In this document: positions 1 to 63,417 of the stretch, piece after piece
How positions within the stretch are numbered: position 1 is the stretch's first letter
Layout: each line of letters begins with the position of its first letter
Virus record (IMG/VR): IMGVR_UViG_3300029893_000006
Coordinates: 1-63,417 of that record
Length of the DNA stretch: 63,417 bases
DNA from: a virus
Lineage: Duplodnaviria; Caudoviricetes
Strand: one strand, 5' to 3'
Notes under the pieces: model-generated
Database searches by the model: none
What the model was told of the DNA's origin: nothing
What the model saw: the letters and a program-made list of their open reading frames with translations, nothing else
Program-made: the position numbers and the translations under genes

Positions 1-99
1 GGCACAACCAGGGTATCCGGGCTTATAGCCAACAGATTGCCCTTATCGTCCTTCCATTCCATCATGGCGTTACGGACCTTCTCAACGTTATCGGCATTG
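1..99. repeat. Terminal direct repeat (identical to 63319-63417); circular assembly overlap
   Basis: First 99 nt match the last 99 nt exactly, and the capsid reading frame runs through the junction. Confidence 0.97.
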
Positions 100-611
100 A
101 GCTTCAAGGTAGACCCAAGTGAATCAGGATCACCGTAATTGCCAAACGTTGCGCTGTTGGTAGGACTATAGGGATGTGCTGCGCTACACAATGCCTTTCC
201 ATCCGGCCCGGGATAAAGGTCATTAAAAGCATTGTTGAACACGGAAGCAGCATAGAACTGCCTGGTATAATAAACAGTCCTCACCAGGATTCTTACCCGC
301 TTCTTGATCTCGCCGTATTGATCGTCCTCGGGAAGTTCTCTCTCGATTTCAAGGCCCTTGGAATATTTCTTATGCCGATAGGTCGCCAGGAAGCCTTTGT
401 GGATGTCCTCGTAGGCTACCTGACGCCCAGATTCATCCCAAGGGGTCATAAGGCCGAGAGAGCCGATTCCTAAGTGTTGCTCTATCGCCTTGGTTGAAGT
501 TTCCACATTAAAGATTACCAAAACATAGTCTTTGAGCTTTTTCTTATGTTTATCGAAGATTCTGCGTAAGATCGGCAGCATAAGCTCCTGCCAGTTTTCA
601 GAGAGCATCAT
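1..611 (-). CDS. Major capsid protein (Mu gpT-like), exon 1, 5' part; continues across the junction into 63081-63318
   Basis: ATG at 611 after GAGGTG RBS; open frame MMLSENWQELMLPILRRIFDKH...GPDGKALCSAAHP...NAMMEWKDDKGNLL joins the 63042..63383 ORF; follows scaffold and decoration genes; not in the ORF track. Confidence 0.9.
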   Translation of the reverse strand, partial: MMLSENWQELMLPILRRIFDKHKKKLKDYVLVIFNVETSTKAIEQHLGIGSLGLMTPWDESGRQVAYEDIHKGFLATYRHKKYSKGLEIERELPEDDQYGEIKKRVRILVRTVYYTRQFYAASVFNNAFNDLYPGPDGKALCSAAHPYSPTNSATFGNYGDPDSLGSTLKLNADNVEKVRNAMMEWKDDKGNLLAISPDTLVV

Positions 612-659
612 CTTTCGTTCACCTCGCTAAAATTTGAATTGGAAAAGGAAAAGCACCCC

Positions 660-1388
660 TTATCCGAAGAGGTGCTTTGAAGCACGGATCATTACATCCA
701 TCCACAGGTTGGCCGGATCAAGTGCCAAGCAGACCAGAGGGCCTACCGGATTGCCGCTGGAGATCGCTGCGGCGTCCCCATCTACTCTGGCATGGTCTTT
801 TAGCACAATACCGGCTTTTCCAACGTTAATGCCGTCGTTAGCCTCGCTAGCTCCGCCAAACACGATAAACTTGGTAGTTGTATCGCATTGGTTGGGGAAA
901 GGATATGTGACAGTCCATGTCCCCACACTGGCAGCGTTGGAATAGGCGGATACCGTCCTGATAGCGCCTTTATTGGTGCCTTCATAGACGTAAAGCATTG
1001 CCCCACGGAAAACATTGGCAGTAGTCAGGGTTGCTTCCGCCGCCGTTACCGTTGTGCCGTCAGAAGCACCGCCAGTTGCCGTATAGTCCCGGTTGCCCAT
1101 ATCCGCAATACTTACCCTGAAAATAGTATTGGGATTGTCATAGACCAGGCCCTTGGTTAGCCCGGCAGCCGGATTATCGGCCTGCTTTACATCATGGGCC
1201 ATAACGCCTAAAATACCGGAAACGCTGGCAGCAGTTGCCCTGACCACCTTGCCGTATTGGAGTACAACCATATCCCCCATTTTAAACTCTGTGTTGGGGG
1301 TAAGCTCATAAGGAACAGGGTTCGGCGCAAATCCCATCTTATGGAACAAAGGCTCGAACCCTGCCGTTACTCTTGCAGGAGTAAACAT
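660..1388 (-). CDS. Capsid decoration/cement protein with an inserted beta-rich domain
   Basis: Between scaffold and MCP; GDMVVLQYGKV...ILGV pattern; Ala/Thr/Gly-rich. Confidence 0.65.
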   Translation of the reverse strand: MFTPARVTAGFEPLFHKMGFAPNPVPYELTPNTEFKMGDMVVLQYGKVVRATAASVSGILGVMAHDVKQADNPAAGLTKGLVYDNPNTIFRVSIADMGNRDYTATGGASDGTTVTAAEATLTTANVFRGAMLYVYEGTNKGAIRTVSAYSNAASVGTWTVTYPFPNQCDTTTKFIVFGGASEANDGINVGKAGIVLKDHARVDGDAAAISSGNPVGPLVCLALDPANLWMDVMIRASKHLFG

Positions 1389-1454
1389 CTTTTACTTCAC
1401 CTCGCTTAAGATTGTTTGGAAACTAAAAAGCCCCGAATATATCGGAGCTACTTA

Positions 1455-2435
1455 TTACATTCTGCCGCTTCTCCGTTCCCTTTGAATTTTGGCTTTTTCC
1501 GCTATGACCTCTTTAAGCGGCACTCCCATCATTGCGGCTATCTGCTTTTGGAACGGATCGACTTCGTCTGCCGCCATTTCAGAGATGCTCTTGCCTGAGT
1601 AAGAGCCGCTCTGCACCTTGACCTTGCTCTGCTTCTTTATATCTGCCAGGGTTTTATTGATGGCCCCGCTTTTAATCGCTTCGGCCAGTTCTCCACTTAG
1701 TATTTTCTGCCCCAAGATATAATTCTTGGCAGCTTCAAAGGAACAGGCCCTGCCATTCTGCGCAAAAGCGTCAATCTCCTTTTCGTATTTACGAACATAA
1801 GGATTATTGATATCCCTGGCCTTGTCGTTAATATAATCAAGCGTCCTCTGGTAGCTTGGCAGTTGTCCTTCAACGTTGGCCAGCCTCGCTTTAAGTTCCC
1901 GGTTCTCACGTAAGATTCTTACCTGCTTTCTGGCTTCATCCTCGTCCACCATGTTATCTTCGGCGTATTTCTTAACTTCTTCTTCTTCTTGCTGCCGGTC
2001 AGCGTATTCGTCAAGTTGCTGGAGTGTCATGCCAGTTTTCTGCTCCAGGCGCCGTCCAATAGCACGGTAGGGATCACGAGCTAAACGTTCGTTGATCAAG
2101 GCTTCTACCTGTTCTTTTGTAAAGAGTTTTTCTGCCGTTTCTTCCTTAGTAACTGGCGGGGTTTCCTTGGCGTCTTTTACGGTGCTTTTTGGTACTGTTT
2201 CCTTTGCTTTAACCTTGGGTTCGCCCTCGTCTTCTGGTTCGTCCTCTTCATCCTCAATAGCACCCTGGGCTGCTAATTTTTCAAAATCCTCTTCATCAAC
2301 ATCTTTACCATCGTCATCATCGCCATCAACATCGTCTAAATCTGCTTTATTTGGATCGTCATCTTCGACATCTTCAAGATTATCTGCAAACAACTGCAGG
2401 TCAAGGTATCTTTTTTCTTCTTCATACACAAACAT
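1455..2435 (-). CDS. Capsid scaffolding protein
   Basis: N-terminal YLDLQLFA Prp-type motif, acidic tract, KLFTKEQVEALINERLAR motif, coiled coil; between portal and MCP. Confidence 0.85.
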   Translation of the reverse strand: MFVYEEEKRYLDLQLFADNLEDVEDDDPNKADLDDVDGDDDDGKDVDEEDFEKLAAQGAIEDEEDEPEDEGEPKVKAKETVPKSTVKDAKETPPVTKEETAEKLFTKEQVEALINERLARDPYRAIGRRLEQKTGMTLQQLDEYADRQQEEEEVKKYAEDNMVDEDEARKQVRILRENRELKARLANVEGQLPSYQRTLDYINDKARDINNPYVRKYEKEIDAFAQNGRACSFEAAKNYILGQKILSGELAEAIKSGAINKTLADIKKQSKVKVQSGSYSGKSISEMAADEVDPFQKQIAAMMGVPLKEVIAEKAKIQRERRSGRM

Positions 2436-2450
2436 TTGTTTCTACCTCCA

Positions 2451-2533
2451 TCCGTGTCTTTCCACGTCGTCTTTTATTCCGTGTCTTTCCACGTCGCCAG
2501 GCTATTAAGCCGGTTTAACCTCGTCTTTCCGAG
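2451..2533 (-). promoter_or_regulatory. Three hairpins with GAAAGAC loops in the scaffold 5' leader
   Basis: 19-bp direct repeat tccgtgtctttccacgtcg at 2451-2469 and 2478-2496, plus ctcgtctttccgag at 2520-2533, directly upstream of the RBS. Confidence 0.6.
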
Positions 2534-2598
2534 TTGTCGGCCCAAAATATCAGGGCAATAAAAAACCCACTTGTTATGCGGGTTCTTGAAGCTGTGAA

Positions 2599-2829
2599 CT
2601 ATTTTTTCTTCTTGGCTTTGGCTTTGCCTTTCTTCTTTGAGTTACCACCACCCTTTTTACTTTTACTTTTACCGGCCTTGCTGTAGGCTGCTGCCGCTGC
2701 AATCTCTTTGGCGTGCGCAAGGCTTTTCGGCCTCGTAGTGCCTATTTTGCCGGTCTCTTTGTAACTGCGGATCATTTCGGCAATATTGTCCTGAACGGCA
2801 TCCTTGGAACTGCCGCTTTTAAGAGGCAT
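2599..2829 (-). CDS. Small Lys-rich basic protein
   Basis: MPLKSGSSKDAVQDNIAEM...AAAAYSKAGKSK; a type often found after portal genes; GGAGG RBS. Confidence 0.7.
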   Translation of the reverse strand: MPLKSGSSKDAVQDNIAEMIRSYKETGKIGTTRPKSLAHAKEIAAAAAYSKAGKSKSKKGGGNSKKKGKAKAKKKK

Positions 2830-2849
2830 GTTTAACCACCTCCCCCTTG

Positions 2850-4964
2850 CTAACTTTGTGGCAGAATTGAATTGATAACCTGCTCCTGCATGGCCGGAGA
2901 AAGTTTGGAGAATTGCTGTGCAAGCTGCGGATTAGCTCTAAAAACCTCCTCAATGTCAGCCACGGGATCATAACCTTCCCCGGCAGGCGGCATACCCTGC
3001 TGCTGAGGCAATCCGCTTGTTATGCTTCCGATCAAGCCTTCCAATGCCCCCAAACCGGCACCACCGCCACCGGCAGCAGGTTGGCCCCCAGGCTGTCCTC
3101 CGCCTGGTATTTGACCCTGCCCTTGTAGCATCATAGCCTGTTGCTGTGCCTTCTCTTGCATTTTCTCCAAAAGCTCTTTGAACGGCGGGAACTTGCCGTT
3201 ATCCAGCACATACCAGAATATCTCCTGATCAATGAGCTGCGCCATGTAAAGCTCCTTCGCCATGTCCATGTAAAAGATTCTGTCTGTAGGCAGGCTTGTT
3301 GAGACTTTGCACTGCGTATCGTACTGCGGACAGTAAATCTCGTAATGTTCGCCCTCTATCATACCGAACTCGCTGGCCCAACCGCCTCTTTCAAAATCTT
3401 GAAGAGGCATAGATTCATCAAAGTCATAAATATAAACTCTTTGCAACATTCCGGGATCAAAAATACCGTAAACGGTCTGAGCAACATCATCGCCCAAAAT
3501 ACGGTAAGCTCTTCTGCTGGTGTAAAACTTGGATATGAGATTATTCATATAGTTGCCGCAATCTTCATAAGCCGTGACCATGGCTTTTTCTTTGCTGCGG
3601 AGCCTTACCTGCGCCCTGGAAGCAAGTAAATCCAAAGCCCTGAAAGCTGTAACACTACCTGGTGTTCTTCCCTGGGAAATGTCAAACCGGCCTACCAGTG
3701 TTTCTGATACTTTCTGTAACCGTTCCATTTCGCCCTGGAGCGACGGAGGAACGCTTGTTCCCTGGAGGCGTTTTATGCCATTTATATCTTTGACCGGATA
3801 CCACATGCCCGGAAGAGTGCCGCGCTCCTTGACGTTCTTCTGCTGTTTTGGCGTCAGCGCAGATTCATTGTAAATCGTCTGCCCCATGGCATGATGAACG
3901 TGGCCCTCGATGATGATCTCTGCTGTTTTGTTTCTGATGATCTGCGGGTTTTTCAGGAAATACATTTCCCCGAAGCCCCAAATAGAATTTTCCCGTGGAT
4001 AACACTGCCGGAAAATGAACGGGAATTTAGTATTCTCACCAGGATCATGATAAACATAATTGGCATGTTTAAGGTATTGGCTGTTCCCCTCACCGGCCCA
4101 CCAGATCACATGAAGCCCAGGGCCCAAGTCCTCTTCGTCTTCGTCTAAGATTATGGGCCTGCCTTTGTACCATGTCTCCACAATAAGCGCCTGCTCTTCA
4201 CCGCTTTCCGAAGTCTCCATTGGTATTTCATCACCAATAAGCATATCGTAGCGGACAGTATCCGGCATGACTTTGCCGCCATGCTCAGGAAATTCTTCTT
4301 TGATGTATTCCAGCGTTCTCCAGAAAGCTTTATGTATCCTGCGGCCATCCTCTATGCTGTCACGGCAACGGGCATCGGGATAAACCACCTGCGGATGCGA
4401 CGCTATCCACCTTATATCGCCATGCCACCTATTGGGGCCTTTGCCGCCTGTCCAGGTCGGGTCCCAATAGATATGCCAGATCCCGGTTCCATAGAGAAAG
4501 AACCACCGGAGCCACTTTTCCCGCTCTACAGCGATCCGGTTTTTATATGCAATAAATTCTTTCAGGTCTGTCATTATAAGGGCGACTTCATCATCGCCTT
4601 TTTCTACCGGGTAGTCTACGATATCAATGTCCTGGCTGAACTCGGAAACAAAACCTTCTACAAGTGCGAAAGAAATATTCTCTACAGCGTTCGGCCTGGC
4701 CCTTTTCTGCGCCTGGGTGCGGAGAACCCTGCCGTCCTCACCTTTCAGGCTCCAGTGATCGCTCTTGTAGAGCTTATACATCTCCTCCATTTCTTCCATG
4801 TAGAACTGCTTGGCCATACGGTCTGCTTCGAACCAGTCATAGCACTTCTTCACGGCCTGGGTGCGCATCTGCTGGAGATCGAAAGGTATTTCTAAAACTG
4901 TCGTGGACAGATCTTCAGTTGTAGCTAAAGAAGGCGCCTCGGCATCATAATTGGTAAAGGCCAA
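2850..4964 (-). CDS. Portal protein (P22-like large portal)
   Basis: 704 aa; upstream of scaffold; FFLYGTGIWHIYWD, VYPD, WGFGE, DISQG motifs; Q/G-rich C-terminus. Confidence 0.85.
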   Translation of the reverse strand: MAFTNYDAEAPSLATTEDLSTTVLEIPFDLQQMRTQAVKKCYDWFEADRMAKQFYMEEMEEMYKLYKSDHWSLKGEDGRVLRTQAQKRARPNAVENISFALVEGFVSEFSQDIDIVDYPVEKGDDEVALIMTDLKEFIAYKNRIAVEREKWLRWFFLYGTGIWHIYWDPTWTGGKGPNRWHGDIRWIASHPQVVYPDARCRDSIEDGRRIHKAFWRTLEYIKEEFPEHGGKVMPDTVRYDMLIGDEIPMETSESGEEQALIVETWYKGRPIILDEDEEDLGPGLHVIWWAGEGNSQYLKHANYVYHDPGENTKFPFIFRQCYPRENSIWGFGEMYFLKNPQIIRNKTAEIIIEGHVHHAMGQTIYNESALTPKQQKNVKERGTLPGMWYPVKDINGIKRLQGTSVPPSLQGEMERLQKVSETLVGRFDISQGRTPGSVTAFRALDLLASRAQVRLRSKEKAMVTAYEDCGNYMNNLISKFYTSRRAYRILGDDVAQTVYGIFDPGMLQRVYIYDFDESMPLQDFERGGWASEFGMIEGEHYEIYCPQYDTQCKVSTSLPTDRIFYMDMAKELYMAQLIDQEIFWYVLDNGKFPPFKELLEKMQEKAQQQAMMLQGQGQIPGGGQPGGQPAAGGGGAGLGALEGLIGSITSGLPQQQGMPPAGEGYDPVADIEEVFRANPQLAQQFSKLSPAMQEQVINSILPQS

Positions 4965-5005
4965 TATTAATCACCACCTTTCAACTCTGCCACCAAATAA
5001 AAAAT

Positions 5006-5064
5006 GGGGAGACAGAGAACACAAAAACCGCTGTTTATGCGGTTCTTCTGCTCTCGGCCTCCCC
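5006..5064 (-). terminator. Long hairpin plus U-tract upstream of the portal gene
   Basis: Minus strand ggggaggccgagagcagaagaaccgc-ataaaca-gcggtttttgtgttctctgtctcccc followed by attttttatt. Confidence 0.55.
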
Positions 5065-5114
5065 AAGACGTTTCATAACGCTATGGAAAACGGTATTTAG
5101 TTTTAAGGGTAGCT

Positions 5115-5405
5115 CTAGAGGATTTTGATCTGCCCGACTACTTCTTCCAACTCAATGCAGATATTTAATAAACTATCATTGGCTTCAAATAATTCGTTCC
5201 GTGTAAAATCAAGAACACTTGTTATTTTGTTTTCTGCCCCGGCCTTTTCACAATCTTCGCTTTCCAGCCTTGGGACAAACAAAATCCCGTGCAGCCTGTA
5301 TATAAGCTCCTTTGTTCTCATAACTTCACGACCTAAATCTTTTATGCTGGCATCAAGTAAGGCTGGTGCTTTCATTTCTGTCTTAGCAACACACGCTTCC
5401 GGCAT
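5115..5405 (-). CDS. Hypothetical protein
   Basis: Co-oriented ORF with RBS, abutting the upstream gene. Confidence 0.6.
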   Translation of the reverse strand: MPEACVAKTEMKAPALLDASIKDLGREVMRTKELIYRLHGILFVPRLESEDCEKAGAENKITSVLDFTRNELFEANDSLLNICIELEEVVGQIKIL

Positions 5406-5588
5406 CTATCTCCCCTCCTTTCCCTCCGGAATATTGAAACGGACCTTTTCATAAACGATCTTTGCTTCTTCCGGCAGGCTGTTCCTTACTTGCAGGTCCG
5501 TTATGATCCCGTGACCCAGCTCCCGTATTTTCTGAATCAATCTTTTCTCGTTAGGGTGGAGGAGCATGGCTTCTTTTTCCTGGCTCAT
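5406..5588 (-). CDS. Small conserved phage protein (DUF2292/YezD-like)
   Basis: LHPNEKRLIQKIRELGHGIITDLQVRNSLP pattern. Confidence 0.5.
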   Translation of the reverse strand: MSQEKEAMLLHPNEKRLIQKIRELGHGIITDLQVRNSLPEEAKIVYEKVRFNIPEGKEGR

Positions 5589-5606
5589 AGGGTCACTCCT
5601 TTAACC

Positions 5607-6494
5607 TTAAGCTATCTTCTTAAACGGCAGCTCCTTGCAGTTAAAACCAGCCGCCTGCTTATGGCCGCCACCGCCGTATTTCTCCGCTATCTCGGATACA
5701 TCAATACCTTTGACAGTGTATAGAGACACGGTAAAAACGTTCCCATCGAATACAAAGGGCATCATAATATCGTATTTATTTGCTAAATCACTAAAAAACT
5801 GGCTGGAAACACGGCCCACGTTACAGGCAATACATTTATGCCCCTCAAACTCAGTTTCAAAAGCATAGGCTTTTAGCATCTCCTGATTATGAACATGCTG
5901 ATATGCCAGGACTACCTCGCCTGTGGCTTCAATAGGCTTGGTGTCTTTCATGGCATCTTCCCATATCTCAGATGTCGGATCGGTATCGTAAACAAGCATA
6001 CCTGCGCAGAACTTAGCCGTTCTTTCCTCAAATACCCACGCCCATATATCACGATCACCAATCAACCGGGTAAACATCGGAACTTTGGTTATCATTGCAT
6101 CTTCAAACTTCTTCTGTTTTCCCGGCCTACCTCTGTCGGTCAGCTCGAACAAATAAATGTAAGTGAGGACGCAACCGGCTACTCCTACTTTTTGGATTCC
6201 ACGAATTTGCGATGTATCAAAATCTTTGTAGCGTTTTATGGCCGATTCGTGGTGATCTATCCATACTACATTATTGGTTATTTGAAGAAGCTCTGTCATC
6301 TGCTCCGGCAGAATAGAGAAGTCCACGATGTAGACCAGCTCGTTTTTCCTGATTTTATCCATCGGGAATGTGTCTTTATAGTCAATCTCGAATAGCTCCG
6401 GTTCTTCTCCGTATGGATCGTCTCTATACGCCCACTTGTTTACCCAATAACCGGCGCATCTGCCGTCAAGATCGTTATGGTGAAAGCATTTCAC
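5607..6494 (-). CDS. DHH/DHHA1 phosphoesterase
   Basis: HHNDLDG, IVDFS, WIDHH and C-terminal GGGGHKQAAG motifs. Confidence 0.9.
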   Translation of the reverse strand: MKCFHHNDLDGRCAGYWVNKWAYRDDPYGEEPELFEIDYKDTFPMDKIRKNELVYIVDFSILPEQMTELLQITNNVVWIDHHESAIKRYKDFDTSQIRGIQKVGVAGCVLTYIYLFELTDRGRPGKQKKFEDAMITKVPMFTRLIGDRDIWAWVFEERTAKFCAGMLVYDTDPTSEIWEDAMKDTKPIEATGEVVLAYQHVHNQEMLKAYAFETEFEGHKCIACNVGRVSSQFFSDLANKYDIMMPFVFDGNVFTVSLYTVKGIDVSEIAEKYGGGGHKQAAGFNCKELPFKKIA

Positions 6495-6581
6495 TACTTT
6501 ACTCCCCCTGTTGCTTTTTTATTGTTCTTACTCCATTTGTTTCGGCTCTGGCCAAACCATTTCGGCCAGGGCCTGTCCAAT

Positions 6582-6869
6582 TTAAAAGTGAATTTTATTA
6601 TCCTTCAATACCTGATACATACAGTGTGATAAACGAGATATTGTAGTATCATCCTGCTCAAAAGCACAATGGTCAAATATGCCGTGAAACAATTCATGCA
6701 AAAATGCTTCATTTGTGCAATCTGGAGACATACCCTTCTTGATTCTAATTTCCTGTTTGGAATAGACGATACAACCTTTCATATTCCAATCATCTTCAGA
6801 CACTTCACCAATGTCAACAAATTTTACATCGTACACAATCCCGCCAATTTTAACCTTGTCGGGTATCAT
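6582..6869 (-). CDS. Small HExxH metallopeptidase-like protein (ImmA/IrrE-like fold)
   Basis: [15 protein letters not shown]...FLHELFHGI. Confidence 0.65.
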
Positions 6870-7405
6870 CGATATAGCTCCACCTCTTCCACTTCCACGC
6901 CCTTTTCGCCCAAGACACCCAGCACATTCAGCTTCATATACTGGCCCTGGCTCATATACTCAATTTCGGGGGGTAAAAACTCAGCAGGAATAATAAATTT
7001 TCCTTTGTTTTCTTCGGCCTGGACAGTCGGAAGCTCCTTTGCCTCCTGCTGCTCATCTACCGGCTCATAAGTTTTCTCAAAAACATCCGGCTTGCAGGGA
7101 TATTGCTCACCGTTTACTCCTGTAATTATCCAGTCCCCCGGACTTGCCGTCATTGTTCCTTCCAGGGTTTCAATTTGGGCCTCTTTGTCTGTCTGGTAAG
7201 CCTCAACAATTACCGGCTTTTTACGAAACTTCTTAACAATAACCGGTTCATCTAAAGGCTTCTTCTCTTCCTTTTCCGGCTCTTCCGTCTTTACTGGCGG
7301 CTGCATAGCATTAACTGCACTGGCCTGTTTCCTGGCTTGGTGACACGCCTGCAGTTCTCCCATACTCTCATGCGTTTTCCCGCAAGCACTACACTTATAC
7401 GACAT
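6866..7405 (-). CDS. Zn-finger plus PGDYG-like domain protein
   Basis: CSACGK...CH N-terminus; [11 protein letters not shown]...[37 protein letters not shown]. Confidence 0.75.
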
Positions 7406-7421
7406 TTGCCTCCACGCTCCT

Positions 7422-7613
7422 TTAATGTAAACTCGGATCGCTGTCCATGGGTATCAGGCTGAACTCGATTAAAGCCTTGCATAACGGACAGACTATTTTC
7501 AGACTGGCTTTAAAGATGAAAACCATCCCGCATATAGGACAGCATATCGTGAATTGGCCCTCTTCTTCTTCGTCTACCCCGCCATAGATGTTAACTTGAA
7601 CGGGCCTTATCAT
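7422..7613 (-). CDS. Small Zn-ribbon protein
   Basis: CPIC...CPLC motifs. Confidence 0.5.
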
Positions 7614-7965
7614 CAGCTATGATACTCCATTCTTCATCGGTTACATCATCATCTTCGCCTGTTTCCGGATCTTCGTCAAGCATGGCCCGGATCTCTTCAT
7701 CGGTCATAACCGGGACAGGATCGTCTATTAACCATTCAGGACAGCAAAATTCCCTGGGAGTGATAATGTCCATATAAACCTCTTTCCCGTAAAGAGTAAT
7801 GGGATGAAGTTTGCCGCAAACCGAATAGCCTTCTTCTCCAATAACGGCATCCATCATGGCGCTGTCATGCGTCCACCATCGGCAGTTATCGCAGCATTTC
7901 TTATCATTCATCGATATCCCCCTCATTTCGTTAGGTGCAGGAAAATCTTTCTTAACACGGATCAA
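7591..7965 (-). CDS. Cys-rich hypothetical protein (likely start at MNDKK)
   Basis: CCDNCRWW...C...FCCPEW; acidic tail. Confidence 0.6.
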   Translation of the reverse strand: MIRVKKDFPAPNEMRGISMNDKKCCDNCRWWTHDSAMMDAVIGEEGYSVCGKLHPITLYGKEVYMDIITPREFCCPEWLIDDPVPVMTDEEIRAMLDEDPETGEDDDVTDEEWSIIADDKARSS

Positions 7966-8444
7966 CTATAAAACCCCCTGTCGTCGTCCCCGGATCGCTT
8001 CTCCTTTTCGGCCTCGTCCTCCGGTTCCAGAGTATCATCTTCCGCGCCCGTGAAATCTTCCGGATGGAAAACAGGCTTGGGTTGCTTCTGCGGTTCCGGT
8101 TGCGTCTGCTCAGTCTGCTTCTTTTGTTCCAACGGTTCCAATTCCCCGGTTCCCCATAGAGTTCCCCACGGCTTTTTAATCTTGACCACCTCGAACGGCG
8201 CTTCCGCGTCCAGCCTTACCGGCGGATGTGCTACTGCCATGACGTTCAGCCAGATGTTACCGGATAAAAAAACTAAAAGCCGCTCTTTGAGAGACAGCTT
8301 CCAGCGGGTTGTGTAGATACCATCGTTATAGTAGGCCGGTAGATCGCCGTCAGCACCTGAATTGCCGGGAATAAGGTTGATGTTGGCCGGAAGGCCCGGA
8401 GCGATCTCTTTTTGTGGTTTCAATCTTCTTCCCCCTTTTGACAT
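7962..8444 (-). CDS. Hypothetical phage protein
   Basis: DLPAY...TRWKLSLKERLLVFLSGNIWLNV..HPPV; start trimmed to MSKGG. Confidence 0.6.
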   Translation of the reverse strand: MSKGGRRLKPQKEIAPGLPANINLIPGNSGADGDLPAYYNDGIYTTRWKLSLKERLLVFLSGNIWLNVMAVAHPPVRLDAEAPFEVVKIKKPWGTLWGTGELEPLEQKKQTEQTQPEPQKQPKPVFHPEDFTGAEDDTLEPEDEAEKEKRSGDDDRGFYS

Positions 8445-8457
8445 ATAACATCTTTTC

Positions 8458-8790
8458 TTACTCAAGAAATATGCGTATTCTATAAGTATTGGCCCGATGA
8501 AGCTTTTTTGAACCCATTGTTGGAACATATCTTTCCTGCTCATAGCATCCGTTTGCTCTCACATAGAAATACCTGTTCTTATCCCCCAAAAGCCTTTCTA
8601 TAGCCTGGAAAAGCCTTATCGGTGTATGGTGAAGCAGGATTACTTCTTTGTCTGGGGAATAGCCGTCAAATTTTATGCCGAAAACTATCCCCGCTATCTG
8701 CTCCTTAAAATAATCAATAAACTGTTTCTCAAATTCGTTGGAAGGTTTGTAGTTTTCGACAGGGACAATACTTTCAGCATTATGATTCAT
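8458..8790 (-). CDS. Hypothetical protein
   Basis: Co-oriented ORF coupled to the upstream gene. Confidence 0.5.
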   Translation of the reverse strand: MNHNAESIVPVENYKPSNEFEKQFIDYFKEQIAGIVFGIKFDGYSPDKEVILLHHTPIRLFQAIERLLGDKNRYFYVRANGCYEQERYVPTMGSKKLHRANTYRIRIFLE

Positions 8791-9207
8791 TTAGAGGGCC
8801 TCCTTCACGGCCTGCCAGAGGGCGTCGCATAACTCAATAAAGTCCGTCCCATCATTATTTGTAACGTAAAATTTCGGCCCGTAAAGATTGTTTGAAGTTA
8901 TATACCACCCGCCGGATGTAGTGCAATTTATTGACCATGAACCGGGATCTTCTTCGGCAAGTAGTTCAATCATCTGGCCGATAGAAAGCAGGGGCAGGCA
9001 ATCTTCCATTTTGTCAATATCACCATAGCCATACCTGTAAACTTCTCCTTCCTCGTTTACATAAACGCACCATTCTGTGCAATATCTTCCCCGCCAATCC
9101 TTGCCATAAAACTTGTCCCCTTCCTCCGGTTTCCACCACGCTCTAAGCCTTTCCTTCTGATCCTCTGTAAGCTCCTGGAGCTGCTCTGCTGTGATATGCT
9201 TGTTCAC
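8791..9207 (-). CDS. Conserved phage protein
   Basis: KHITAEQLQELT...WWKPEEGD...LPLLSIGQMIELL...ELCDALWQAVKE. Confidence 0.7.
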   Translation of the reverse strand: MNKHITAEQLQELTEDQKERLRAWWKPEEGDKFYGKDWRGRYCTEWCVYVNEEGEVYRYGYGDIDKMEDCLPLLSIGQMIELLAEEDPGSWSINCTTSGGWYITSNNLYGPKFYVTNNDGTDFIELCDALWQAVKEAL

Positions 9208-9512
9208 TTAACTTCTCCCCCTGATTGATGCACCCAAGTTCCGGGTATCTTTTGCATTGCCAGCACCTTGCTCGGGTTACTCCCGATTTTATGATCCCCG
9301 CACCAGTCCGTATCCGCATACACTACCGGGTAGCCCTGTATCGTAGGGGCATGTCTGCGGCAACGTCCCTTTTCTTCGTCCTTCGGCGCATAATGAGCAC
9401 ATGTAGCACAGCAAAAGCCTGTCTTACGGTCCCATCTGTCCATGATGCTTTGTCCCCCTTTTTGTTGTGGTTTATCCCACCAGAATTTTTTGATTGTTTC
9501 CGGTATTTGCAT
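9204..9512 (-). CDS. Cys-rich metal-binding phage protein
   Basis: CATC...GRCRRHAP...YPVV...DWCGDH. Confidence 0.65.
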   Translation of the reverse strand: MQIPETIKKFWWDKPQQKGGQSIMDRWDRKTGFCCATCAHYAPKDEEKGRCRRHAPTIQGYPVVYADTDWCGDHKIGSNPSKVLAMQKIPGTWVHQSGGEVK

Positions 9513-9529
9513 TACTGTCCCCTTTCTTT

Positions 9530-9772
9530 TTAAAACACCGGCACTATTTTGCAGTACCGTTCTCCTTTCTGATCTTTTTCCACCAAGTCTGCAACCGTAA
9601 ACGTTTCTCTATAGGCTCCCTTCCTCTGCTCGAAAATGCTTCTTTTCGGCTCCGGGATATACTCCACTACTATCATGTCAGGACGGCTATAAACGACAAC
9701 AGCTTCCCTGCGACTACCCTTTTTGAAACTGTCACTTTTTGGCCTTTGGGAAACACTGGCTTCACTCTCCAT
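9530..9772 (-). CDS. Hypothetical protein
   Basis: Co-oriented ORF. Confidence 0.4.
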   Translation of the reverse strand: MESEASVSQRPKSDSFKKGSRREAVVVYSRPDMIVVEYIPEPKRSIFEQRKGAYRETFTVADLVEKDQKGERYCKIVPVF

Positions 9773-9804
9773 AAAAGTAAACCGGCAAGGGCAGGCCGGT
9801 TTTA

Positions 9805-10113
9805 TTATTCCTCCATCAAACTTCTAACAATGATATTGTTTTCATAACCAATTTTATCTAAAACATCTTCCACCATACGCTTTGCGGCTTCAAGCTTTTG
9901 GCCTTCCAGAGTTGCTTCAAGTATATTGAATATTTTCGCTTTCCCATAATTGTATATACTATCCTGAACAACTCTGGCAATTTCAACTACCTTTTCTTTT
10001 TTAATTATTTTCTCATTAGCATAAGTTACTGGCTCTTCCATTCTTTTCTTCACCTTTCTTTCCTTTGCTCTTGCTTTGCTATGCCCTTGCCGATCAATAA
10101 AACCCCGGCTCAT
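9805..10113 (-). CDS. Hypothetical protein
   Basis: Overlaps the TerL stop; helical. Confidence 0.55.
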   Translation of the reverse strand: MSRGFIDRQGHSKARAKERKVKKRMEEPVTYANEKIIKKEKVVEIARVVQDSIYNYGKAKIFNILEATLEGQKLEAAKRMVEDVLDKIGYENNIIVRSLMEE

Positions 10114-11647
10114 CGCTTACATCCTCGTCCTCATACTCATCCAACCCCTCCTCGCTGTCAAAGTCCCATTCTCTCTGCCCTTCTCCAGGCAGACCGCCAG
10201 GAACCAGCATTTCTGCAAGATCTCTTAGTACCGGCCTGCTCATACAGAAATACCTATCAACATCTTGTGGATGGTGTTCGCTGGAACTGGAAATATCTTC
10301 AGGGTTAGTTTTAGACTGCTCACATGCCGGATAAGTCCTGATTGTGTTCGGGCAGGCATAGGTAAAACGTAAAGAAGGGATATAGTTTCCCTGACTGTCT
10401 TTTATCGGCATAAGCCATTGATGGAGTCTTCTCCAGCCATTAGAGAGGTCATTGTCTGCTTTTCTCATGTATAACCCGTAATTCGCAAATATTTCCGCTG
10501 TGCTTTCACCTGTCCCGCTCTGCTTATTCCAACATGAAGGATCTGCTACAATATCTATAAGGTCCTCCTGTTCTCCGGCAGGGTTTTTGCTTAATCTTAA
10601 AATCTCTTTTGCTTGCTCTGGGTCGGTAACATGTTGCGGATAATATTCTCTATAGCAAACTGCCCTTCCATCTGGGAATACAGCATACCATTTAAAACAA
10701 GCCCTGGAACCAAAACCGGCATCGTAAGCACCATAAAGCTGGCAATATTTTGGTGGATACCAACCGGGTACGGGTATAATATGCAATTCTGGATTCCATT
10801 CTGGGAAAAAAGCACCTTTTCCAACCGTAAAAGCTTCTTCGGCAGTCTCTGGATACTCTGCTTTGTAAGTATTTGGCAGGTCTTTTTTTGTCTGCTCTCT
10901 CCATTCCAGAGTTCGCCTTGGATCTGCGTTCCACGGTAAAAAAATAGGATAAAACCCATTTTCTTGTCTTACTGCACCATTCCATATTTTTTCAAACAGC
11001 GTCCCGATTCTTCCGGTAGAAAGACCAATCACCTGACCACCTGTCGGACGGTTTACCGTAGGATATGCAGCAGTCCATATCTCTTCCGCCCACTGCTGGA
11101 AGGCCCACTCGTCAAGAAGCACTAAAGAGGCAGTAAAGCTCCGGCCTGCATTTGGACTGCTAGTAAATGAAGTAAAAGTTGACGGTTCCCCAGCAGGATG
11201 AATAAGTTCCAAAGAGGTAGTAAAAGGTACATAAACCGGCAAATAAGGATGTTCTTTCTTTCCTTCAACACATAACCAATCCGGCAAATGACGAAAGATA
11301 AAGCCAAGCCTGCGAGAAAGCTCTTCCGCTTCGTTCTCTGTCCTTGAAAGAGCTGATACAGAAAAGCCTGGATTAAAAAGCATCTTCCAGGCTATGTACG
11401 CGAGTGCAAGCCACGTCAACCCAAGCTGCCTGGCTTTGAGAACAATGATAAGACGAAGATTTAAAAATATATCTAAGACAAATTTTTGGTCCGGCCACAT
11501 TTTAAATGGTATAACCACGCCCGGCATGTCTTTATCTTCAATTTTCACAGCCTGCGAAATAAAATCGTGGCAACTTCTTTTATACAATTCTTTAGCCGCA
11601 AGACGGCGTATGGCTTCCTGTTTTGTTGTGGCTATTGTATTAATCAC
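10094..11647 (-). CDS. terL: Terminase large subunit
   Basis: LKARQLGLT Walker A, LLDEWAF Walker B, LST coupling motif, RNase H-like YDAG...ADPS...HPQDVDRY. Confidence 0.95.
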   Translation of the reverse strand: MINTIATTKQEAIRRLAAKELYKRSCHDFISQAVKIEDKDMPGVVIPFKMWPDQKFVLDIFLNLRLIIVLKARQLGLTWLALAYIAWKMLFNPGFSVSALSRTENEAEELSRRLGFIFRHLPDWLCVEGKKEHPYLPVYVPFTTSLELIHPAGEPSTFTSFTSSPNAGRSFTASLVLLDEWAFQQWAEEIWTAAYPTVNRPTGGQVIGLSTGRIGTLFEKIWNGAVRQENGFYPIFLPWNADPRRTLEWREQTKKDLPNTYKAEYPETAEEAFTVGKGAFFPEWNPELHIIPVPGWYPPKYCQLYGAYDAGFGSRACFKWYAVFPDGRAVCYREYYPQHVTDPEQAKEILRLSKNPAGEQEDLIDIVADPSCWNKQSGTGESTAEIFANYGLYMRKADNDLSNGWRRLHQWLMPIKDSQGNYIPSLRFTYACPNTIRTYPACEQSKTNPEDISSSSEHHPQDVDRYFCMSRPVLRDLAEMLVPGGLPGEGQREWDFDSEEGLDEYEDEDVSDEPGFY

Positions 11648-11852
11648 CCGTTAACCACCTGTTTTAGGATTATCACCTGTTTTAGGATTAAAACGGCACA
11701 ACAGTTTTCATTTTTCCCCATTTTCCCCGCGCTTTTAAAACCATTTTGAAAGACCCTCTCAATCTCGTAAAAATCACAATTCGTCCTTTTGGGACGTTTT
11801 AAAACGTCCTTCCGGGACGACAAATAATACTAATAATAAATAGGTGCAGCGT

Positions 11853-12449
11853 TTAATCTTCTTCACTTGCCGCCAACCGCCTCAATTCATCTAATGTAAG
11901 CCCGGAAAGATCAATCTCAATCGGTCCACCACCGGGACCAGAAATTTCTTGTTTTTCTACAAACATTCCTAGATGCTTCGCTATGTTCTCCAGCGCCTTC
12001 ATTCGGTCGTGGAGCTTGAATTTGAAAACGCCTTTCTCACTAATCGAAACTTCCTGCACCAGCGTTCCGTCTACATGCTCCGAATCCTTCAATTCAATTA
12101 CTGGCCGAAAATCAAAAACCGGCTGGCCGTCTTCTGTGTATCCGACTACGCCCAACTGTGTCCTCCATGAAAGAAAGTCTTTTATATCCAACCCGGCAAT
12201 TTTCATCCATTCTTCTACGACTTTCTCCGGGGTGATGGTGTTTTTGGCAAGAATCTGCCGGCGATTCTGAATCGCTTCCTGAATCTTAACATCTCTTAGC
12301 AACCTGACTGCTGAGGCTGCTGCTGCATTATCCGTTTTCGTAGCAGGATAAGCGGCCTTATAAGCCCTGGTAGCATTCAAGTCCACGAGATATTCTTCCA
12401 CGAATTTCTCCTGCTTCGCTGTCAATTTCTTCTTCTTTCCTGCCATCAC
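11853..12449 (-). CDS. terS: Terminase small subunit
   Basis: LTAKQEKFVEEYLVDLNATRAYKAAY...KLHDRMKALENIAKHLGMF. Confidence 0.95.
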   Translation of the reverse strand: MMAGKKKKLTAKQEKFVEEYLVDLNATRAYKAAYPATKTDNAAAASAVRLLRDVKIQEAIQNRRQILAKNTITPEKVVEEWMKIAGLDIKDFLSWRTQLGVVGYTEDGQPVFDFRPVIELKDSEHVDGTLVQEVSISEKGVFKFKLHDRMKALENIAKHLGMFVEKQEISGPGGGPIEIDLSGLTLDELRRLAASEED

Positions 12450-12575
12450 ACTTCACCGCCTTCAAAAAGTTACCTAAAGCCACTAAAACAGTAGAAATTT
12501 TAAGTATTGTTTATCTAAAGTAAACTTTAAGGGCATAAAAACCCTTCTATCGTTATTTTTAGCCTCGTTTACTTT

Positions 12576-12623
12576 TTGCCACATATAGCTGGCTGGCTGT
12601 ATAATTAAAGTGACTATAAGTAA
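12576..12623 (+). promoter_or_regulatory. Sigma-A promoter of the plus-strand accessory operon, with an operator-like site
   Basis: TTGCCA (12576)-18 bp-TATAAT (12600); gtgactataagtaa at 12610-12623; AAGGAGG RBS downstream. Confidence 0.65.
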
Positions 12624-12659
12624 ACTACATTAATAAATAAAAGGAGGCCCCGGAAGAAA

Positions 12660-12971
12660 ATGAACCTAAAAGAAAAGCTTCAAAAAGCCAATCCCGGACT
12701 GAAAGTTTATCCCTTCCCAGGCTACGGGATGGCCTTCACCTATGACAGCTTATTCGAGAATGACTATGTAGTTCGGATTTACGTCGCTCGCGAAGCACAA
12801 GTTCTTTTTCGTGACGCTTATTCCAGGCCGCCTTGGTGGGCAAAAGATGTTCCAGCTATCGCCCGCACCAGGGACGGCAACTTCTGGTTCTATCATGAAC
12901 CAGACAATCTCCCACCGATGTGGTTTTGGAACGGAACCGCAAACAACAAAATTAAAGCCTGCCAAGGCTGA
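12660..12971 (+). CDS. Hypothetical accessory protein
   Basis: Strong RBS directly after the promoter. Confidence 0.65.
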   Translation: MNLKEKLQKANPGLKVYPFPGYGMAFTYDSLFENDYVVRIYVAREAQVLFRDAYSRPPWWAKDVPAIARTRDGNFWFYHEPDNLPPMWFWNGTANNKIKACQG

Positions 12972-12989
12972 TTGAAAGGAGTGTTGTTG

Positions 12990-13208
12990 ATGTATCGCAT
13001 CCCCCGTTACAAAGTTACCCTGGTTCGTGATTCCTCGGTTCCCTCTGAAATTAAAAACGTTTCTACTCCTGCGGAAGCGGCTCCCCTGCTTCGCGCTTAC
13101 CTCGAAGGCATTGACCGGGAGCATTTTGTTGTTCTGCTCCTGGACATAAAAAACAAGATCAAGTGTCGTGCTGCCAGGGATAAATGGTTAGCCAAAAAAG
13201 GAGGTTGA
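12990..13208 (+). pseudogene. Truncated RadC/JAB-domain protein
   Basis: YKVTLVRD...STPAEAAPLL...DREHFVVLLLDIKNKI is the JAB N-terminal half; the HNHPSG catalytic motif is absent. Confidence 0.75.
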
Positions 13209-13212
13209 TATC

Positions 13213-13317
13213 ATGCTCCGCTTATTCCCCGGCCTTATCTCTCTTGTAGTAGCTATCATTATCATCCTGGGCTGCTACATCGTAAACGAAACGCTGAAGG
13301 AGGTACTAATCCGATGA
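13213..13317 (+). CDS. 34-aa single-pass membrane peptide
   Basis: GGAGG RBS; MLRLFPGLISLVVAIIIILGCYIVNETLKEVLIR; ATGA overlap with the next gene. Confidence 0.5.
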   Translation: MLRLFPGLISLVVAIIIILGCYIVNETLKEVLIR

Positions 13318-13700
13318 AAATTATTAGGAAAACCAAAATTGTTGAATGCAAGGACATTTCATTATACTTCGAATTTAAAAATATGCCAGGAGCCGGTTTT
13401 GCCTTCCCTTGCGATGAGCAAGGTAATGTTGACACCAAAAACCTTCCACCAGAAGCACTTGGCAATTACAAAAAATGCTTATCTGGTGAGCATGATGTAA
13501 TTTGCAAAGGTGTTCGTATACTCCGTTGGAATGTTCGTGAACCCGCCGTTGGCCTTTGCGAATGCGGAAAAGAAGTCGAACTTTCCCATTTCACGAATAC
13601 CTGCGAATGCGGAGCTGACTACAACTTTGCAGGCCAGCGTCTTGCTCCCCGGGAACAATGGGGAGAGGAAACAGGGGAGCATTGGACTGAGTGCTACTAA
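13314..13700 (+). CDS. Conserved Zn-binding phage protein
   Basis: GAGFAFPCDEQGNV...CECG...NTCECGADYN..GQRLAPREQWGEETGE. Confidence 0.75.
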   Translation: MKIIRKTKIVECKDISLYFEFKNMPGAGFAFPCDEQGNVDTKNLPPEALGNYKKCLSGEHDVICKGVRILRWNVREPAVGLCECGKEVELSHFTNTCECGADYNFAGQRLAPREQWGEETGEHWTECY

Positions 13701-13791
13701 AAAGGGCAAGGGACTGTCCCGTGAAAGCCGGGACCAGGGGGAAATTCTTTCCCCTGCTCCGCTCAACCTACGATGAAAGGAGGTCTGACCC

Positions 13792-13977
13792 GTGAACTTT
13801 GAAAACGTCAAAGGCGAACTCAAGGGCAATATTCTACACTTGGAAATCGACGTTACAAAGCGTCTCGGACCCAGTGCAAGCGGCAAAACAACTATCGTTG
13901 CCACTACAAGCGGCAATCAGCCAATCCCAGGAACTGACGTTATACTCGGTCTTAACTGCTATACTAAGCGCCGCTAA
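13792..13977 (+). CDS. Small conserved protein
   Basis: AAGGAGG RBS; IDVTKRLGPSASGKTTIVATTSGN...LGLNCY. Confidence 0.75.
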   Translation: MNFENVKGELKGNILHLEIDVTKRLGPSASGKTTIVATTSGNQPIPGTDVILGLNCYTKRR

Positions 13978-14140
13978 CTCCTGCCAGGGGGAGCCTTGCC
14001 AAAGGGCTCCCCCAAGCAAGATATTTGAAAGGAGGTTTATGGGAAAATGGCTTACCAAGCCAAATACGAAAATGGCGGCTGGAACTTATACAAGAATGGT
14101 AAGCTCGTAGGCCGCCATAAAGACGAAAGAAAGGAGGCTA

Positions 14141-14302
14141 ATGCTGTTGAGAGAGATAGTCGAACTGTATCTGAAAGTCCCGCCAGACGTGAAACGCTGG
14201 CTACACGAATATGCCCAGCGTGAGGGTATGACAATGACTAATGTTGTCTTAGCAGCTCTCCATGAATATCGGGAGCGACATGATGTGGAAGAAGGAATTT
14301 AG
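14141..14302 (+). CDS. Ribbon-helix-helix DNA-binding protein (53 aa)
   Basis: AAGGAGG RBS; VELYLKVPPDVKRWLHEYAQREGMTMTNVVLAALHEY; not in the ORF track. Confidence 0.7.
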   Translation: MLLREIVELYLKVPPDVKRWLHEYAQREGMTMTNVVLAALHEYRERHDVEEGI

Positions 14303-14353
14303 CCCCTGCATGAAGAATATAATATGTTTACCAAAAAGAAAGGAAGTGCCAAA

Positions 14354-14662
14354 ATGTTTGATAACTTACAAGAGCTTACCGGCCAAGAATCAGGTATCGT
14401 GATCTATGACGGCAAAGAGGGTATCCTGTGTAACTGGAGTAGCATCAACGGCTATCCCCGCATATTTGCAACCGGCCTTGTCGGGATGGGGGAGGAAATC
14501 CCCGAAGTTAAGGGCGAATATTACGATGATCTGTCGGGATTGCTTGATAGAGTTAATATCACTATAGTCGCCCAATATGACGACGACAAACTGCCAAAGA
14601 ACGGTACTGTCTACCGGATTAGCGATGACGTTATTGTAATCGCGCCGGATGACTGGGCGTAA
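14354..14662 (+). CDS. Acidic hypothetical protein
   Basis: RBS AAGGAAG; followed by a bidirectional terminator. Confidence 0.65.
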   Translation: MFDNLQELTGQESGIVIYDGKEGILCNWSSINGYPRIFATGLVGMGEEIPEVKGEYYDDLSGLLDRVNITIVAQYDDDKLPKNGTVYRISDDVIVIAPDDWA

Positions 14663-14690
14663 AATAAGATATGAGCGGAACTAAGAGGGT

Positions 14691-14718
14691 AAAAGCCGGG
14701 GACTAACCCCCGGCTTTT
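14691..14718. terminator. Bidirectional intrinsic terminator
   Basis: aaaagccgggg-actaac-ccccggcttttt between convergent genes. Confidence 0.75.
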
Positions 14719-15173
14719 TCTTTTATGCGCTCCATCAACCAATCTGCACCAGGGCCCCTTAATGCAAGCGTCCTCTCCACTGCCGCCCAAACTGCCTCAG
14801 CCCTTCTCAGTTCGTCCGGTGTCGTATGGCCTTTTACAGCCTTTTTCATTTCCCTGGTTGACAAATGACGATCTGCCGCCTGCGCTATCCAGTAATGCGG
14901 ATCATTAGTCCTTGCGGCAATAGAATGGTGGCAGAATGAAAGCTCAGATATCCTAATTTCCGGGCCCGGAAAAGCAGAATACGTTTTCCGCAGGTCTGAT
15001 ATATACCTCTCAGAATAGCCAACGTCAGCTGCAAACTTCCTGGCTTTGCACCCCATGACGTTGCAAGCGTAATAAGCCAGTTCTGCTTGCGCCCAGGCCG
15101 TGGCGTCACCGGCCATGCGGTATTCTATAAATTCCTGTAGAACTTCATCATAACTTCGGAAATCGCTTTCCAT
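14703..15173 (-). CDS. LmbU-like HTH protein
   Basis: AWAQAE...FAADVGYSERYISDLRKTYSAFP...RISELSFCHH...W...LSTREM. Confidence 0.6.
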   Translation of the reverse strand: MESDFRSYDEVLQEFIEYRMAGDATAWAQAELAYYACNVMGCKARKFAADVGYSERYISDLRKTYSAFPGPEIRISELSFCHHSIAARTNDPHYWIAQAADRHLSTREMKKAVKGHTTPDELRRAEAVWAAVERTLALRGPGADWLMERIKEKAGG

Positions 15174-15392
15174 ATCCTCACCTGCCCCAAAAGAGTGAGG
15201 CCGCCCACCTTGGACGGCCTCTTGTTATGTATTCTTAACCGTATCTTTTTTCCCTGCGGGAGGAACTATGTGCACCTAGCCCCTCCCTTTTACGGTTTTC
15301 GTTATTTGCTTGTCCAGACAAGCTTACCGGTATCATAATATATCGTAATCCTAAACCATTTGTTGCAAACTGTTGCATTGTAAAAAAAATTT

Positions 15393-15905
15393 TCATTCAC
15401 CAACAAATAACTTTCTTTCCTCGGCCATACATAAGGCCAGGTCCTCTATTTCCTGCCACCAGCGCCAAAAGGTGGTCCGGTCTGCAATATAACATTCTTC
15501 TTCCGGTAATCCGGTCTTTTTGGCGATTGTGCTTGCATACTTGATATGAATTTTGTCAGTCCAACCTGTGCCATGGAACCTGTACGCCCTTCTCAGCGAC
15601 AGTATAAGTAACTGCTTGTCGGTTAATTTTCTCTCAACGTCCTCTACCAGCTCCAGCCATTTTTCCGTTTTCTGCAACATAGCCAGATCCCTTCCCATTT
15701 GCCCTGTGGGATCGCTAATTTTGGAAGAAGGCATCTTGGATAGTTTCAATATGCTGCCTGGGTAAAGCTTGGAGAGTATCTCTGATTTTTTGGCTTCGTA
15801 TTTTTCCAGCCTGTCGTGATAATGCAAAAGCCAACCCTTAACCTCTTTTTTTCTTTTCTGCTGCTCATCTAACTGTTCTTCCTGCATCTGCTTTTCTTCC
15901 ATCAA
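15393..15905 (-). CDS. Late transcription activator (RinA/ArpU-like)
   Basis: SKISDPTGQMG...WLELVEDVERKL...C-terminal HTH; at the early/late boundary. Confidence 0.75.
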   Translation of the reverse strand: MMEEKQMQEEQLDEQQKRKKEVKGWLLHYHDRLEKYEAKKSEILSKLYPGSILKLSKMPSSKISDPTGQMGRDLAMLQKTEKWLELVEDVERKLTDKQLLILSLRRAYRFHGTGWTDKIHIKYASTIAKKTGLPEEECYIADRTTFWRWWQEIEDLALCMAEERKLFVGE

Positions 15906-16132
15906 CTTCCCTCCCCCGGCAATGTTCCCGCTATGCCCGGCAGGGGCCTCTGCTTCATTATCTTTTCCAGTTCCCTCTGCTCCCTGGTAAGTTCATCCCT
16001 GGGGACTAAGACAACCGTGATCTGCGGTTCTGGAATCTTTACCCTGGGAATACGGTATATCTTGATTATGCGCTCATATATGTCAGGCTGGTTAAACATT
16101 ACATAATGAGCGATTGTGAAGGATTGGATCAT
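15902..16132 (-). CDS. Hypothetical protein
   Basis: Translationally coupled. Confidence 0.5.
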   Translation of the reverse strand: MIQSFTIAHYVMFNQPDIYERIIKIYRIPRVKIPEPQITVVLVPRDELTREQRELEKIMKQRPLPGIAGTLPGEGS

Positions 16133-16386
16133 GGCATCACCTTCTTTTGCCCTACTGGTATAACTGTCTTAGCCGCCCACCATCCATAAAAATTTTTCGT
16201 TAGCACTATCTGATACCCGTTAAAATACGTATAGTATAAATTTGAGCCAACTCTTTCATAACCGTCCCATAAAGCTTTCCTGACACATTTTCTAACTGTC
16301 TCCCTGCTCGGTTTTTTAGGATTAACCCTTTCCAACCACCTTTTATAAAAATGTCTGGTGATAATTATTTTCTCTTTTGGGTTCAT
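16129..16386 (-). CDS. Hypothetical protein (ITRHFYKRWLER motif)
   Basis: Coupled ORF with RBS. Confidence 0.55.
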   Translation of the reverse strand: MNPKEKIIITRHFYKRWLERVNPKKPSRETVRKCVRKALWDGYERVGSNLYYTYFNGYQIVLTKNFYGWWAAKTVIPVGQKKVMP

Positions 16387-16413
16387 CAGTTCCCCGCCTT
16401 CCGCTTTTAGATT

Positions 16414-16851
16414 TCAAAGTAATTCAACTTCAATTTCTACCCTGGGCGGATCTCCATAATCTTTAGTAACGTTCTGCCTGATAACCCTGGAATCATCGGT
16501 ATAAATTATCCCTTTCAGCGCATCACCTAACGACCTGGTAAGTTTGTCCAGGTCCGGCTTAACTGTGTGATAAGGTCTCTTAGTTGCACTGGCTGACTTG
16601 GGCCTGAAAAAATAGAACTTAGCACTGAGTATAACTGCTCCATCATGTATCCCCCATTCCGGCCGGTGCTCTTGTGCTGCTGAAGCTATAAGCTCCTGCC
16701 AGGGTTTAGTTTTAGTATTGTCGCTTGTTGTAGCAGCTCGATATTTCCCCTGGTTTCTATCGTAATAAGTAAACGCCTTGGTGCTGCCCTTCGGCTGGGC
16801 AATTCCATAAACGGTGAACTTAATGGTTTTGTTTAGTGTCGAGTGGATCAA
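16414..16851 (-). CDS. rusA: Holliday junction resolvase RusA
   Basis: GIAQPKGS...KPDLDKL...DALKGIIYTDDSRV. Confidence 0.9.
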   Translation of the reverse strand: MIHSTLNKTIKFTVYGIAQPKGSTKAFTYYDRNQGKYRAATTSDNTKTKPWQELIASAAQEHRPEWGIHDGAVILSAKFYFFRPKSASATKRPYHTVKPDLDKLTRSLGDALKGIIYTDDSRVIRQNVTKDYGDPPRVEIEVELL

Positions 16852-17200
16852 CTTCCTTCTCTCTCCTTCTCCAGCAAGTATTTCCTTCTCTCCAAAAATA
16901 ACCAGGTTCAGTAAAGATGTTACACCAATTCTTTTTTAAATTAGCATGGATACAGCCCTCGCATTGCCTGACAAGTTTCGAACCGTATCTTTTTTCCCTT
17001 TTGTAGTTGCTAGGCAAATCCCGTGCCATGCGCCACTGCTGTATTATTCTCGGGACATATCCCAGTTCTTTGGCTATTTCCGAATCAGTCAATCCCTTAT
17101 CGTAAAGCTCTTTTCTTCTAGCCTCCTCTTCAGGAGGCAGGCGGTAATTTTGTTTTACTCTTATGCTCACCTGGATATCACTCCCCTTTATAATTTTCAC
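16820..17200 (-). CDS. HTH-containing hypothetical protein
   Basis: ELYDKGLTDSEIAKELG...IQQWR; Cys-rich C-terminus. Confidence 0.6.
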   Translation of the reverse strand: MKIIKGSDIQVSIRVKQNYRLPPEEEARRKELYDKGLTDSEIAKELGYVPRIIQQWRMARDLPSNYKREKRYGSKLVRQCEGCIHANLKKNWCNIFTEPGYFWREGNTCWRRREKEVDPLDTKQNH

Positions 17201-17310
17201 GGAGAGCTAAAAATTTTGACCGTGGAGAAACTTTACTGCTCCTTCTGGTAGGTTTATATTAAGTAACCCTACAGGGCCAAAATATTAGCTCCTGTTTAGA
17301 AAATTTAAAC

Positions 17311-17856
17311 TTATTCTTTCCCCGGTTGTTTTTGGTAAACTACCTTTAACTGCTGCCTGCCCAGCCTCATTGCTTCCCGGTGTGCTTCTGGACCTTCCCC
17401 AACATAATAGTCAATACGGTTGCCCTTGATAGCTGGCCCTATATCCTCGGCCCTGCGCCAACCAAAACCCTCAATCCATACCCAGGAATGAAAGGGTATT
17501 ACTTCCGGATCTACAGCTATAGTCCGGCCTGGTGTTGCCTCGTATCCCAAGTATGTGATCCCATCGTTCCAGGGATAGCCGCACTTCCTGGTATAAAAAG
17601 TTAACTCAAAAATTCCCATTTCCCAATCGTCCAGCCATTCCTCAATTCTTTTGCGGAGTTCTGCCTGCTTTTTCCTTAACTCCTCAAGCTTGTCCCGCAG
17701 GAAATCGTTTTCCGCTTCCAGGAGAAGTTTTTCAATCTGAAGCCGTTCCATCTCCCGGCGTAACTCTGCATTGGCTGCAATTACAGCACCAGTAATAACC
17801 AACATAGTGATTAACAGGGCCAAAGACCAGCAAGTAAACAGCTTATTATTTTTCAA
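17311..17856 (-). CDS. 3D-domain (MltA-like) cell-wall protein with N-terminal TM/signal and coiled coil
   Basis: TIAVDPEVIP...AEDIGPAIKGNRIDYY. Confidence 0.9.
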   Translation of the reverse strand: MKNNKLFTCWSLALLITMLVITGAVIAANAELRREMERLQIEKLLLEAENDFLRDKLEELRKKQAELRKRIEEWLDDWEMGIFELTFYTRKCGYPWNDGITYLGYEATPGRTIAVDPEVIPFHSWVWIEGFGWRRAEDIGPAIKGNRIDYYVGEGPEAHREAMRLGRQQLKVVYQKQPGKE

Positions 17857-18110
17857 GTCTCTCTCCCCTTTCTTATGCTCTTCGCCACCACAAATCTATC
17901 CTGGCACTCTAAGCACTCATACACATAAACCACATGCCGCCAGCTACGCTCTTTTTCCTCAACTTTTTCGGTAAGCATACTGCCGCAGTTAGGACACTGC
18001 TCAACCATACGTCCGTTCCTCCTTTCCAGGCTGTCTGCAACGGCTCCGGCCCAAAGGCCGCCGAAGAAGCCAGCTAATATCCCAATAAACATGAACATCC
18101 AACCAGACAC
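17853..18110 (-). CDS. TM plus Zn-ribbon protein
   Basis: Hydrophobic N-terminus; CPNC...CLEC. Confidence 0.6.
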   Translation of the reverse strand: MSGWMFMFIGILAGFFGGLWAGAVADSLERRNGRMVEQCPNCGSMLTEKVEEKERSWRHVVYVYECLECQDRFVVAKSIRKGRET

Positions 18111-18124
18111 CTTTTACACTCCTT

Positions 18125-18601
18125 TTATGTTTCTTTGTTTACTTTAAGTAACCTGCTGGGGTTAAAAAAAATTACTATCATGCTGGGGAAGGGTGCACTG
18201 TTGCTTGCACCACTGAATTTCAACCGGCCTTTAAGAAACCTAACTTTAACATTTTGTCTTGGCTGGTGCTTATCTTCATCCCAAATAAAACTGTGAAACC
18301 ATCGCGTATCTGTCCTTGCCGGTAGTAAGCAAACTACCATTGCATCTTTTAACGATTCCTCATAAGCTTTTTGAACCCATTTGCCAATTTCGCGACCATA
18401 AGGAGGATTCATCCAGCATACCCCGCGCCAATCCTGTTTAAGTCCATCTGTTTTTTTGTCATAATACTTTTGGCATTTTCTGTTTTCTGCAGTTGCACAA
18501 ACATCGAGGACAAACCCAAATTCCTCGTTTAGTTCATCAAATAACCATTGTGGCGTTTCCCACTCGTCTGTATTTGAGGTAAATAAGCTTATATCAACCA
18601 T
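18125..18601 (-). CDS. Phage DNA N6-adenine methyltransferase (lambdoid Dam type)
   Basis: DEWETPQWLF...LDVCA...WMNPPYG...LPARTDTRWF...APFPS. Confidence 0.92.
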   Translation of the reverse strand: MVDISLFTSNTDEWETPQWLFDELNEEFGFVLDVCATAENRKCQKYYDKKTDGLKQDWRGVCWMNPPYGREIGKWVQKAYEESLKDAMVVCLLPARTDTRWFHSFIWDEDKHQPRQNVKVRFLKGRLKFSGASNSAPFPSMIVIFFNPSRLLKVNKET

Positions 18602-18603
18602 CC

Positions 18604-19368
18604 TTAATCCCCCTTCACCCTCAAGCTTTTACCCTCAAAATTAACCACATCGTTTACATGGTTAAATCGGTCAATTACCCCTTCGCTGTAAAGCCCCTTC
18701 AATTCCTTGCTCGTCAGGTTGGTAATAAAGATAGTGCTTCTTCTACGCTCATGCCGCTCTGAGACAATAGCCTCAAACTTTGTCATTACCCACCCTTCGG
18801 AGCTGTGCTTACCTAACTCGTCCACCACCAGAAGGCGGCAATTCCGCAGTTCATTTTCAAACTTTAGCCATTCCTCTATTCCTCTGGCCTTCATCATAAA
18901 AATTTCGTCAAGCAAACTCTGCATCAGGATTTTCCTGCCGGAATAGCCATAAAATATCGCTTCCTGGAGAATTGCTACAGCCAAAGTTGTTTTCATCGTC
19001 CCCGGAGGGCCTTTAAGAATAAGACCCCTGCCGGTTTTAGTGTTTTTTTCTAAATGCAACAGATAGTCCGTAATCTGCTTGTATTGCGTTCTGATTTGCT
19101 CCGGTATTCCCCTGGCTTGAATGTTCTTGATATTTGCATCGTAAAAACGTTCATATATACCGGCTTTTCTTAAACATTCCTGCCACCTGCGCTTAATCTC
19201 CTGACATTCAGCATTATAAGGCTCCAAGTATTTATAGCAGGTAGAGATTAAATCCCGTATGTCTCCTGACTTGTCACATCTGCACTCAAATCCGGTCTTT
19301 TGGTTCTTTACTCCAATCGTGTTCGCTTGGTCTGTAACCCGGCTTAGGAGCTGACCCAGCTTTTCCAA
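18604..19368 (-). CDS. DnaC/IstB-like helicase loader ATPase
   Basis: GPPGTMKT Walker A, LLVVDELG Walker B, TIFITN. Confidence 0.88.
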   Translation of the reverse strand: MEKLGQLLSRVTDQANTIGVKNQKTGFECRCDKSGDIRDLISTCYKYLEPYNAECQEIKRRWQECLRKAGIYERFYDANIKNIQARGIPEQIRTQYKQITDYLLHLEKNTKTGRGLILKGPPGTMKTTLAVAILQEAIFYGYSGRKILMQSLLDEIFMMKARGIEEWLKFENELRNCRLLVVDELGKHSSEGWVMTKFEAIVSERHERRRSTIFITNLTSKELKGLYSEGVIDRFNHVNDVVNFEGKSLRVKGD

Positions 19369-20230
19369 CCTTATCCCTCTCTTTCATCTTGTTTTCAAGA
19401 ATAACTACCTGCTTCCGGAGCTTTGATGGTGACAGGATATTTGCTCTCCAAAAACTATCATCCATGCAAAAATCTATTATCGCTTTGATCTCGTTCCAGG
19501 TATAGCCCTTAGTTCCCCCGGGAGGTCCCAGCCTGTGAAGCCTGTCCATTTCCAGTGCCCACTTCTGCATTAGGCTGTCGTCCTCTTTATCATCAGGAAC
19601 CTTTGCCCTGGGGTTATTTCCCATGATCATACCTCTTAAATAATTCGCACCCCTATAGGCAGCACTCTCCTTCTTAAATACAGGCTCTTCTGGTGTTTTC
19701 TCACCGTCCGAACCAGGGAGTTCGGACAAGAGATCTTTAGTACTTTTCTTTTCTTTTTCTTTTCTTTTATTTACTTTACTTTCCTTTACTTTGTTATTTT
19801 CTGTTATAACTTTGTTATTTTCTGTTATAACAGTGTTATCTGATGCCGACTTTTCGGACTTTCCCCATCTTAACGCCATCCCCTTCTTGCCCGCCTTAGA
19901 TTTCTTTTCCCTTGAAGCATGAAAGGCTGCCTTACGCCTACGAAGGCTCTCACTCCAGAACTTTTCCCCGTCGCTAACAAAGAGTTGCTCTGTTATACAA
20001 GTGTTAATAACATTTTGTAACAGTGTTATATCAATGTTATAACCAGCCGCTATACCTTTAATTTTTGAATGGTAAAGGCAGGTCTCATTAGATTCAAACA
20101 TCATTTCAACCAACGCCCAATATAAACCATAACCTTCCCATCCATGTTCTGCTCTGAACATAAGTATTTTTTCATCATTTCTTGCATTGCTATCATGGCT
20201 AAAGTAATAAACATCCTTATTGTTAGCCAT
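19286..20230 (-). CDS. Replication initiator (DUF4373/Lin1244-like N-terminus)
   Basis: YYFSHDSNARNDEKI...GYGLYWALVEMM; C-terminal DSFWRANILSPSKLRKQ; upstream of the loader. Confidence 0.85.
   Translation of the reverse strand: MANNKDVYYFSHDSNARNDEKILMFRAEHGWEGYGLYWALVEMMFESNETCLYHSKIKGIAAGYNIDITLLQNVINTCITEQLFVSDGEKFWSESLRRRKAAFHASREKKSKAGKKGMALRWGKSEKSASDNTVITENNKVITENNKVKESKVNKRKEKEKKSTKDLLSELPGSDGEKTPEEPVFKKESAAYRGANYLRGMIMGNNPRAKVPDDKEDDSLMQKWALEMDRLHRLGPPGGTKGYTWNEIKAIIDFCMDDSFWRANILSPSKLRKQVVILENKMKERDKVGKAGSAPKPGYRPSEHDWSKEPKDRI
19788..20040. repeat. Probable origin iterons inside the initiator gene
   Basis: 21-bp tandem actttgttattttctgttata x2 (19788-19829), further tgtta repeats to 20040, next to a pyrimidine/AT tract. 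Confidence 0.6.
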
Positions 20231-20687
20231 TTATTACCCTCCACTCCATAAACTCTTTGACCGTCTTATCTCTTTTTTGTCGATTGCACGTTCGGCAAGA
20301 GGTAACTAAATTTTCTAGCTCATTAGTGCCATTTTTTGATAATGGAATTATATGGTCAACTTCTAAATTTCCGCCTTTTTTATTACAATAAAGGCATGTA
20401 TAATTATCTCTTTCAAAAACTATCCTTGATATTTCTTTCCACAATGGCAAGTTAAAATTATACATTCTTTTTTTAAGGAATTTGGTTAGAAACTCATTTA
20501 CTTCGTCATATATATCATGTTCATAATTAACTCTTTGTTTGGAGCACCAGTTAACAAATGATTCTTTAAACATGCCAATTTTTTTATATAATTCTTTATG
20601 ATTTTCTAAATCTTCTATAACTCCATCTTTTAAAAGAGATACATACAACCGATAAAAACCAGGATATTTATCCTGTTCTCGTGCCAT
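20223..20687 (-). CDS. HNH endonuclease
   Basis: RDNYTCLYC...VDHIIPLSKNGTNELENLVTSCRTCN. Confidence 0.92.
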   Translation of the reverse strand: MAREQDKYPGFYRLYVSLLKDGVIEDLENHKELYKKIGMFKESFVNWCSKQRVNYEHDIYDEVNEFLTKFLKKRMYNFNLPLWKEISRIVFERDNYTCLYCNKKGGNLEVDHIIPLSKNGTNELENLVTSCRTCNRQKRDKTVKEFMEWRVING

Positions 20688-20691
20688 TTAG

Positions 20692-20910
20692 TCACCCTCT
20701 CAGGAGCTTTTCCTGAATTTCTATAACTTCTACAGTTACCGGTCCGCCCGGGGCCTCTACCTGGAACTTGTCCCCCTGCTTTTTCCCAAGCAGCGCTTTT
20801 CCAACCGGCGCTTCGATGCTGATCAGATGATCCCCCGTATACTCGCTTAATCAACGGCAGAAGTTTCTGCCGTTCAGTCTATATCTAACTACCGTGCCCA
20901 ACTTGATCAT
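20692..20910 (-). pseudogene. GreA/GreB C-terminal-domain protein with an in-frame TGA
   Basis: MIKLGTVVRYRLNGRNFCR*LSEYTGDHLISIEAPVGKALLGKKQGDKFQVEAPGGPVTVEVIEI; ATGA-coupled to the upstream gene. Confidence 0.7.
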
Positions 20911-21815
20911 ACTTTCACCTCCGGCATCTCATTCCACTCCCGCCCGTCCAGCACCCGGCCAGCGGCTTTTTTGCCAACTTTAAGCATGTGGTCACCATCG
21001 AAAACGAGATCCTTTTCCAATCCAAAATTGCTTTCAGGACAATATTCGCCCCACTGCTTAAAGAAAAATGGCACCCCTGCACTTACAGCCTGGTCTCTCA
21101 GGCTCCGCACCCAATTCGGGTGCACCGGCCGGGCGTTGAGGCCGCTTTCTCCGCCCGCAACAACCCAGTCCAGATAAACGTCTGTGTGCGTACAATCCGG
21201 ACAGCATTTTTTATTCTTCTTCCACAGATCAGGCCCGCATCTTGTAGCCGGAGAACCGCAGCCTTTACATATCCCTAACCATTTCGATAAGTCGATTGCC
21301 GATAATAACGGTTCGCAACTCACGAACCGCACCGCCGCTGGTATCTGCAACAGAATCGGTATGCGCTCGTCGGCCCGTTGTTGGTTTTCGGCGGTTACGC
21401 CAAGCCATATATGATCTGCTGCAAAATCGTCATACCAGTGTTCGTACCATTTAGAGAACTCAAGCATTCTGCTTGGGCGCTTAGTAAGTATAAGAAATGT
21501 GTTCCATTTACACTCAAGTATTAAGTCCCACACGTCGCTGATAAACTCGAAGGGCACGTCTTCATGGAACAAATCCCCCATTGAGCAAATAAATATCTTT
21601 TTGCCTTCCCCCTGTAAAGCAGGTTCCATAGTACTAACCCGCTCCGGATGTAGCGTAACCCGAAACGGCTCATCTGCCGGATAGCCATACCGCCCGGCCA
21701 GTCTTTTGCTCATCCTGGCCGCGTAACAATTGATACACCCTTCGCTGACCGGGGAGCATCCAGTGACAGGGTTAAATACACGGTCACACCACTCTATTTT
21801 CGTCGTCGCCATCAT
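20907..21815 (-). CDS. DUF5131 (Gp37/Gp68) family protein
   Basis: TKIEWCD..FNPVTGCSPVSEGCINCYA...SMGDLFH...LTKRP...GGESG...FFFKQWG. Confidence 0.92.
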   Translation of the reverse strand: MMATTKIEWCDRVFNPVTGCSPVSEGCINCYAARMSKRLAGRYGYPADEPFRVTLHPERVSTMEPALQGEGKKIFICSMGDLFHEDVPFEFISDVWDLILECKWNTFLILTKRPSRMLEFSKWYEHWYDDFAADHIWLGVTAENQQRADERIPILLQIPAAVRFVSCEPLLSAIDLSKWLGICKGCGSPATRCGPDLWKKNKKCCPDCTHTDVYLDWVVAGGESGLNARPVHPNWVRSLRDQAVSAGVPFFFKQWGEYCPESNFGLEKDLVFDGDHMLKVGKKAAGRVLDGREWNEMPEVKV

Positions 21816-21838
21816 ATCACCCGCCCTTTCTTATTTGG

Positions 21839-22072
21839 CTATTTTTCTTCCGCTTTCCCGGTAAAACCAGCTCGGATATTTCTCCGCTCCTCTCCTTTCT
21901 CTTTTATTCCCACTTTCCTCCAGTTCCAAAATGGCGCCACGACCAGTTCCCCGCTGTCCAGTTTGACCAGCTCGTTCCGCGGCCCTGGGCCTCTGCCCCG
22001 AGTTAGAACTACACCAGTCTGGCCGTAGAGTCTATGACTGTGGTCTTTGTTGACGTAACGGACACGGGTCAT
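21839..22072 (-). CDS. Hypothetical SH3/KOW-like protein
   Basis: GRGPGPRNELVKLDSGELVVAP. Confidence 0.55.
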   Translation of the reverse strand: MTRVRYVNKDHSHRLYGQTGVVLTRGRGPGPRNELVKLDSGELVVAPFWNWRKVGIKEKGEERRNIRAGFTGKAEEK

Positions 22073-22075
22073 GGT

Positions 22076-22930
22076 CTAAACAACCCCTTCCAGCGAAAGC
22101 TGCTTTTTGCTTTCAAGCCCTTCGTTTTCATCCTCAATGCCCGTCTCCATCCACCTAACCTGCCTTTTGCTCGGCTTCCTGCTGCTGCCTTTAAGTGCCG
22201 CTCCGGCCCCGGCCGTGTTAAGCAATGACTGTTTCAGCGCATCAAATGCTCCGAAACCCCCATCCTCCAACACCCGGCAGAAAGCATCTACAACCGGAAT
22301 TCCTTCAGGTGTAACCATGCTCAATATCCCCGGGACGTTTTCCATGATCATGGTCTTTGGCTGTATTTCCAGCACCAGGCGCGCAAACTCAAATACCAGG
22401 CTGTTTCGCGGATCCATCACGTCCCTTTTTCCGGTTATGCTGAAGCCCTGGCATGGCGGCCCTCCCATAACGCAGTCCACATCTCCCTGCTTGAAGCCCA
22501 GGGCACCAAGTATTTCCTGGCCGGTAATTTTGCGAGCATCGCCAAAGAAAAAGTTCCTGACCGGCGGATATTCCTTCATGTATGGATTGCCGCCGCTGAC
22601 CGGCATGGTATAAATACCGTTTTTACCCTTTTTGGCTATTTGCTTTTCCAGATAATTATTAAAGCGTTCCTTGTCTCCAGGCTCAATCCAGTACATATTG
22701 ACGGGATAGCTTCCCAGGTTGTAGAGATAAGTAAGTGCAGATGGGATATCGTTGTCCAGCCCGGCAATGACCTCGAAACCGGCCTGCAAAAAACCCAAAG
22801 TAAAGCCTCCCGCTCCGCAGAATAAATCTATGGCAATCGGACGCTTGGCTACGCGCTCCGGGACATAGAGACCGGAGCGGTTGAGGGTATAAGGTTCCAT
22901 GCTACTGTTCACGCTCCTTCGTAACCACAA
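22076..22930 (-). CDS. DNA cytosine-C5 methyltransferase, N-terminal half only
   Basis: DLFCGAGG (I), GGPPCQGFS (IV), ENVPG (VI); motifs VIII-X not seen. Confidence 0.85.
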   Translation of the reverse strand: MWLRRSVNSSMEPYTLNRSGLYVPERVAKRPIAIDLFCGAGGFTLGFLQAGFEVIAGLDNDIPSALTYLYNLGSYPVNMYWIEPGDKERFNNYLEKQIAKKGKNGIYTMPVSGGNPYMKEYPPVRNFFFGDARKITGQEILGALGFKQGDVDCVMGGPPCQGFSITGKRDVMDPRNSLVFEFARLVLEIQPKTMIMENVPGILSMVTPEGIPVVDAFCRVLEDGGFGAFDALKQSLLNTAGAGAALKGSSRKPSKRQVRWMETGIEDENEGLESKKQLSLEGVV

Positions 22931-23136
22931 TCTTTACAACACAGGACAACCTTGTTCATATCAGTATCCGGATGAATTTCTTTATGAAAAACGTTTAGAC
23001 TGTTACATTCAGGACAGGTATACCGTTTATTGCTTCTTAAAAGCATATAATTTCCGCAGTTTGGGCAGGTAACTTCGTCGTCCAGTTCTCTTTCGAGCTT
23101 GCAGTAAGGACAATACTGTTTTGCTTGACCTGCCAT
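22909..23136 (-). CDS. Zn-ribbon protein
   Basis: Four CxxC pairs. Confidence 0.6.
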   Translation of the reverse strand: MAGQAKQYCPYCKLERELDDEVTCPNCGNYMLLRSNKRYTCPECNSLNVFHKEIHPDTDMNKVVLCCKDCGYEGA

Positions 23137-23534
23137 TATCTCTCACGCTCCTTCTTCTTTCCAGCGTTTTACTACGGTTTTCGGTGAAACTGTTGACAAC
23201 AAAACTTTTCCGCTTTTCAGTATGATTGCGCTTCTTACATCTTCCCAAACTATATTGTTTGAGCTATATAAATCTTTATCGTATTCATCTACTGCCGCTA
23301 TCTCGCTCGATAAAACAAAGCAACCACCAAAATTCCCGGTGTTTCTTCTCCGCAGATGTCGCAGTATAAGCTATACTTCCCGCCTTCTTTTTCTATTGAC
23401 ATCCTTCCTCAACCTCGCTTTCCTCCGGCTTAAAGCGGTTTTTGGCTTTCAAACGTTGCATTTTGTGATAAACGCCAATAACCCAGGCAATCTCATCTTT
23501 TGCTGTCTGAATTCGCCGCATATTTTGCAAAACA

Positions 23535-23822
23535 TCACTCTCCTCCTCCTTCCAGGAATTCTCTCGCATCGTTCATATCCTCAATAAACTTGGTATAATA
23601 ATCATTTATAGCTTCCTGTGGTGCTAGGCACGTAGAATATGCTTCCCAGGCATCAAAAAGATTTTCCAATATGTTATATAGTCGCCTATTTTCCTCTTCC
23701 AACTTCTGCACCCGATTAATCCAGTATTGAATTACCTCAATTAACCAACTCCGAATATGTGGAAATTCTTTTAGCGTCTTAAATTCTTTTAAGGTTTCTA
23801 TATCTTGTTTAGCATCTCTCAT
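23535..23822 (-). CDS. Hypothetical protein
   Basis: RBS before MRDAKQ. Confidence 0.55.
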   Translation of the reverse strand: MRDAKQDIETLKEFKTLKEFPHIRSWLIEVIQYWINRVQKLEEENRRLYNILENLFDAWEAYSTCLAPQEAINDYYTKFIEDMNDAREFLEGGGE

Positions 23823-23969
23823 CTTTCTTCTTCCTCCTTCTCCCACCCCGCATTCCAACTCCTGCACCCGGGCAAGGGCGGGACATCATGCTCGGCCTCC
23901 AACTTTTTAAAGTAAAACTCCTTTGCTACAGCCTCCATCTGTTTTCCTCCTCCTCTAAAATTCAACTTA

Positions 23970-24599
23970 TTATTCGTAAAAAGAATCGTCCATAAGCTCC
24001 CCGGTAAGCAAGTTTGTTATTATACCGCCCTCCACTTTGCAGCATCGGGGATAATATGCTTTTATCAGGGTTTCCAGATCATCAAGATAGTCCTTTCCAA
24101 TAATCCACTTTTCGCCGTCCCATTCACGACAGCCCATAGGAATTTCGTCCTTCAATGCATCCTTGAAAGCACTATTGTAAGGCCCCTCAAAGATTAACTT
24201 CGTTTTTGTAACTGTCAGGTAGGCCCATTTCGTTACTGCCACAGCCTTCACCCCCTCCCCCACAAATATCCCACATACATCCCCCAAAGGCCCTCTTGCC
24301 AGCTTCTTCCCATTCTTCTTCGATCCCCACATTTCCAAAGACAGCTTTCCTTCTTCTCCCAGGTCATAGATTTTTCCGATCACGTTCCCTGTAGTCCGGT
24401 TCATCTCTATTGCCATTTCTTCAGCAGAATAACCCAGCTTGTAAAGCTCAATCAAATAGTCCACCCCATCCGGCGTCCATGGCCGTTCCGGAGACAGGTC
24501 GTTTATGTCTATGTTGATCATCTTATAGAGGTTAGCTATTCCCTTGATATTGCCGCCTTCAACTGCTAATATTTGTCTTGCCATAGCCTGTCCTCCCAT
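23970..24599 (-). CDS. Hypothetical protein (HTH-like plus HARP-like region)
   Basis: WTPD...YSAEEMAIEMNRT; PYNSAFKDALK...REWDGEKWII. Confidence 0.55.
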   Translation of the reverse strand: MGGQAMARQILAVEGGNIKGIANLYKMINIDINDLSPERPWTPDGVDYLIELYKLGYSAEEMAIEMNRTTGNVIGKIYDLGEEGKLSLEMWGSKKNGKKLARGPLGDVCGIFVGEGVKAVAVTKWAYLTVTKTKLIFEGPYNSAFKDALKDEIPMGCREWDGEKWIIGKDYLDDLETLIKAYYPRCCKVEGGIITNLLTGELMDDSFYE

Positions 24600-24955
24600 T
24601 ACTTATCTAATTGCTTCAAAAGATACCCAGCCAATATGAGCTTTGCTCCTTCTGCGTTTATTTTTAGCTGAGGGTGTTCTTTAATCATTTGCGCCATTGA
24701 TTCTTTTATGCAATCTGTTAATGATATATGTGCCCTTGCCAGCTCCGTAGGAATTATGTTGCCGATTGCCAAAGTCATTGTTTGGCCTTTAATTATCCGA
24801 TCTGTAAGGGTGTTTTCTATTAAGCCGGAGCAATAAACTACAGCGTTTTCAGCCCTTACCGTTCCCTTGCCGGGGATTGTTATTGTTATCGGTTCAGGCC
24901 TTTCTTGTCCAAAATGCTCTATGATGATTTCTCTCGTCATTTTGTTATCTTCCAA
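24599..24955 (-). CDS. Hypothetical protein
   Basis: AAGGAGG RBS. Confidence 0.6.
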   Translation of the reverse strand: MEDNKMTREIIIEHFGQERPEPITITIPGKGTVRAENAVVYCSGLIENTLTDRIIKGQTMTLAIGNIIPTELARAHISLTDCIKESMAQMIKEHPQLKINAEGAKLILAGYLLKQLDK

Positions 24956-25023
24956 TATGTTCTTCCTCCTTTCAAAATAAAACCCCTAAGCCCAGGGGAT
25001 TAACCCTGGGCTTGGGGGTTCCC

Positions 25024-27009
25024 TCAAGCACCCACAGGTTGCTTTACTTTCTGTGCTCTATATACTTTGCCATTATCCACCATAAAAACGGCCAACCCGG
25101 GAATGCCGGGATCAACAGGTTCCTTTTCGCCCCTGACCGAAAGAACGATTACCGTTTTATCATCTTCCAGGGAAAGAAGAGTATTAATGAGATTTACCCT
25201 GTTATCCGGATCAAGCGCCTCCGTGTCATCGACAACTATAATTCCAAATCCGGCCAGAGAGCTTAATACATCCTGAAGGGCCACGCCTATTAACAGCTTC
25301 TCGCCTTTCGACGGTTTCTTATAAAGAACATCGTTCTTGAAAACCTTAATTTCAAAATCGCCTTCAACCTCAAACACAACCCTAAACAGTCCGCCAGTGA
25401 GCTGCGCTACTCTTTCGCTGATCCTTTCCTGAACCGGATTTACGATTTCTTTCAGCAATTCCTGCTTTATGCCTCCGGGACTGAAAGCCTTAACCAGTTC
25501 TTCCAGGGCATTTACTTCCTCATCTTTCCTGTAGAATTTTTTAACGTTTTCTTCGTATTCTGTTTCGGCTTGGTCCGAAAGTTCAAGGGCCTGGCGCAAG
25601 TTTTCTCCTTTTTCGATTCTTGTCTCAAGTTCTGCTATTTTATTCCTGGTTTCTTCAACATCCTGCGGTTCGCCCAGGGAAATACGTTCCTGTTCTATCT
25701 CGGTCAAAGACGCCTCATAACCCTCTTTCTGTTTTTTTAAACTTTGCAATTTGGCTTCGACTTCTTCGCCTCTATTTATATTCTGGACTAATTGATCTTG
25801 TTGTTTTTTGAGTTCTCGGCATGTCTCTCGAAAGGCGTCAAGCGTTTTATCAACGGCGTCTTTGGCTTTTGCTTTATCTGTTTTCTCTTTTATGAACTGC
25901 TTCAGCATTTCTTTCAGGTCTTTTTCAGGATGGGGGCAGGTCAGCTTTTCGGGAGCAAGAGGGCAGGCTCCTTTAATCTTTTCCAGGCTGGCAATTACTT
26001 TATCCAGGCTGGCTATTTCTGCGTTCAATATAGCCTGCTGTTTACTGGCTTCCTCGGCCTCGGCATTTGCCTTATCGTACTTGTCATTGACTTTTTTCAG
26101 TTCCGCTTCCATTTGGCCGGTATCTATAATTACGGTATTCTTTATTTCTTGCTCTAGCTTGCTCAATTCATCCTTGACCCTTGTTTCTCTTTTATCCAGC
26201 ATTTCCCGCCTTTCGGCCATAAAGCTCTCATGCACTATGGTTGAGGCCAAAGATTCCTTTTCTTTTTTAACTGCATTGAGCTGTTCGATTACCTCCTCCT
26301 TGTCAGCCAGGGTAATGCCGTCCGGGAGATCAATTTTTTCGCAGGCTTCTTTTTTGTATTTAACCAGGCTGTCAAGTTCAGCCAATTCCTTTTTAGCGAT
26401 CTTTCTGGCTTCCCGGAAAGCTTTGTCCAGTGTGTCAAATATCTCTGCGCCGCCTGCCACCGCTTGGGGACAATATTTCTGGAATGTCAGAAGTATAGCT
26501 TTTGCAGTTTCTTTGCTCAGGCCATTCTTTTCAGTCCACTCTGCCAGGCTTTTAAGGATACTGTTCTTGTCAAATTCCAGACCCATCAGGGCAAAAAGCA
26601 TGTTCTTCTGATCGCCTGCAGGCATGTTCAAGAAGTTGCCGGTATTAAGGACTGCGGAAATAATTCCTTCGGTTGCTTTTAGTTGCTCGTAAAAAGTTTT
26701 TTGTTGAAGTGTAGAGTTGCCGCTCCACCCCTCCACTTTTAACCCGCCGGGATAGTCCCGTTTAATATTCCCGATACCCTCTACTTCCGCTTCCAGGACG
26801 GCCTTTTTCTGACCATAGCGGATAAGATCCTCTGCGCCGGAACCTTTTCTGTCGGTCCAGTTGCACTTTCCGGTAAAAAGAAACTCGATCCCTCCCTGGA
26901 TAGAGCTTTTGCCTGCCCCGTTGGGTCCAACAAAGATATTTACTTTTTCCAGGGGAATGTAAGTGTTGGCATGATTCCTGAAATTATTTAAACAAAGGCT
27001 TTTAAGCAT
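25024..27009 (-). CDS. SbcC/Rad50-like ABC ATPase with coiled coil and Zn hook
   Basis: LNNFRNH, GPNGAGKSS, CPLAP hook region, PSKGEK signature, IVVDD. Confidence 0.88.
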   Translation of the reverse strand: MLKSLCLNNFRNHANTYIPLEKVNIFVGPNGAGKSSIQGGIEFLFTGKCNWTDRKGSGAEDLIRYGQKKAVLEAEVEGIGNIKRDYPGGLKVEGWSGNSTLQQKTFYEQLKATEGIISAVLNTGNFLNMPAGDQKNMLFALMGLEFDKNSILKSLAEWTEKNGLSKETAKAILLTFQKYCPQAVAGGAEIFDTLDKAFREARKIAKKELAELDSLVKYKKEACEKIDLPDGITLADKEEVIEQLNAVKKEKESLASTIVHESFMAERREMLDKRETRVKDELSKLEQEIKNTVIIDTGQMEAELKKVNDKYDKANAEAEEASKQQAILNAEIASLDKVIASLEKIKGACPLAPEKLTCPHPEKDLKEMLKQFIKEKTDKAKAKDAVDKTLDAFRETCRELKKQQDQLVQNINRGEEVEAKLQSLKKQKEGYEASLTEIEQERISLGEPQDVEETRNKIAELETRIEKGENLRQALELSDQAETEYEENVKKFYRKDEEVNALEELVKAFSPGGIKQELLKEIVNPVQERISERVAQLTGGLFRVVFEVEGDFEIKVFKNDVLYKKPSKGEKLLIGVALQDVLSSLAGFGIIVVDDTEALDPDNRVNLINTLLSLEDDKTVIVLSVRGEKEPVDPGIPGLAVFMVDNGKVYRAQKVKQPVGA

Positions 27010-27010
27010 T

Positions 27011-28105
27011 TTATTCACCACCGTTCCCATTCTTTGTTTTTTTACTGTCAAACCTTGTGTAGCTTTTATCCACAAGAACGGAAGCTAACGCATCGGCATA
27101 TTTTTCCTGGAGTTTTTTCGTGAACCTTCTCTCGTCAACAGAAAGATATTTTTCGGGATCTTCGCCAAGATCCCTCATAATTTTGGTGAACTCCTTGACA
27201 TCGCTGATTGACTTGGATTCAGTTACGTAATACCCCCATTGTAAACCGTTCGTCTCTACAAACCCGTTAACATTACACCACTTTTTAAGAGCTTCTTTCC
27301 GGTCTGCCACCTGTTTTTCCAGCAGGACCAGTTCACCGGCCACCCTTAAAGCATCCTGTTCGTCCTTAATTATGCTACCTCCCAGGTTCTTTAGCGCAGG
27401 ACACATATCAACATAGCTACACCATGAACACCCTTCGCCCGGTCTTGGTGCAAACTCAACTTCGCTTTCAATTTGCCTTATAAGGCCGAATATCTTATCT
27501 TCCGTTGTAGCTACTTTCACGGGATCAATATCGACCTCCCGAACAACACCATGCCTCACGAACTCCAACCGGGCCTTGAAGGTATCAACTTGCGGGTATT
27601 CTTTCTTAACAATCCAGGCGTATATATGCAACTGGAAGTCGTTTTCCGTTTCGGCCTGGCTGCGAATAGCCCAATCTGTTTTATAATCCATTATGGTTGC
27701 CACATTGTCATCTATCTCTAAACGGTCAAGCACCGCCCAGAAAAGAATATCGTTGCTTAAGGGAAGTTTAATTTTTTCCTCAATGCCTACAGTCGTATTC
27801 GGGTTGAAAATGTGGCTGTTGGCGAAAGATTCAATAATACTCTCAATTTCCGTAAATCTGCTGGAACCTAAATGGTGGGGCTTCTTATAGAAAACCATTT
27901 GAGTGATTTCCGGCAACAGAGTAATATCTGTTTGTAGTCCGGATTTCAACAGCGCCCTGTCATATTCCGCAATAATTTCATGCACCAGCCTGCCGATTAT
28001 AAGGGCATCGGAAGGCTTCTCCGGGATTCTGTCGAGATATCTCAGTTTGAATGATCTCGGGCATGTTTCAAACTGATTAAACCTCGTATGACTGTAATGC
28101 CTCAT
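27011..28105 (-). CDS. PD-(D/E)XK RecB-like exonuclease
   Basis: YSHTRFNQFETCPRSF, LDRL...MDYKT, QLHIY, CSWCSYVDMCP. Confidence 0.9.
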   Translation of the reverse strand: MRHYSHTRFNQFETCPRSFKLRYLDRIPEKPSDALIIGRLVHEIIAEYDRALLKSGLQTDITLLPEITQMVFYKKPHHLGSSRFTEIESIIESFANSHIFNPNTTVGIEEKIKLPLSNDILFWAVLDRLEIDDNVATIMDYKTDWAIRSQAETENDFQLHIYAWIVKKEYPQVDTFKARLEFVRHGVVREVDIDPVKVATTEDKIFGLIRQIESEVEFAPRPGEGCSWCSYVDMCPALKNLGGSIIKDEQDALRVAGELVLLEKQVADRKEALKKWCNVNGFVETNGLQWGYYVTESKSISDVKEFTKIMRDLGEDPEKYLSVDERRFTKKLQEKYADALASVLVDKSYTRFDSKKTKNGNGGE

Positions 28106-28138
28106 TTCCCTCTTCCTCCTTTTTTAATGGGTTGCTTT

Positions 28139-29362
28139 TCAGAAAAACGACCTTTCCACTTTTTTAGCTGCAGGTCTTTGCGTCGACTTTTCCGTATCTC
28201 CAAAGAGTGTGGACTGTGCAGGCACTCCTGCTGGCTCCTTCTGCTGTTTTCGAGCCTGCTCGTCTTTACGCCGCTGTTCAAGCTCTTTTTGGTATTGCTC
28301 CATACCGTCGCTTATTTTGTCGTAGTCAACCTCTTTTTCTTTTTTTCTGAAGTCTCTGGCCTGCGTTGCGGAAGCCTCCCCTGCTTGCTGCCGTCTTGCC
28401 ACTTCTTTTTTAAGATTCACCAGGAGTTGCTCTTTGTCCAGGTCGGGTTTGTTTAAAGTAGCCTTTCTTTTGGCTTCGGGGACAGAAAGGATATCCCAAA
28501 CTCGATGTAGTTCATTATCTATGGGGTCAGTCTCAGTTTCAGCTTTTCCCTCAGTCTCTGCATCCATTACCTTTTCTTTGTTGTTATTGATTAGGCTGGC
28601 AGGATAAAGATCATCAGGGGCTTCATCGTAGTCAGGTTCGGTTATTGTTACCTCTTCGGGTTTAATCCCGGTTTTCTCTTCGAGAAGGAACTGCGCAGGT
28701 GTTTTTCGTGAAGCAGCAAGTATCTGTTCCAACCTTACATGCTCATTGGCCAGATCCATGACGTAAACAACTTTTTTTCTGCCTTCAACCTGGACCTCTT
28801 TGGGCCGGATAATCAGCTTTAGAGGTATCCAGGCTATTTTCCCGCCAGTCAAAGTTCTGACAAAATCTATAGCACTGTTGAGATTTACTATGGAGTGATA
28901 ACTGGAAGTATCAATCTGCCAGATCCCAAGGCCGGGAACTTTATACAGCAGAAATTGGAGAGTGCCTACGGGACGGCAGTGTTTCTTTTCAGCCCATTCG
29001 CACTCCATAGGGTCACAGTCAATTTCAAGCATTTCGCCTGTTTCACGGTCTATTTGTGTTGCCTTTTCGCCGTCGCCTTTACAGAGAAGGCCGGTGCTGG
29101 AACCGTAACGCCGGTAAAACTGGCTAAAAAACTTAGTTGGATCTTCCACCGGAAACATAACATCAAGCTCCCGGGGCTTTTCGCCGTAGACCTCTTTAAA
29201 TGCCTGGGCCGCAAGCTCGGAAGTTTGTTCGTCTGCTTTGCAAACAAAGTAATCCACGGCGGCAGGGTATTCTACCCCTTTTGCATTTTCCTTCTTTATC
29301 CCCAGGCGTATCTTGCCGATTCTGGGGAGCCTTCTTACTTCGCTCAAACCTTTGATGGTCAA
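28139..29362 (-). CDS. Gp3-like (recombination directionality factor-like) protein; probable annealing partner of the exonuclease
   Basis: RLPRIGKIRLG...YPAAVDYF...CKGDGE..GIWQIDTSSYHS; TTG start after AAGGAGG. Confidence 0.8.
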   Translation of the reverse strand: MTIKGLSEVRRLPRIGKIRLGIKKENAKGVEYPAAVDYFVCKADEQTSELAAQAFKEVYGEKPRELDVMFPVEDPTKFFSQFYRRYGSSTGLLCKGDGEKATQIDRETGEMLEIDCDPMECEWAEKKHCRPVGTLQFLLYKVPGLGIWQIDTSSYHSIVNLNSAIDFVRTLTGGKIAWIPLKLIIRPKEVQVEGRKKVVYVMDLANEHVRLEQILAASRKTPAQFLLEEKTGIKPEEVTITEPDYDEAPDDLYPASLINNNKEKVMDAETEGKAETETDPIDNELHRVWDILSVPEAKRKATLNKPDLDKEQLLVNLKKEVARRQQAGEASATQARDFRKKEKEVDYDKISDGMEQYQKELEQRRKDEQARKQQKEPAGVPAQSTLFGDTEKSTQRPAAKKVERSFF

Positions 29363-29402
29363 TTTAGTATTCCTCCTTTCACTTTTTAGGCAGGGGCCGG
29401 GA

Positions 29403-29801
29403 TTAAGCAAAAAGAACGGCGTTATCCAGTTTTATATGGCATGAATCGCACACTGTAGTTAAATTATCTAGATCATCTGTTCCTCCAAGTCTTACTGGTA
29501 CTAAATGGTGAATACAGAGGCGTTTTTGGTTTGTTCCGCAAATGGTGCACTGGTAATTGTCTCTTTTTAGAACTTCCTCTCGTATTTCTTCTGAGAGAGT
29601 AACATAGGGGTAAGCCCTACCCCCAAGATAGCGATGATTTCTCCTTCCCGTTGCTCTCCATATATTTGCACAACGTAAGCTGCAAAAACGTCCCCAGCCT
29701 CTCCGAACTTCTTTAGCTTCAACCATAAAGTGCTTACTGCACAATTCGCATATTCTTTTGGTGTTCTTCAAGTGTTTTCCCATAATCACCGCCCCCGCCA
29801 A
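29403..29801 (-). CDS. HNH endonuclease with N-terminal Zn finger
   Basis: CELC...FCSLRC; RDNYQCTICG...HHLVPVRLGGTDDLDNLTTVCDSCH. Confidence 0.9.
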   Translation of the reverse strand: MAGAVIMGKHLKNTKRICELCSKHFMVEAKEVRRGWGRFCSLRCANIWRATGRRNHRYLGGRAYPYVTLSEEIREEVLKRDNYQCTICGTNQKRLCIHHLVPVRLGGTDDLDNLTTVCDSCHIKLDNAVLFA

Positions 29802-29806
29802 AACTT

Positions 29807-30049
29807 TTAATTTTCCACTCCTAACGCTTCCTCAACAGTCATTACTTCCGGGTCTATATAACGAACCAGACATTCCCAATCATTGTGGAGAATCGCCTCG
29901 TTAACCCGGTAAACATCTTCTCCTTCGTAAATTTCCCCATCGCAACCGGCACAGTGAGCCATTATTTTTGCTTCCTGGGGATCGGCAAGGCCTTGGGAAA
30001 AGCGATTTAATTGTTCCATCTTCAATACCTCCTTATAGGCCATGATCAT
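29807..30049 (-). CDS. YqaI-like small phage protein
   Basis: DPQ...CAGCDGEIYEGE. Confidence 0.55.
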   Translation of the reverse strand: MIMAYKEVLKMEQLNRFSQGLADPQEAKIMAHCAGCDGEIYEGEDVYRVNEAILHNDWECLVRYIDPEVMTVEEALGVEN

Positions 30050-30180
30050 TAATCTTCTTCATCCAAAGTAACTATAGCCAACGGCATATATTCCTAGTTC
30101 TCGTTATTGCCCAATTCCTTCAGGACTTTTTCTTTGGCTTCTGGTGTCAGATCATCAAGATAAATCTCCACTTCTTTCAT
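30049..30180 (-). pseudogene. 43-codon acidic ORF with an internal TAG
   Basis: MKEVEIYLDDLTPEAKEKVLKELGNNEN*EYMPLAIVTLDEED; GGAGG RBS. Confidence 0.45.
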
Positions 30181-30309
30181 CTTTTCGCCTCCGGTTAATA
30201 ATGGTTTTTAAGTATACAACACAACATACTTTTTCTGCTTCGTACCACCAAGCGCAATGTTCTTCTTCACAATACCATGTGCCAGCCAGTTGACATCATC
30301 GGGCATATC

Positions 30310-30567
30310 TTACCTAGCAACCGTCTCAGCCTCTTCCCTTACAACCTGCTTCAAATCGGCAATATGCTGGTTTGTTTTCATCAGTAAATCTTTTAATACT
30401 ATTGTTGTCCATTGGAAATCGTATGCGATTGTAGACTTCCCAGCCAGCCCTTTCAGCGTCTCCAAGTCCTCTACAGCCTGGTGGATGGAATCGCTGAAAC
30501 TTTCCCTGGCCTCAGTAAGCGTATAAAGTTCCTTGTTTTCCACTACGGCCCCCTCCCTTCTTCTCAT
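30310..30567 (-). CDS. Hypothetical protein
   Basis: Coupled ORF. Confidence 0.55.
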   Translation of the reverse strand: MRRREGAVVENKELYTLTEARESFSDSIHQAVEDLETLKGLAGKSTIAYDFQWTTIVLKDLLMKTNQHIADLKQVVREEAETVAR

Positions 30568-31181
30568 TTTTTCCTGTAGTTCTTTACTTCCTGAATCTCT
30601 CCGGTTCCCGGTAATGACGGTAATTGCTCGTAATCATAAAACTGGCCGTAAACTACCGGGATTTTTCCGTTTGATCTGGTTTCTGCCACTTTGTAGGCCT
30701 CCATAAAAGCCTGATAATCGAACGCCCGGAAACCCTGACGGAAGGGAATCTGCTTCAGGCGTACAAGCGGCCTTTCGATAAATATACCGGCGACCATCGG
30801 CTTGCCAGCATCCTCAGCATCTTTGGCGCAATCCACCAGCTCTGCGATAGAAGCGTCTACGACATAGGACACACCGGCCATGAAGTCCCCGCACTCTCGG
30901 GATACCATATAGCCGCCCAGGTCGTTTATCTTGCAAGAATGGCTTTGCTGAATCTTTTCCATTACTTCTGGACTAAAACCGATAATCCGGTCCACGTAAA
31001 ATTCTCCAAAGATAACAGGAGTTTTACCATCCAACTGCGCAAGCAGTATCCTGTCGCCCCAACTCATTTTCTTGAGCATCTGGAGAGATATTCTCCTGGA
31101 AACACCGTGTTTCTCCGCTTCTTTTTTAAATTTTGCCTTGGAGTAGTATTGTTTGCCTACAAAGTGCAGCCATGTTGCCAT
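30564..31181 (-). CDS. Hypothetical protein
   Basis: AAGGAGG RBS, 205 aa. Confidence 0.7.
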   Translation of the reverse strand: MATWLHFVGKQYYSKAKFKKEAEKHGVSRRISLQMLKKMSWGDRILLAQLDGKTPVIFGEFYVDRIIGFSPEVMEKIQQSHSCKINDLGGYMVSRECGDFMAGVSYVVDASIAELVDCAKDAEDAGKPMVAGIFIERPLVRLKQIPFRQGFRAFDYQAFMEAYKVAETRSNGKIPVVYGQFYDYEQLPSLPGTGEIQEVKNYRKK

Positions 31182-31214
31182 GATTTACTACCTCCTTTCC
31201 GTCAAATTAATCTT

Positions 31215-31484
31215 TTATGCAACTTCCAGCCCCCTTTCTATAATCTCCCGGTAAGTCCGGGGGAGCGCTGTCTCAAGTTTGGCATGGACAAATTCAGAAG
31301 GATGATTCGCATAAGTCCAGCGCATAAGATTAAAATGATTAATAAGTTCTCTATCTTTCTGCCGGCGTTTGCGTTCCAGCTTTTCCTTGAGTATCAAGGC
31401 CAGGGTCGTCTCCATATACCCACGCACTGCCTCGTTTTCGGTCGTGCGGTAGATATGCCTGATTGTCTCATCTGTGTTTCTCAT
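31215..31484 (-). CDS. Hypothetical protein
   Basis: Co-oriented ORF. Confidence 0.55.
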   Translation of the reverse strand: MRNTDETIRHIYRTTENEAVRGYMETTLALILKEKLERKRRQKDRELINHFNLMRWTYANHPSEFVHAKLETALPRTYREIIERGLEVA

Positions 31485-31821
31485 TAGAAGTTCTCACTCC
31501 CTTTGTTTTAATGGCAGGGAGCCTGTTACCCGGCCATTCCCGATGATAATACTCCGGGAACGCTATTCCCTCCGGCTCCTGCGCCAGCTTGATCCCGTCC
31601 CTTATGCCCTGGAGATAGAACTCGTCTTTAATGATTCCTTCCAGGGCATCTTCCAAGGATTCAATCTCCCTTAACATCCGAAAGTTTTCAGGAATAACGA
31701 GTTGCTTCTTCAGCCGTTCAAGTTTATCCCTGATTGGCACAAAGTAAGGGTCATTACTCAACCGCTCCTCAATCTCCCCCGCCCTTTTCGCTACGAACTC
31801 CATCATCCACTTGTTTTCCAA
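31468..31821 (-). CDS. Hypothetical protein
   Basis: FYLQGIRDGIKL motif; RBS. Confidence 0.6.
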   Translation of the reverse strand: MENKWMMEFVAKRAGEIEERLSNDPYFVPIRDKLERLKKQLVIPENFRMLREIESLEDALEGIIKDEFYLQGIRDGIKLAQEPEGIAFPEYYHREWPGNRLPAIKTKGVRTSNEKHR

Positions 31822-31885
31822 GCTCTCCCCTCCTCTCTCTTGCTTTTTCTCCCCTGTTCAGGTAAGATTGACAGGGGGTGTTATT

Positions 31886-32269
31886 ATGGGAAAATTTCCT
31901 CAGCGCCTTAAGAAAGCTCTTGCAAGGGCTGACAACGTTACACATAAACACATTGCCGATCTGGTTGGTATCAGCAGAGCCAGCGTTACTCACTGGCTTC
32001 GTGGGAAAAACTCCCCCAACCCGGATCAACTTGCGATTATTGCTAAAGAACTGAAGGTGTCTGTTGATTACCTTTGCGGCCTGGACCAGGAGACCTGGAT
32101 TTATGAGCTGCCTCAGCGATTGGTAGAATTCGTTAAGGAAGAAGCCTTGAGCGATCCGGTTTATCTGGAGCTGGCTACTTATATTAAGAAGTCTGGTGTT
32201 TCTCCTGAGACTGTGAAGAGTATTGTGAAGGTGCTGGAGAGGGAACTGGCTAATAAAGCTGATTCCTGA
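31886..32269 (+). CDS. XRE-family HTH regulator
   Basis: FPQRLKKAL...THKHIADLVGISRASVTHWLRGKNSP...VSVDYLCG. Confidence 0.88.
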   Translation: MGKFPQRLKKALARADNVTHKHIADLVGISRASVTHWLRGKNSPNPDQLAIIAKELKVSVDYLCGLDQETWIYELPQRLVEFVKEEALSDPVYLELATYIKKSGVSPETVKSIVKVLERELANKADS

Positions 32270-32308
32270 TATCTAACAATGCATCAATGGCCGATTGTAG
32301 CTCTTCTT

Positions 32309-32497
32309 TTATTTCCGTTTGTTCGGCACATTAAGGTCAATTCTTTCAAGAGTGGATATAATGTCCTTAATGTCATCATCTATATTGCTTACCAGCACCG
32401 CCATATTATCAACAACTTCCAGGTTATCTTCCAATACAGCCATAACTGCTTTTAAGCAGTCTTTTTTTACGTTTTCTAATTCAGCATGGACACTCAC
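32309..32497 (-). CDS. Hypothetical coiled-coil protein
   Basis: GGAGG RBS. Confidence 0.5.
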   Translation of the reverse strand: MSVHAELENVKKDCLKAVMAVLEDNLEVVDNMAVLVSNIDDDIKDIISTLERIDLNVPNKRK

Positions 32498-32605
32498 CGT
32501 TTTCCCTCCCTTCTCCCCCCCCTCAAATTTGCTCCCATTTCAATTGAAACGTTCTCCTGAGTGCGTTTTAACTAATGTTTAATTAACAATACTTATAAGA
32601 CCGTT

Positions 32606-32773
32606 TCATTCGTTAACTGCCTCCCTGTAAATCTTCCGCATATCAATCCTGATACATTTGCCGGCTTTAATGTGGGGTATTCTGCGTTCCCGGCACATGA
32701 TGTAAAGCCGGTTCTCGGTAATGTTTAAAAGTTCACTGGCTTCTTTGATAGTGAGGAAACGCTTCTCTTCCAT
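32606..32773 (-). CDS. Excisionase-like HTH_17 protein (55 aa)
   Basis: FLTIKEASELLNITENRLYIMCRERRIPHIKAGKCIRI; GGAGG RBS; not in the ORF track. Confidence 0.8.
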   Translation of the reverse strand: MEEKRFLTIKEASELLNITENRLYIMCRERRIPHIKAGKCIRIDMRKIYREAVNE

Positions 32774-32787
32774 ACGAAACGAACCTC

Positions 32788-33009
32788 CTATGCAGTTGTT
32801 TTTTTGTAAACATCAGCAAATAATTCTTCAACAGAAACATAAAAATAACGAGCAATTTTAACTGCCTCCTTAAGGCTCGGCGTCTTTGTACCTTGTTCAA
32901 TATGGGTATAATAAGAACGTGAGATTCCTAAATCTTGTGCAATTTGTTTCTGTGAAAGATTTCTTTGTGTTCTTAAAGCGTATAATATTTTTCTCACTCT
33001 TAGTTTCAC
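32788..33009 (-). CDS. Cro-like XRE repressor
   Basis: LSQKQIAQDLGISRSYYTHIEQGTKTPSL; divergent from CI. Confidence 0.9.
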   Translation of the reverse strand: MKLRVRKILYALRTQRNLSQKQIAQDLGISRSYYTHIEQGTKTPSLKEAVKIARYFYVSVEELFADVYKKTTA

Positions 33010-33024
33010 CCTTTCCTTAATCAG

Positions 33025-33149
33025 TAACTTTTAGTAACGTTTCTAATTTATATTATAGACACTTACAGTAACTTTGTCAACCCCTAAAAAAATTTTATTA
33101 TCACTTATAGTAACAGTAGGTTGCTATAAGTAACTTCTTAAACTATAAT
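33025..33149. promoter_or_regulatory. Lysis/lysogeny switch: divergent sigma-A promoters and four operator-like repeats
   Basis: Minus strand TTGACA(33080)-17-TATAAT(33057); plus strand TTGCTA(33121)-17-TATAAT(33144); ACTTWYAGYAAC at 33025, 33059, 33101 and, inverted, 33120. Confidence 0.8.
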
Positions 33150-33170
33150 GCAACTAAAAGGGGTGATAAA

Positions 33171-33800
33171 ATGACAAAAAAAGATATTTTTGCAATACGA
33201 TTAACAGAATTAAGAAAAGAATTTAAGCTAACTCAACAAAAGTTAGCAGAAAAAATCAATGTTTCCCGTTCTTCAGTAGTGCAATATGAAGCAGGAGAAA
33301 AAAGCCCGAGATATGATGTTCTTTTAAAAATCGCATCTCTGTTTGGAGTTTCTATCGATTTTTTACTTGGCAACATAGATATTAGGGCAAGATTTCCCGA
33401 AATGTTTGAACCCGAAGAAGTAAAACCTATACCCGTTCTTGGCGAAATTCATGCTGGAAAGCCTGTATTTGCTCAAGAAAATATAGAAAAATACATAACT
33501 GTTCCCGTAGAATGGATAAAAGGAGGCGAATATTTTTTGTTGCGTGTAAAAGGGAAAAGCATGGAGCCAGAAATTAAGGAGAATAGTTTGGTATTAGTAA
33601 AAAGACAGAATGATGTTTTGGATAGAGAAATTGCGGTTGTACTGTTGTCGGACGGGGAAGCGGTTATTAAGCGTGTTTTTAAAAATAACGGCAAAGTTAT
33701 TTTACAAAGTGATAATCCAGAATATAAACCAATAATACCTGAAAAAAACGAATTAATTGTTTTGGGACTGGTTAAAAAAACAATTAAGGACGTTAAATGA
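33171..33800 (+). CDS. CI-like repressor (XRE HTH plus S24 peptidase)
   Basis: HTH; IHAG autocleavage site, VKGKSM, IKR. Confidence 0.93.
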   Translation: MTKKDIFAIRLTELRKEFKLTQQKLAEKINVSRSSVVQYEAGEKSPRYDVLLKIASLFGVSIDFLLGNIDIRARFPEMFEPEEVKPIPVLGEIHAGKPVFAQENIEKYITVPVEWIKGGEYFLLRVKGKSMEPEIKENSLVLVKRQNDVLDREIAVVLLSDGEAVIKRVFKNNGKVILQSDNPEYKPIIPEKNELIVLGLVKKTIKDVK

Positions 33801-33811
33801 GGTTGATATAA

Positions 33812-34894
33812 ATGTCCGGCCACATACAGAAAAAAGGCAATAATTATTATATTGTAATTGAACAAGGTTACGATAATGATGGTAAAAGGCTTCCCGCTAA
33901 ATGGATCAGTGTACGCAAAGAGTTAGGTCTTAACCGGCCAGCAAAGTCACCAGAAGCAAAAGCTCTCTTATATCGTCTTATGGTAGAAAAACAAAAAGGC
34001 GATATTATCATACCTGCTGATATTAGCCTTGAGGAATTCTTAACAACCTGGTTAGAAAAATACAGTAAAATGAAATCTCTTGCCAAGTCAACAATAATTC
34101 AGTATGAATTTGCCCTGAAGCACATTATTCCAGTTATGGGCAGGACAAAACTGCCCAATGTTACTGGCCTTATGATCCAGAACTTCCTTACCGAAAAAAG
34201 AAAACATTATTCGGCCAATTCAGTCCATGCCATTTGCAAGGTTTTCACGCTGGGATTCAAATATGCAGTAAAGTGGAGATATATCGCCAAAAATCCGATG
34301 GATGATGTAGTCAAGCCTACTGTTCCTCGACCTGCAATACATTTTTGGACTGAGGAAGAAGCAGAAAAGTTTCTATCTGCCGTAGAAGATCATCAGTACT
34401 CTTTGCTGTTCCTTCTGGCCCTTGCCACGGGAATGAGAAAAATGGAAATATTGCGGCTGAAACGGAAGTATGTCAACTTTAATAACAACACCATAACTGT
34501 AACGGATGCCAAAACTGCTTCCGGCTGGCGCACCATTGACGTTACGCCTGTTATAATGAAAAAACTCGAACAATATAAATCCAAAAGCAATGATGAATAT
34601 ATTTTTACCACGGCAAAAGGCAAGCCTTTAATCCCGCAACTAATCAACAAAATCATGGACAGAGCAATCAAAAAGGCCGGAGTAAAGAAAATTTCTTTTC
34701 ACGGCCTGCGGCATACCTTTGCCACCCTGATGCTTTCAAAAGGTGTTAATCCTGTTGATGTTGCAGACATGCTGGGCCATGCAAATGCTTCACAACTTTG
34801 GAATACTTATGCACATGTTATAGGCAAAAATAGAAAAGAGGCAGCCCGTAAACTGGACAACCTCTTTGAAAACTTTGGAGAGAAAACGGAATGA
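33812..34894 (+). CDS. int: Tyrosine integrase
   Basis: TGMRKME, FHGLRHTFAT, LGH, TYAH. Confidence 0.96.
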   Translation: MSGHIQKKGNNYYIVIEQGYDNDGKRLPAKWISVRKELGLNRPAKSPEAKALLYRLMVEKQKGDIIIPADISLEEFLTTWLEKYSKMKSLAKSTIIQYEFALKHIIPVMGRTKLPNVTGLMIQNFLTEKRKHYSANSVHAICKVFTLGFKYAVKWRYIAKNPMDDVVKPTVPRPAIHFWTEEEAEKFLSAVEDHQYSLLFLLALATGMRKMEILRLKRKYVNFNNNTITVTDAKTASGWRTIDVTPVIMKKLEQYKSKSNDEYIFTTAKGKPLIPQLINKIMDRAIKKAGVKKISFHGLRHTFATLMLSKGVNPVDVADMLGHANASQLWNTYAHVIGKNRKEAARKLDNLFENFGEKTE

Positions 34895-35110
34895 CCTGGA
34901 GAAAAAGAAAACCCCGAATAATCGGGGTTTATTGATGTTTTAGCTTTACATCGGTGGCATATCGCCCTGATTTAATATTATGTATATTGATGCATGGTAA
35001 CAGTGATATACAGGGGATTTGTTTGTATAATGGTATTTAACTTATAGCAAACATTTATACTAATATATACTTAAAAATTCTCTCCTTGGAAAGAAGTCTG
35101 GAAAGAAAAA
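34876..35110. other. Probable attP
   Basis: Non-coding AT-rich gap after int, flanked by arm-type repeats tggagagaaa/tggagaaaaa and tggaaagaag/tggaaagaaa. Confidence 0.6.
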
Positions 35111-35127
35111 CAATCCGCATTAGATGT

Positions 35128-35409
35128 TCATTCTTTTTTCCTCGCTTCCAGCAACAGAGCGATTCCTATACCCAACATACACAAGTTTAACCCTGTATTC
35201 GTAGCTATAGTTACGAAACGGTTTTCATAAACTGTCCTTTTTTCTCTTGGACTTAAAACCGTATACTGCGATAAAGAAGTTAGCCTATCGTATTTCATGT
35301 TTATTATGTAATTCGGTGTTGATTCCCATTTGCTATCATCCCACCTGAATAAAGTAATGAACACTAAAATTAGCAGCACCAATAAAAGGATTCTTGTTTT
35401 TTTGTTCAA
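35128..35409 (-). CDS. Membrane protein (moron-like)
   Basis: Two hydrophobic segments; between the lysis cassette and attP. Confidence 0.6.
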   Translation of the reverse strand: MNKKTRILLLVLLILVFITLFRWDDSKWESTPNYIINMKYDRLTSLSQYTVLSPREKRTVYENRFVTIATNTGLNLCMLGIGIALLLEARKKE

Positions 35410-35595
35410 TTTATCTCCTTCTCTTATCTTAGTCTTGCCAAAATATTCTATTCTTCATCCTCTTCTTCCTGCTCCCCTGAGAAATAATTACAATCCTATA
35501 TGGTGGCTATAACAACTTTAATTTTTTCACAAAAAAATAAGGCCCTCCCAGGGGACATCAGGAGGGCCCTAAAAGGTATATGTTTTAGAGGGGGA

Positions 35596-35859
35596 TCACT
35601 TGTTTAATGCTTCCAGTACATTCTTTGTTCCACTATAACCACCAATGGCGCTCAATCCTACCGCTAGACCCATGATAAGTGCTGTAAACCATTGTGCCCC
35701 GCCATAGTACGAATATCCAAAACTTGCTCCAATCCCAAGGCCAAGAGACAGAACAGGCGCATACTTCGGATTAAGATTCGTCGTTCTTTTAACTACTTCT
35801 ACAACTCCGACAATAAGTCCAACCGCACCAACGCCGGCAATCAGATCCAGGTCAGTCAT
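35596..35859 (-). CDS. Holin
   Basis: LIVGVVEVVKR..LNPKYAPVLSLGLG...GLSAIGGYSGTKN; three TM segments. Confidence 0.85.
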   Translation of the reverse strand: MTDLDLIAGVGAVGLIVGVVEVVKRTTNLNPKYAPVLSLGLGIGASFGYSYYGGAQWFTALIMGLAVGLSAIGGYSGTKNVLEALNK

Positions 35860-35960
35860 GTTTAACACCTCCCCCCTGCAAATTTTAACCGGAGAGCTAA
35901 AGAATTTAAGCACCTTGCCTCTTAACTGTCCCCCTTCGTAGGTTTACCTTAAGACACCTT

Positions 35961-36668
35961 TCACCCCTCTGTTTGGTCAAATTTGTGGCCTGTTTTTTCG
36001 CCGATCTCGATAATAACGGCATTATAAAGATTTTTTATCATTGAAACAGCCTGCGCCCTGGTTAAAGAATCATCAGGTTTAAAGCTACCGTCAGGGGAAC
36101 CCTTGATAATTCCCTTCTCTTTGGCCCACTGGAGATCGTCAATATTCCAGTAATCATTAGGCACATCGGTAAATAATTGCAAGTGCTTCTTTACCATGGT
36201 TATAAAAAAAGTCCACCCTCCCGGTCTGCCCCTTAACACCCTGGGACAGTTTTTTCTTGTCCAGTGATGATGTTGAACCACAAAGTCAGGCGAAATATTT
36301 AAGGTATTGCAGAGAAAGGCTGTAAGCCGGTAAGCATTTTCCTCCGCCTTTAACTGTCTGTTCGTGTCCGTAAATTCACATATTTCAATGCCTATGCTTT
36401 TACGGTTCCCCGGGCCGTTTGTTCCGTCTCCTGTGTGCCACCCTGATTCGTTTAAAGGTAAATGCTGGACTATATGTAGGTCATCAACTGTGAAATGATA
36501 GGAAACAGGCAATCTTTCAGCGATAGAGTTCTTGCTTAAATAATTTCCGTGTGCTAGGGCTGTAGCATTTGGGTTGCCGGTGTTGTGAATTGTAATATAT
36601 TGAGGCGTCATAAAAAAACCCGGACGGTTGGCCCGGTTTTCCGGTATGATGTTTTTGATAATATCCAA
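35961..36668 (-). CDS. Endolysin: Amidase_2 plus SLH domain
   Basis: ITIHNTGN, HFTVDD, WHTGDG, SIGIEICE, KNCP; GIIKGSPDGSFKPDDSLTRAQ. Confidence 0.93.
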   Translation of the reverse strand: MDIIKNIIPENRANRPGFFMTPQYITIHNTGNPNATALAHGNYLSKNSIAERLPVSYHFTVDDLHIVQHLPLNESGWHTGDGTNGPGNRKSIGIEICEFTDTNRQLKAEENAYRLTAFLCNTLNISPDFVVQHHHWTRKNCPRVLRGRPGGWTFFITMVKKHLQLFTDVPNDYWNIDDLQWAKEKGIIKGSPDGSFKPDDSLTRAQAVSMIKNLYNAVIIEIGEKTGHKFDQTEG

Positions 36669-36670
36669 CT

Positions 36671-36895
36671 TTAACAGCTCCCGTTAGCATCAAAATCCTT
36701 TTCTATTTGGCTAAAGTCTTGACCGCTGATCCTTGCCAGGATAATAGAGTTTAGTTTTAACTGGCGTGTCATTCCGGCTATGGCCCTTTCATGTTTGTTT
36801 GCAGAATCCTTTATAGTCGCATTTAAGGTTGTTAAGGCGTACCAAGCAATTACCGCCGCAAATCCAAAATTAGCCAACCATTGATATTCCTGCAA
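36671..36895 (-). CDS. Small membrane protein (YvrJ/holin-like)
   Basis: ANFGFAAVIAWYAL. Confidence 0.55.
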   Translation of the reverse strand: MQEYQWLANFGFAAVIAWYALTTLNATIKDSANKHERAIAGMTRQLKLNSIILARISGQDFSQIEKDFDANGSC

Positions 36896-36920
36896 ATTGA
36901 CCGCCTCCTGACCTTGGAAA

Positions 36921-37733
36921 TTATGTTAGTATAAACTCAACCGGTTCACCGGTGATAAGCCCTATATTCTGCTTGCTTTTTGCCTGATTATAGAATTTCT
37001 CCACATGCCAGGCCGGAGTAATGAAGCTGATATTGTCCACCGGGATTGTCTTGGCCTGATCAGCCCAAACCACTTTCCACGTTGGCAGACCAATCAGCTC
37101 TCCGGCTAAATTAAAGGCCCCGCCCCCGCTATTGCCAGGGTTTACAGCCGCATCAGTCTGAATAAACTCGCACCCGCTGAAAATACGCTTCTCAAAACTT
37201 ACAATCCCTTTGGAGGCCGAATGAAGATACCCAAGGGGATTGCCGAAGCAGAAAACTTCATCCATCCAGATTGCTTCCTGCGCAAACTTAACTGGCTTGC
37301 AGTAGCTTTCAGGAATACCCTTGCATCGAATGATTGCTATATCCTGGCCAAAGTCTCCGGTTAATACTTCCGCATTAAAACCATAGGAAGGCAGCTTCAT
37401 GCAAAATACTTTGATATCGGAGCAAACATCCAATCCTACCGTAACTACATGAACGTTTGTAGCTATAAAGCCTGTCGTATCAAGCATAACCCCGCTTCCC
37501 AGGCTTGTTACTCCGTTGTGTGTCGCCAGGATTTTTACCACGGAAGGGGTTACTTCTTTAACCAGGTCCCAGGGCCTTGAATACACCCTGGAGATCATAG
37601 CAGTTGCCTGCGCCCTGTTAACGGGATCGTCCGGCTTGAAACTTCCATCAGGGAAGCCAGCAATCATTTTTCTCTTGAAGAGAATTTCCAGGGCCTTGTA
37701 AAACCAGTCTGTAGGCTTAATGTCGTTAAACAT
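36921..37733 (-). CDS. SLH domain plus trypsin-like (HtrA-type) serine protease
   Basis: FNDIKPTDWFY...GFPDGSFKPDDPVNRAQ; GSG, TNVHV, DIAII, QTDAAVNPGNSGG. Confidence 0.92.
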   Translation of the reverse strand: MFNDIKPTDWFYKALEILFKRKMIAGFPDGSFKPDDPVNRAQATAMISRVYSRPWDLVKEVTPSVVKILATHNGVTSLGSGVMLDTTGFIATNVHVVTVGLDVCSDIKVFCMKLPSYGFNAEVLTGDFGQDIAIIRCKGIPESYCKPVKFAQEAIWMDEVFCFGNPLGYLHSASKGIVSFEKRIFSGCEFIQTDAAVNPGNSGGGAFNLAGELIGLPTWKVVWADQAKTIPVDNISFITPAWHVEKFYNQAKSKQNIGLITGEPVEFILT

Positions 37734-37791
37734 ATAATCACCCTTTCTTAAAATAGTGAGGGCAGGGTTTTTAGTCCCTACCCTCTTCCCG

Positions 37792-40700
37792 CTATTCAAT
37801 CGGTATCGGCTGTAAGCTGTAATGTACCCGCACCTGGTTGACAATTGTTAGTTCATAGAAGTCAAGCAGCTTTCTTTTTTCTTCCGGCGTATAATCTGCG
37901 CTTTCATGGATTTCTCTCATAATGCTGCGTACCCCTGCCAGTTCCCTTTGTAAAGAGCGCATATATTCAAGGTCCCAAAGCAGCGCCTGATCCTTTGCCG
38001 AAAGTTTAGGCGGCGTTTGACCTCTTTCAAGATAGCTCTGTTCCCTGGCGGCCAAAACTTCTGCCCTGTTCAGATCCTTGTAGAACCTGTCCACAGAAGC
38101 AGAGCCATAAGCCCCCGAGGTAGCTATAATATCCCCAAGGACAGGAATGTCCTGAATCGTCCCTTTAGGCCGCAACTTCCGGTCTGCAACGCCTGTGAGA
38201 TAAAGCAGCTCATCTACTGCTCTTATGACGTGCCTGCCCACCCCTGCCGTATAGCCTTGTATTAAAGCATCTATTCTCCTGGGTGACAACTTGAGCTTTT
38301 TACCCAGGAGCTTTGCAACTTCGCTGGTATAAGCACCATATTGAAACTCCGGTGCTCTCCCGGCTTCACTGGCAGGGACAACGGGAGCATCATTATAGAA
38401 TCTCAAGTTACCCCACTGCTCCAGTATAGGCCCTATGGCCGCAGGCATATAGTTTGGCACTGCTGTTTTCAGCAGATCCTCGGACAGATTGTTCCAGGAA
38501 GCCCTGTTTTTCTTATCAAGCTGGCGCATCAGGTTTTCAGGAAAAGCGCCAAAAATAATCCCCATCAAGAATGGCCTGGGAACTGTTAAAAACCATTTTG
38601 TTCTTGTGAAACTGCCGCCCACAGGGAGAGGGTAATTCCAGAAAAGGTTTTTCCGCCACTCTGGAAGCTCCTGATAATAAGGATTATTCCGGTTTAGTAG
38701 ATAAAGTAACACGGTAGGCAAGGTCAAAATCAAAAGCGCCCTTAAAATAAAACGTGCGGGATTCTTCTGGAAGGCTCTGCGCATCTTATCATGGCCCCTT
38801 ATCGCTGCATTGAAGAATGGAGTACTTCCTCGGATTATAGCTGTTTTACTGCCATGAACCTGGTGATCTACTGTTATATCACGACCGGCAAAACTGCCGG
38901 TTATCCAGTGTGCGCCTTTTCTGCGTGCCGCCATGTATTCCCCTACGTTGGTTGCATACTCTATCATGCTTGAAGCCCTGCCAAGAAGCCCGATGGGGTT
39001 AATCGCTATCTTCATCATTTCCTGCCATCTGCTTCTCAAAATATGATGGTATCCTTCGGTCAGATAGTCCTTATCGTAGGAAAGCTGTGTGCTCATACCG
39101 GCTCTATCAGCAAGGAAATCCCGGTAAACTTCATCGTTTTTGGCAATGTGGTATAAACCTTTAAACAATCCTAAAAGCGGCAGGTTTTGATATTCGCTGT
39201 AAATAGGAGTCTGCCACGCATCTCTCCAGGCGTTAAAACCGAGAAACCTGGGGTTCCATGTTGCTCCTATCCTTAACAGCTTCGCCGCAGGTCTGAGAAA
39301 AGTATCCACAAACCATCCAGCCGTCTCCGAATCAATGTGCATGATCGCATTGAAAAGCTGTTTGTCCTTGAACTCATAGAACTGCGGTTTTCCCTCACGC
39401 CATACCATAACCACGTTCTTGCGGACATCTCCAAAACGTTCGGGTCGAAAGATGTTTACAAGCGTTCCCATATCTACTTCTTTGCCCTGCGCCGCTTCGT
39501 TCAACAATTCGCCGAGAACATCTAACGCTGAGGAATCATCAACATCAATCCCCAGCATAGTGAGCAGCTCCCCAATCGTAGCTTTTGTAACCTTGACTGG
39601 TGTAGGTATGCTGGAGAACCATTCTCCTGTCCCACCGGCGATTTGCTCCATATCGACGAGTGCTTGCATGGCAAGGTTTTTGTCCGCCAATATAGTAAAG
39701 ATGTGGGTCTGCCTGATAATACTCTGCCATGGATCTTGAATCGGCAACATAGCGCCCTTGTAGGTGATTACTCCCTTGGAAATATTGGCGATATGCTGGC
39801 CTTCACTTTTTTTAACTTTGCGGTCATCCCGGACACGGTAGAAGGGAATGTATATATCAGGATATTTTTTAATTATGGTTTCATAGCCTTCTTCGCTTAA
39901 TATACCGCCTCTGACAAGCTGCCTTAAAACAAACCTGCAGAAGTCTCTCATCTCTTCTCTGGCCTTGTCATATTTCTTAAAATATTTGGAGGCTTCGACT
40001 TCTTTTACAAGCCTCCTGGCCGCTTCAAGCTGCGCCTTATCCATCCCGGAGATGACACCAAGCTCATCTTCTCGATAAATAGCCATTTTCGATACCAGGT
40101 AAGCGGTGAATTTGACAAAATGCGGAACGCCATCCTCATCCTTGCCCATCTGGTGAATCGGATCAGTTATTTCATAGAGCGAAGGGCCTATCTTTTTCTT
40201 TGTTCCGTATTCAATCTGCCCCCCGCCCCTGCGAATAAAGTTATGCGCCGCCATCTGCGCTCCTTTTGCCATCCGATACATCAGCCACGCATTTTTCTCC
40301 GGATCGACCACTTTCGTAGCTCCTTCACCGGCAACTTTGCGCCCACCGTAGAGTTGCTCCATGTAATAGGCTATCCTGGCCGAATCGTCAAATATGTTGT
40401 AGTAAACCTGCTCCCACCAATCTTTTACCTTTGACCAGGATATAGTTTTTTCCTTTTCGCTGCCGATAAAGGAATTAACCAGGGCAATATCCGGCTGGCG
40501 ATAGTACTTGTCAACTATGGCCCGGATTTCTTCCACCTTATCTAAAAGCTCCGACTGCGTATGAATCATCTTGTCAAAGTACTCATAGAATCCCGGCATA
40601 AGCTCTTTGGCCTTTTCCGGCTCGTTTATATAAAAGTTAATAAAGTCGGCTATACCCTCATGAACCTGGAGCTTGAAACTGGCCTCGGGCCGGACTTTCA

Positions 40701-43700
40701 AGAGCGTTTCTTGCACATAAGGAGAATTAAGCACCAGTTCCTGGGAAATACTATCAAACGCCTTTTCTCCCATTACCTTGTTTATATTCCTTTTCGAGAA
40801 CAACTTTAGCTCTCCGTCAAGAAAATGGCCCAATTCGTGCGCCAGAATTTCCAAATCCGCAAAGAATTTGGTTTTAATGCGTATATACTTTTCTTTAGAC
40901 CGGAAAAATCCCGCCATCGGCCCTCTGACATGGCCTTTATAGGTAGCGATTACTCTGTCTATTTTTCTCAATATATCCTGCTTTCTTGTGACCCGCTCCC
41001 ATGCCTGTTTGCCGGTTTCGCCCTCTCTTGCGCCCGTAGCTTTAGCAAATGCTCTGGCATCCTTCTTAGCAATGCTGTGCATTACTTCAGGCATGGAATC
41101 ATCCAGCTCCTCCTGCCACGGTTCTTTGTGAACTTTTAATAGTTCCTTTTCCGCTTTCTCTTCGGCCTTTTCAGCCGCAGCTTTTTCCGCAGAAACCCTC
41201 TTAGCCAGCCTCGTTAAATCCAACCTGCGCTTTTTTGTGATAAGAAAAGCGTTGTATTTCATTTCGATGTTTGCCGCATTGCCAAGAGCTTCTTTAATCT
41301 CCGGCAGGTAGCTTTCCAAAGGCCGGTTAAGCTGCCAGTTATACTGATTGCCAACAACAACCTTTTTAGACACTCCAGTTTTATCGCCCTGATGGACAGT
41401 GATAATGGCAAGGCCGCCGGTCTGCAGGTGCTGGAACATGAACCGAATAGCATCCAAGCGGCTTTCCTTGTCAGGTAAAACATTCAGTACGTTATTAAGG
41501 GACGCTGTTTCAGCGCCCCCTACCTGTTTTAGCCGCTCAAGGCTGGCCTTGTTGTATTCCGGTGATCGGGCCTCCGGGTCCCAAAGGATACATTCTATCC
41601 CGTTTTCCTTCAGGTATTCGATACCAAGATCATACCTGCCGCCTCCTACGTCGAAATGGAAAGCTGGTCTTTCGATTACTCCCCTATCAACCAGCTTAAC
41701 CAGGAGAGTGAGGCCGCCTGCTTTTTGCTTCTGAGATGTCCTCTCAGGCGCATGTCTCAGCTCTTTTGCCGGAGCCGAAACCTCTGTGCTTAGATATTCG
41801 GTTCGGTTGAGGAAAATGTCATAACTGCGTTCTTCAAGTTCTTGTTCGGCCTGCGCCTGCTGCTCCTTCTTTGAAAAATCTTCGGCAAGCTTAGTAGCCT
41901 CTTGTTTTATTTCATTACTTATGTCGCTTAACGGCACATTCCAATCAGCAAGTTTTGAAATAGCTAAAGCGGCCTTCTCCGCTGTCTGCATGGTATCGTA
42001 ATAGGTGCCGAAGCGCAACCCTGATTGAAGATGAGTAACCCTCCAAAGATCTCGTATATCCTTTTTCTCATTTTTCACACCTTTATTTATTGCTATGCCC
42101 GGAGCAACTTCTTTGCCGGTAACTTCAACCTTTTGCTTTATGCCGTCTATCATAAGACTTATTTCGATGACTCCAACGCCATAAGTCTCCGGCACATAAG
42201 CATCTTCAACCATTACTTCCCCTTCGAGCTGGTCGATCCCAAGCTCCTGAGCCAGTTCTTCTTTGCGCCTTCTCAGCTTTTTAAGTTCATCGGCGTATTT
42301 AAAGGGTTTTGCCGCTTCTGCTTTCAGTTCTTCAAGTCGCTTTGTGAGGGATTCGATAAATTTAACCCTGTCGGTATAATCCTTTTTTATGCCTTGAGCA
42401 CGGATCTCTAAGCTGCGGATAGTGTTGTACCCGGTCTCACCAAGCAGGACTTTATAAAAGTTGCTGCCCTCAAAGATTAACGCTCCACCATATTGATAAT
42501 GCAATCTTAAACTAAGGGGAAAGCCCGCAAATTCTCCCAGCGGAATAATTACTGCATTTAATTCTTCTTCTGAAATGCCCTCTTTATATTTCTCAGCATT
42601 AAAGAGGTGAGCGTTAATGCCTTGGAGTTTGTTTATTTCGTCTAAAAATTGTTTGGGGGTGTAAAAAGATTCCTGCCTAAATTTATCATACTTATGGAAA
42701 ACATTCTTTAAAGGACCCTCTACGCCTTGAATTATTTTACCGGCCTCTTTCCTGTCCTTGTAAACCTTGTCAAACAGTTTGATCTCAAACAAATCACCTT
42801 TGATATTTTTTGCTCTTTCCAAATCTTGTTTGGATTTTTCGGCCACTTTTTTTGCGCCTTCGAGCGACATAGAAGCAGAACTAATCTCCCGTTTTATAGC
42901 CTCTCTTTTGCCGATATAACCACTTTCAATGGCCGCAAGCTCGATTAGACGTTGCTCAATTTCCGTATATTCCATATATTTAGGATCGCCGGTTAATATG
43001 GCACTCATTTGCTTCGACGACATTTGTATCTCGTCGAAGTTCTCCATTTCCCTCATTTCCGGGTTAATGTTTCTGGTTTCTACCTGCTTGAAGTTCTTCT
43101 GTTTTATAGAAATGAGCTGCCACATGAAAATATCGAAAGTTCGTTCTGTGCCGTAAGTGTAGATAAACACTTCTTCGTTCTGGTTGCCTTGCCGGATACC
43201 TCTTCTTTCCCGTTGCTCTATCTCAGAGGGCTTCCAGGGACAATCCAGATGGTGGACCGCAATAACCTTGTCCTGGACATTCATCCCTTCGCCCATCTTT
43301 GAAGTAGATCCAAGCAGGATGCGGATATCGCCGCGCTTCACCTTCTCAAACAGCTCAAGGCGCTGCTTGTCTGTCTTGTAATCATGGATGAAAGCGATCT
43401 CGTCTGCAGGCACTCCTTTGGCCAGCAGTTTTCTGCGGATAACCTCATAGACGGTCTGCTGATCTTCTTCGAGATCCTCAAATACAACATCCTCGGCCTC
43501 TTCGTCAATATCAGCCTCTTCTTGCTCTTTGGATTTCCCTTTTGGTACGGAGAGATCTAGAAAGGCAAGCTGTGTGAGCCTGTCTTTTTCGTACTTCTTC
43601 CAAATATCAAATATATTGTTTATAGCCAGGTTGATCCGGCTGTCCTTGTAGTCCATAAGGCCCCGGAGAGGGGGATACAGGGCCACGAGCCTGCCATCAT

Positions 43701-46700
43701 TGACCACTTTCAGGAAGTTATCCTCTGAAGGGTCTACATGTCCTGCTTTAATCGCTTCGCACCTGTCGTCGAGCTCTTCGATGTAATCCATGATCTCTTC
43801 CGAAGGCTGTGCTGAAATAAGTATGCGCTGGCCTGTTGCTATCTTAGGCAACTTAATATGAGGGTTAAGCTCCAGGAATCTTTCATGGTTTACCACATCA
43901 GCGAAACTATGATAAAGCTGTAAAAGCTCCGGCAGGTTTACAAACTGAGCAAACCGGACTTTAGGCCGGAAACCCTTCCCTGATGGATTTAGCTCTGAGG
44001 CTGTTACCGCTCTGCCAAAAACACTGGCCCAGGCATCAAAGCTGTGCAAATCCCTTGCCTCCAGCTCCTGTGGCGCAAGATATCGCAGCAGGGCATACAT
44101 TTCCACCATGGAGTTAGAAATCGGCGTTCCGGAAGCAAAAACTATTCCGCTTCCGTCACGTAAGTTACGGACATAATCCGTTTTAGTAAACATATCAAAT
44201 GCCTGCATAGAGCCTTGAGGCGATCCCATGTTGCCAATGTTGTTCATACTGGTATTATAAAAAAGATTTTTGTAGTAATGGGATTCGTCCACAAATAGAG
44301 CGTCTATACCGGATTCCTCAAAAGTCATAAAACCGGCATCCTGCTGTCTTTCCAGTTTTGCCAAGTGCTCACGAAGTTTTTTCTCCAGGGCATTCCGGGC
44401 ATTTTCCATTTTGCGAACAATCGCTTTCCCTTCCTGTCCTAATGCCCTTCTCTGCTCCTGGATAGACCTCTCCAGATTTGCAAGCTCCCGGTTTATGATC
44501 CTCTCAACATATTCCCCGGACAAAGGAACCATCTTGAAGCTGGAATGGGGCATAATCACAAGATCCCAATCACCTGCAGCAATGCGCGCCAGAGCTTTCT
44601 TGCGCTTATCTGCTGCCATATCTTTTTGACTGTATGCCAAAATCTTAGCTGCTGGATAAAGCCTTCTTGCTTCTGCCGCAAACTGGCCGATGATGCTCGG
44701 TCTGGTTACAACAATAGGCTTATTAGCAATTCCCAAACGCTTCATTTCCATTGCTGAAGCGACCATGACAAAGGTTTTCCCCGAACCGGCAACGTGGTGA
44801 GCTAATGCCCCTCTTGATTGTACTATGCGCCATACCATGTCCTTTTGGTGCGGCCCCAGGGTAATTGCCGGGTTCATCCCCGGGAAGGTAAGATGGCTGC
44901 CATCAAAGTTTCGCATTACCGAATTGTTAAATTCCCAGTTGTAAACCTTAGCCAACCGTTCAGCCCTTTCGCTGTCGCTCCAGAGCCATTCCTTAAATTC
45001 TTGCTCAATCTCCCTTCCTTTTTCACGAAGGGCCAAAGTAGCAGCCTGGTGGGTTACAGTTTTTTCTTTTTCTCTGCCTTCTACAGGATCATAAGTTACT
45101 CGCTTAAACGTTGCATTGAGGCTGCGGCTGTTGAGCAAGGATTCGATTATATCAAGAGCGCTCTTTTCGATAGTAAATGAGCGCCCCGTTGATGTATCAA
45201 AACCACGAAAAACAAAACCCCACGTTTTCCTATTGGCCGTGGAGTTCCTAACGCTTGTCTTTACGCCTTTGTCCTTGAAGTCTATTCCCCAAATACCGCT
45301 TCTTGTCTCATGCGTTACTCTTACCTCATCCGCTTCCCAACTCTTAATGTCCAGTAAATGCACAAGGAAGTCTCTAACATCATCTTTACCTATCCAGGGA
45401 ACCCCAAGCTTAACGTATATCTTATCCGGTGTAAGATCAGCTGGCTGCACTTCTTTAAGTGCCTTTACATTTGCTTCATAGCTTTTATCATGTTTTGCGG
45501 CATCCTCAGCAATACGCAGTTTCTGCCGGACGTTTCCGGAAAGATACTCGTCTGCAGTAACCCATCCCTTTTCCGGATCTTTAAAGATAAAGCCTGTTAG
45601 TTCTTCTGCAACTTGATCAGAAGTTTTCCCGGTCAAGCTGGCAATATGGTTAATATCAACTACACCACGTTCATTTAGCGTAATGAGCAGCCCTTCCTTG
45701 CTGTTCTCTGCAGAGGTCTTAGTCTCATATTTCCGGACAGTGCGCTTCTTAAATACATCATTCTTTACATACTTTCCGGTTTCCGGATCTTGAACTTCAA
45801 GCCCTGCTATTCTGTAATAGGAATTATCTTCGGCAAACGCCCTGCTGTTAGCCGCAGTATTTATATAGCCATAGTTTTTAACAAAATCATCATAAACCTT
45901 GTTGAGCGTTTTCCTTAGCTTTTCTATTTCTGCTTCTGATCCGTCACTCAATTCCAGGTTAAGTAGTTCATTATAAATATCCCGGATCTTTATCATACCC
46001 CGAATTCTCTTTTCAACTGTGCCGCCTGGGGTAAAATTAAGAACCTTGTCGGCAGGCATCAAAACAAGCTGGCCGTTATCATCCAGTTGTGCAATCATCA
46101 GCTTGTTCTTCTGGATAACGATAGATCCCTCTTGTGTTTCAGGTGGCGCAATTAAAAAGTCTTCTATTTTCGGAGCTTCGGTCGCTTCGTGGACCGGCCT
46201 TTGCTTATAAGCATTCCTGGGGAGTTTTTCTGTAAGCGCATCTATTACAGATTGAGCCAGATCCCTGCCATCCGGCACAACGGCGTATTCACCGGCATAA
46301 TACATGCCCCGGATAAACGCTGTTTCTCCCATTACCATTTCAGGATGATCTACATAATACTCATTGATCGCTTCCCTGTTCTTTTCTACGGTTACATCTT
46401 TGTTTTCCAGCCATTCCTCACCGGCATAAGGCTCTCCCACGGCACGCTTACGCAAGAAAATTATATCGGTCACTACCTGGGTTTCCGCTATGCCTTTAAA
46501 AGCCTCGTTGTGCAAACGAACAGCACCAAGAAAATCGGCACGCTCATTTAGGTATTCCCGGAAACTTCTATCACGGCTGTCCATCGTGTAACGTGAGGTA
46601 ACAAACGCTACTATCCCGCCAGGACGAACCTGATCCACCGCCTTGGCGAAGAAAAAGTTATGCAGGTTATCGGCAATATTCTTGTAACGCACATCTTTGG

Positions 46701-49700
46701 CAGGAGGCGTCCGGTTAAACGGCACGTTAGATATTGCCAGGTCATAATAGTTTTCATTGAGCAGCTTTCTCTTGTCGTAAGGAACGTCAAATTCCTCGTA
46801 GCCCATGACATTGATATTGGCCCTGGGATACAAGAGCTTGGCAATATTCCCGGAAACCGTATCTATCTCAACCCCGGTGAGCCAGCTTTTCTTGGCAAGG
46901 TTTTCAGGCATCATACCAAAGAAATGGCCGATACCCATAGCCGGTTCAAGGATCCTGCCGCCATCAAACCCGATCCTTTGGAGCACTTCATACATAGCGT
47001 TAATAATTTCCGGTGACGTATAATGCGCAAAAGGCGTAGTTGCCCTTGCCGACATAAACTCTTCTTCGGTCAGCAGTTCTTTTAAAGCATTATACTGCTC
47101 CATAAGGCCATGCTTCTCCGCATAGGACTTATCAAATACGTCTTTGTAGAAGCCCCAACCAACGTATTTAATAAGAATAGCCTGCTCTTCGGGAGTAGCA
47201 GGCTGATTTCTTTCAACCAGGTCTTTCATTAAGCGGATTGCCCTGATATTGTCATTCAGTTTTTGTAGCTTGGAACGAGTATCAAGCTGATCTTCCGGCC
47301 TGATTCTGTAGTTCTCGCTGGTTATACTTCTTCCAGGGGTGGTAATTTCAGGGTCCGGAGATTCATGCCCAGCTCCGGTGCCTCCTTCTCGCTCGGCAGG
47401 TACATCCAGTTGTTTCTCGTCATCTCCCACGCCTGTTCGTACGTCAGTCCCTGGTCTTGCAGTTTTGCGATGTCCTCTATCGTCAGCCTTATCGCTTTCC
47501 TTACGGTCTGGTCGAGCTCCCCGCTCTCCTTCAGTTCTTTGTACATCTTCGGACGGAACTCTTTCCAGTGCCTCTTCACCGCGCTGGGTGCCATCAGGTT
47601 CTCTTCGATCCTCAAGACCCGTTACCTCCTCCCTTTGGGTAATACCAACCATTTCATTAATTTCGGCAGGGGTCATTTCCAGCATGGCCTTGGACTGGCC
47701 GTAAATGCCTCTTAAAAAGAGCTTGATTGCTGGCCCAAATTCCTCCAGCATAACCTCTGCCCATTCGTCATAAGAGGGATTCTCGGTAGCAAGGAGTTCT
47801 GCCCCTACAATAGCATAGTCAACAAGATCATCCATCGGCAGGCCGCCTGCCTTGCCGACAGCGAAGGAAAGCTCTTCCGGCATTTCCTCTTTCTGTGCTT
47901 CGGCTTCCCGCTTTGCCCTGCGAGCCGCAAGCCTCTTCCTGGCATCAGAAGCGGCGCCCTTGAGCCAGTCTATATTATCGGCAACCCTGCCTTCGGGGAC
48001 AGGAACTTTTTCTGCTTCCATTTTACCAGAATCTTCTGGTGGTTTCAATTCTTTTTTGGAAGGTTCTTTCACTTCCGGTTTTTCCTGTTCCCCAGCCAGT
48101 TCCTTAGCCAGTGCAATCCGGGCGTCACTTTGTTTTGCATACCAGAGTTTTTGAGGCTTACTCCATCTAAAACCGGCATTTCTAAGACGCTGGATTATCG
48201 CATCATCCGGTCTTTCTGGAAACTTAATCTCTACGCCGCCCTTTTCATCATTCAGCCTCCATGTGATACCGGAAGGCGTTTTCTCTGTAGGGGCAGGGGC
48301 CTCCTGTTTCTCCTTTTCCTGGATTGCTTTAAGCCTTATCTGTTCTGCCTCATATAGCCTGCGGTTCTCCTTGTTTGCCGCCGCAACAGCTTCTTCCCAT
48401 GATTCACGGATAGTGCCAAAGCGGACACCGTTGGCGTCCATCAGGGAATATCCTTTGCCGGTACTTGAAACGACAGGTCTAATCCTGATAGGAATACCTG
48501 GCTCCCCTTTGTATTCTTCCGGAGTAGTCCAATCTACATCTTTTTCCCACCATGGCTTACCGGGTTCACCGGCAGGCTTTTCTGGTTCCTCTTTTGGTTT
48601 TGTTCTTGCAGCGTCCTTTTCACCTGCCTCATAAAATTCATCAGCCAGGAAAGGAGGAAAGCCAGTATCTACCTCATCAAAGGGAATGTTTCTTTTGCTA
48701 ACTCCCTCTAACCCTGCTTGATAATACTTATTGAAGAACTCAACGAATAGTTTTGTATCAGGATCATCTGGTTTATCCAAGTCCACCATTATTCTTTCAT
48801 TTGCAGCCCATTTCTTTAAAGCAGCTTTACCACTGCGGCCAAGGTTGAGATCGTCAATGGTTCTGGCGGGTGCCTCCACAGGCTTCAGATCGGGATAATC
48901 GGCCAATACTTCAGGAGGTATGGGCTTGCCTTCGGCAAGGGCTCGCTCAACTAATGTTTTATGATCTGCCTCTTGTTCAACCGCATTGACTGCGCTTCGA
49001 TACTCTTTTTTGGCGATATTGTACGCTTCTTTAATTTCACGCGGAACTTTTGTTGAACGTAAAGACTTTTCTATAGCATCATCACCATATTTGTGTGGGG
49101 AAACATCAAGCAATTTTTTCTTTGCTTCTTTCAAAGCCTTTATTGCATTTTCAGCTTTAACCTGCAAAGGATGGTCTACAGGCAAAGGTATTATACCTTT
49201 TGCCATGTATTCCTTCCTGGTCATCTGCCACGGTTCCTTCGCCGGTACTTCGGCAGGCTTGGGTTCAGGCTTAACTTCCGGCTTCGCCTTTGCAATTTCA
49301 ACCGCCTTCATTTCTTCTGTGCGCTTTGCTATTTTTTCTTCCAATATTTTCTCTAAATCAGGATAACTGGCAACAGCCGCAGGCGTTACAACCCTGTCCG
49401 CGCGGATCGCTTCGGCTACAGCCTCATAGTGCTCTCTCTCAGCCGCATCCCGGGACACTCCTTCTTTAACCTTTTTGGCGACATATTCTTCCTGGGTCAT
49501 TTGATACGGATCACGGTAAACAGCAGTTGGCCCAATTTTATCCGGCCTTTCTGCTACCATTTTTACAGCTTCCGCAGGGGCCATACCAGCATTTATATTT
49601 TCAAAATACTTTGCTACGTTTTCTGTATTCAGCCTTGCCCCAACCTGCCTGAAAGTATCAACAATATTTTGGACTATGCTCCGGGCTTCTTTATGCCCAA

Positions 49701-51528
49701 GGCCCTGTTCTACCGCCTTCTGATAAGCTAAAATAGTAGCATCGTTAATCTCTTTTGTGCTTTTGGCAGTGCCTTCTCTTACAAGTTGCCGTAGCTGTGA
49801 AGGGCTTATGATAGGCCCTCCGGCAATGGGAGCTGTCATGGGTTGCAGTTTGCCCACATCGGTTGGTAAAACTTTAAATTCCGGAAACTTTGATGGGGCC
49901 TGCTGTCGCCGTCCAACATAGGGTAATTCGACTTTTTCTCCATATAAACCGGTAGCAGTAGTTGGAACCTGTCCAGTGGGAGGAATTTCGCCACGAGTAA
50001 CGGCCTGTAATCTCTGCACCTTTTCCTGCACTTCCGGCCTGGGCGCTCTCATAGGCCATTCTTTTGTATATGGAGCTTCTGGAATGATTGCAAATGCGCC
50101 GGTTTTGCCTATTTCATAGGCATCTACAGTATCTTTAATCCGGGCAATCATTTCCCTGCCTCTGGGTGTTTGCGCCCATTCCGTCTGTGAATATTTATAC
50201 AGATAATCTATTCTTGCCTGTAAAGTTTCTTCTGTCGGTTTTACTACTACAAATTCTATTGATGGTCTTTCACCCTTTTGGACCCTGGTTTCTCTCCAGT
50301 AAATATCCAGTCCCTTTTTAGTGGCAGGATCTTTTATTTCCCTGTATCCCTGGCGCACCATGCTTTCTTTATTAAAGTACGGCGACGCTTCCTTGATAAT
50401 CGCCCTGCCTCCGCCAAGAACAGCTCCGGTCAAAAAGCCCCAGCCAAAATCTTTAGTTAAATTTTTCGCTATCTCTTGTATCTTTTTTGCATCGGGAATC
50501 CCTTGAAGCTGTAAAGCATCTAAAAGCAATCTGCGGCCAGAAAAATTAATGCCTGATGTAAGGCCGCCGATAACCGCCCTTGCAGCAACCCTGCCGACAA
50601 TATCTTTAAGCGGCGAAGGGACAGGGCCCAACTCCTGCAAAACTTTCTGGCTGGCCATAGTTCTAAGCACACGTTCCCCTACTTTGCCTGTCAAAAGACG
50701 TCCCATAACCATATTTGTAGCAGGGGATACAATTTCATAACCCATGCGGCCTATACCGCCAGGAACCATATAACCTGTAATTACACCTATAATATCGGCA
50801 GTAAAGTCAAGTGCTTCGTTACCAGTAGAAGGCATTTCTTCATAAACGCTCTTTCCAGGGGCCGCTATTTGCCCCGCCATTTCGCTCATGCGGAGCAAAT
50901 ACTGCCCTGGCTTAGTCCGCTCAAAAGCCCTAAGCCTTTGGGACCATTCTTCAAGTGCCTGTGGAGTAGTAGGCTCCCATCCTTCTTCAAGCATTTCCTG
51001 TCTTTTTGCCTGAATACCAAAAATATCTTTGCCGCTCATAAGCCTTTTAAACCAATCAGGAGGCGTTTTGTCTATTTGTGCTTTTTCCTTTACATCTGTA
51101 GGAGTTGTAGGTGGCCGCAAATATTCCCATTTCCATTCATAGTCAAATGTAGGAGTTGTCGGAATAGAAGGGATAATCTGTTTTGCCTTTAGGTTTTCTA
51201 TAACCTGCTTTGCCGTTGGAGCTGCGCCTGTAACAACATCAGGCATTACTGTAGGTTTTATTATATCAGGTTCCGCATACCTGCCCATTTCTGTAGCAGG
51301 CACTTGTGGCACAAATGGTTTAGCCGGAACAACCTGCTGTACCGGTGCTGATTTTTGCCATAAATCAGGGGTGCTTATGGCCGTTGTGGGTATTACAGGG
51401 GTTTCTGGAGTTGTTGGCATAGTTCGTCTGGAAAGATCCGGCTCAAATACTGGCCGTTTCTTCTTTTTTTTGTTTTCTTCGTACGCTGCATAAAGCCCTA
51501 ATGGATCACTTCTGCGGTCAATAGCCAT
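37792..51528 (-). CDS. Giant (4578 aa) polyvalent DarB-like ejection protein: N6-MTase, SNF2 helicase, second MTase, HExxH peptidase, LPD38-like C-terminus
   Basis: LEPAMGIGHF/NVPF; HVAGSGKT, VDESH, SGTPISN, QRERRGIRQGN; FDVGGG...NVLNV; AHELGH; PFFNAAIRG...YQELPEWRKNLFW. Confidence 0.9.
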   Translation of the reverse strand: MAIDRRSDPLGLYAAYEENKKKKKRPVFEPDLSRRTMPTTPETPVIPTTAISTPDLWQKSAPVQQVVPAKPFVPQVPATEMGRYAEPDIIKPTVMPDVVTGAAPTAKQVIENLKAKQIIPSIPTTPTFDYEWKWEYLRPPTTPTDVKEKAQIDKTPPDWFKRLMSGKDIFGIQAKRQEMLEEGWEPTTPQALEEWSQRLRAFERTKPGQYLLRMSEMAGQIAAPGKSVYEEMPSTGNEALDFTADIIGVITGYMVPGGIGRMGYEIVSPATNMVMGRLLTGKVGERVLRTMASQKVLQELGPVPSPLKDIVGRVAARAVIGGLTSGINFSGRRLLLDALQLQGIPDAKKIQEIAKNLTKDFGWGFLTGAVLGGGRAIIKEASPYFNKESMVRQGYREIKDPATKKGLDIYWRETRVQKGERPSIEFVVVKPTEETLQARIDYLYKYSQTEWAQTPRGREMIARIKDTVDAYEIGKTGAFAIIPEAPYTKEWPMRAPRPEVQEKVQRLQAVTRGEIPPTGQVPTTATGLYGEKVELPYVGRRQQAPSKFPEFKVLPTDVGKLQPMTAPIAGGPIISPSQLRQLVREGTAKSTKEINDATILAYQKAVEQGLGHKEARSIVQNIVDTFRQVGARLNTENVAKYFENINAGMAPAEAVKMVAERPDKIGPTAVYRDPYQMTQEEYVAKKVKEGVSRDAAEREHYEAVAEAIRADRVVTPAAVASYPDLEKILEEKIAKRTEEMKAVEIAKAKPEVKPEPKPAEVPAKEPWQMTRKEYMAKGIIPLPVDHPLQVKAENAIKALKEAKKKLLDVSPHKYGDDAIEKSLRSTKVPREIKEAYNIAKKEYRSAVNAVEQEADHKTLVERALAEGKPIPPEVLADYPDLKPVEAPARTIDDLNLGRSGKAALKKWAANERIMVDLDKPDDPDTKLFVEFFNKYYQAGLEGVSKRNIPFDEVDTGFPPFLADEFYEAGEKDAARTKPKEEPEKPAGEPGKPWWEKDVDWTTPEEYKGEPGIPIRIRPVVSSTGKGYSLMDANGVRFGTIRESWEEAVAAANKENRRLYEAEQIRLKAIQEKEKQEAPAPTEKTPSGITWRLNDEKGGVEIKFPERPDDAIIQRLRNAGFRWSKPQKLWYAKQSDARIALAKELAGEQEKPEVKEPSKKELKPPEDSGKMEAEKVPVPEGRVADNIDWLKGAASDARKRLAARRAKREAEAQKEEMPEELSFAVGKAGGLPMDDLVDYAIVGAELLATENPSYDEWAEVMLEEFGPAIKLFLRGIYGQSKAMLEMTPAEINEMVGITQREEVTGLEDRREPDGTQRGEEALERVPSEDVQRTEGERGARPDRKESDKADDRGHRKTARPGTDVRTGVGDDEKQLDVPAEREGGTGAGHESPDPEITTPGRSITSENYRIRPEDQLDTRSKLQKLNDNIRAIRLMKDLVERNQPATPEEQAILIKYVGWGFYKDVFDKSYAEKHGLMEQYNALKELLTEEEFMSARATTPFAHYTSPEIINAMYEVLQRIGFDGGRILEPAMGIGHFFGMMPENLAKKSWLTGVEIDTVSGNIAKLLYPRANINVMGYEEFDVPYDKRKLLNENYYDLAISNVPFNRTPPAKDVRYKNIADNLHNFFFAKAVDQVRPGGIVAFVTSRYTMDSRDRSFREYLNERADFLGAVRLHNEAFKGIAETQVVTDIIFLRKRAVGEPYAGEEWLENKDVTVEKNREAINEYYVDHPEMVMGETAFIRGMYYAGEYAVVPDGRDLAQSVIDALTEKLPRNAYKQRPVHEATEAPKIEDFLIAPPETQEGSIVIQKNKLMIAQLDDNGQLVLMPADKVLNFTPGGTVEKRIRGMIKIRDIYNELLNLELSDGSEAEIEKLRKTLNKVYDDFVKNYGYINTAANSRAFAEDNSYYRIAGLEVQDPETGKYVKNDVFKKRTVRKYETKTSAENSKEGLLITLNERGVVDINHIASLTGKTSDQVAEELTGFIFKDPEKGWVTADEYLSGNVRQKLRIAEDAAKHDKSYEANVKALKEVQPADLTPDKIYVKLGVPWIGKDDVRDFLVHLLDIKSWEADEVRVTHETRSGIWGIDFKDKGVKTSVRNSTANRKTWGFVFRGFDTSTGRSFTIEKSALDIIESLLNSRSLNATFKRVTYDPVEGREKEKTVTHQAATLALREKGREIEQEFKEWLWSDSERAERLAKVYNWEFNNSVMRNFDGSHLTFPGMNPAITLGPHQKDMVWRIVQSRGALAHHVAGSGKTFVMVASAMEMKRLGIANKPIVVTRPSIIGQFAAEARRLYPAAKILAYSQKDMAADKRKKALARIAAGDWDLVIMPHSSFKMVPLSGEYVERIINRELANLERSIQEQRRALGQEGKAIVRKMENARNALEKKLREHLAKLERQQDAGFMTFEESGIDALFVDESHYYKNLFYNTSMNNIGNMGSPQGSMQAFDMFTKTDYVRNLRDGSGIVFASGTPISNSMVEMYALLRYLAPQELEARDLHSFDAWASVFGRAVTASELNPSGKGFRPKVRFAQFVNLPELLQLYHSFADVVNHERFLELNPHIKLPKIATGQRILISAQPSEEIMDYIEELDDRCEAIKAGHVDPSEDNFLKVVNDGRLVALYPPLRGLMDYKDSRINLAINNIFDIWKKYEKDRLTQLAFLDLSVPKGKSKEQEEADIDEEAEDVVFEDLEEDQQTVYEVIRRKLLAKGVPADEIAFIHDYKTDKQRLELFEKVKRGDIRILLGSTSKMGEGMNVQDKVIAVHHLDCPWKPSEIEQRERRGIRQGNQNEEVFIYTYGTERTFDIFMWQLISIKQKNFKQVETRNINPEMREMENFDEIQMSSKQMSAILTGDPKYMEYTEIEQRLIELAAIESGYIGKREAIKREISSASMSLEGAKKVAEKSKQDLERAKNIKGDLFEIKLFDKVYKDRKEAGKIIQGVEGPLKNVFHKYDKFRQESFYTPKQFLDEINKLQGINAHLFNAEKYKEGISEEELNAVIIPLGEFAGFPLSLRLHYQYGGALIFEGSNFYKVLLGETGYNTIRSLEIRAQGIKKDYTDRVKFIESLTKRLEELKAEAAKPFKYADELKKLRRRKEELAQELGIDQLEGEVMVEDAYVPETYGVGVIEISLMIDGIKQKVEVTGKEVAPGIAINKGVKNEKKDIRDLWRVTHLQSGLRFGTYYDTMQTAEKAALAISKLADWNVPLSDISNEIKQEATKLAEDFSKKEQQAQAEQELEERSYDIFLNRTEYLSTEVSAPAKELRHAPERTSQKQKAGGLTLLVKLVDRGVIERPAFHFDVGGGRYDLGIEYLKENGIECILWDPEARSPEYNKASLERLKQVGGAETASLNNVLNVLPDKESRLDAIRFMFQHLQTGGLAIITVHQGDKTGVSKKVVVGNQYNWQLNRPLESYLPEIKEALGNAANIEMKYNAFLITKKRRLDLTRLAKRVSAEKAAAEKAEEKAEKELLKVHKEPWQEELDDSMPEVMHSIAKKDARAFAKATGAREGETGKQAWERVTRKQDILRKIDRVIATYKGHVRGPMAGFFRSKEKYIRIKTKFFADLEILAHELGHFLDGELKLFSKRNINKVMGEKAFDSISQELVLNSPYVQETLLKVRPEASFKLQVHEGIADFINFYINEPEKAKELMPGFYEYFDKMIHTQSELLDKVEEIRAIVDKYYRQPDIALVNSFIGSEKEKTISWSKVKDWWEQVYYNIFDDSARIAYYMEQLYGGRKVAGEGATKVVDPEKNAWLMYRMAKGAQMAAHNFIRRGGGQIEYGTKKKIGPSLYEITDPIHQMGKDEDGVPHFVKFTAYLVSKMAIYREDELGVISGMDKAQLEAARRLVKEVEASKYFKKYDKAREEMRDFCRFVLRQLVRGGILSEEGYETIIKKYPDIYIPFYRVRDDRKVKKSEGQHIANISKGVITYKGAMLPIQDPWQSIIRQTHIFTILADKNLAMQALVDMEQIAGGTGEWFSSIPTPVKVTKATIGELLTMLGIDVDDSSALDVLGELLNEAAQGKEVDMGTLVNIFRPERFGDVRKNVVMVWREGKPQFYEFKDKQLFNAIMHIDSETAGWFVDTFLRPAAKLLRIGATWNPRFLGFNAWRDAWQTPIYSEYQNLPLLGLFKGLYHIAKNDEVYRDFLADRAGMSTQLSYDKDYLTEGYHHILRSRWQEMMKIAINPIGLLGRASSMIEYATNVGEYMAARRKGAHWITGSFAGRDITVDHQVHGSKTAIIRGSTPFFNAAIRGHDKMRRAFQKNPARFILRALLILTLPTVLLYLLNRNNPYYQELPEWRKNLFWNYPLPVGGSFTRTKWFLTVPRPFLMGIIFGAFPENLMRQLDKKNRASWNNLSEDLLKTAVPNYMPAAIGPILEQWGNLRFYNDAPVVPASEAGRAPEFQYGAYTSEVAKLLGKKLKLSPRRIDALIQGYTAGVGRHVIRAVDELLYLTGVADRKLRPKGTIQDIPVLGDIIATSGAYGSASVDRFYKDLNRAEVLAAREQSYLERGQTPPKLSAKDQALLWDLEYMRSLQRELAGVRSIMREIHESADYTPEEKRKLLDFYELTIVNQVRVHYSLQPIPIE
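47322..47615 (-). CDS. Nested +1-frame gene (TnpV-like helical protein) inside the giant gene
   Basis: AGGAGGT RBS 9 nt before TTG; KRHWKEFRPKMYKELKESGEL...AWEMTRNNWMYLP; the host frame here is low-complexity. Confidence 0.75.
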   Translation of the reverse strand: MRIEENLMAPSAVKRHWKEFRPKMYKELKESGELDQTVRKAIRLTIEDIAKLQDQGLTYEQAWEMTRNNWMYLPSEKEAPELGMNLRTLKLPPLEEV

Positions 51529-51545
51529 TAATTGCCCCTCCTTTC

Positions 51546-52526
51546 TTATCTCGTAGAAACGCCTGGAATCCTAGGCCTTTGCTGGCCCTGGACCTTGGAC
51601 AAATTAGTTTGAGGGAAAAATGACGGTATAAACGTACTGCTATATCTTTCTACAGTTTTTTCTTGTTCCGCTTTTTGAATTGGTGCCTTGAGCAGAGCTT
51701 CCATTACTTCTTTCCTTGCTTTTTCCAGATCATTTAAGTATTTTTTGGACCAATCCACTCTTTGTGTTATTCCACCGAAAAATGAAATAGGATCTTTACT
51801 GGCGCCAACCGGAATAGGCCTTTGTTGTGCAATCATGGAATTAATAGCTTGTTCATATCGTTCTAAAGCTATCTGGAGTGCGTCTGTATCATTTAACATG
51901 TGAGCCGCCAACTGTGTTTTTACTGCCGGAGAATCCAGCGCGCTTTTGATGTCTTTCCAGGAACCCCCGTCAGCGATAATATCGTTAATAAAGTTACTGA
52001 TATATTGGCCTCCTACAGCATTAAGAAACTCTCTTTGCTGGTTTTCTGTAGTTAGCCAGGGATAAGGTTCTAGAGGATTATAAAGATCTTCTTTTGTTGT
52101 TTTTGTTCCTGTTCCGCTTGCCGCTTTCGCTTTCAAAGCATTGGCAATAGCATCCTGTGCAACCTTGTATTCCCATTCCTTCTCATAACGCTCATCAGCC
52201 AGCTTATCCCGTTCTAACTGATATTCCCATTCTTCCTGCGCTCTTTTCTCCGCTTCCTGCTGTTTGCGAAGTTCTTCCATGAGCCTTTTACCGGAAATAG
52301 TAGGAACTACCGGCCTTTGGGCCTGCTCCTGCCTCATCTGCTCAATGATCTGGCCCGCCCTTTCTTTCGGACTAAGTGGCATCTTAAATGCAGGCTCTTT
52401 GGCAGCAGCAAGGCCGGTAAATCCGGTAGGAATATGCTGTGAAATAGAAGGAGAAGCAAACTGCTGTCGCTTCTCCTGTGCTTTCCGTGAAGCTTCGATT
52501 AACCATGACATATCTTCAATAGCCAT
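51546..52526 (-). CDS. Internal virion/ejection protein
   Basis: Position before the giant protein; helical EWEY repeats. Confidence 0.55.
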   Translation of the reverse strand: MAIEDMSWLIEASRKAQEKRQQFASPSISQHIPTGFTGLAAAKEPAFKMPLSPKERAGQIIEQMRQEQAQRPVVPTISGKRLMEELRKQQEAEKRAQEEWEYQLERDKLADERYEKEWEYKVAQDAIANALKAKAASGTGTKTTKEDLYNPLEPYPWLTTENQQREFLNAVGGQYISNFINDIIADGGSWKDIKSALDSPAVKTQLAAHMLNDTDALQIALERYEQAINSMIAQQRPIPVGASKDPISFFGGITQRVDWSKKYLNDLEKARKEVMEALLKAPIQKAEQEKTVERYSSTFIPSFFPQTNLSKVQGQQRPRIPGVSTR

Positions 52527-52529
52527 CTC

Positions 52530-53738
52530 CTAATACCCCCTTCGCCACCAATCCTGGGCCGCTGCGTCTACCTGCGCCGTTGTCAATCCTGCCTTTTCTG
52601 CCTGCTGCCTTATTTCCTGTCCTCTTAATGCGGCTGCATCCCTTTCCGCCTGCGTAGTAGCCGCACTGTAAGCTTTTTGAGCCTCATAGAGCTGCTTGCC
52701 ATAATCAACAGCAGGGGCCAATGTCTGGCTTGCAGGCGTTGTAGGCTCCTGCTGCCATCGTTCAGATTCCGGCACAAGCTCGTAAGGCGCCCTGGCACTA
52801 TACCAGCCAAGCTCCTGCTGATCCTGCCACTGCGCCAGGTTGATGGCGTTCTGTAAATTCTTGGCTATGGCCTCCTGCCTTCTTGTTACATCGGATTCCA
52901 ACTGCCTGATCCCTTCAAGACCGTACTGAGACGCAGCGTTTATCCTGGCCGAAGCGAAGTTCTGCAAAGCCTGGTTTAACTGGTTCTGGAGAGCGGATAA
53001 ACGATTACCCAGCATCTGCTGCTGTGCCGTCAGATGCCCTTTGGCAAGCCTGCCCTCCATCTCCAGCCATATACCGGACTGGAGCAATCCCCTGCGGCTC
53101 ATTTCTTCCATGAGCGACCTGCGCTGCTCCTGGACGGTCTCCTTTAAGCTGGCCAGCGCCGCCTGAGTAGCAGGGTCTACGCCGCCCATCTGCTCCTCAA
53201 ACTGCCTGCGAATGGAAGCCTCGGCCTGCTCAATGGTGCTCATTAGCTGTGCATAAGCCTGCGCCACAAGGGGGGCAAGCTCTACGTTGCCGGCTGTTTC
53301 CTGCCAGATCCGCTGGAGTTCGTTAAAGATGGGGATGGCCTGGTTCATCACGTAGTCGGGGGAGAAAGTCGGCTGTTGTTGCTGTCTACCCGGCTCAACT
53401 ATACTTTCTGTTTTAGTCGTTTGCCCTGTTTGAGGTTCATATACCTGATAAGTTTGATAATACTGGCCTTCCTGTCCTGTGGGAGTGCGTTCAACTAAAG
53501 TTGCCGTGCCTATTTGGGGTGAAGTATCTTGAATTTTGTAGCCTGTTGCCTTATTTAATTCCTGCTGTGGGGTCAGCTTAGTTCCTTCCCAGGTATAAGT
53601 CGGTGCTGAAACAGTGCTGGGGTCTTTTGATACCTGCGCTCCCTTCGGAACTAACTGTGGGGCAGTTTCAGCCAATTTACCTAACTGTGTGGGACTAAGG
53701 CTGCTAATCCAGTCGTTTGAAGCTGGCATAACTATCAA
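52530..53738 (-). CDS. Internal virion/ejection protein
   Basis: Q/A-rich coiled coil, MSRRGLLQSG motif. Confidence 0.6.
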   Translation of the reverse strand: MIVMPASNDWISSLSPTQLGKLAETAPQLVPKGAQVSKDPSTVSAPTYTWEGTKLTPQQELNKATGYKIQDTSPQIGTATLVERTPTGQEGQYYQTYQVYEPQTGQTTKTESIVEPGRQQQQPTFSPDYVMNQAIPIFNELQRIWQETAGNVELAPLVAQAYAQLMSTIEQAEASIRRQFEEQMGGVDPATQAALASLKETVQEQRRSLMEEMSRRGLLQSGIWLEMEGRLAKGHLTAQQQMLGNRLSALQNQLNQALQNFASARINAASQYGLEGIRQLESDVTRRQEAIAKNLQNAINLAQWQDQQELGWYSARAPYELVPESERWQQEPTTPASQTLAPAVDYGKQLYEAQKAYSAATTQAERDAAALRGQEIRQQAEKAGLTTAQVDAAAQDWWRRGY

Positions 53739-53760
53739 CTCCTTTCCGCTTGATCAATTT

Positions 53761-54321
53761 TTAACCCGGAACAAATATCAGCCTTGCCGCCGCCAGAGCT
53801 GCCGCATAACTAGCATTGCTGGTTTTTAACACTACCCAGAGGTTTTCTCCGCTGGCAGGCATGGCTATTTCTCCAGACCTAACACGTATAAGCGCTGTTT
53901 CTTGCGTGGATACACTGCCGTATTCAGCAGATCCTTTCAAAATACAGGTTGCGGTTGCGGAAGCGTCGGCAATCGCCATACTTGCCTCCAGATACCATTT
54001 CCCTGCACCCGGGAAGTTAAGCGGGTTCCAGGCGAAATACCCGCCGACATCCTTGCCACTTGTGCTGGTAGTATTAACCGGATCGCCAAGCAGCACCAAG
54101 GGGATAGGCCATTCCCGCCACTCCAGTTTGTATAAAGGAGTGTCTCCGTTTTTAAGGGCTGCTCCCGGCAGTGTCCCGGCATTAATGATTGTCCCGCTTA
54201 TCCCTCTCGGGAAATTGGTCTTGTCAATAAAGTTAATGCCCTGCTGGATCAGGGTAAAGATAGCCGCTAATGCCTTTGGCGTGTATTCTTTCTTTGGAGG
54301 CCCTAAATCAACATAAGGCAT
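53761..54321 (-). CDS. Structural protein following the nozzle
   Basis: Position; RBS. Confidence 0.55.
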   Translation of the reverse strand: MPYVDLGPPKKEYTPKALAAIFTLIQQGINFIDKTNFPRGISGTIINAGTLPGAALKNGDTPLYKLEWREWPIPLVLLGDPVNTTSTSGKDVGGYFAWNPLNFPGAGKWYLEASMAIADASATATCILKGSAEYGSVSTQETALIRVRSGEIAMPASGENLWVVLKTSNASYAAALAAARLIFVPG

Positions 54322-54334
54322 AAAATCTCTCCTT

Positions 54335-56578
54335 TTACCGGAAAATGGTAGGCTTGATACCTTTGGCCATGTGTTCTATGCTTATCAACTGTATACCCAC
54401 GGGATTGTTCAATACTTCCTGGGCTATCTCCAGCGCAAGCCTCTGGCCGCCAACCACTCCGGCTTTACTGGCAAGAACCTGGATATTGTGAACCAGGTTG
54501 CCAACACCGGCAGGAATTACTACAGGCATTTCTCCGATATACTGCCCATTGACATAGAACCTCAATATAATAGTTGCTTCCGTAGCAGCAGGAGAAACCT
54601 GCAAAAGCATCTTATTGAGCCTCTTGTATATCTCCGGTGCGCCGAAGTCGATCTCCTTGCTTCGCCATTTCATAGTATAAGGCATTCCGTTATCGGAAAA
54701 GCCTGTCCCTATCTCTGTTACCTGCGTTTCTGTAGAACTTCCATAATAACTGGCTATTCTGCCGCCTTCCCTGAACGAAGTCCAGCAGGAAATATTCCAG
54801 CCTGTGTAAACCCCGATAAAAGCCTGTCTTAAAACGTCGTAAACGATTAAAGTGTTGTTGTAAATACTGCTACCTGATGGAGCAGCCACATAAAGTTTAT
54901 GATCATAGAACCAGCTTGCCACCTGGCTTAGACGCCTTGGATTCAAAGTGCGCCAGTAATTCCTTATTCTTTCGCTGATAAGAACGGCCTGGGTAAAATC
55001 TGTCAGATAGATACCATCATCGGAGACAAAGCATGAAGTATCGTTAATCTTAATAAGCGATCTCGGTGCATAAGCACCCCGGTCCGCATGAATACGCCTG
55101 ACCATGAAAGTTTCTATGCCGTCACCTGTCAGCATCCAGAGTGAATGACCTTTAGTTATGATCAGGTAATCACCATAGGTCATAATTCCGGTGATGGTGT
55201 CGCCGTCGTTTGGGCTGATGTCTATAAAGTTTAGAACCGGCCAGTCGTCAAAGTTAAGCAGTTCTGAAAAATAAAGCCTAGAGCCCAAGGCCAACCATAA
55301 TCTATTCTTATGCGCCGCCACATACCGGGCATGAGGAGGAGAGCCGCCTAAAAGCGCTATGGTAGTACCGTCATATTTGCGCGGAGCATTAATGCCGTTG
55401 ACGATTACCACATTATCTAGAAGGGTGTCAAAATAAAACTGGCCTTCGGCAGTAAAGTCAGAAGCCAGCAGAGTGGCGGCAGGCATCCCGTCGAAGATCA
55501 CCACCAGTTCATCAATGTTCGGGTCATCCTCACCGCTCCGGGTGAGGGTCAACCGTACCTGGACAAAATTATCCGCGGTATGCTGGAGAGTGCCGTCTAC
55601 CAAGGCATTCACCCAATCCGTCCACGGGCCAACAGAGGCCGGAGCACTGCGGGACTGGACAGCAATAACACTGTTGCCGGGCGTTTCGGCGGTTAAAGCC
55701 ACGTGGCCGGATGCCTTGTTGGTTGCGTTGCTGGCGTCAATGGCTGGGGAGGTCCAGACATAAGTGGCCTGGACATTCAAGTTGCCGTCGAAACGCATCA
55801 GATACGTTGTATCTTTATCCAATTCCAGCGGCGCTTCGTTTCCATTCTGGTAAGCTGCCGCTATCTCTGCGTTAGTAGGAGCACGGGATGAAATGCAGAG
55901 GTCGTCAATAAGGCCATCTAGCTGACAGGTGCCGTCGGCTTTGGAACCCCCGTAAACATAAGAACCAAAACTTATATCCGGCGCAATGGAGTTTGCAGCA
56001 ACTGCTTCACCGTTGAGAAACAGAGCCACACCTTCACTTGACCATCGCCAAACTACCCAATAAGCTTCTTCTTTAACCAGTGCAGATGGCCCAGCTATTT
56101 CGATAGTAGTTGCTCCGGTACCATACCGCAAACCGAGCCTTCCGTCAGTTTTTATTAGAACCTGCATATTGCGATTTATTGCTCCAGCGCCATCGAAGAT
56201 AAATTGCTCTGTAGTGCCGGGATTACGAAGAAGGGAAATCCAGCACTTAATACTCCCTTCAGAAGTATTCAAAACGCCATTAGCAGGAATAGTTAATGTT
56301 TCGCCGTATGTCGTTTCTATGGAAATTGCTTCATTAAACGCACCTTTATAGCTACGTAATCTAGTCGTGATTTGTCCAGCACCTGGCAATAATGCATCTA
56401 TAAAACAGCGTCGCCAGTAGGCAAAATCTGCTATACCGTAGCCTGCAAGCGTGCCAGAACAATGAATACGGGTAGTCATATTAGCAACCAGCATCCCATA
56501 GCCGGAAAGGTTCGCATTAACATATTGTTCTTTTTGATAGTTATAACTATGTTCGTTGAATAAATAGGCATTAAACAT
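54335..56578 (-). CDS. Tail nozzle/stabilisation protein, C-terminal part, with LamG domain
   Basis: LamG (LDGLIDDLCISSRA), then beta-propeller repeats (NGINAPRKYDG, HKNRLW, LYFSEL, DGDTITG) and KWRSKEIDFGAPEIYKRL. Confidence 0.75.
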   Translation of the reverse strand: MFNAYLFNEHSYNYQKEQYVNANLSGYGMLVANMTTRIHCSGTLAGYGIADFAYWRRCFIDALLPGAGQITTRLRSYKGAFNEAISIETTYGETLTIPANGVLNTSEGSIKCWISLLRNPGTTEQFIFDGAGAINRNMQVLIKTDGRLGLRYGTGATTIEIAGPSALVKEEAYWVVWRWSSEGVALFLNGEAVAANSIAPDISFGSYVYGGSKADGTCQLDGLIDDLCISSRAPTNAEIAAAYQNGNEAPLELDKDTTYLMRFDGNLNVQATYVWTSPAIDASNATNKASGHVALTAETPGNSVIAVQSRSAPASVGPWTDWVNALVDGTLQHTADNFVQVRLTLTRSGEDDPNIDELVVIFDGMPAATLLASDFTAEGQFYFDTLLDNVVIVNGINAPRKYDGTTIALLGGSPPHARYVAAHKNRLWLALGSRLYFSELLNFDDWPVLNFIDISPNDGDTITGIMTYGDYLIITKGHSLWMLTGDGIETFMVRRIHADRGAYAPRSLIKINDTSCFVSDDGIYLTDFTQAVLISERIRNYWRTLNPRRLSQVASWFYDHKLYVAAPSGSSIYNNTLIVYDVLRQAFIGVYTGWNISCWTSFREGGRIASYYGSSTETQVTEIGTGFSDNGMPYTMKWRSKEIDFGAPEIYKRLNKMLLQVSPAATEATIILRFYVNGQYIGEMPVVIPAGVGNLVHNIQVLASKAGVVGGQRLALEIAQEVLNNPVGIQLISIEHMAKGIKPTIFR

Positions 56579-56728
56579 TCTAACTACCACCTTGAGATTT
56601 ATAAGTTGCCGCCAAGAATGGCCCTTGATGTACACCTCAAAACCCTTGAATGCAGCTTTGCGAGGTTCTTTGCAAAAACTTGCAGGTTACTTTGTAAAAA
56701 TAAAAAGAGCCTTGCGGCTCTTAAGTTC

Positions 56729-57739
56729 CTATTGAATTAAGTACTTTTTGTGTGTAGTCCTTTTCCTTTCATCTGTTACCTGAGCATAAACCTGCGTAGT
56801 AACAGGAGATTCATGCCCCAACAATTGCTGTAAAACTGCCAGTTCTGCCCCGTTATTTAAAGTAAGCGTAGCAAAAGTATGCCTGAGCACGTGCGGATGG
56901 ACATTCTTTTCTATTCCGGCTCGAGCGGCTATGGCTTTTATTTCTCTTTGGATGCCTCTTCTAGATAATCTTCTGTACGGTTTTCTTTCGGTTACAAACA
57001 ATGCTGTGCAGTTATCACTTCTGGAGTTTAAGTATTTCTGTAAATGATAAGCTGCCCTAGTAGAAAGATAAACTTCTCGTTCTTTGCTTCCCTTGCCCAA
57101 TACCCTAATAGAAAGATTTTGCCAGTCAACATCTTCTTTATTTAGCTGGTACACTTCAGTAAGCCTGCCACCAGTAGCATAGAATACTTCAATAAATGCC
57201 CTCTCTCTCGGTGTTTTGCAGTGTTCTCTCAACATTTCCAGTTCCCCGATAGTTAGAGATTTCGGCATCCTTTTTTCGGTTTTAGGCGGTTTTATTTTTC
57301 GTGTAGGATCACGTTGAATTATCTCTTCTTCCGTAAGCCAACCGAAAAAACTTTTTAAGACAAACAGCTTCTTTGCCAAAGAACTTGGTTTCAAGTGGTT
57401 AAACTTACTTAAGAACATCCGAATATCATTTGTCTCAATTTCGTCAACTGGTTTTGGCATACTTTCAGCAAATATTCTTAACTCGATACCATAACCGCTC
57501 AACGTGTTGCGAGAAAACCCTTCTATCTTCTTAGCAGACAAAAAAGACTTCATTTTCTCAATAATATCTGGATGGCCTGCTTCTGGTTTTTTAGGTGCAA
57601 TATCGTATAATGATAGAATAGCCGACAACCTTGCCTCCAGTTTGTTTCTATCTACAGGGCCAAACAGTTCTTCTACTTCGTCTATTAGCTGAGAAACTAA
57701 AAAATAGCCGGTATCCTGGCTATTCTCAGTGTGTTTCAT
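56729..57739 (-). CDS. XerD-like tyrosine recombinase within the tail module
   Basis: TGGRLTE, GKGSKER, HPHVLRHTFAT, LGHESPVTTQVY. Confidence 0.95.
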   Translation of the reverse strand: MKHTENSQDTGYFLVSQLIDEVEELFGPVDRNKLEARLSAILSLYDIAPKKPEAGHPDIIEKMKSFLSAKKIEGFSRNTLSGYGIELRIFAESMPKPVDEIETNDIRMFLSKFNHLKPSSLAKKLFVLKSFFGWLTEEEIIQRDPTRKIKPPKTEKRMPKSLTIGELEMLREHCKTPRERAFIEVFYATGGRLTEVYQLNKEDVDWQNLSIRVLGKGSKEREVYLSTRAAYHLQKYLNSRSDNCTALFVTERKPYRRLSRRGIQREIKAIAARAGIEKNVHPHVLRHTFATLTLNNGAELAVLQQLLGHESPVTTQVYAQVTDERKRTTHKKYLIQ

Positions 57740-57797
57740 ACAGTTGCCTCCTGTGGGCAAATTGTTAAACTGCTACACTTCTTAGACCAGATGTGTA

Positions 57798-57905
57798 TTA
57801 CTTAGTTTTCTTTAACTTCTCAACCTCTACTTTTAACCTCTTAATTTCCTCATTCTGCTTGGAAGCGGTTATCTTAACTTTGCCCATCTTCTTTTCAACC
57901 TTCAT
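57798..57905 (-). CDS. 35-aa basic coiled-coil peptide
   Basis: MKVEKKMGKVKITASKQNEEIKRLKVEVEKLKKTK; fills the gap co-directionally. Confidence 0.4.
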   Translation of the reverse strand: MKVEKKMGKVKITASKQNEEIKRLKVEVEKLKKTK

Positions 57906-57908
57906 GCC

Positions 57909-58382
57909 TTACACCGCCTTTACAAAAATATGGTTACGGATATTGCCGCTAATAACTTCGACCATATATTTCCCCGCGTCAGTTGCAGTAAATTCAAAGA
58001 TTGCTACATTATCAATGATATCAATTTCAGTTACGGGAGGGCCATCCACAAGTACATCAACCGCAGTAACGCCCGTACCCGCCGGCTCTAAAGTTATGAT
58101 AATGGTTGCTGTATCTATACCATCTGCGGTGATTTGGGCTTTGTCTGCGGTTATATTTAACGATTGCAAAAGTGAAGGTGGCGGTGTTGGGTCGTGGGCA
58201 TTGACTATTGCAGTTATTTGGTCTATGGTTGCCTGTGGTATGCTATCTGCCACATAGATATAAATTTCGTCACCGATACCTTGCACTGGGCTTGCACCGC
58301 CATTATCTAACGGGATGCCTGCTGCAAGGAGTTCGTCATGCAACTTGCTTAATATATGAGTTTTTGTATATATCAGTTTCAT
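57909..58382 (-). CDS. Tail fibre-associated protein (chaperone-like N-terminus plus Ig-like domain)
   Basis: LSKLHDELLAAGI...IVNAHDPTPPP; ADKAQITADGIDTATI. Confidence 0.6.
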   Translation of the reverse strand: MKLIYTKTHILSKLHDELLAAGIPLDNGGASPVQGIGDEIYIYVADSIPQATIDQITAIVNAHDPTPPPSLLQSLNITADKAQITADGIDTATIIITLEPAGTGVTAVDVLVDGPPVTEIDIIDNVAIFEFTATDAGKYMVEVISGNIRNHIFVKAV

Positions 58383-58383
58383 G

Positions 58384-59199
58384 CTATCCCACCTTAATCA
58401 TCATGAATTCTGGAGTATATGCTGATATAACGCCTACGTCCAACGCACCACCAGAGTTCTGATATACCTGCGTCTCTACATAATCTCCTGCTGAAAGGTT
58501 GTACAGGGTTGAAACGGTCATGGCTGGATTAAAGGCCGTGGCATTCGTATTTCGGCGATCTAAAGCAATTGTAGTGACACCATTTAGGCGCAACCCTAAC
58601 TGTCTATATCCCGTTGTATTTGACCCCCACAGGATCGTTGCCGAAATAAAGTATTTGCCCGCCGTCTGGCAAGTTAGCCTGCTATTATTGGTCACAGGAT
58701 CGTGTATTCCATCAGTATCAAACCGTTCACTGTCGAACGATAAATAAGTTGTGGTAGCACTAGCTATGCTTTGAGCAACACTATGGTATACCCTTGCTGC
58801 GGGCACAAATCCCACAACCTGCCCTTTGCTGTCACGCAGGGCAAGCCTATCCGGAGTAGCCGTTGCAACTGCTCCGTGTGGCGCAGTATCGGACAAATGC
58901 GACTCAAGATCTGCCGCCGTAGCAAGTTCCTCATAAGTTCCAGCAGTCAGTCTGTTTTCCACAGGAACTCCATTTGAGTGACTGGTAGCCGTCGTTCCTT
59001 CCAATCCACGCTGGACACTAGAAAAAGTATTCGTAACGTTATCTTTTGCCCCAACCTCCATTATTTCGCTTTCTATTGTTATTCTGAAGGGTGGGCTAGG
59101 AAAAATTGAAGCATCGTTTACAGTAAACGAGGTTGCAGTTGCATCTATAGATTGCGAAAGAGTTGTCCTAGCATTATTTGCAGCTTTCAATCTTGGCAT
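58384..59199 (-). CDS. Tail fibre/receptor-binding protein (C1q/BclA-like C-terminus)
   Basis: AANNARTTLSQSI...VQRGLEGTTA...ENRLTAG; SHLSD junction; FDSERFD...RLTCQTAGKYFIS...LSAGDYVE. Confidence 0.75.
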   Translation of the reverse strand: MPRLKAANNARTTLSQSIDATATSFTVNDASIFPSPPFRITIESEIMEVGAKDNVTNTFSSVQRGLEGTTATSHSNGVPVENRLTAGTYEELATAADLESHLSDTAPHGAVATATPDRLALRDSKGQVVGFVPAARVYHSVAQSIASATTTYLSFDSERFDTDGIHDPVTNNSRLTCQTAGKYFISATILWGSNTTGYRQLGLRLNGVTTIALDRRNTNATAFNPAMTVSTLYNLSAGDYVETQVYQNSGGALDVGVISAYTPEFMMIKVG

Positions 59200-59211
59200 A
59201 TAATCGCCTCC

Positions 59212-59598
59212 TTAGTCTAAGGAAACATTCAAGGTTTCAGCCTTAATAATAGCCTGATCGCCAGTCAAAACTAATCTGCTTTCCCTTGCCGGACCATACC
59301 ATAGCAGGTTACCAAGAGAGGACGCATCACGCAAACCTATATGCGTTATTGTGCCCCAATCGGCTGTCGCTTCAGGAAAAACAATATTGGCAGAGTTAGT
59401 TATCGCTCCGTTGGAAGGAGCATTAAAAATAACTTGTTGCCTGGCATATCCACCACCAGAAACCTCCGTTCCCACGTCAGCATCAGTAGGATCACTGGTA
59501 TAAAGTGCGACATATATAGCAGTTGGTGAGGTATACGCAGTATTTCGAAAAACATGATTAAGTAATGCATTTTCAAGGTAATTGGAAATGGCACTCAT
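59212..59598 (-). CDS. Phage tail fibre-type structural protein
   Basis: SNYLENALLNH...YVALYTSDPTDAD..EVSGGGYARQ...WGTITH...GNLL. Confidence 0.8.
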   Translation of the reverse strand: MSAISNYLENALLNHVFRNTAYTSPTAIYVALYTSDPTDADVGTEVSGGGYARQQVIFNAPSNGAITNSANIVFPEATADWGTITHIGLRDASSLGNLLWYGPARESRLVLTGDQAIIKAETLNVSLD

Positions 59599-59629
59599 TA
59601 GTTATACCTCCTCAGTGAATTACTCTCCA

Positions 59630-60619
59630 TTAAAACAGAATTCTAGCAAATCTTGGACTAGGGCGAAACACAGGCGCAAGACTGTTTATTTCCACATCAT
59701 CCACCCACATGGTGGCAGAAGCAGAGCCTGCATTCTGTATTTGTACTTTGGCAACTTGGCTCTGGGCATTATTTTCAGTATCCTTCATCGCCAATCCAGA
59801 AGGCGTCAAGCTCTGTCCTTCGATACTCACCCAAAAAGTACCGCTTCTAACCAAAACCTCTACTACGTACCAGGTGTTGGCGATGTAGTTTCTGGCTACC
59901 GGAAAGGCGGTCAAGGCCGTCCCGTTATGATATTTGAAATTACCGTCGGCGTCAGCCACCACAGCTTGAATTTCGGTGCCAGTAGGAGACTTGAAGATGA
60001 CCGGATAATGCACCTGATTTGTTTCGGCAAACCGGCAAGCCAACTTGATATAAACCTGGGAAGCGTTAAACCCAAACTCCCGGATAAGTTTCTGTGTTGT
60101 GCCCGTACCCTTGGCAGACTTGGCCCCTGTTTTGTAAACAGTATCGTCAATCGTCCAGCCGGAATCCCGGGTGTGGAAGTCGGCAAAGTAGTCGTTCTCA
60201 AAACCCGTGAAAACTATCATGGGCCAGACCTTGCCGTCAACCGTGGCGACAGTAGCTTGGTATTTGCCATTGTTGAACTCGCCCTGGGTATCGTAGTAAT
60301 TGGTAATATGCGGTTCGTCTACATATAGCTTCCCATCACTGGTACCAATCAGTAACCTGCTGGTGCCATCAGATTTATAATAAGCATCAAGGCCAGTAAC
60401 GGGATAGTTCCCTATCGTTTCGGCATACCTTTTTCTGCTCCCTTTACGGCAAAAAAGAGTTCCCTTCTCGTCCAGGGAGGCGTTCTCCAGAAGCGCGCTT
60501 TCGTTATCACCCAAGAGGGCAGGGTTGACAGCATCATTCATACCGCCGGACCAGTCTACAATACGCTCGTAATCTATTTCGCCAATTCTTAATCCTTTTT
60601 GACGTTTCCTGTTAGCCAT
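59630..60619 (-). CDS. Tail nozzle/stabilisation protein, N-terminal part, with jelly-roll insertion
   Basis: DWSGGMNDAVNPALLGDNESALLENASLDEKGTLFCRKG start motif; follows the adaptor. Confidence 0.7.
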   Translation of the reverse strand: MANRKRQKGLRIGEIDYERIVDWSGGMNDAVNPALLGDNESALLENASLDEKGTLFCRKGSRKRYAETIGNYPVTGLDAYYKSDGTSRLLIGTSDGKLYVDEPHITNYYDTQGEFNNGKYQATVATVDGKVWPMIVFTGFENDYFADFHTRDSGWTIDDTVYKTGAKSAKGTGTTQKLIREFGFNASQVYIKLACRFAETNQVHYPVIFKSPTGTEIQAVVADADGNFKYHNGTALTAFPVARNYIANTWYVVEVLVRSGTFWVSIEGQSLTPSGLAMKDTENNAQSQVAKVQIQNAGSASATMWVDDVEINSLAPVFRPSPRFARILF

Positions 60620-60641
60620 AGCCAGATCCCGCCCCTTCTCA

Positions 60642-61481
60642 TTACCAATTAGATTCCTGCTGAAATGCGTCCTGGTAGTTCTGCGTTTCTACCGCTAGCC
60701 ATCTCATCTGTTCACGGCTGTAATTCTCCAACCAGGGCTGCTGCCGGGGGTCATTGTCGTCACGGTAGGCCATCCATACAGCACCGGCTATTAAAGCGTC
60801 CTGGGAATGGCTGAAATAGGGCTTATCTTCGTTGTTGACCATTTCAGGCGGATCTTCATAATAAACAATGATAATCTCTGTATCAGTGCTTTGTATCGGC
60901 CTTATCTCGATTGCTCCGTTGACCAAATAATAGTATTGAGGCCCGCTGATCGTATCCGTATCTGTATCGTCATCAACAGGGATTTTGGAAGAACCGGGCT
61001 TAATTTCATATTTGTAAGTACCGTCAGTCCAGAAAAGCTCGTTCAGCATCAAGAAATCATTGGGGAAACTTAGCCTTCCCTCATCTCCCACAAGAATAAT
61101 GCTGCTCCCGGCTGCTTTGGCAGTAGTAAACGCCACAGTAACCGTTAAATGCTCATTGTCTGTAATAGTAGCTACAATTCTTTTTTCAGTGCCGATTTTG
61201 ATCGTATTGCCTACAGAAAGCTCGGTTAAAAAAGCTGTCCCCGTGCCTATAACAGCGTTAAGTGAACCCGCTTCCACTTTCACTGTCCCGGTTAGCGTCA
61301 AATCTGCTTTTAACGTAACCTCGCTGGTTTTCAGCCTTTCGGCAAGTATGGCAAGATCCTCCTGGGCTTTGTTAAGGTAGTCCTTAATCATGTCATTGGA
61401 CCATCTGGCCGGCACTGGTTCTTCCAGTATGTCCCTAACCCTTCCAATTAACTGTATAAGGGTTTTAACTGTCCTTGGCAT
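60642..61481 (-). CDS. Head-tail adaptor (tail tubular protein A-like) with inserted domain
   Basis: RVRDILEE...WSNDMIKDYLNKAQ; FPNDFL; PQYYY..IEIRP; DALIAGA. Confidence 0.75.
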   Translation of the reverse strand: MPRTVKTLIQLIGRVRDILEEPVPARWSNDMIKDYLNKAQEDLAILAERLKTSEVTLKADLTLTGTVKVEAGSLNAVIGTGTAFLTELSVGNTIKIGTEKRIVATITDNEHLTVTVAFTTAKAAGSSIILVGDEGRLSFPNDFLMLNELFWTDGTYKYEIKPGSSKIPVDDDTDTDTISGPQYYYLVNGAIEIRPIQSTDTEIIIVYYEDPPEMVNNEDKPYFSHSQDALIAGAVWMAYRDDNDPRQQPWLENYSREQMRWLAVETQNYQDAFQQESNW

Positions 61482-61713
61482 AATTCTCTACCTCCTGCAT
61501 GAGAAGGTTTACAATAAGTTCTGCCGGCTGTTCGTTAAGGGGAAAATCATCGTTAAACTCTACCGGAATACGTGGAGCATTTCTTATCTCTTCCTGGCCC
61601 TGCTCAGACTTATAATAGGCAAGAAGCTCCTGCCTTGTTGCGGCAAGAGCTTTTGTCCTGTCCTGTCTAATGCCGTTTTTTTCTGCTATCTGGAAAAGTT
61701 GCCTCCTGTTCAT
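61465..61713 (-). CDS. Hypothetical protein
   Basis: Start trimmed to MNRRQ. Confidence 0.5.
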   Translation of the reverse strand: MNRRQLFQIAEKNGIRQDRTKALAATRQELLAYYKSEQGQEEIRNAPRIPVEFNDDFPLNEQPAELIVNLLMQEVENYAKDS

Positions 61714-61724
61714 GCGCCCACCTA

Positions 61725-62093
61725 CTACTTCGTGTAGTAAACAACATACAGTTTTCCTGCCGTGAGGTTGGTAGCAGAAGCCTCTACCGTTACCGCTTCC
61801 CCCTCGTTTCCAACCAAAGGAACAGCCTGGAACTGCCTTACCTTGTCGGTGCCAATCGCAAAAGTTTCCTGCCATACAGTTGTTGAACCTTTTTTAATAA
61901 CAAGCGCCTCTGCGCCGCCCGTTCCGGTTGTCCCGGTCAGAACAATAGAGCCGATATAATGTTTTTTATCTGCTACAGCCGGTATTTCCACGGTAATCTT
62001 ATTACCCGTAGCAGATTCTGCCTTGCCAACACCAAAGGTTTTATCAACATCGTTTAAAACTTCGGTCGGAGTAAAATAAGCCAATTTATACAC
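61725..62093 (-). CDS. Structural protein (beta-sandwich)
   Basis: AGGAGG RBS; head-completion region. Confidence 0.55.
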   Translation of the reverse strand: MYKLAYFTPTEVLNDVDKTFGVGKAESATGNKITVEIPAVADKKHYIGSIVLTGTTGTGGAEALVIKKGSTTVWQETFAIGTDKVRQFQAVPLVGNEGEAVTVEASATNLTAGKLYVVYYTK

Positions 62094-62148
62094 CTCCTTA
62101 AGATTAAGGAGAATAGGCCCGATGGGTTAGATCGGGCCTAAATAATCT

Positions 62149-62661
62149 TTAGATTGCTTTTAATTCCACAGTAACGGCCAAACCCGCTACTGCCGTAAGT
62201 GTCCCTGCATCCTTCAAGCACAGCCTGTCACCGGCAGCTAATTGCTTATTGGCCGTTGTGCCTGTTAAAGCAGGGCTTTGAACAGTATTTGCCGCTCCTT
62301 TTAGGTTAATCTTGGTAGCTCCAAGTACTGCCACACCAGCATCAGGGGCTTGCGTGCCTGTGAGCTTTTCAATGTCAAGCGTCACGGCACCGGCATCAGT
62401 GCCAGCCGCTGTATGTGATTCTCTAACGGACACTACTTCACAGGCAAACGGAGCTATAAAAAATACCCCGTAGTTAGCGGCAGTAGCAGCAGCATCACCA
62501 GCCAGGATAGTGCTGACAGTAAATGTTTTAGGGACCTTATGGGTTCCCTCAACGAAAACAACACCGTCTTGGTTAATTATCGTTGTTTCTTCTCCTTCGG
62601 GTCCTACAGCGAACCCGTTTTCTATAGCAGAATAACCTTTGGAATGGCTGAATCCGGACAT
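62149..62661 (-). CDS. Structural/head fibre protein
   Basis: Ala/Thr-rich beta protein directly after the MCP. Confidence 0.6.
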   Translation of the reverse strand: MSGFSHSKGYSAIENGFAVGPEGEETTIINQDGVVFVEGTHKVPKTFTVSTILAGDAAATAANYGVFFIAPFACEVVSVRESHTAAGTDAGAVTLDIEKLTGTQAPDAGVAVLGATKINLKGAANTVQSPALTGTTANKQLAAGDRLCLKDAGTLTAVAGLAVTVELKAI

Positions 62662-62736
62662 TTAAAATTCACCTTCTTTCAAAGATAAGGGGAGCTTGTC
62701 AAAGCTCCCCTTACTTAGTTGATATGTTGATATTAA

Positions 62737-62811
62737 TTAGGGGTTAATTGCCCCCCAAATGAAGGTTGGCTCGTCCCAGCCAAAGCTGAACCTATTAACA
62801 ACCTTATACCT
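62737..62811 (-). CDS. Major capsid protein exon 2
   Basis: RYKVVNRFSFGWDEPTFIWGAINP*, in frame after splicing; fits the gpT-family C-terminus. Confidence 0.88.
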   Translation of the reverse strand, partial: RYKVVNRFSFGWDEPTFIWGAINP

Positions 62812-63080
62812 CATTTGTTATGCACAGGCTCTTTATCCTATGCTCCCCGTCTTTCGTCGGGGTATCGGAGCACCTTTTCACCCTCGTCTTTACGTTAGGG
62901 TGGCGGGGACTCGTGGAGGGATTATATTCCGTTAGCGGTTTCACCCTCTGCTCTCTGCGTGTGTCAATAACGTTACTTATTGACTTCCCTTCGGGTCGGC
63001 ATAGCTCTGTGCCTTAGCTTTCCCGTTTTTTCCCCGCTGTTTTATGCTGCAAGTTTCCCTGCAACCGGGCAAGTATGTTT
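62812..63080 (-). mobile_element. ORF-less group I self-splicing intron (probably subgroup IA)
   Basis: 5' exon ends in U, intron ends in G; P1 GGGU/GCCC, P10 AUACUU/AGGUAU, P3 GCGGGGA/UCCCCGC, P7 GAGCA/UGCUC; P2, P6, P7.1, P8, P9 hairpins. Confidence 0.9.
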
Positions 63081-63417
63081 ACCCACTTCTGTATCGAAGT
63101 TCTCCCTATCCTGCTCCAGCTTGGCAACCCTGCGGTCAAACCAGTTAGCATACATTTTAGCCCTTTCCCTGTCCATCATAAACCAGGCATTAGGATTGGT
63201 CAGGAACGGCCACTCAATCACATCTAAAGCACCTTTCCAGATGTTAACGTTGTTATCGCTGGTATCCGGTTCTTTGTCTGTATCAGCAATAACCATAGCA
63301 GGTTTACGTAACTTGGGAGGCACAACCAGGGTATCCGGGCTTATAGCCAACAGATTGCCCTTATCGTCCTTCCATTCCATCATGGCGTTACGGACCTTCT
63401 CAACGTTATCGGCATTG
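63081..63417 (-). CDS. Major capsid protein exon 1, 3' part
   Basis: PDTLVVPPKL...NNVN...PFLTNPNAWF...ENFDTEVG. Confidence 0.9.
63319..63417. repeat. Terminal direct repeat (identical to 1-99)
   Basis: Exact match. Confidence 0.97.

Follow-up and report, generated by a model that had tools for sequence, protein, structure and literature searches.

The window, a stretch of 63,417 nucleotides (positions 1 to 63,417 of the IMG/VR record IMGVR_UViG_3300029893_000006), carries a giant gene for a DarB-like polyvalent virion protein, frame 0 of which contains zero stops along its whole length, and a complete second ORF that lies within this longer ORF, on the same strand and in a different frame (Table 1). 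The giant protein matches phrog_10089 ('DarB-like antirestriction'; E=0, aa 1301-3218), and LPD38, Helicase_C, ResIII, and Eco57I are found in it with Pfam. The Eco57I match is weak and the methyltransferase has conserved VGWG and NPPF-type motifs (alignment A5), while the ResIII, SNF2-rel_dom, and Helicase_C matches are weak to moderate; the gene is thus predicted to encode, within a single polypeptide, an N6-adenine methyltransferase and, after it, an SF2/SNF2 helicase, the order by which a DarB-like host gene was recognized. The helical domain that precedes the nested gene aligns with an 'IDPE.L..G..LA..IE.G' block of its relatives and is modelled as helices by AlphaFold2 (pLDDT 57-73).

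Table 1. Features of the giant gene and of the ORF nested within it, in positions of the window.
Feature	Position	Strand	Basis or remark
Giant DarB-like polyvalent virion-protein gene (host ORF, frame 0)	37792..51528	-	4578 aa
Helical domain, giant aa ~1232-1298, directly upstream of the nested gene	47635..47835	-	alignment and AlphaFold2
Shine-Dalgarno sequence AGGAGGT of the nested gene	47624..47630	-	sequence read directly
Disordered R/E/G/D-rich linker, giant codons 1305-1403	47320..47616	-	composition and pLDDT
Nested gene, TnpV-like helical protein P0001	47322..47615	-	+1 frame, 97 codons and TAA, TTG start
TTG start codon of the nested gene	47613..47615	-	conserved H of HWKE lies 15 codons downstream
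Alternative in-frame ATG, codon 8 of the nested ORF	47592..47594	-	
N-terminal helical region and N6-adenine methyltransferase domain, aa 1410-1779	46192..47301	-	begins immediately past the nested stop
SNF2/SF2 helicase region, aa 2223-2781	43186..44862	-	Pfam ResIII, SNF2-rel_dom, Helicase_C
LPD38 domain, aa 4284-4464	38137..38679	-	Pfam PF18857, E=2.1e-30

The first base of the nested ORF lies 3913 nt after the giant start and, because 3913 mod 3 = 1, the ORF occupies the +1 frame. An earlier, sequence-only reading of this DNA had described a same-strand +1 ORF of 97 codons and quoted its product; both hold, with the strand to be given as minus. The 9 nt that it placed between AGGAGGT and the TTG are correct when counted from AGGAGG, the spacing from AGGAGGT being 8 nt, and its 9 nt between the nested stop and ENYRI must be amended to 5 nt, measured from the TAA (47324..47322) to the GAG codon of ENYRI. 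In relatives, the start lies 12-15 codons ahead of the conserved H of HWKE, and the alternative ATG at codon 8 has no SD-like motif in the 25 nt upstream. AGGAGG is also used by other genes of this phage, including the giant gene. The product, P0001, matches phrog_938 (E=4.7e-10) and is modelled by AlphaFold2 with a pLDDT of 76.5 overall and 87-91 in its core; proteins of the nested family are small, acidic (median pI 4.9), and helical. The 99-codon stop-to-stop stretch is the longest alternative frame in the giant gene (the next comprise 83 and 81 codons), and the nested start is the sole out-of-frame site in the giant gene at which a strong SD and a start codon are followed by more than 40 codons. 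Taken alone, the window makes an only suggestive case for a nested gene; comparative evidence lifts the predicted gene far above chance.

Across the nested gene, the giant frame had been described as disordered and rich in R/E/G/D, which is borne out by both composition and modelling: residues 1305-1403 are 55% R/E/G/D and 9% hydrophobic, and AlphaFold2 assigns aa 1293-1399 a pLDDT of 30-43, below 50 throughout and without secondary structure, followed by 79-98 from approximately aa 1400 (the methyltransferase region). In the window, a stop-creating T occurs at 0 of 38 at-risk sites in the giant frame, and this frame is open in 0 of 400 synonymous resamplings. Across loci, T precedes 0 of 2197 at-risk sites vs 7.8% elsewhere, and the giant frame has a median chance of 0.0075 of remaining open when codons are resampled synonymously; in 13 free-standing TnpV genes, used as a control, the corresponding frame is open for only 2-26 codons. 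These figures indicate a host frame that is kept open by selection.

A tblastn search with P0001 retrieves 15 phage records representing 8 named phages, always within the giant gene and with E down to 2e-11, and in 6 of the 8 phages the match has an offset mod 3 of 1 relative to the giant start as annotated. None of the 15 records annotates the nested ORF in its own right, in keeping with the prediction that gene callers would routinely miss it; that prediction does not extend to the protein databases, in which the family has 343 matches of similar length (called 'hypothetical protein' wherever a name is given). One of the two genes at the locus tends to stay unannotated. Among 75 IMG/VR loci found with the small protein, 73 carry it in the +1 frame relative to an ORF that runs for 1055-2089 codons without a stop. 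The sequence-only reading had proposed looking upstream of the methyltransferase for a conserved +1 ORF; in the best 80 of 337 methyltransferase loci, picked by methyltransferase similarity alone, a TnpV-like ORF is present upstream in 61, and all 61 are nested and in the +1 frame, with 0 in another frame or on the other strand (locus counts being uncorrected for kinship). The ORF was not detectable in the other 19 of these 80 loci, and the small gene is thus not obligatory. Start codons in 65 non-redundant loci are ATG (60), GTG (4), and TTG (1), mostly 12 codons ahead of the invariant HW, and GGAG, GAGG, or AGGA stands at -17..-4 of 63 of the 65 starts (background: 12.2% over all positions, 8.4% at other ATGs), which indicates that the nested gene has translation-initiation signals of its own. 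The proposal that a conserved second gene, equipped with an SD and a start of its own, lies immediately ahead of the methyltransferase region is upheld by these counts.

The same arrangement reaches beyond phages: all four plasmid genes checked (Firmicutes) are nested likewise, with ATG and a strong SD, and the methyltransferase-adjacent upstream position is kept across phages and plasmids of different phyla. Conservation of the arrangement spans many phages as well as Firmicutes plasmids and chromosomal elements; a published description of the nested gene was not found. P0001 shares at most 50% identity over 42 aa with any relative, and as the window has no close relative its TTG start is not checkable by conservation. 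A metagenome scan with P0001 yielded 5 loci, none of them close and 4 of them truncated copies, and a word-based homologue search with P0001 alone as the query yielded no match.

Two simpler accounts of the locus fare poorly against these comparisons. Sequencing or assembly frameshifts, with the domain truly in frame within the giant protein, might be suspected in a metagenome-derived record, but the same +1 offset recurs in independently sequenced isolates and in 61/61 loci, and the ORF is flanked by stops on both sides, so that the probability of such an error is practically negligible. It is likewise scarcely credible that the locus comprises three genes (an N-terminal part, the small gene, and a methyltransferase-helicase) across which the giant frame is open by accident or through an annotation artefact. 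Free-standing small genes do adjoin separate methyltransferase or helicase genes at three loci (L112, L121, and L132), and the PBC5 gene is annotated as split; nevertheless, the frame is open in 73/75 and 61/61 loci and frame 0 of the window lacks any stop, to which the 0/2197 stop-creating T and the 0/400 open resamplings must be added.

Differences between relatives also bear the marks of two readings. Pairwise differences in the small ORF amount to 0.359, 0.336, and 0.466 at its own three codon positions, and those in the flanks, by giant-frame codon position, to 0.415/0.385/0.629 and 0.489/0.472/0.672. Among 71 close pairs, 915 changes leave the residues of the small ORF unaltered but replace one in the giant frame, and 132 do the opposite, with opportunities of 18.1% and 26.2%, respectively; changes of the former kind are thus approximately 10 times commoner per opportunity, uncorrected for kinship. 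Purifying selection in the small frame had been named as a check of the nested gene, and this asymmetry indicates that it acts on the predicted protein. Both frames are shown by the comparative data to be under selection, the small gene being approximately 10-fold more constrained than the linker.

The family to which the small protein belongs is probably that of TnpV (Pfam PF14198), which was first named in Tn4451 of Clostridium perfringens. A profile search returned 1434 matches, mostly of 75-130 aa and many aligning from residue 1, and the Pfam TnpV model is matched at E<=1 by 40 of 66 family members (best 2.9e-7); the nested ORF of one locus (L092) reaches 39.1 bits against a curated cut-off of 27. 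The TnpV likeness noted in the sequence-only reading accordingly stands at the level of the family; P0001 itself has no match to the model at E<=1, a search of all six frames of the record gave none at E<=10 either, and the protein falls short of the Pfam gathering cut-off (27 bits). The profile comparison with classical TnpV that had been suggested gave a moderate result (hhalign probability 64.6%, E 6.3e-5, over only 50 columns), and homology of the small protein to TnpV through its relatives and profiles is accordingly of moderate, not decisive, strength. The two share the character of a small helical mobile-element protein with a W/G..(H/R).(K/L).(E/Y).+P..Y..L...G.L core, and differ in that the window protein has 97 aa vs about 120-160 aa and no N-terminal extension. 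Nesting is common to both: of 25 classical TnpV genes in 81 sampled genomes, 12 are nested in the +1 frame and 13 are free-standing, and tblastn of classical TnpV against phage records finds unannotated fragments only. Structural searches gave no fold match in the PDB at E<1 (Foldseek), a designed repeat protein (E 0.0068) as the single match of a PDB sequence-profile search, and Q8W6J4_2, which we take to be the PBC5 protein, as the sole match in BFVD (E 3.3e-4). A weak Pfam match of P0001 to RpoY (E 0.0024, below the cut-off), found in 1 of 66 members, was dropped.

Some family members are joined to the sequence upstream of them, and these raise a different possibility, namely programmed +1 frameshifting near the internal SD-like sequence, by which a product of the N-terminal 1300 aa ending in the TnpV-like domain would be made alongside the full-length protein. 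There is a precedent in prfB, in which an internal SD stimulates a +1 shift. A 2180-aa protein annotated in PBC5 carries the domain in frame at its C-terminus, phrog_938 places the domain at positions 2094-2157 of 2185, and P0132 (956 aa) ends with it, in frame with the upstream part and without a preceding Met. The PBC5 fusion, however, results from a single 1-nt frame difference from its relatives approximately 45 nt upstream of the ATG, and its giant frame is still stop-free across the small gene. Several loci, phages among them, moreover close the +1 frame with a stop only 2-5 codons before the conserved ATG of the small gene, and a conserved shift-prone site between the last +1 stop and the domain was not found, as judged by the stop-to-ATG distance only. 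With start codon and SD conserved, a spacing of 8 nt that suits initiation, and free-standing relatives that begin at the same position as the nested ORF, frameshifting is highly unlikely. What the locus holds is very probably a genuine TnpV-superfamily gene of approximately 100 codons that lies within the giant DarB-like gene, on its strand and in its +1 frame, and is putatively translated independently.

The relative age of the two readings can be approached through the same relatives. Because the small gene has free-standing relatives and the giant frame is a disordered linker, the small gene is probably the older reading and the linker the younger one, laid over it. The term 'overprinted', applied to the small gene in the sequence-only reading, probably has the direction reversed. 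Whether the position has meaning is a separate matter. The small gene could be real and its position a historical accident, the protein acting alone, for example as an Xis-like DNA-binding or regulatory factor, with no tie to the methyltransferase-helicase. Some TnpV genes are free-standing in elements without a methyltransferase-helicase seen nearby, which weakens the idea of a partnership, as do the 13/25 free-standing cases sampled; other free-standing relatives lie among unrelated genes (transposase, GIY-YIG, AAA), and a common partner was not found among the neighbours of free-standing copies. TnpV of Tn4451 has been postulated to be Xis-like, and TnpX alone is needed for transposition according to the title of a reference cited there (PMC3158075). 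On the other side, the methyltransferase-adjacent position persists among phages and plasmids from different phyla, helicase or methyltransferase genes are neighbours of free-standing copies too, and one protein, P0021, is an in-frame fusion of the giant protein's upstream helical domain and a TnpV-like domain (support for such a fusion being limited to P0021, as the N-terminal part of P0019 has no significant likeness to the upstream domain). An accident of position is, on this balance, rather unlikely.

The nested gene fills the exact interval between the upstream helical domain and the methyltransferase-helicase module. Its SD and start (AGGAGGT, 8 nt, TTG) most likely direct a separate round of translation that yields a free polypeptide; ribosomes in the giant frame would read the same nucleotides as a disordered linker joining the halves of the 4578-aa virion protein. 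The polyvalent ORF may have been extended through the small gene, probably the older of the two. Seen from the small gene, the giant frame is -1, the only frame from which all stops could be removed synonymously for the small gene, since merely the avoidance of T at third positions is needed. The product may be a separate, non-fused subunit working with the methyltransferase-helicase module, putatively as a chaperone or inhibitor retained by the producing cell, or as a loading factor. A broader proposal, possible though doubtful, is that proteins of the TnpV family have since ancient times been accessory subunits of DarB-type methyltransferase-helicase effectors, unfused although encoded in cis, and left behind as chaperone or inhibitor, and that in phages and conjugative elements the polyvalent genes expanded as effector modules were fused through the TnpV gene, thereby writing a disordered linker in the -1 frame. 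Such a history would explain dual coding in approximately half of the sampled TnpV genes and three quarters of the sampled phage methyltransferase-helicase genes, and would reverse classical overprinting.

Several known systems offer partial parallels. Rz and Rz1 products are both made, are of similar scale, and form one complex. The present locus resembles Rz1 inside Rz (spanins) in that a whole +1 gene with its own start lies in a longer gene of the same strand (JC1 paper, PMC9144972), and differs in scale, a 97-aa gene being set in a 4578-aa gene, in the disordered linker that the host frame encodes, and in the existence of free-standing relatives of the nested gene. P1 DarB and the polyvalent proteins share with it the methyltransferase and SF2 helicase dyad in a multidomain phage protein with LPD38, but their architecture as described in the main text of that paper includes no nested gene, the terms 'tnpv', 'overlapping', and 'frameshift' being absent there (Iyer et al., 2017; PMC5512222). 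Virion association, ejection, and protection of DNA from restriction are known, as far as the cited passages go, for P1 DarB and JC1 gp69 only (PMC5512222; PMC9144972). Classical viral overprinting, the subject of a review (PMC8227390), likewise yields two proteins per DNA stretch under asymmetric constraint; there the new frame is a novel protein in an old gene, whereas here the small gene appears old and the linker of the large gene new. A looser analogy might be drawn with secretion chaperones of injected effectors, which are also small, acidic, helical, and encoded with a very large packaged or transferred protein, but no sequence or fold match links them (PDB Foldseek, E<1).

Giant anti-restriction proteins of phages and plasmids are otherwise treated as single polypeptides; the predicted gene brings to this class a further protein, widely conserved and unannotated, and TnpV, a family without known function, would gain a precise and testable genomic partner. 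The locus may also serve as a clean natural case of dual coding over the long term, with a complete and probably older gene translated through as a linker, and it bears on the evolutionary assembly of polyvalent proteins. For engineering, any mutation in the 300-nt stretch would alter two proteins.

The virus record of 63,417 nt is complete, with direct terminal repeats, and the product of its largest gene matches the DarB-like antirestriction family of PHROGs (phrog_10089, E=0, aa 1301-3218) as well as helicase pieces and LPD38 in Pfam. Within this giant gene, the sequence-only reading had identified a same-strand, +1-frame ORF of 97 codons with a TTG start preceded by AGGAGGT; the ORF stands as described, but the spacing of its stop had to be corrected, as the GAG of ENYRI begins 5 nt, not 9, after the end of the TAA, with 8 nt separating AGGAGGT from the TTG. 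The same strong Shine-Dalgarno (SD) sequence is used by other genes of the phage, and no SD precedes the ATG at codon 8 of the small ORF in the window. No other alternative frame within the giant gene is as long (99 codons stop to stop, the next two being 83 and 81), and at no other out-of-frame site there do a strong SD and a start codon open a stretch of >40 codons. The runners-up, of 83 and 81 codons, are +1-frame stretches as well, and both lack a strong SD with a start. On the window sequence alone, the case for a small gene is suggestive only.

Coordinates of the giant gene and the ORF nested within it
Feature	Position	Strand	Description
Giant gene (largest in window)	37792..51528	-	ORF, 4578 aa
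Small ORF	47322..47615	-	97 codons + TAA, TTG start, +1 frame (offset 3913 nt from giant start)

A scan of IMG/VR with the alignment of small proteins yielded 75 loci. In 73 of them, the small ORF lies within an open stretch of 1055-2089 codons in the frame one base upstream; L052 and L061, the contig of Sinorhizobium phage PBC5, do not conform. Because these loci were found via the small ORF itself, a second sample, sharing some contigs with the first, was chosen solely on the methyltransferase region (giant aa 1410-1779, alignment A5). In the best 80 of 337 such loci, HMMs built from the small protein (A2) and from classical TnpV (A4) were run against all six upstream frames at E<=1e-3. The conserved +1-frame ORF expected upstream of the methyltransferase in DarB-like loci was recovered in 61 of these 80; all 61 matches are +1-frame and same-strand, nested in the ORF of the methyltransferase frame and mostly 11-270 nt ahead of the methyltransferase match, and the other frames and the other strand gave no match. 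No TnpV-like ORF was found upstream at this threshold in the other 19 of the 80. In 17 of the 80 (e.g., L165, L171, L179, and L193), no TnpV-like ORF reaches E<=1e-3 even though the methyltransferase frame extends upstream without a stop for 300 codons or more; these loci either hold a more diverged version or lack the gene altogether. Four Agrobacterium/Rhizobium-type loci (L024, L032, L036, and L050) carry an extra conserved domain of ~150 aa (EGPFGPILRGY.GKWR.AALEL..., columns ~380-590 of the giant-frame alignment A3) between the nested gene and the methyltransferase, which the window lacks. In four near-identical loci on metagenome contigs (L125-L128), the small-protein domain is cut to its N-terminal half (HWKEFRPKMY...), followed by a stop; these look like truncated or frameshifted remnants.

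The arrangement recurs in named phages. The small protein, P0001, matches phrog_938 (E=4.7e-10), and tblastn placed it in 15 phage records representing 8 phages (33-40% identity, best E 2e-11). All matches lie under the giant gene except that of Itty13, which falls under CDSs annotated on the opposite strand; arithmetic on annotated coordinates gave a match offset of 1 (mod 3) in PEp14, VvAW1, Atu_ph08, POI1126, Stean, and Pavtok. In Itty13, the match strand has a frame open over the entire 3.2-kb locus, with the small-protein match in its +1 frame. At this locus (L008; Pseudomonas phage Itty13, NC_070969.1 5602-8802), gp02 and gp03 are annotated on the strand opposite to the open ORF, an annotation that may be on the wrong strand. 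PBC5 is the only one of the 8 with the TnpV-like domain in frame with an upstream CDS (2180 aa), owing to a single 1-nt frame difference from its nearest relatives ~45 nt upstream of the small-ORF ATG; its methyltransferase frame is still without stops across the small ORF. This difference (L009/L061) breaks the giant gene in two and joins its N-terminal 2000 aa to the TnpV-like domain; it may reflect a recent mutation or an error in sequencing.

The proposal that the small ORF has its own ribosome-binding site was upheld across 65 non-redundant IMG/VR loci, of which 63 have GGAG, GAGG, or AGGA at -17..-4 (a count that ignores kinship among loci) vs. a background, in the same loci, of 12.2% of all positions and 8.4% of other ATGs. 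The start codon is ATG in 60, GTG in 4, and TTG in 1, mostly 12 codons ahead of an invariant HW, and several phages have an in-frame stop 2-5 codons before it. The SD-like motifs vary between lineages; the window's nearest nested relatives (L085, L092, and L129) start 13-22 codons ahead of HW and have strong SDs.

The predicted fold of the small protein is a helical bundle (pLDDT 76.5 overall, 87-91 over residues 11-70), and its family is acidic, with a median pI of 4.9. No structural relative was found in the PDB, and BFVD returned a single matching chain, Q8W6J4_2. Over the same interval, the giant frame of the window is 55% R/E/G/D and 9% hydrophobic, and its mean hydrophobic share over 64 loci is 10% in the overlap vs. 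28% downstream. In an AlphaFold2 model of giant aa 1200-1800, residues 1293-1399 lack secondary structure and have pLDDT 30-43, with values of 79-98 from the methyltransferase N-terminal region on. Structure prediction and composition agree with the earlier description of a helical small product opposite a disordered linker. When read from codons, the seemingly conserved linker motifs ALEG.PAE.V and RGVGDG.G.VPVPARG are by-products of the small-frame sequences HWKE... and EAWEMVRE....

Selection acts on both frames, though unequally, and actively keeps the giant frame open. Over 79 columns of the small ORF from 66 sequences, variability at codon positions 1, 2, and 3 of its own frame was 0.359, 0.336, and 0.466; read in the giant frame, the corresponding values were 0.415, 0.385, and 0.629 in the downstream flank and 0.489, 0.472, and 0.672 in the upstream flank. 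The giant-frame wobble position, which is small-frame position 2, is the least variable within the overlap. Isolated changes in 71 close pairs (80-99.5% identity) were then classed by their effect in each frame.

Isolated nucleotide changes in close pairs, by effect in the two frames
Effect	Observed	Share of opportunity
Synonymous in small frame, nonsynonymous in giant frame	915	18.1%
Nonsynonymous in small frame, synonymous in giant frame	132	26.2%
Nonsynonymous in both frames	198	46.1%
Synonymous in both frames	65	0.8%

Scaled to opportunity, changes of the first class are ~10 times as common as those of the second, and together with the codon-position pattern these counts support purifying selection in the +1 frame. 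A stop in the giant frame needs a small-frame codon ending in T followed by one starting with AA, AG, or GA; such a T occurs at 0 of 2197 at-risk sites vs. 7.8% T at other third positions. Under synonymous resampling of the small ORF, the giant frame stays open with a median probability of 0.0075 (0 of 400 trials for the window), and in 13 free-standing TnpV genes, used as a control, the equivalent frame is open for merely 2-26 codons. The interval is dual-coding, conserved, and selected, and its small frame is equipped with initiation signals.

A profile of 66 small proteins matched 1434 proteins at E<=1e-3 and 531 at E<=1e-10 among 1.84 billion representatives, mostly 75-130 aa long and many aligned from residue 1. 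A second database gave 343 matches of similar length; among the 120 listed, none carries a Pfam domain, most are unnamed, and the named ones are nearly all "hypothetical protein". The suggested resemblance to TnpV holds through relatives: Pfam TnpV is reached at E<=1 by 40 of the 66 members (best 2.9e-7), the nested ORF of L092 (41% identity to P0001 over the matched segment) scores 39.1 bits against a cut-off of 27, and hhalign of A2 with 19 classical TnpV proteins gave 64.6% probability (E 6.3e-5, 50 columns). P0001 itself has no match to Pfam TnpV at E<=1. As its relatives and profile reach TnpV and the protein itself does not, P0001 is filed as a putative TnpV-superfamily relative below the Pfam threshold.

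Classical TnpV genes share the nested arrangement. Across 81 sampled genomes of the order of L092's genome, the TnpV cut-off was passed at 25 places in 18 genomes. Of these places, 12 are nested, always +1 relative to an ORF of >800 codons, and 13 are free-standing. Methyltransferase homology to the window's giant protein starts downstream of TnpV in four nested loci (immediately after it in L137), and L132 has a free-standing TnpV after a helicase C-terminus. Among plasmids (PLSDB, with an incomplete gene table), 24 records matched a classical TnpV query; the annotation under the match is a large SNF2/helicase/LPD25-type gene in 15, "TnpV protein" in 7, and absent in 2. All four plasmid loci checked (Virgibacillus, Enterococcus, B. 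cereus, and C. perfringens) contain a complete TnpV ORF with ATG and a strong SD, in the +1 frame ~240-250 codons into the annotated gene. The phage-type small protein is not nested in 17 of 39 bacterial-genome loci, and in L121 a large ORF that starts shortly before the small one overlaps it.

Given its free-standing relatives and a fold, opposite a low-complexity linker constrained solely to stay open, we infer that the small gene is the older reading. Relative to it, the giant frame is the -1 frame, the only one whose stops can, under the genetic code, all be removed by synonymous changes, a property that may explain the constant frame relation without a single origin. As to function, three features favor a putative role alongside the methyltransferase-helicase module: the position is fixed at the methyltransferase boundary across phyla, some free-standing copies adjoin helicase or methyltransferase genes, and in one protein (P0021) the TnpV-like domain is joined in frame to the upstream domain of the giant proteins. 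Few free-standing phage-type copies have such neighbors, most having none. The small protein stays separate inside a gene whose logic is fusing everything, which tentatively suggests that it has to be left behind when the giant protein is transferred, as expected of a chaperone or inhibitor. This reading is given slightly less than even odds, and an independent Xis-like or regulatory role is rated less likely. Passages of PMC9144972, PMC5512222, PMC6630229, PMC5492332, and PMC3158075 contain no mention of a gene nested in the giant gene, and "tnpv", "overlapping", and "frameshift" are all absent from the main text of Iyer et al. (PMC5512222). No prior description was found in the main texts, mostly outside subscription journals, of the literature on DarB-like, TnpV, and polyvalent proteins; an earlier description elsewhere is possible.

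P0021, a 376-aa database protein, carries a TnpV-like domain (residues 3-74) in frame with a helical domain (residues 130-189) that corresponds to the one just upstream of the nested gene in giant proteins (E 2e-13 to PBC5). In seven free-standing loci (L088, L089, L090, L104, L107, L120, and L122), the giant-equivalent frame is open for 107-157 codons, approximately the length of the small gene, with no surrounding giant ORF, and these may descend from nested copies. L122 and L123 are two identical free-standing small genes ~23 kb apart on one Acidobacteriota MAG contig, the former neighbored by a DDE transposase and a metallopeptidase-like ORF.

What the first reader, a model, noticed from the sequence alone, without database searches (positions are those of the whole stretch)
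62737..63090. Self-splicing group I intron interrupts the major capsid gene
Seen: the MCP frame reads ...ENFDTEVG and then runs into a short tail ending in a stop. The expected C-terminus RYKVVNRFSFGWDEPTFIWG resumes 269 nt later. Removing 62812-63080 joins GGT|AGG in frame and gives 307 aa. The insert has a U.G P1, a P10 with the 3' exon, a P2 GNRA loop, P3, P7.1, P8, P9 and a terminal G. P7 is GAGCA/UGCUC, a compensatory variant of the usual GACUA/UAGUC. There is no homing ORF. Knowledge: phage group I introns are mostly described in DNA-metabolism, terminase and lysin genes. Inference: capsid production depends on splicing, which could act as a guanosine/Mg/temperature gate. Unspliced RNA would give a truncated MCP ending KHTCPVAGKLAA.
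Basis: partly seen in the sequence, partly recalled or inferred. Interest (0 to 1): 0.8.

Follow-up and report, generated by a model that had tools for sequence, protein, structure and literature searches.

The report
Self-splicing intron in phage capsid gene
A 269-base group I (self-splicing type) intron with no gene of its own interrupts the major capsid gene of an uncultured subsurface phage; it is well supported, but it is an ordinary new example of a known kind of mobile element.

Summary
On the minus strand the Mu gpT-like major capsid gene is cut after ...ENFDTEVG (GGT, 63081) and resumes at 62811 (AGG, RYKVVNRF...). Removing 62812-63080 (269 nt) gives a 307-aa protein that aligns end to end with uninterrupted homologues.

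The insert is a group I intron. It has the P1 U.G pair, a 6-bp P10, a terminal G, and helices P2 to P9.1. Rfam RF00028 matches over its full length but scores 30.1 bits, below the 50-bit cut-off.

The stronger evidence is a large family of phage introns that share its core. A profile built without this intron finds it at E 1.5e-19, and the family shows heavy compensatory variation in every core helix.

A DNA contig from an oil-field metagenome lacks exactly these 269 nt. That same run also holds an intron-containing copy, which shows a compensatory G-C to A-U change in P7.2.

No RNA data were available. P6 is weak, with 1 of 3 pairs.

Capsid-gene group I introns are already in print (LittleE, Tuc2009), so this is a new member of a known kind. 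The proposed "splicing gate" has no support.

The parts
63081..63417 (-). 3' part of exon 1 of the Mu gpT-like major capsid gene. It ends ...ENFDTEVG with codon GGT. U63081 is the last exon base.
   Evidence: ORF list. PF10124 E 2.2e-13 and phrog_371 E 7.5e-13.
3..611 (-). 5' part of exon 1: start codon and the first 203 codons. It is joined to 63417 through the 99-nt terminal repeat of the record.
   Evidence: PF10124 and phrog_371.
62812..63080 (-). Group I intron, 269 nt, with no ORF, IA2-like (it has P7.1/P7.2).
   Evidence: RF00028 30.1 bits over model positions 1-253. Family model R1 121 bits (ours was in the seed). Family profile built without ours, E 1.5e-19. Exactly this stretch is absent from a metagenome contig.
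63066..63085 (-). P1. Exon bases 63085-63081 and intron bases 63080-63079 pair with the internal guide 63072-63066. The splice-site pair is U63081.G63070.
   Evidence: 7/7 pairs; Rfam alignment.
63071..63076 (-). Guide bases that pair with the first six bases of exon 2 (62811-62806) to form P10.
   Evidence: 6/6 pairs.
63046..63065 (-). P2 hairpin, 8 bp, with a GAAA tetraloop.
   Evidence: Family members have GNRA-capped P2 at the same place (rows).
63031..63037 (-). P3 5' strand, GCGGGGA. It pairs with 62909-62903.
   Evidence: 7/7. Family test: 36 of 84 sequences find a 7/7 partner for their own strand, against 3.2% for other members' strands.
62992..63025 (-). P4 (63025-63022 with 62995-62992) enclosing P5. 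The register of P5 is uncertain: 2/3 pairs by homology, or an alternative GGCA/UGCC with 4/4.
   Evidence: family covariation.
62959..62990 (-). P6 (only 1 of 3 pairs is standard) and the P6a hairpin (8 bp, 62984-62977 with 62970-62963).
   Evidence: In one search ours is the only one of 47 rows that is unpaired at the middle P6 pair.
62949..62953 (-). P7 5' strand, GAGCA. It pairs with UGCUC at 62872-62868. G62953-C62868 is the family-invariant G-C pair.
   Evidence: 5/5; 49/49 rows paired at each of the five pairs; helix 98.4% paired, 3 of 5 pairs with changes on both sides.
62916..62948 (-). P7.1 (62948-62944 with 62920-62916) enclosing P7.2 (62938-62936 with 62931-62929), plus the conserved GGUGAA and GAAUAUAAUCC motifs.
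   Evidence: Natural variants G62936>A together with C62931>U keep the P7.2 pair.
62903..62909 (-). P3 3' strand, UCCCCGC.
62879..62902 (-). P8, 6 + 3 bp.
62868..62872 (-). P7 3' strand, UGCUC.
62845..62862 (-). P9 hairpin with a GAAA loop.
62822..62843 (-). P9.1 hairpin, 7 bp, with the family motif GGAUAAA..GCC in and beside the loop.
62812..62821 (-). 3' tail AUAACAAAUG, ending in the terminal G (62812). The family consensus is ..AUAACA, a few more bases, then G.
62737..62811 (-). Exon 2: RYKVVNRFSFGWDEPTFIWGAINP plus the stop codon.

Best explanation
The 269 nt at 63080..62812 (minus strand) are a group I intron of the phage IA2-like type. It has no ORF of its own and sits in the most conserved C-terminal stretch of a Mu gpT-like (HK97-fold) major capsid gene.

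Inferred mechanism, the standard one for the class:
- The internal guide (63072-63066) pairs with the end of exon 1 to form P1, with U63081.G63070 at the cleavage site.
- A free guanosine bound at the G-C pair of P7 attacks after U63081.
- The guide then holds exon 2 through a 6-bp P10.
- The terminal G62812 enters the same site, and the exons are ligated to GGU|AGG.
- The spliced message encodes the full 307-aa capsid protein. Unspliced RNA would give a 295-aa protein that lacks the conserved last 24 residues.

The element is most simply a selfish mobile insertion. Relatives in the same family carry HNH endonuclease genes and this copy has none. It therefore most likely persists because it splices well enough, and it would move only by recombination or with a nuclease supplied in trans.

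Shown here: the gene structure, the fold, the family homology and covariation, and the presence/absence polymorphism. Inferred: splicing itself and the way the element moves.
For: 1. Exact in-frame interruption.
- The spliced product is 307 aa with no stops. It aligns over 1-307 with P0001 (309 aa, 88% identity) and with six further homologues.
- 38 of the 40 homologue C-termini printed read straight through ..EV[GAS][RKA]YK..; the other 2 are truncated proteins.
- All 23 distinct related capsid loci that reach the site are uninterrupted there.

2. Intron-less allele in DNA. In run X8 a 91-nt contig joins 62811 to 63082 with one letter in place of 63081. That removes exactly 62812-63080 and turns GGT into the synonymous GGC. 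A 360-nt contig of the same run holds the intron.

3. Class hallmarks in the sequence: U before the 5' splice site paired to G, terminal G, P10 6/6, the P3/P7 pseudoknot, and all of P1 to P9.1.

4. Rfam RF00028 matches over model positions 1-253, 30.1 bits, E 1e-5 in a 701-base search.

5. Family membership.
- The core motif finds more than 107 stretches in viral contigs and 17 in metagenome contigs.
- Model R1 finds 118 matches in 100 loci.
- A sequence profile of those 118, without ours, hits 62959-62816 at E 1.5e-19.

6. Covariation in the family.
- 3' half (ours excluded): 97.3% of cells paired, 30 of 32 pairs changed on both sides, 0/500 shuffles reach this, and slid controls are at most 45.3%.
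- P4, P5, P6 and P6a on a plain MAFFT alignment: 80.2% paired, against at most 44.3% when slid.
- P3: 36 of 84 sequences find a perfect partner for their own strand, against 3.2% when strands are swapped between members.

7. The intron variants in runs X8 and X10 carry G62936>A together with C62931>U, which is compensatory in P7.2.

8. Persistence. Intron-bearing DNA is seen in 10 runs of 5 studies, of which 5 runs may be the source of the record. The record itself is a complete genome with terminal repeats. An essential gene carried this way argues that the intron is removed.
Against: - No RNA evidence. No RNA run holds the stretch, so splicing has not been observed.
- The Rfam score (30.1) is below the gathering score (50), and the whole-window scan at gathering threshold did not list the intron.
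- P6 has only 1 of 3 standard pairs. Ours is the only one of 47 aligned family rows that is unpaired at the middle P6 pair. P5 is short or of uncertain register. Activity could therefore be reduced or depend on a cofactor.
- The shorter side of the intron-less contig is 30 letters, one below the tool's own bar of 31 for counting a bridge. It was laid at 85% likeness and comes from a relative, not the same strain.
- Alignment A2 was fitted to the model's structure, which favours pairing. R1 had ours in its seed. A model built without ours could not be made.
- Assignment to subgroup IA2 rests on P7.1/P7.2 and on recalled likeness to Twort-type introns, not on a formal classifier.
Confidence: 0.88

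Rival explanations
1. It is a group I intron, but not efficiently self-splicing on its own. With its degenerate P6 it needs a host or phage protein, or particular conditions, to fold. Splicing is then conditional in practice.
For: P6 has 1/3 pairs, and ours is the only one of 47 rows with a mismatch at the otherwise 46/47-paired middle P6 pair. P5 is weak in the homologous register. The stretch is found in subsurface, rock and oil-field runs, and the intron is more G+C-rich (0.54) than most family members (0.30-0.54). That would fit adaptation to special conditions.
Against: All other helices are intact and strong. The 8-bp P6a may make up for the weak P6. I recall that many phage group I introns self-splice in vitro. 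Nothing here points to a cofactor gene.
Confidence: 0.15
2. One reading: splicing acts as a regulatory gate (guanosine, Mg or temperature) that times or limits capsid production.
For: Capsid synthesis necessarily depends on splicing. [quoted passage not shown]
Against: All 23 related capsid loci lack the intron, and an intron-less allele occurs in the same run as the intron-bearing one. The intron is therefore dispensable for the phage type. The same intron family sits in unrelated genes (terminase, tape measure, gyrase A, RNA polymerase), as expected of a selfish element and not of a capsid-specific regulator.
Confidence: 0.07
3. A non-splicing insertion: the capsid gene is broken, either as a defective genome or as an assembly artefact.
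For: No RNA evidence. The Rfam score is below threshold.
Against: The same arrangement is assembled in runs of several studies. The record is complete with terminal repeats. Exon 2 is intact, in frame, and 70-80% identical to its nearest relatives over 20-24 residues. The insert belongs to a covarying ribozyme family, and its boundaries fit the U / terminal-G rule to the base.
Confidence: 0.03
4. Another way of skipping the insert: a group II intron, an intein or translational bypassing.
For: None found.
Against: The reading frame hits a stop 12 codons into the insert, so it is not an intein. The Rfam scan of the region at E up to 10 gave no other intron family. At 269 nt it is far shorter than group II introns and far longer than known bypass gaps (recalled).
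Confidence: 0.01

Closest known systems
Phage IA2-type group I introns (Staphylococcus phage Twort, T4 td/nrdB, Bacillus cereus-group prophage introns)
   Same: The core architecture matches, with P7.1/P7.2 between P7 and P3, a GNRA-capped P2 and P9, and a 3' tail ending ..AUAACA..G. PMC2504315 (passages) describes IA1/IA2 introns in B. cereus prophage tape-measure genes, and its table names terminase and tail-tube sites. It reports homology to introns of phages of Gram-positive and Gram-negative hosts. BLAST with a family member hits Staphylococcus, Streptococcus, Bacillus and Clostridium phages in terminase, tape-measure and gyrase genes.
   Different: - The host gene and insertion site differ.
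- P7 reads GAGCA/UGCUC; its A-U second pair was seen in no other row of A1 (48 of 48 have C-G) and in 7 of 89 rows of A2.
- P6 is degenerate.
- There is no ORF.
- The likeness to Twort and T4 themselves is recalled, not tested here.
Mycobacteriophage LittleE capsid intron and BAKA tail-gene intron (Pope et al. 2013, PMC3706429; passages read)
   Same: [quoted passage not shown] There is a U at the end of exon 1 and a G at the end of the intron. The BAKA intron is 265 bp and lacks an endonuclease gene, like ours. Splicing was confirmed there by RT-PCR and protein sequencing.
   Different: The LittleE intron is about 820 bp and carries a putative homing endonuclease gene. The hosts are high-GC Actinobacteria. 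I did not test sequence relatedness to our intron.
Lactococcus phage Tuc2009 major head protein intron
   Same: A group I intron in a major head (capsid) protein gene. It is listed in a table of PMC2504315 and cited in the introduction of PMC3706429.
   Different: Known to me only from those two mentions. The primary paper was not read, and neither the insertion site nor sequence relatedness was tested.
Same-family intron with an HNH gene in contigs L032/L060/L092/L104
   Same: The ribozyme family is the same (143.8 bits with R1), with nearly the same P8 sequence as ours. It also lies in front of a Mu gpT-like capsid reading frame, 26% identical to P0001 over residues 15-268.
   Different: It sits near the 5' end of that capsid gene, not the 3' end. 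It carries a 223-aa HNH-type ORF that ends just before the P6a 3' strand. I did not locate its exon 1.

Membership tests
Group I intron | The last base of the 5' exon is U, paired to G of the internal guide sequence in P1. | tested here: met
   U63081.G63070 within a 7-pair P1. The Rfam alignment gives the same P1.
Group I intron | The last base of the intron is G (omega G). | tested here: met
   G62812. Shifting the boundary by one base gives the same mRNA but breaks both rules.
Group I intron | Conserved core: a P4-P6 stack and a P3-P8 stack joined by the P3/P7 pseudoknot. | tested here: met
   Ours: P3 7/7, P4 4/4, P6a 8/8, P7 5/5, P8 9/9, but P6 only 1/3 and P5 2/3. Family covariation.
Group I intron | Guanosine-binding G-C pair in P7. 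| tested here: inconclusive
   The first P7 pair is G-C in ours (G62953-C62868) and in 87 of 89 distinct family rows. That this pair is the binding site is recalled from Tetrahymena work. Binding itself cannot be tested here.
Group I intron | P10 between the guide sequence and the 3' exon. | tested here: met
   6/6 pairs, 62811-62806 with 63071-63076.
Group I intron | Reaches the curated score of Rfam RF00028. | tested here: not met
   30.1 bits against a gathering score of 50, and not listed at gathering threshold. The model is blind to this family: no RF00028 hit in 17 member loci.
Group I intron | Guanosine-initiated self-splicing of the RNA. | not testable with these tools
   No RNA run holds the stretch. 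This needs an in vitro or RT-PCR assay.
Subgroup IA2-like phage introns | Extra helices P7.1 and P7.2 between P7 and the 3' strand of P3 (criterion recalled from the Michel-Westhof scheme). | tested here: met
   P7.1 5/5 and P7.2 3/3 in ours. In the family they are 99.1% and 96.8% paired, and every pair changes on both sides.
Mobile (homing) group I intron | Homing endonuclease gene inside the intron. | tested here: not met
   No ORF over 65 aa overlaps the 269 nt. Two free-standing HNH genes lie elsewhere in the genome, with no link to the intron shown.
Mobile (homing) group I intron | Intron-plus and intron-minus alleles of the same site in related genomes. | tested here: met
   Contigs with and without the 269 nt occur in run X8 (the short side is 30 letters, one under the tool's bar). 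All 23 related loci are intron-less.

The most novel reading that the evidence does not exclude
This copy may be a condition-dependent ribozyme. Its P6 is reduced to one standard pair, while its P3, P7 and P9 are more G+C-rich than in most relatives. It may fold only under the conditions of its subsurface or oil-field host, or only with a protein partner. Capsid protein supply, and so the burst, would then really be gated by splicing. That would be a natural example of a selfish intron co-opted as a late-gene switch.
Probability: 0.07. Interest if true: 0.6.

Novelty: new member of a known kind. Interest (0 to 1): 0.3.

Why it matters
For annotation: gene callers will report a truncated 295-aa capsid protein plus an orphan 25-codon ORF. 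The true product is 307 aa.

For surveys: the intron belongs to a large family, with more than 107 stretches in IMG/VR at a single 17-base motif. Rfam's group I model did not detect that family in 17 member loci, so counts of phage introns based on Rfam are likely too low. The small model and alignments made here could seed a better one.

For biology: it adds a well-documented presence/absence case of an ORF-less intron in an essential late gene of an uncultured subsurface phage. Introns in capsid genes are already known, so it does not open a new question.

Tried and rejected
- RNA evidence: no RNA holder was listed for 62500-63417. The one RNA run of a related study laid 0 contigs. This says nothing either way.
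- Rfam on relatives: no RF00028 hit in L009 and L010 (E up to 0.01), in 10 member loci (E up to 0.01), in 5 short member loci (E up to 1), or in a 701-base stretch of L066 (E up to 10). Rfam therefore could not be used to class the family.
I used a sequence-only profile of A2 instead.
- A first, stricter motif search in viral contigs gave 3 stretches, of which L011 is a chance match inside coding sequence. L011 and L118 were left out of later sets.
- Other copies in this genome: R1 finds none. The next best match is 12.3 bits, E about 1, at 20650-20723 beside an HNH gene. I judged it noise.
- Pfam HNH_3 and GIY-YIG: no match in the genome.
- The simple 'best complementary 7-mer' search for P3 picked wrong sites in many rows. 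It was replaced by the own-versus-swapped test.
- PMC6669764, PMC3888941 and PMC8541194 (passages) mention phage introns only in DNA-metabolism or terminase genes. They add nothing on capsid genes.
- Supplementary files of papers were not opened. The tables of intron sites in PMC2504315 may hold more on capsid-gene introns.

Full report
**What is there.** The window is a complete virus record of 63,417 bases whose first and last 99 bases are the same. The ends of the window fall inside one gene on the minus strand. Codons 1-203 lie at 611..3, and the gene continues from 63416 downwards. Both pieces match Mu-like major head subunit gpT (PF10124, E 6.3e-11 and 2.2e-13) and PHROG 371 'major head protein'. 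The frame reads ...LEQDRENFDTEVG and then KHTCPVAGKLAA and a stop. After 269 further bases a short frame reads RYKVVNRFSFGWDEPTFIWGAINP and a stop.

**Is the gene really split?**
- A search with the first 203 residues gave 176 homologues at E up to 0.001 among 256 candidates, most of them 296-311 aa. The nearest is 91% identical over the query.
- Of the 40 C-termini I printed, 38 run straight through ..EV[G/A/S][R/K/A]YKVVNRFSFGWD... The other two are truncated proteins of 235 and 244 aa.
- I joined the exons by computation across the terminal repeat and removed 62812-63080. This gives 307 aa without a stop, aligning over 1-307 with P0001 (88%) and end to end with six other homologues. The unspliced product is 295 aa.
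- I examined 27 related capsid loci from viral and genome contigs, which come from 24 distinct contigs. One ends before the site. The other 23 are uninterrupted at the junction, and none holds an intron of the family at E up to 1e-3.

**An intron-less allele in DNA.**
- Contigs of four public runs were laid on 62500-63417 at 85% likeness.
- Run X8 (oil-field metagenome, DNA) holds a 360-nt contig covering 62771-63111 with the intron and 5 differences.
- The same run holds a 91-nt contig that passes from 62811 directly to 63082, with one letter in place of 63081. Exactly the 269 nt are missing, and GGT has become the synonymous GGC.
- The U that the ribozyme needs before the splice site is therefore a C in the empty allele.
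- Caveat: the shorter side of that contig is 30 letters, one below the tool's bar for a bridge, and it belongs to a relative.
- The intron-bearing contigs of X8 and X10 differ from the window at four intron positions. On the RNA strand, G62936>A and C62931>U are the two sides of one pair of P7.2, so the change is compensatory. The other two lie in loops.

**The fold of this copy.** All helices were checked base by base.

| Helix | Standard pairs | Note |
|---|---|---|
| P1 | 7/7 | U63081.G63070 at the splice site |
| P10 | 6/6 | with the first six bases of exon 2 |
| P2 | 8/8 | GAAA loop |
| P3 | 7/7 | |
| P4 | 4/4 | |
| P5 | 2/3 | homologous register; an alternative gives 4/4 |
| P6 | 1/3 | |
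| P6a | 8/8 | |
| P7 | 5/5 | GAGCA/UGCUC |
| P7.1 | 5/5 | |
| P7.2 | 3/3 | |
| P8 | 9/9 | |
| P9 | 6/7 | GAAA loop |
| P9.1 | 7/7 | |

The terminal base is G62812. An unconstrained fold gives -89.3 kcal/mol, z = -5.2, and recovers most of these helices. Rfam's group I model matches over its whole length but scores only 30.1 bits against a cut-off of 50. E is 1e-5 in a 701-base search, and the match is not listed in the whole-window scan at gathering threshold.

**A large family of relatives.**
- BLAST of the intron against phage records gave weak hits in unannotated gaps of jumbo phages. One lies between two RNA polymerase beta pieces of Aeromonas phage ZPAH34. Another lies between g328 and the gyrase A gene of Yersinia phage phiR1-37. 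The pairwise alignment already showed compensatory changes in P7, P7.1, P8, P9 and P9.1.
- From 61 non-redundant stretches I aligned 48 with ours, leaving out 13 that have long insertions (A1). I wrote the structure from the helices above and built model R1.
- In the window R1 finds only our intron. The next match is 12.3 bits.
- In 100 loci R1 finds 118 matches at E up to 1e-5. L110-L135 were left out because of the cap on sources, and L011 because it is a chance match.

**Tests of the family structure and of membership.**
- On the 118 matches (89 distinct rows, ours not among them), 97.3% of cells form standard pairs and 30 of 32 pairs change on both sides. No shuffle of 500 reaches any measure, and sliding the partners drops pairing to 29.5-45.3%. 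This alignment was fitted to the model, which favours the structure.
- A sequence-only profile of the same 118 rows hits 62959-62816 (minus strand) at E 1.5e-19. Membership therefore does not rest on our own sequence having been in the seed.
- P3 crosses P7 and cannot be put in such a model, so I tested it separately. In 84 distinct sequences, the 3' strand finds a perfect 7-base partner 50-135 nt upstream of the core in 36 cases. For strands swapped between members the figure is 3.2% of 5,238 comparisons.
- For the 5' half I used a plain MAFFT alignment of ours with 46 of 52 candidate rows. The six dropped rows were among those with the longest spacing; one row of equal spacing (L063) was kept. 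Rows had been chosen by P3 complementarity, so P3 was not tested on this alignment. P4, P5, P6 and P6a are 80.2% paired against 28.0-44.3% when slid, and 0 of 500 shuffles reach the covariation score.
- 13 of the 47 rows, ours among them, show GGT followed by A and then A or T at the expected 5' splice site.

**A weak point.** At the middle pair of P6, 46 of 47 rows are paired. The one exception is ours, with G opposite A. The contigs from X8 and X10 show no difference from the window there. The intron may therefore be a slower ribozyme or need help. This is the main reason, together with the lack of RNA data, that I do not go above 0.88.

**How it most likely works and moves.** Splicing by the standard two-step guanosine-initiated pathway is inferred from the anatomy. 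It is also inferred from the persistence of an essential gene in this state in a complete genome that is seen in runs of several studies. The intron has no ORF. Family members in contigs L032, L060, L092 and L104 carry a 223-aa HNH-type ORF ending just before the P6a 3' strand, so ours looks like an ORF-less derivative. The genome has two free-standing HNH genes at 20223-20687 and 29403-29801. Nothing links them to the intron. Nothing supports a regulatory role: relatives and a co-occurring allele do without the intron, and the family sits in many unrelated genes.

**Comparison with what is known.**
- Pope et al. 2013 (PMC3706429, passages) showed splicing of an intron in the capsid gene of mycobacteriophage LittleE, and of a 265-bp endonuclease-less intron in a tail gene of BAKA. 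They cite a capsid-gene intron in lactococcal phage Tuc2009.
- Tourasse and Kolsto 2008 (PMC2504315, passages) describe IA1/IA2 introns in tape-measure genes of B. cereus-group prophages. Their table names terminase and tail-tube sites and lists the Tuc2009 major head protein intron among the relatives.
- The finding is therefore a new member of a known kind.
- What is slightly unusual: the P7 variant (its A-U second pair is absent from the other 48 rows of A1, and seen in 7 of 89 rows of A2), the degenerate P6, the subsurface setting, and the fact that Rfam's model detects this copy weakly but missed 17 member loci.

**Verdict.** The group I intron reading is supported at about 0.88. The 'gate' idea is unsupported, at about 0.07. 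Novelty: new member of a known kind. Interest 0.3.

Noticed in passing
window 13699-13775 (+): Twister-sister ribozyme (RF02681) at 42.4 bits, above its gathering score of 34, E 4.9e-06 over the full model. It starts at the last bases of a + strand ORF (13314-13700) and ends before the next one (13799-14110).
   Followed up: partly
L009, L010, L012, L013, L015, L019, L021, L022, L026, L030, L032, L033, L036, L057, L059, L066 and others: Rfam's group I model RF00028 gave no hit in 17 loci that hold clear members of this intron family (75-147 bits with R1). This held even for a 701-base stretch searched at E up to 10. A family with more than 100 members in IMG/VR appears to be invisible to the standard scan.
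   Followed up: partly
L092 9799-10640 (also L032, L060, L104): An intron of the same family carries a 223-aa HNH-type ORF. It ends about 20 bases before a reading frame that is 26% identical to the gpT-like capsid protein from residue 15 on. This looks like a second, independent capsid-gene intron near the 5' end of that gene. Exon 1 was not located.
   Followed up: partly
L009 2404-2807 (Aeromonas phage ZPAH34) and L010 2372-2678 (Yersinia phage phiR1-37): Unannotated gaps hold family members (108 and 98.3 bits with R1). One gap lies between two RNA polymerase beta pieces; the other lies before the gyrase A gene. These genes are probably split by unannotated group I introns.
   Followed up: partly
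L031 (5 matches), L086 (3), L074, L062, L043, L080, L038, L046, L081, L093, L040, L039, L084, L090 (2 each): Several viral contigs hold two to five copies of the intron family within a few kilobases. Some phages therefore carry many introns of this type.
   Followed up: no
window 20223-20687 (-) and 29403-29801 (-): Two free-standing HNH endonuclease genes, 154 and 132 aa (PF01844, 57.6 and 40.1 bits), lie among early or replication-type genes. No link to the intron was found.
   Followed up: partly
window 62682-62720 (-): A strong hairpin (9-bp G+C-rich stem, GGGGAGCUU...AAGCUCCCC) followed by a U-rich stretch lies about 20 bases after the capsid stop codon. It is probably a terminator or a processing site. 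It shows up only as chance-level microRNA matches, and the simple terminator scan did not list it.
   Followed up: no
window 1-99 and 63319-63417: The 99-base terminal repeat of the record lies inside the capsid gene. The gene is therefore cut by the window ends, and gene callers will see two fragments.
   Followed up: yes
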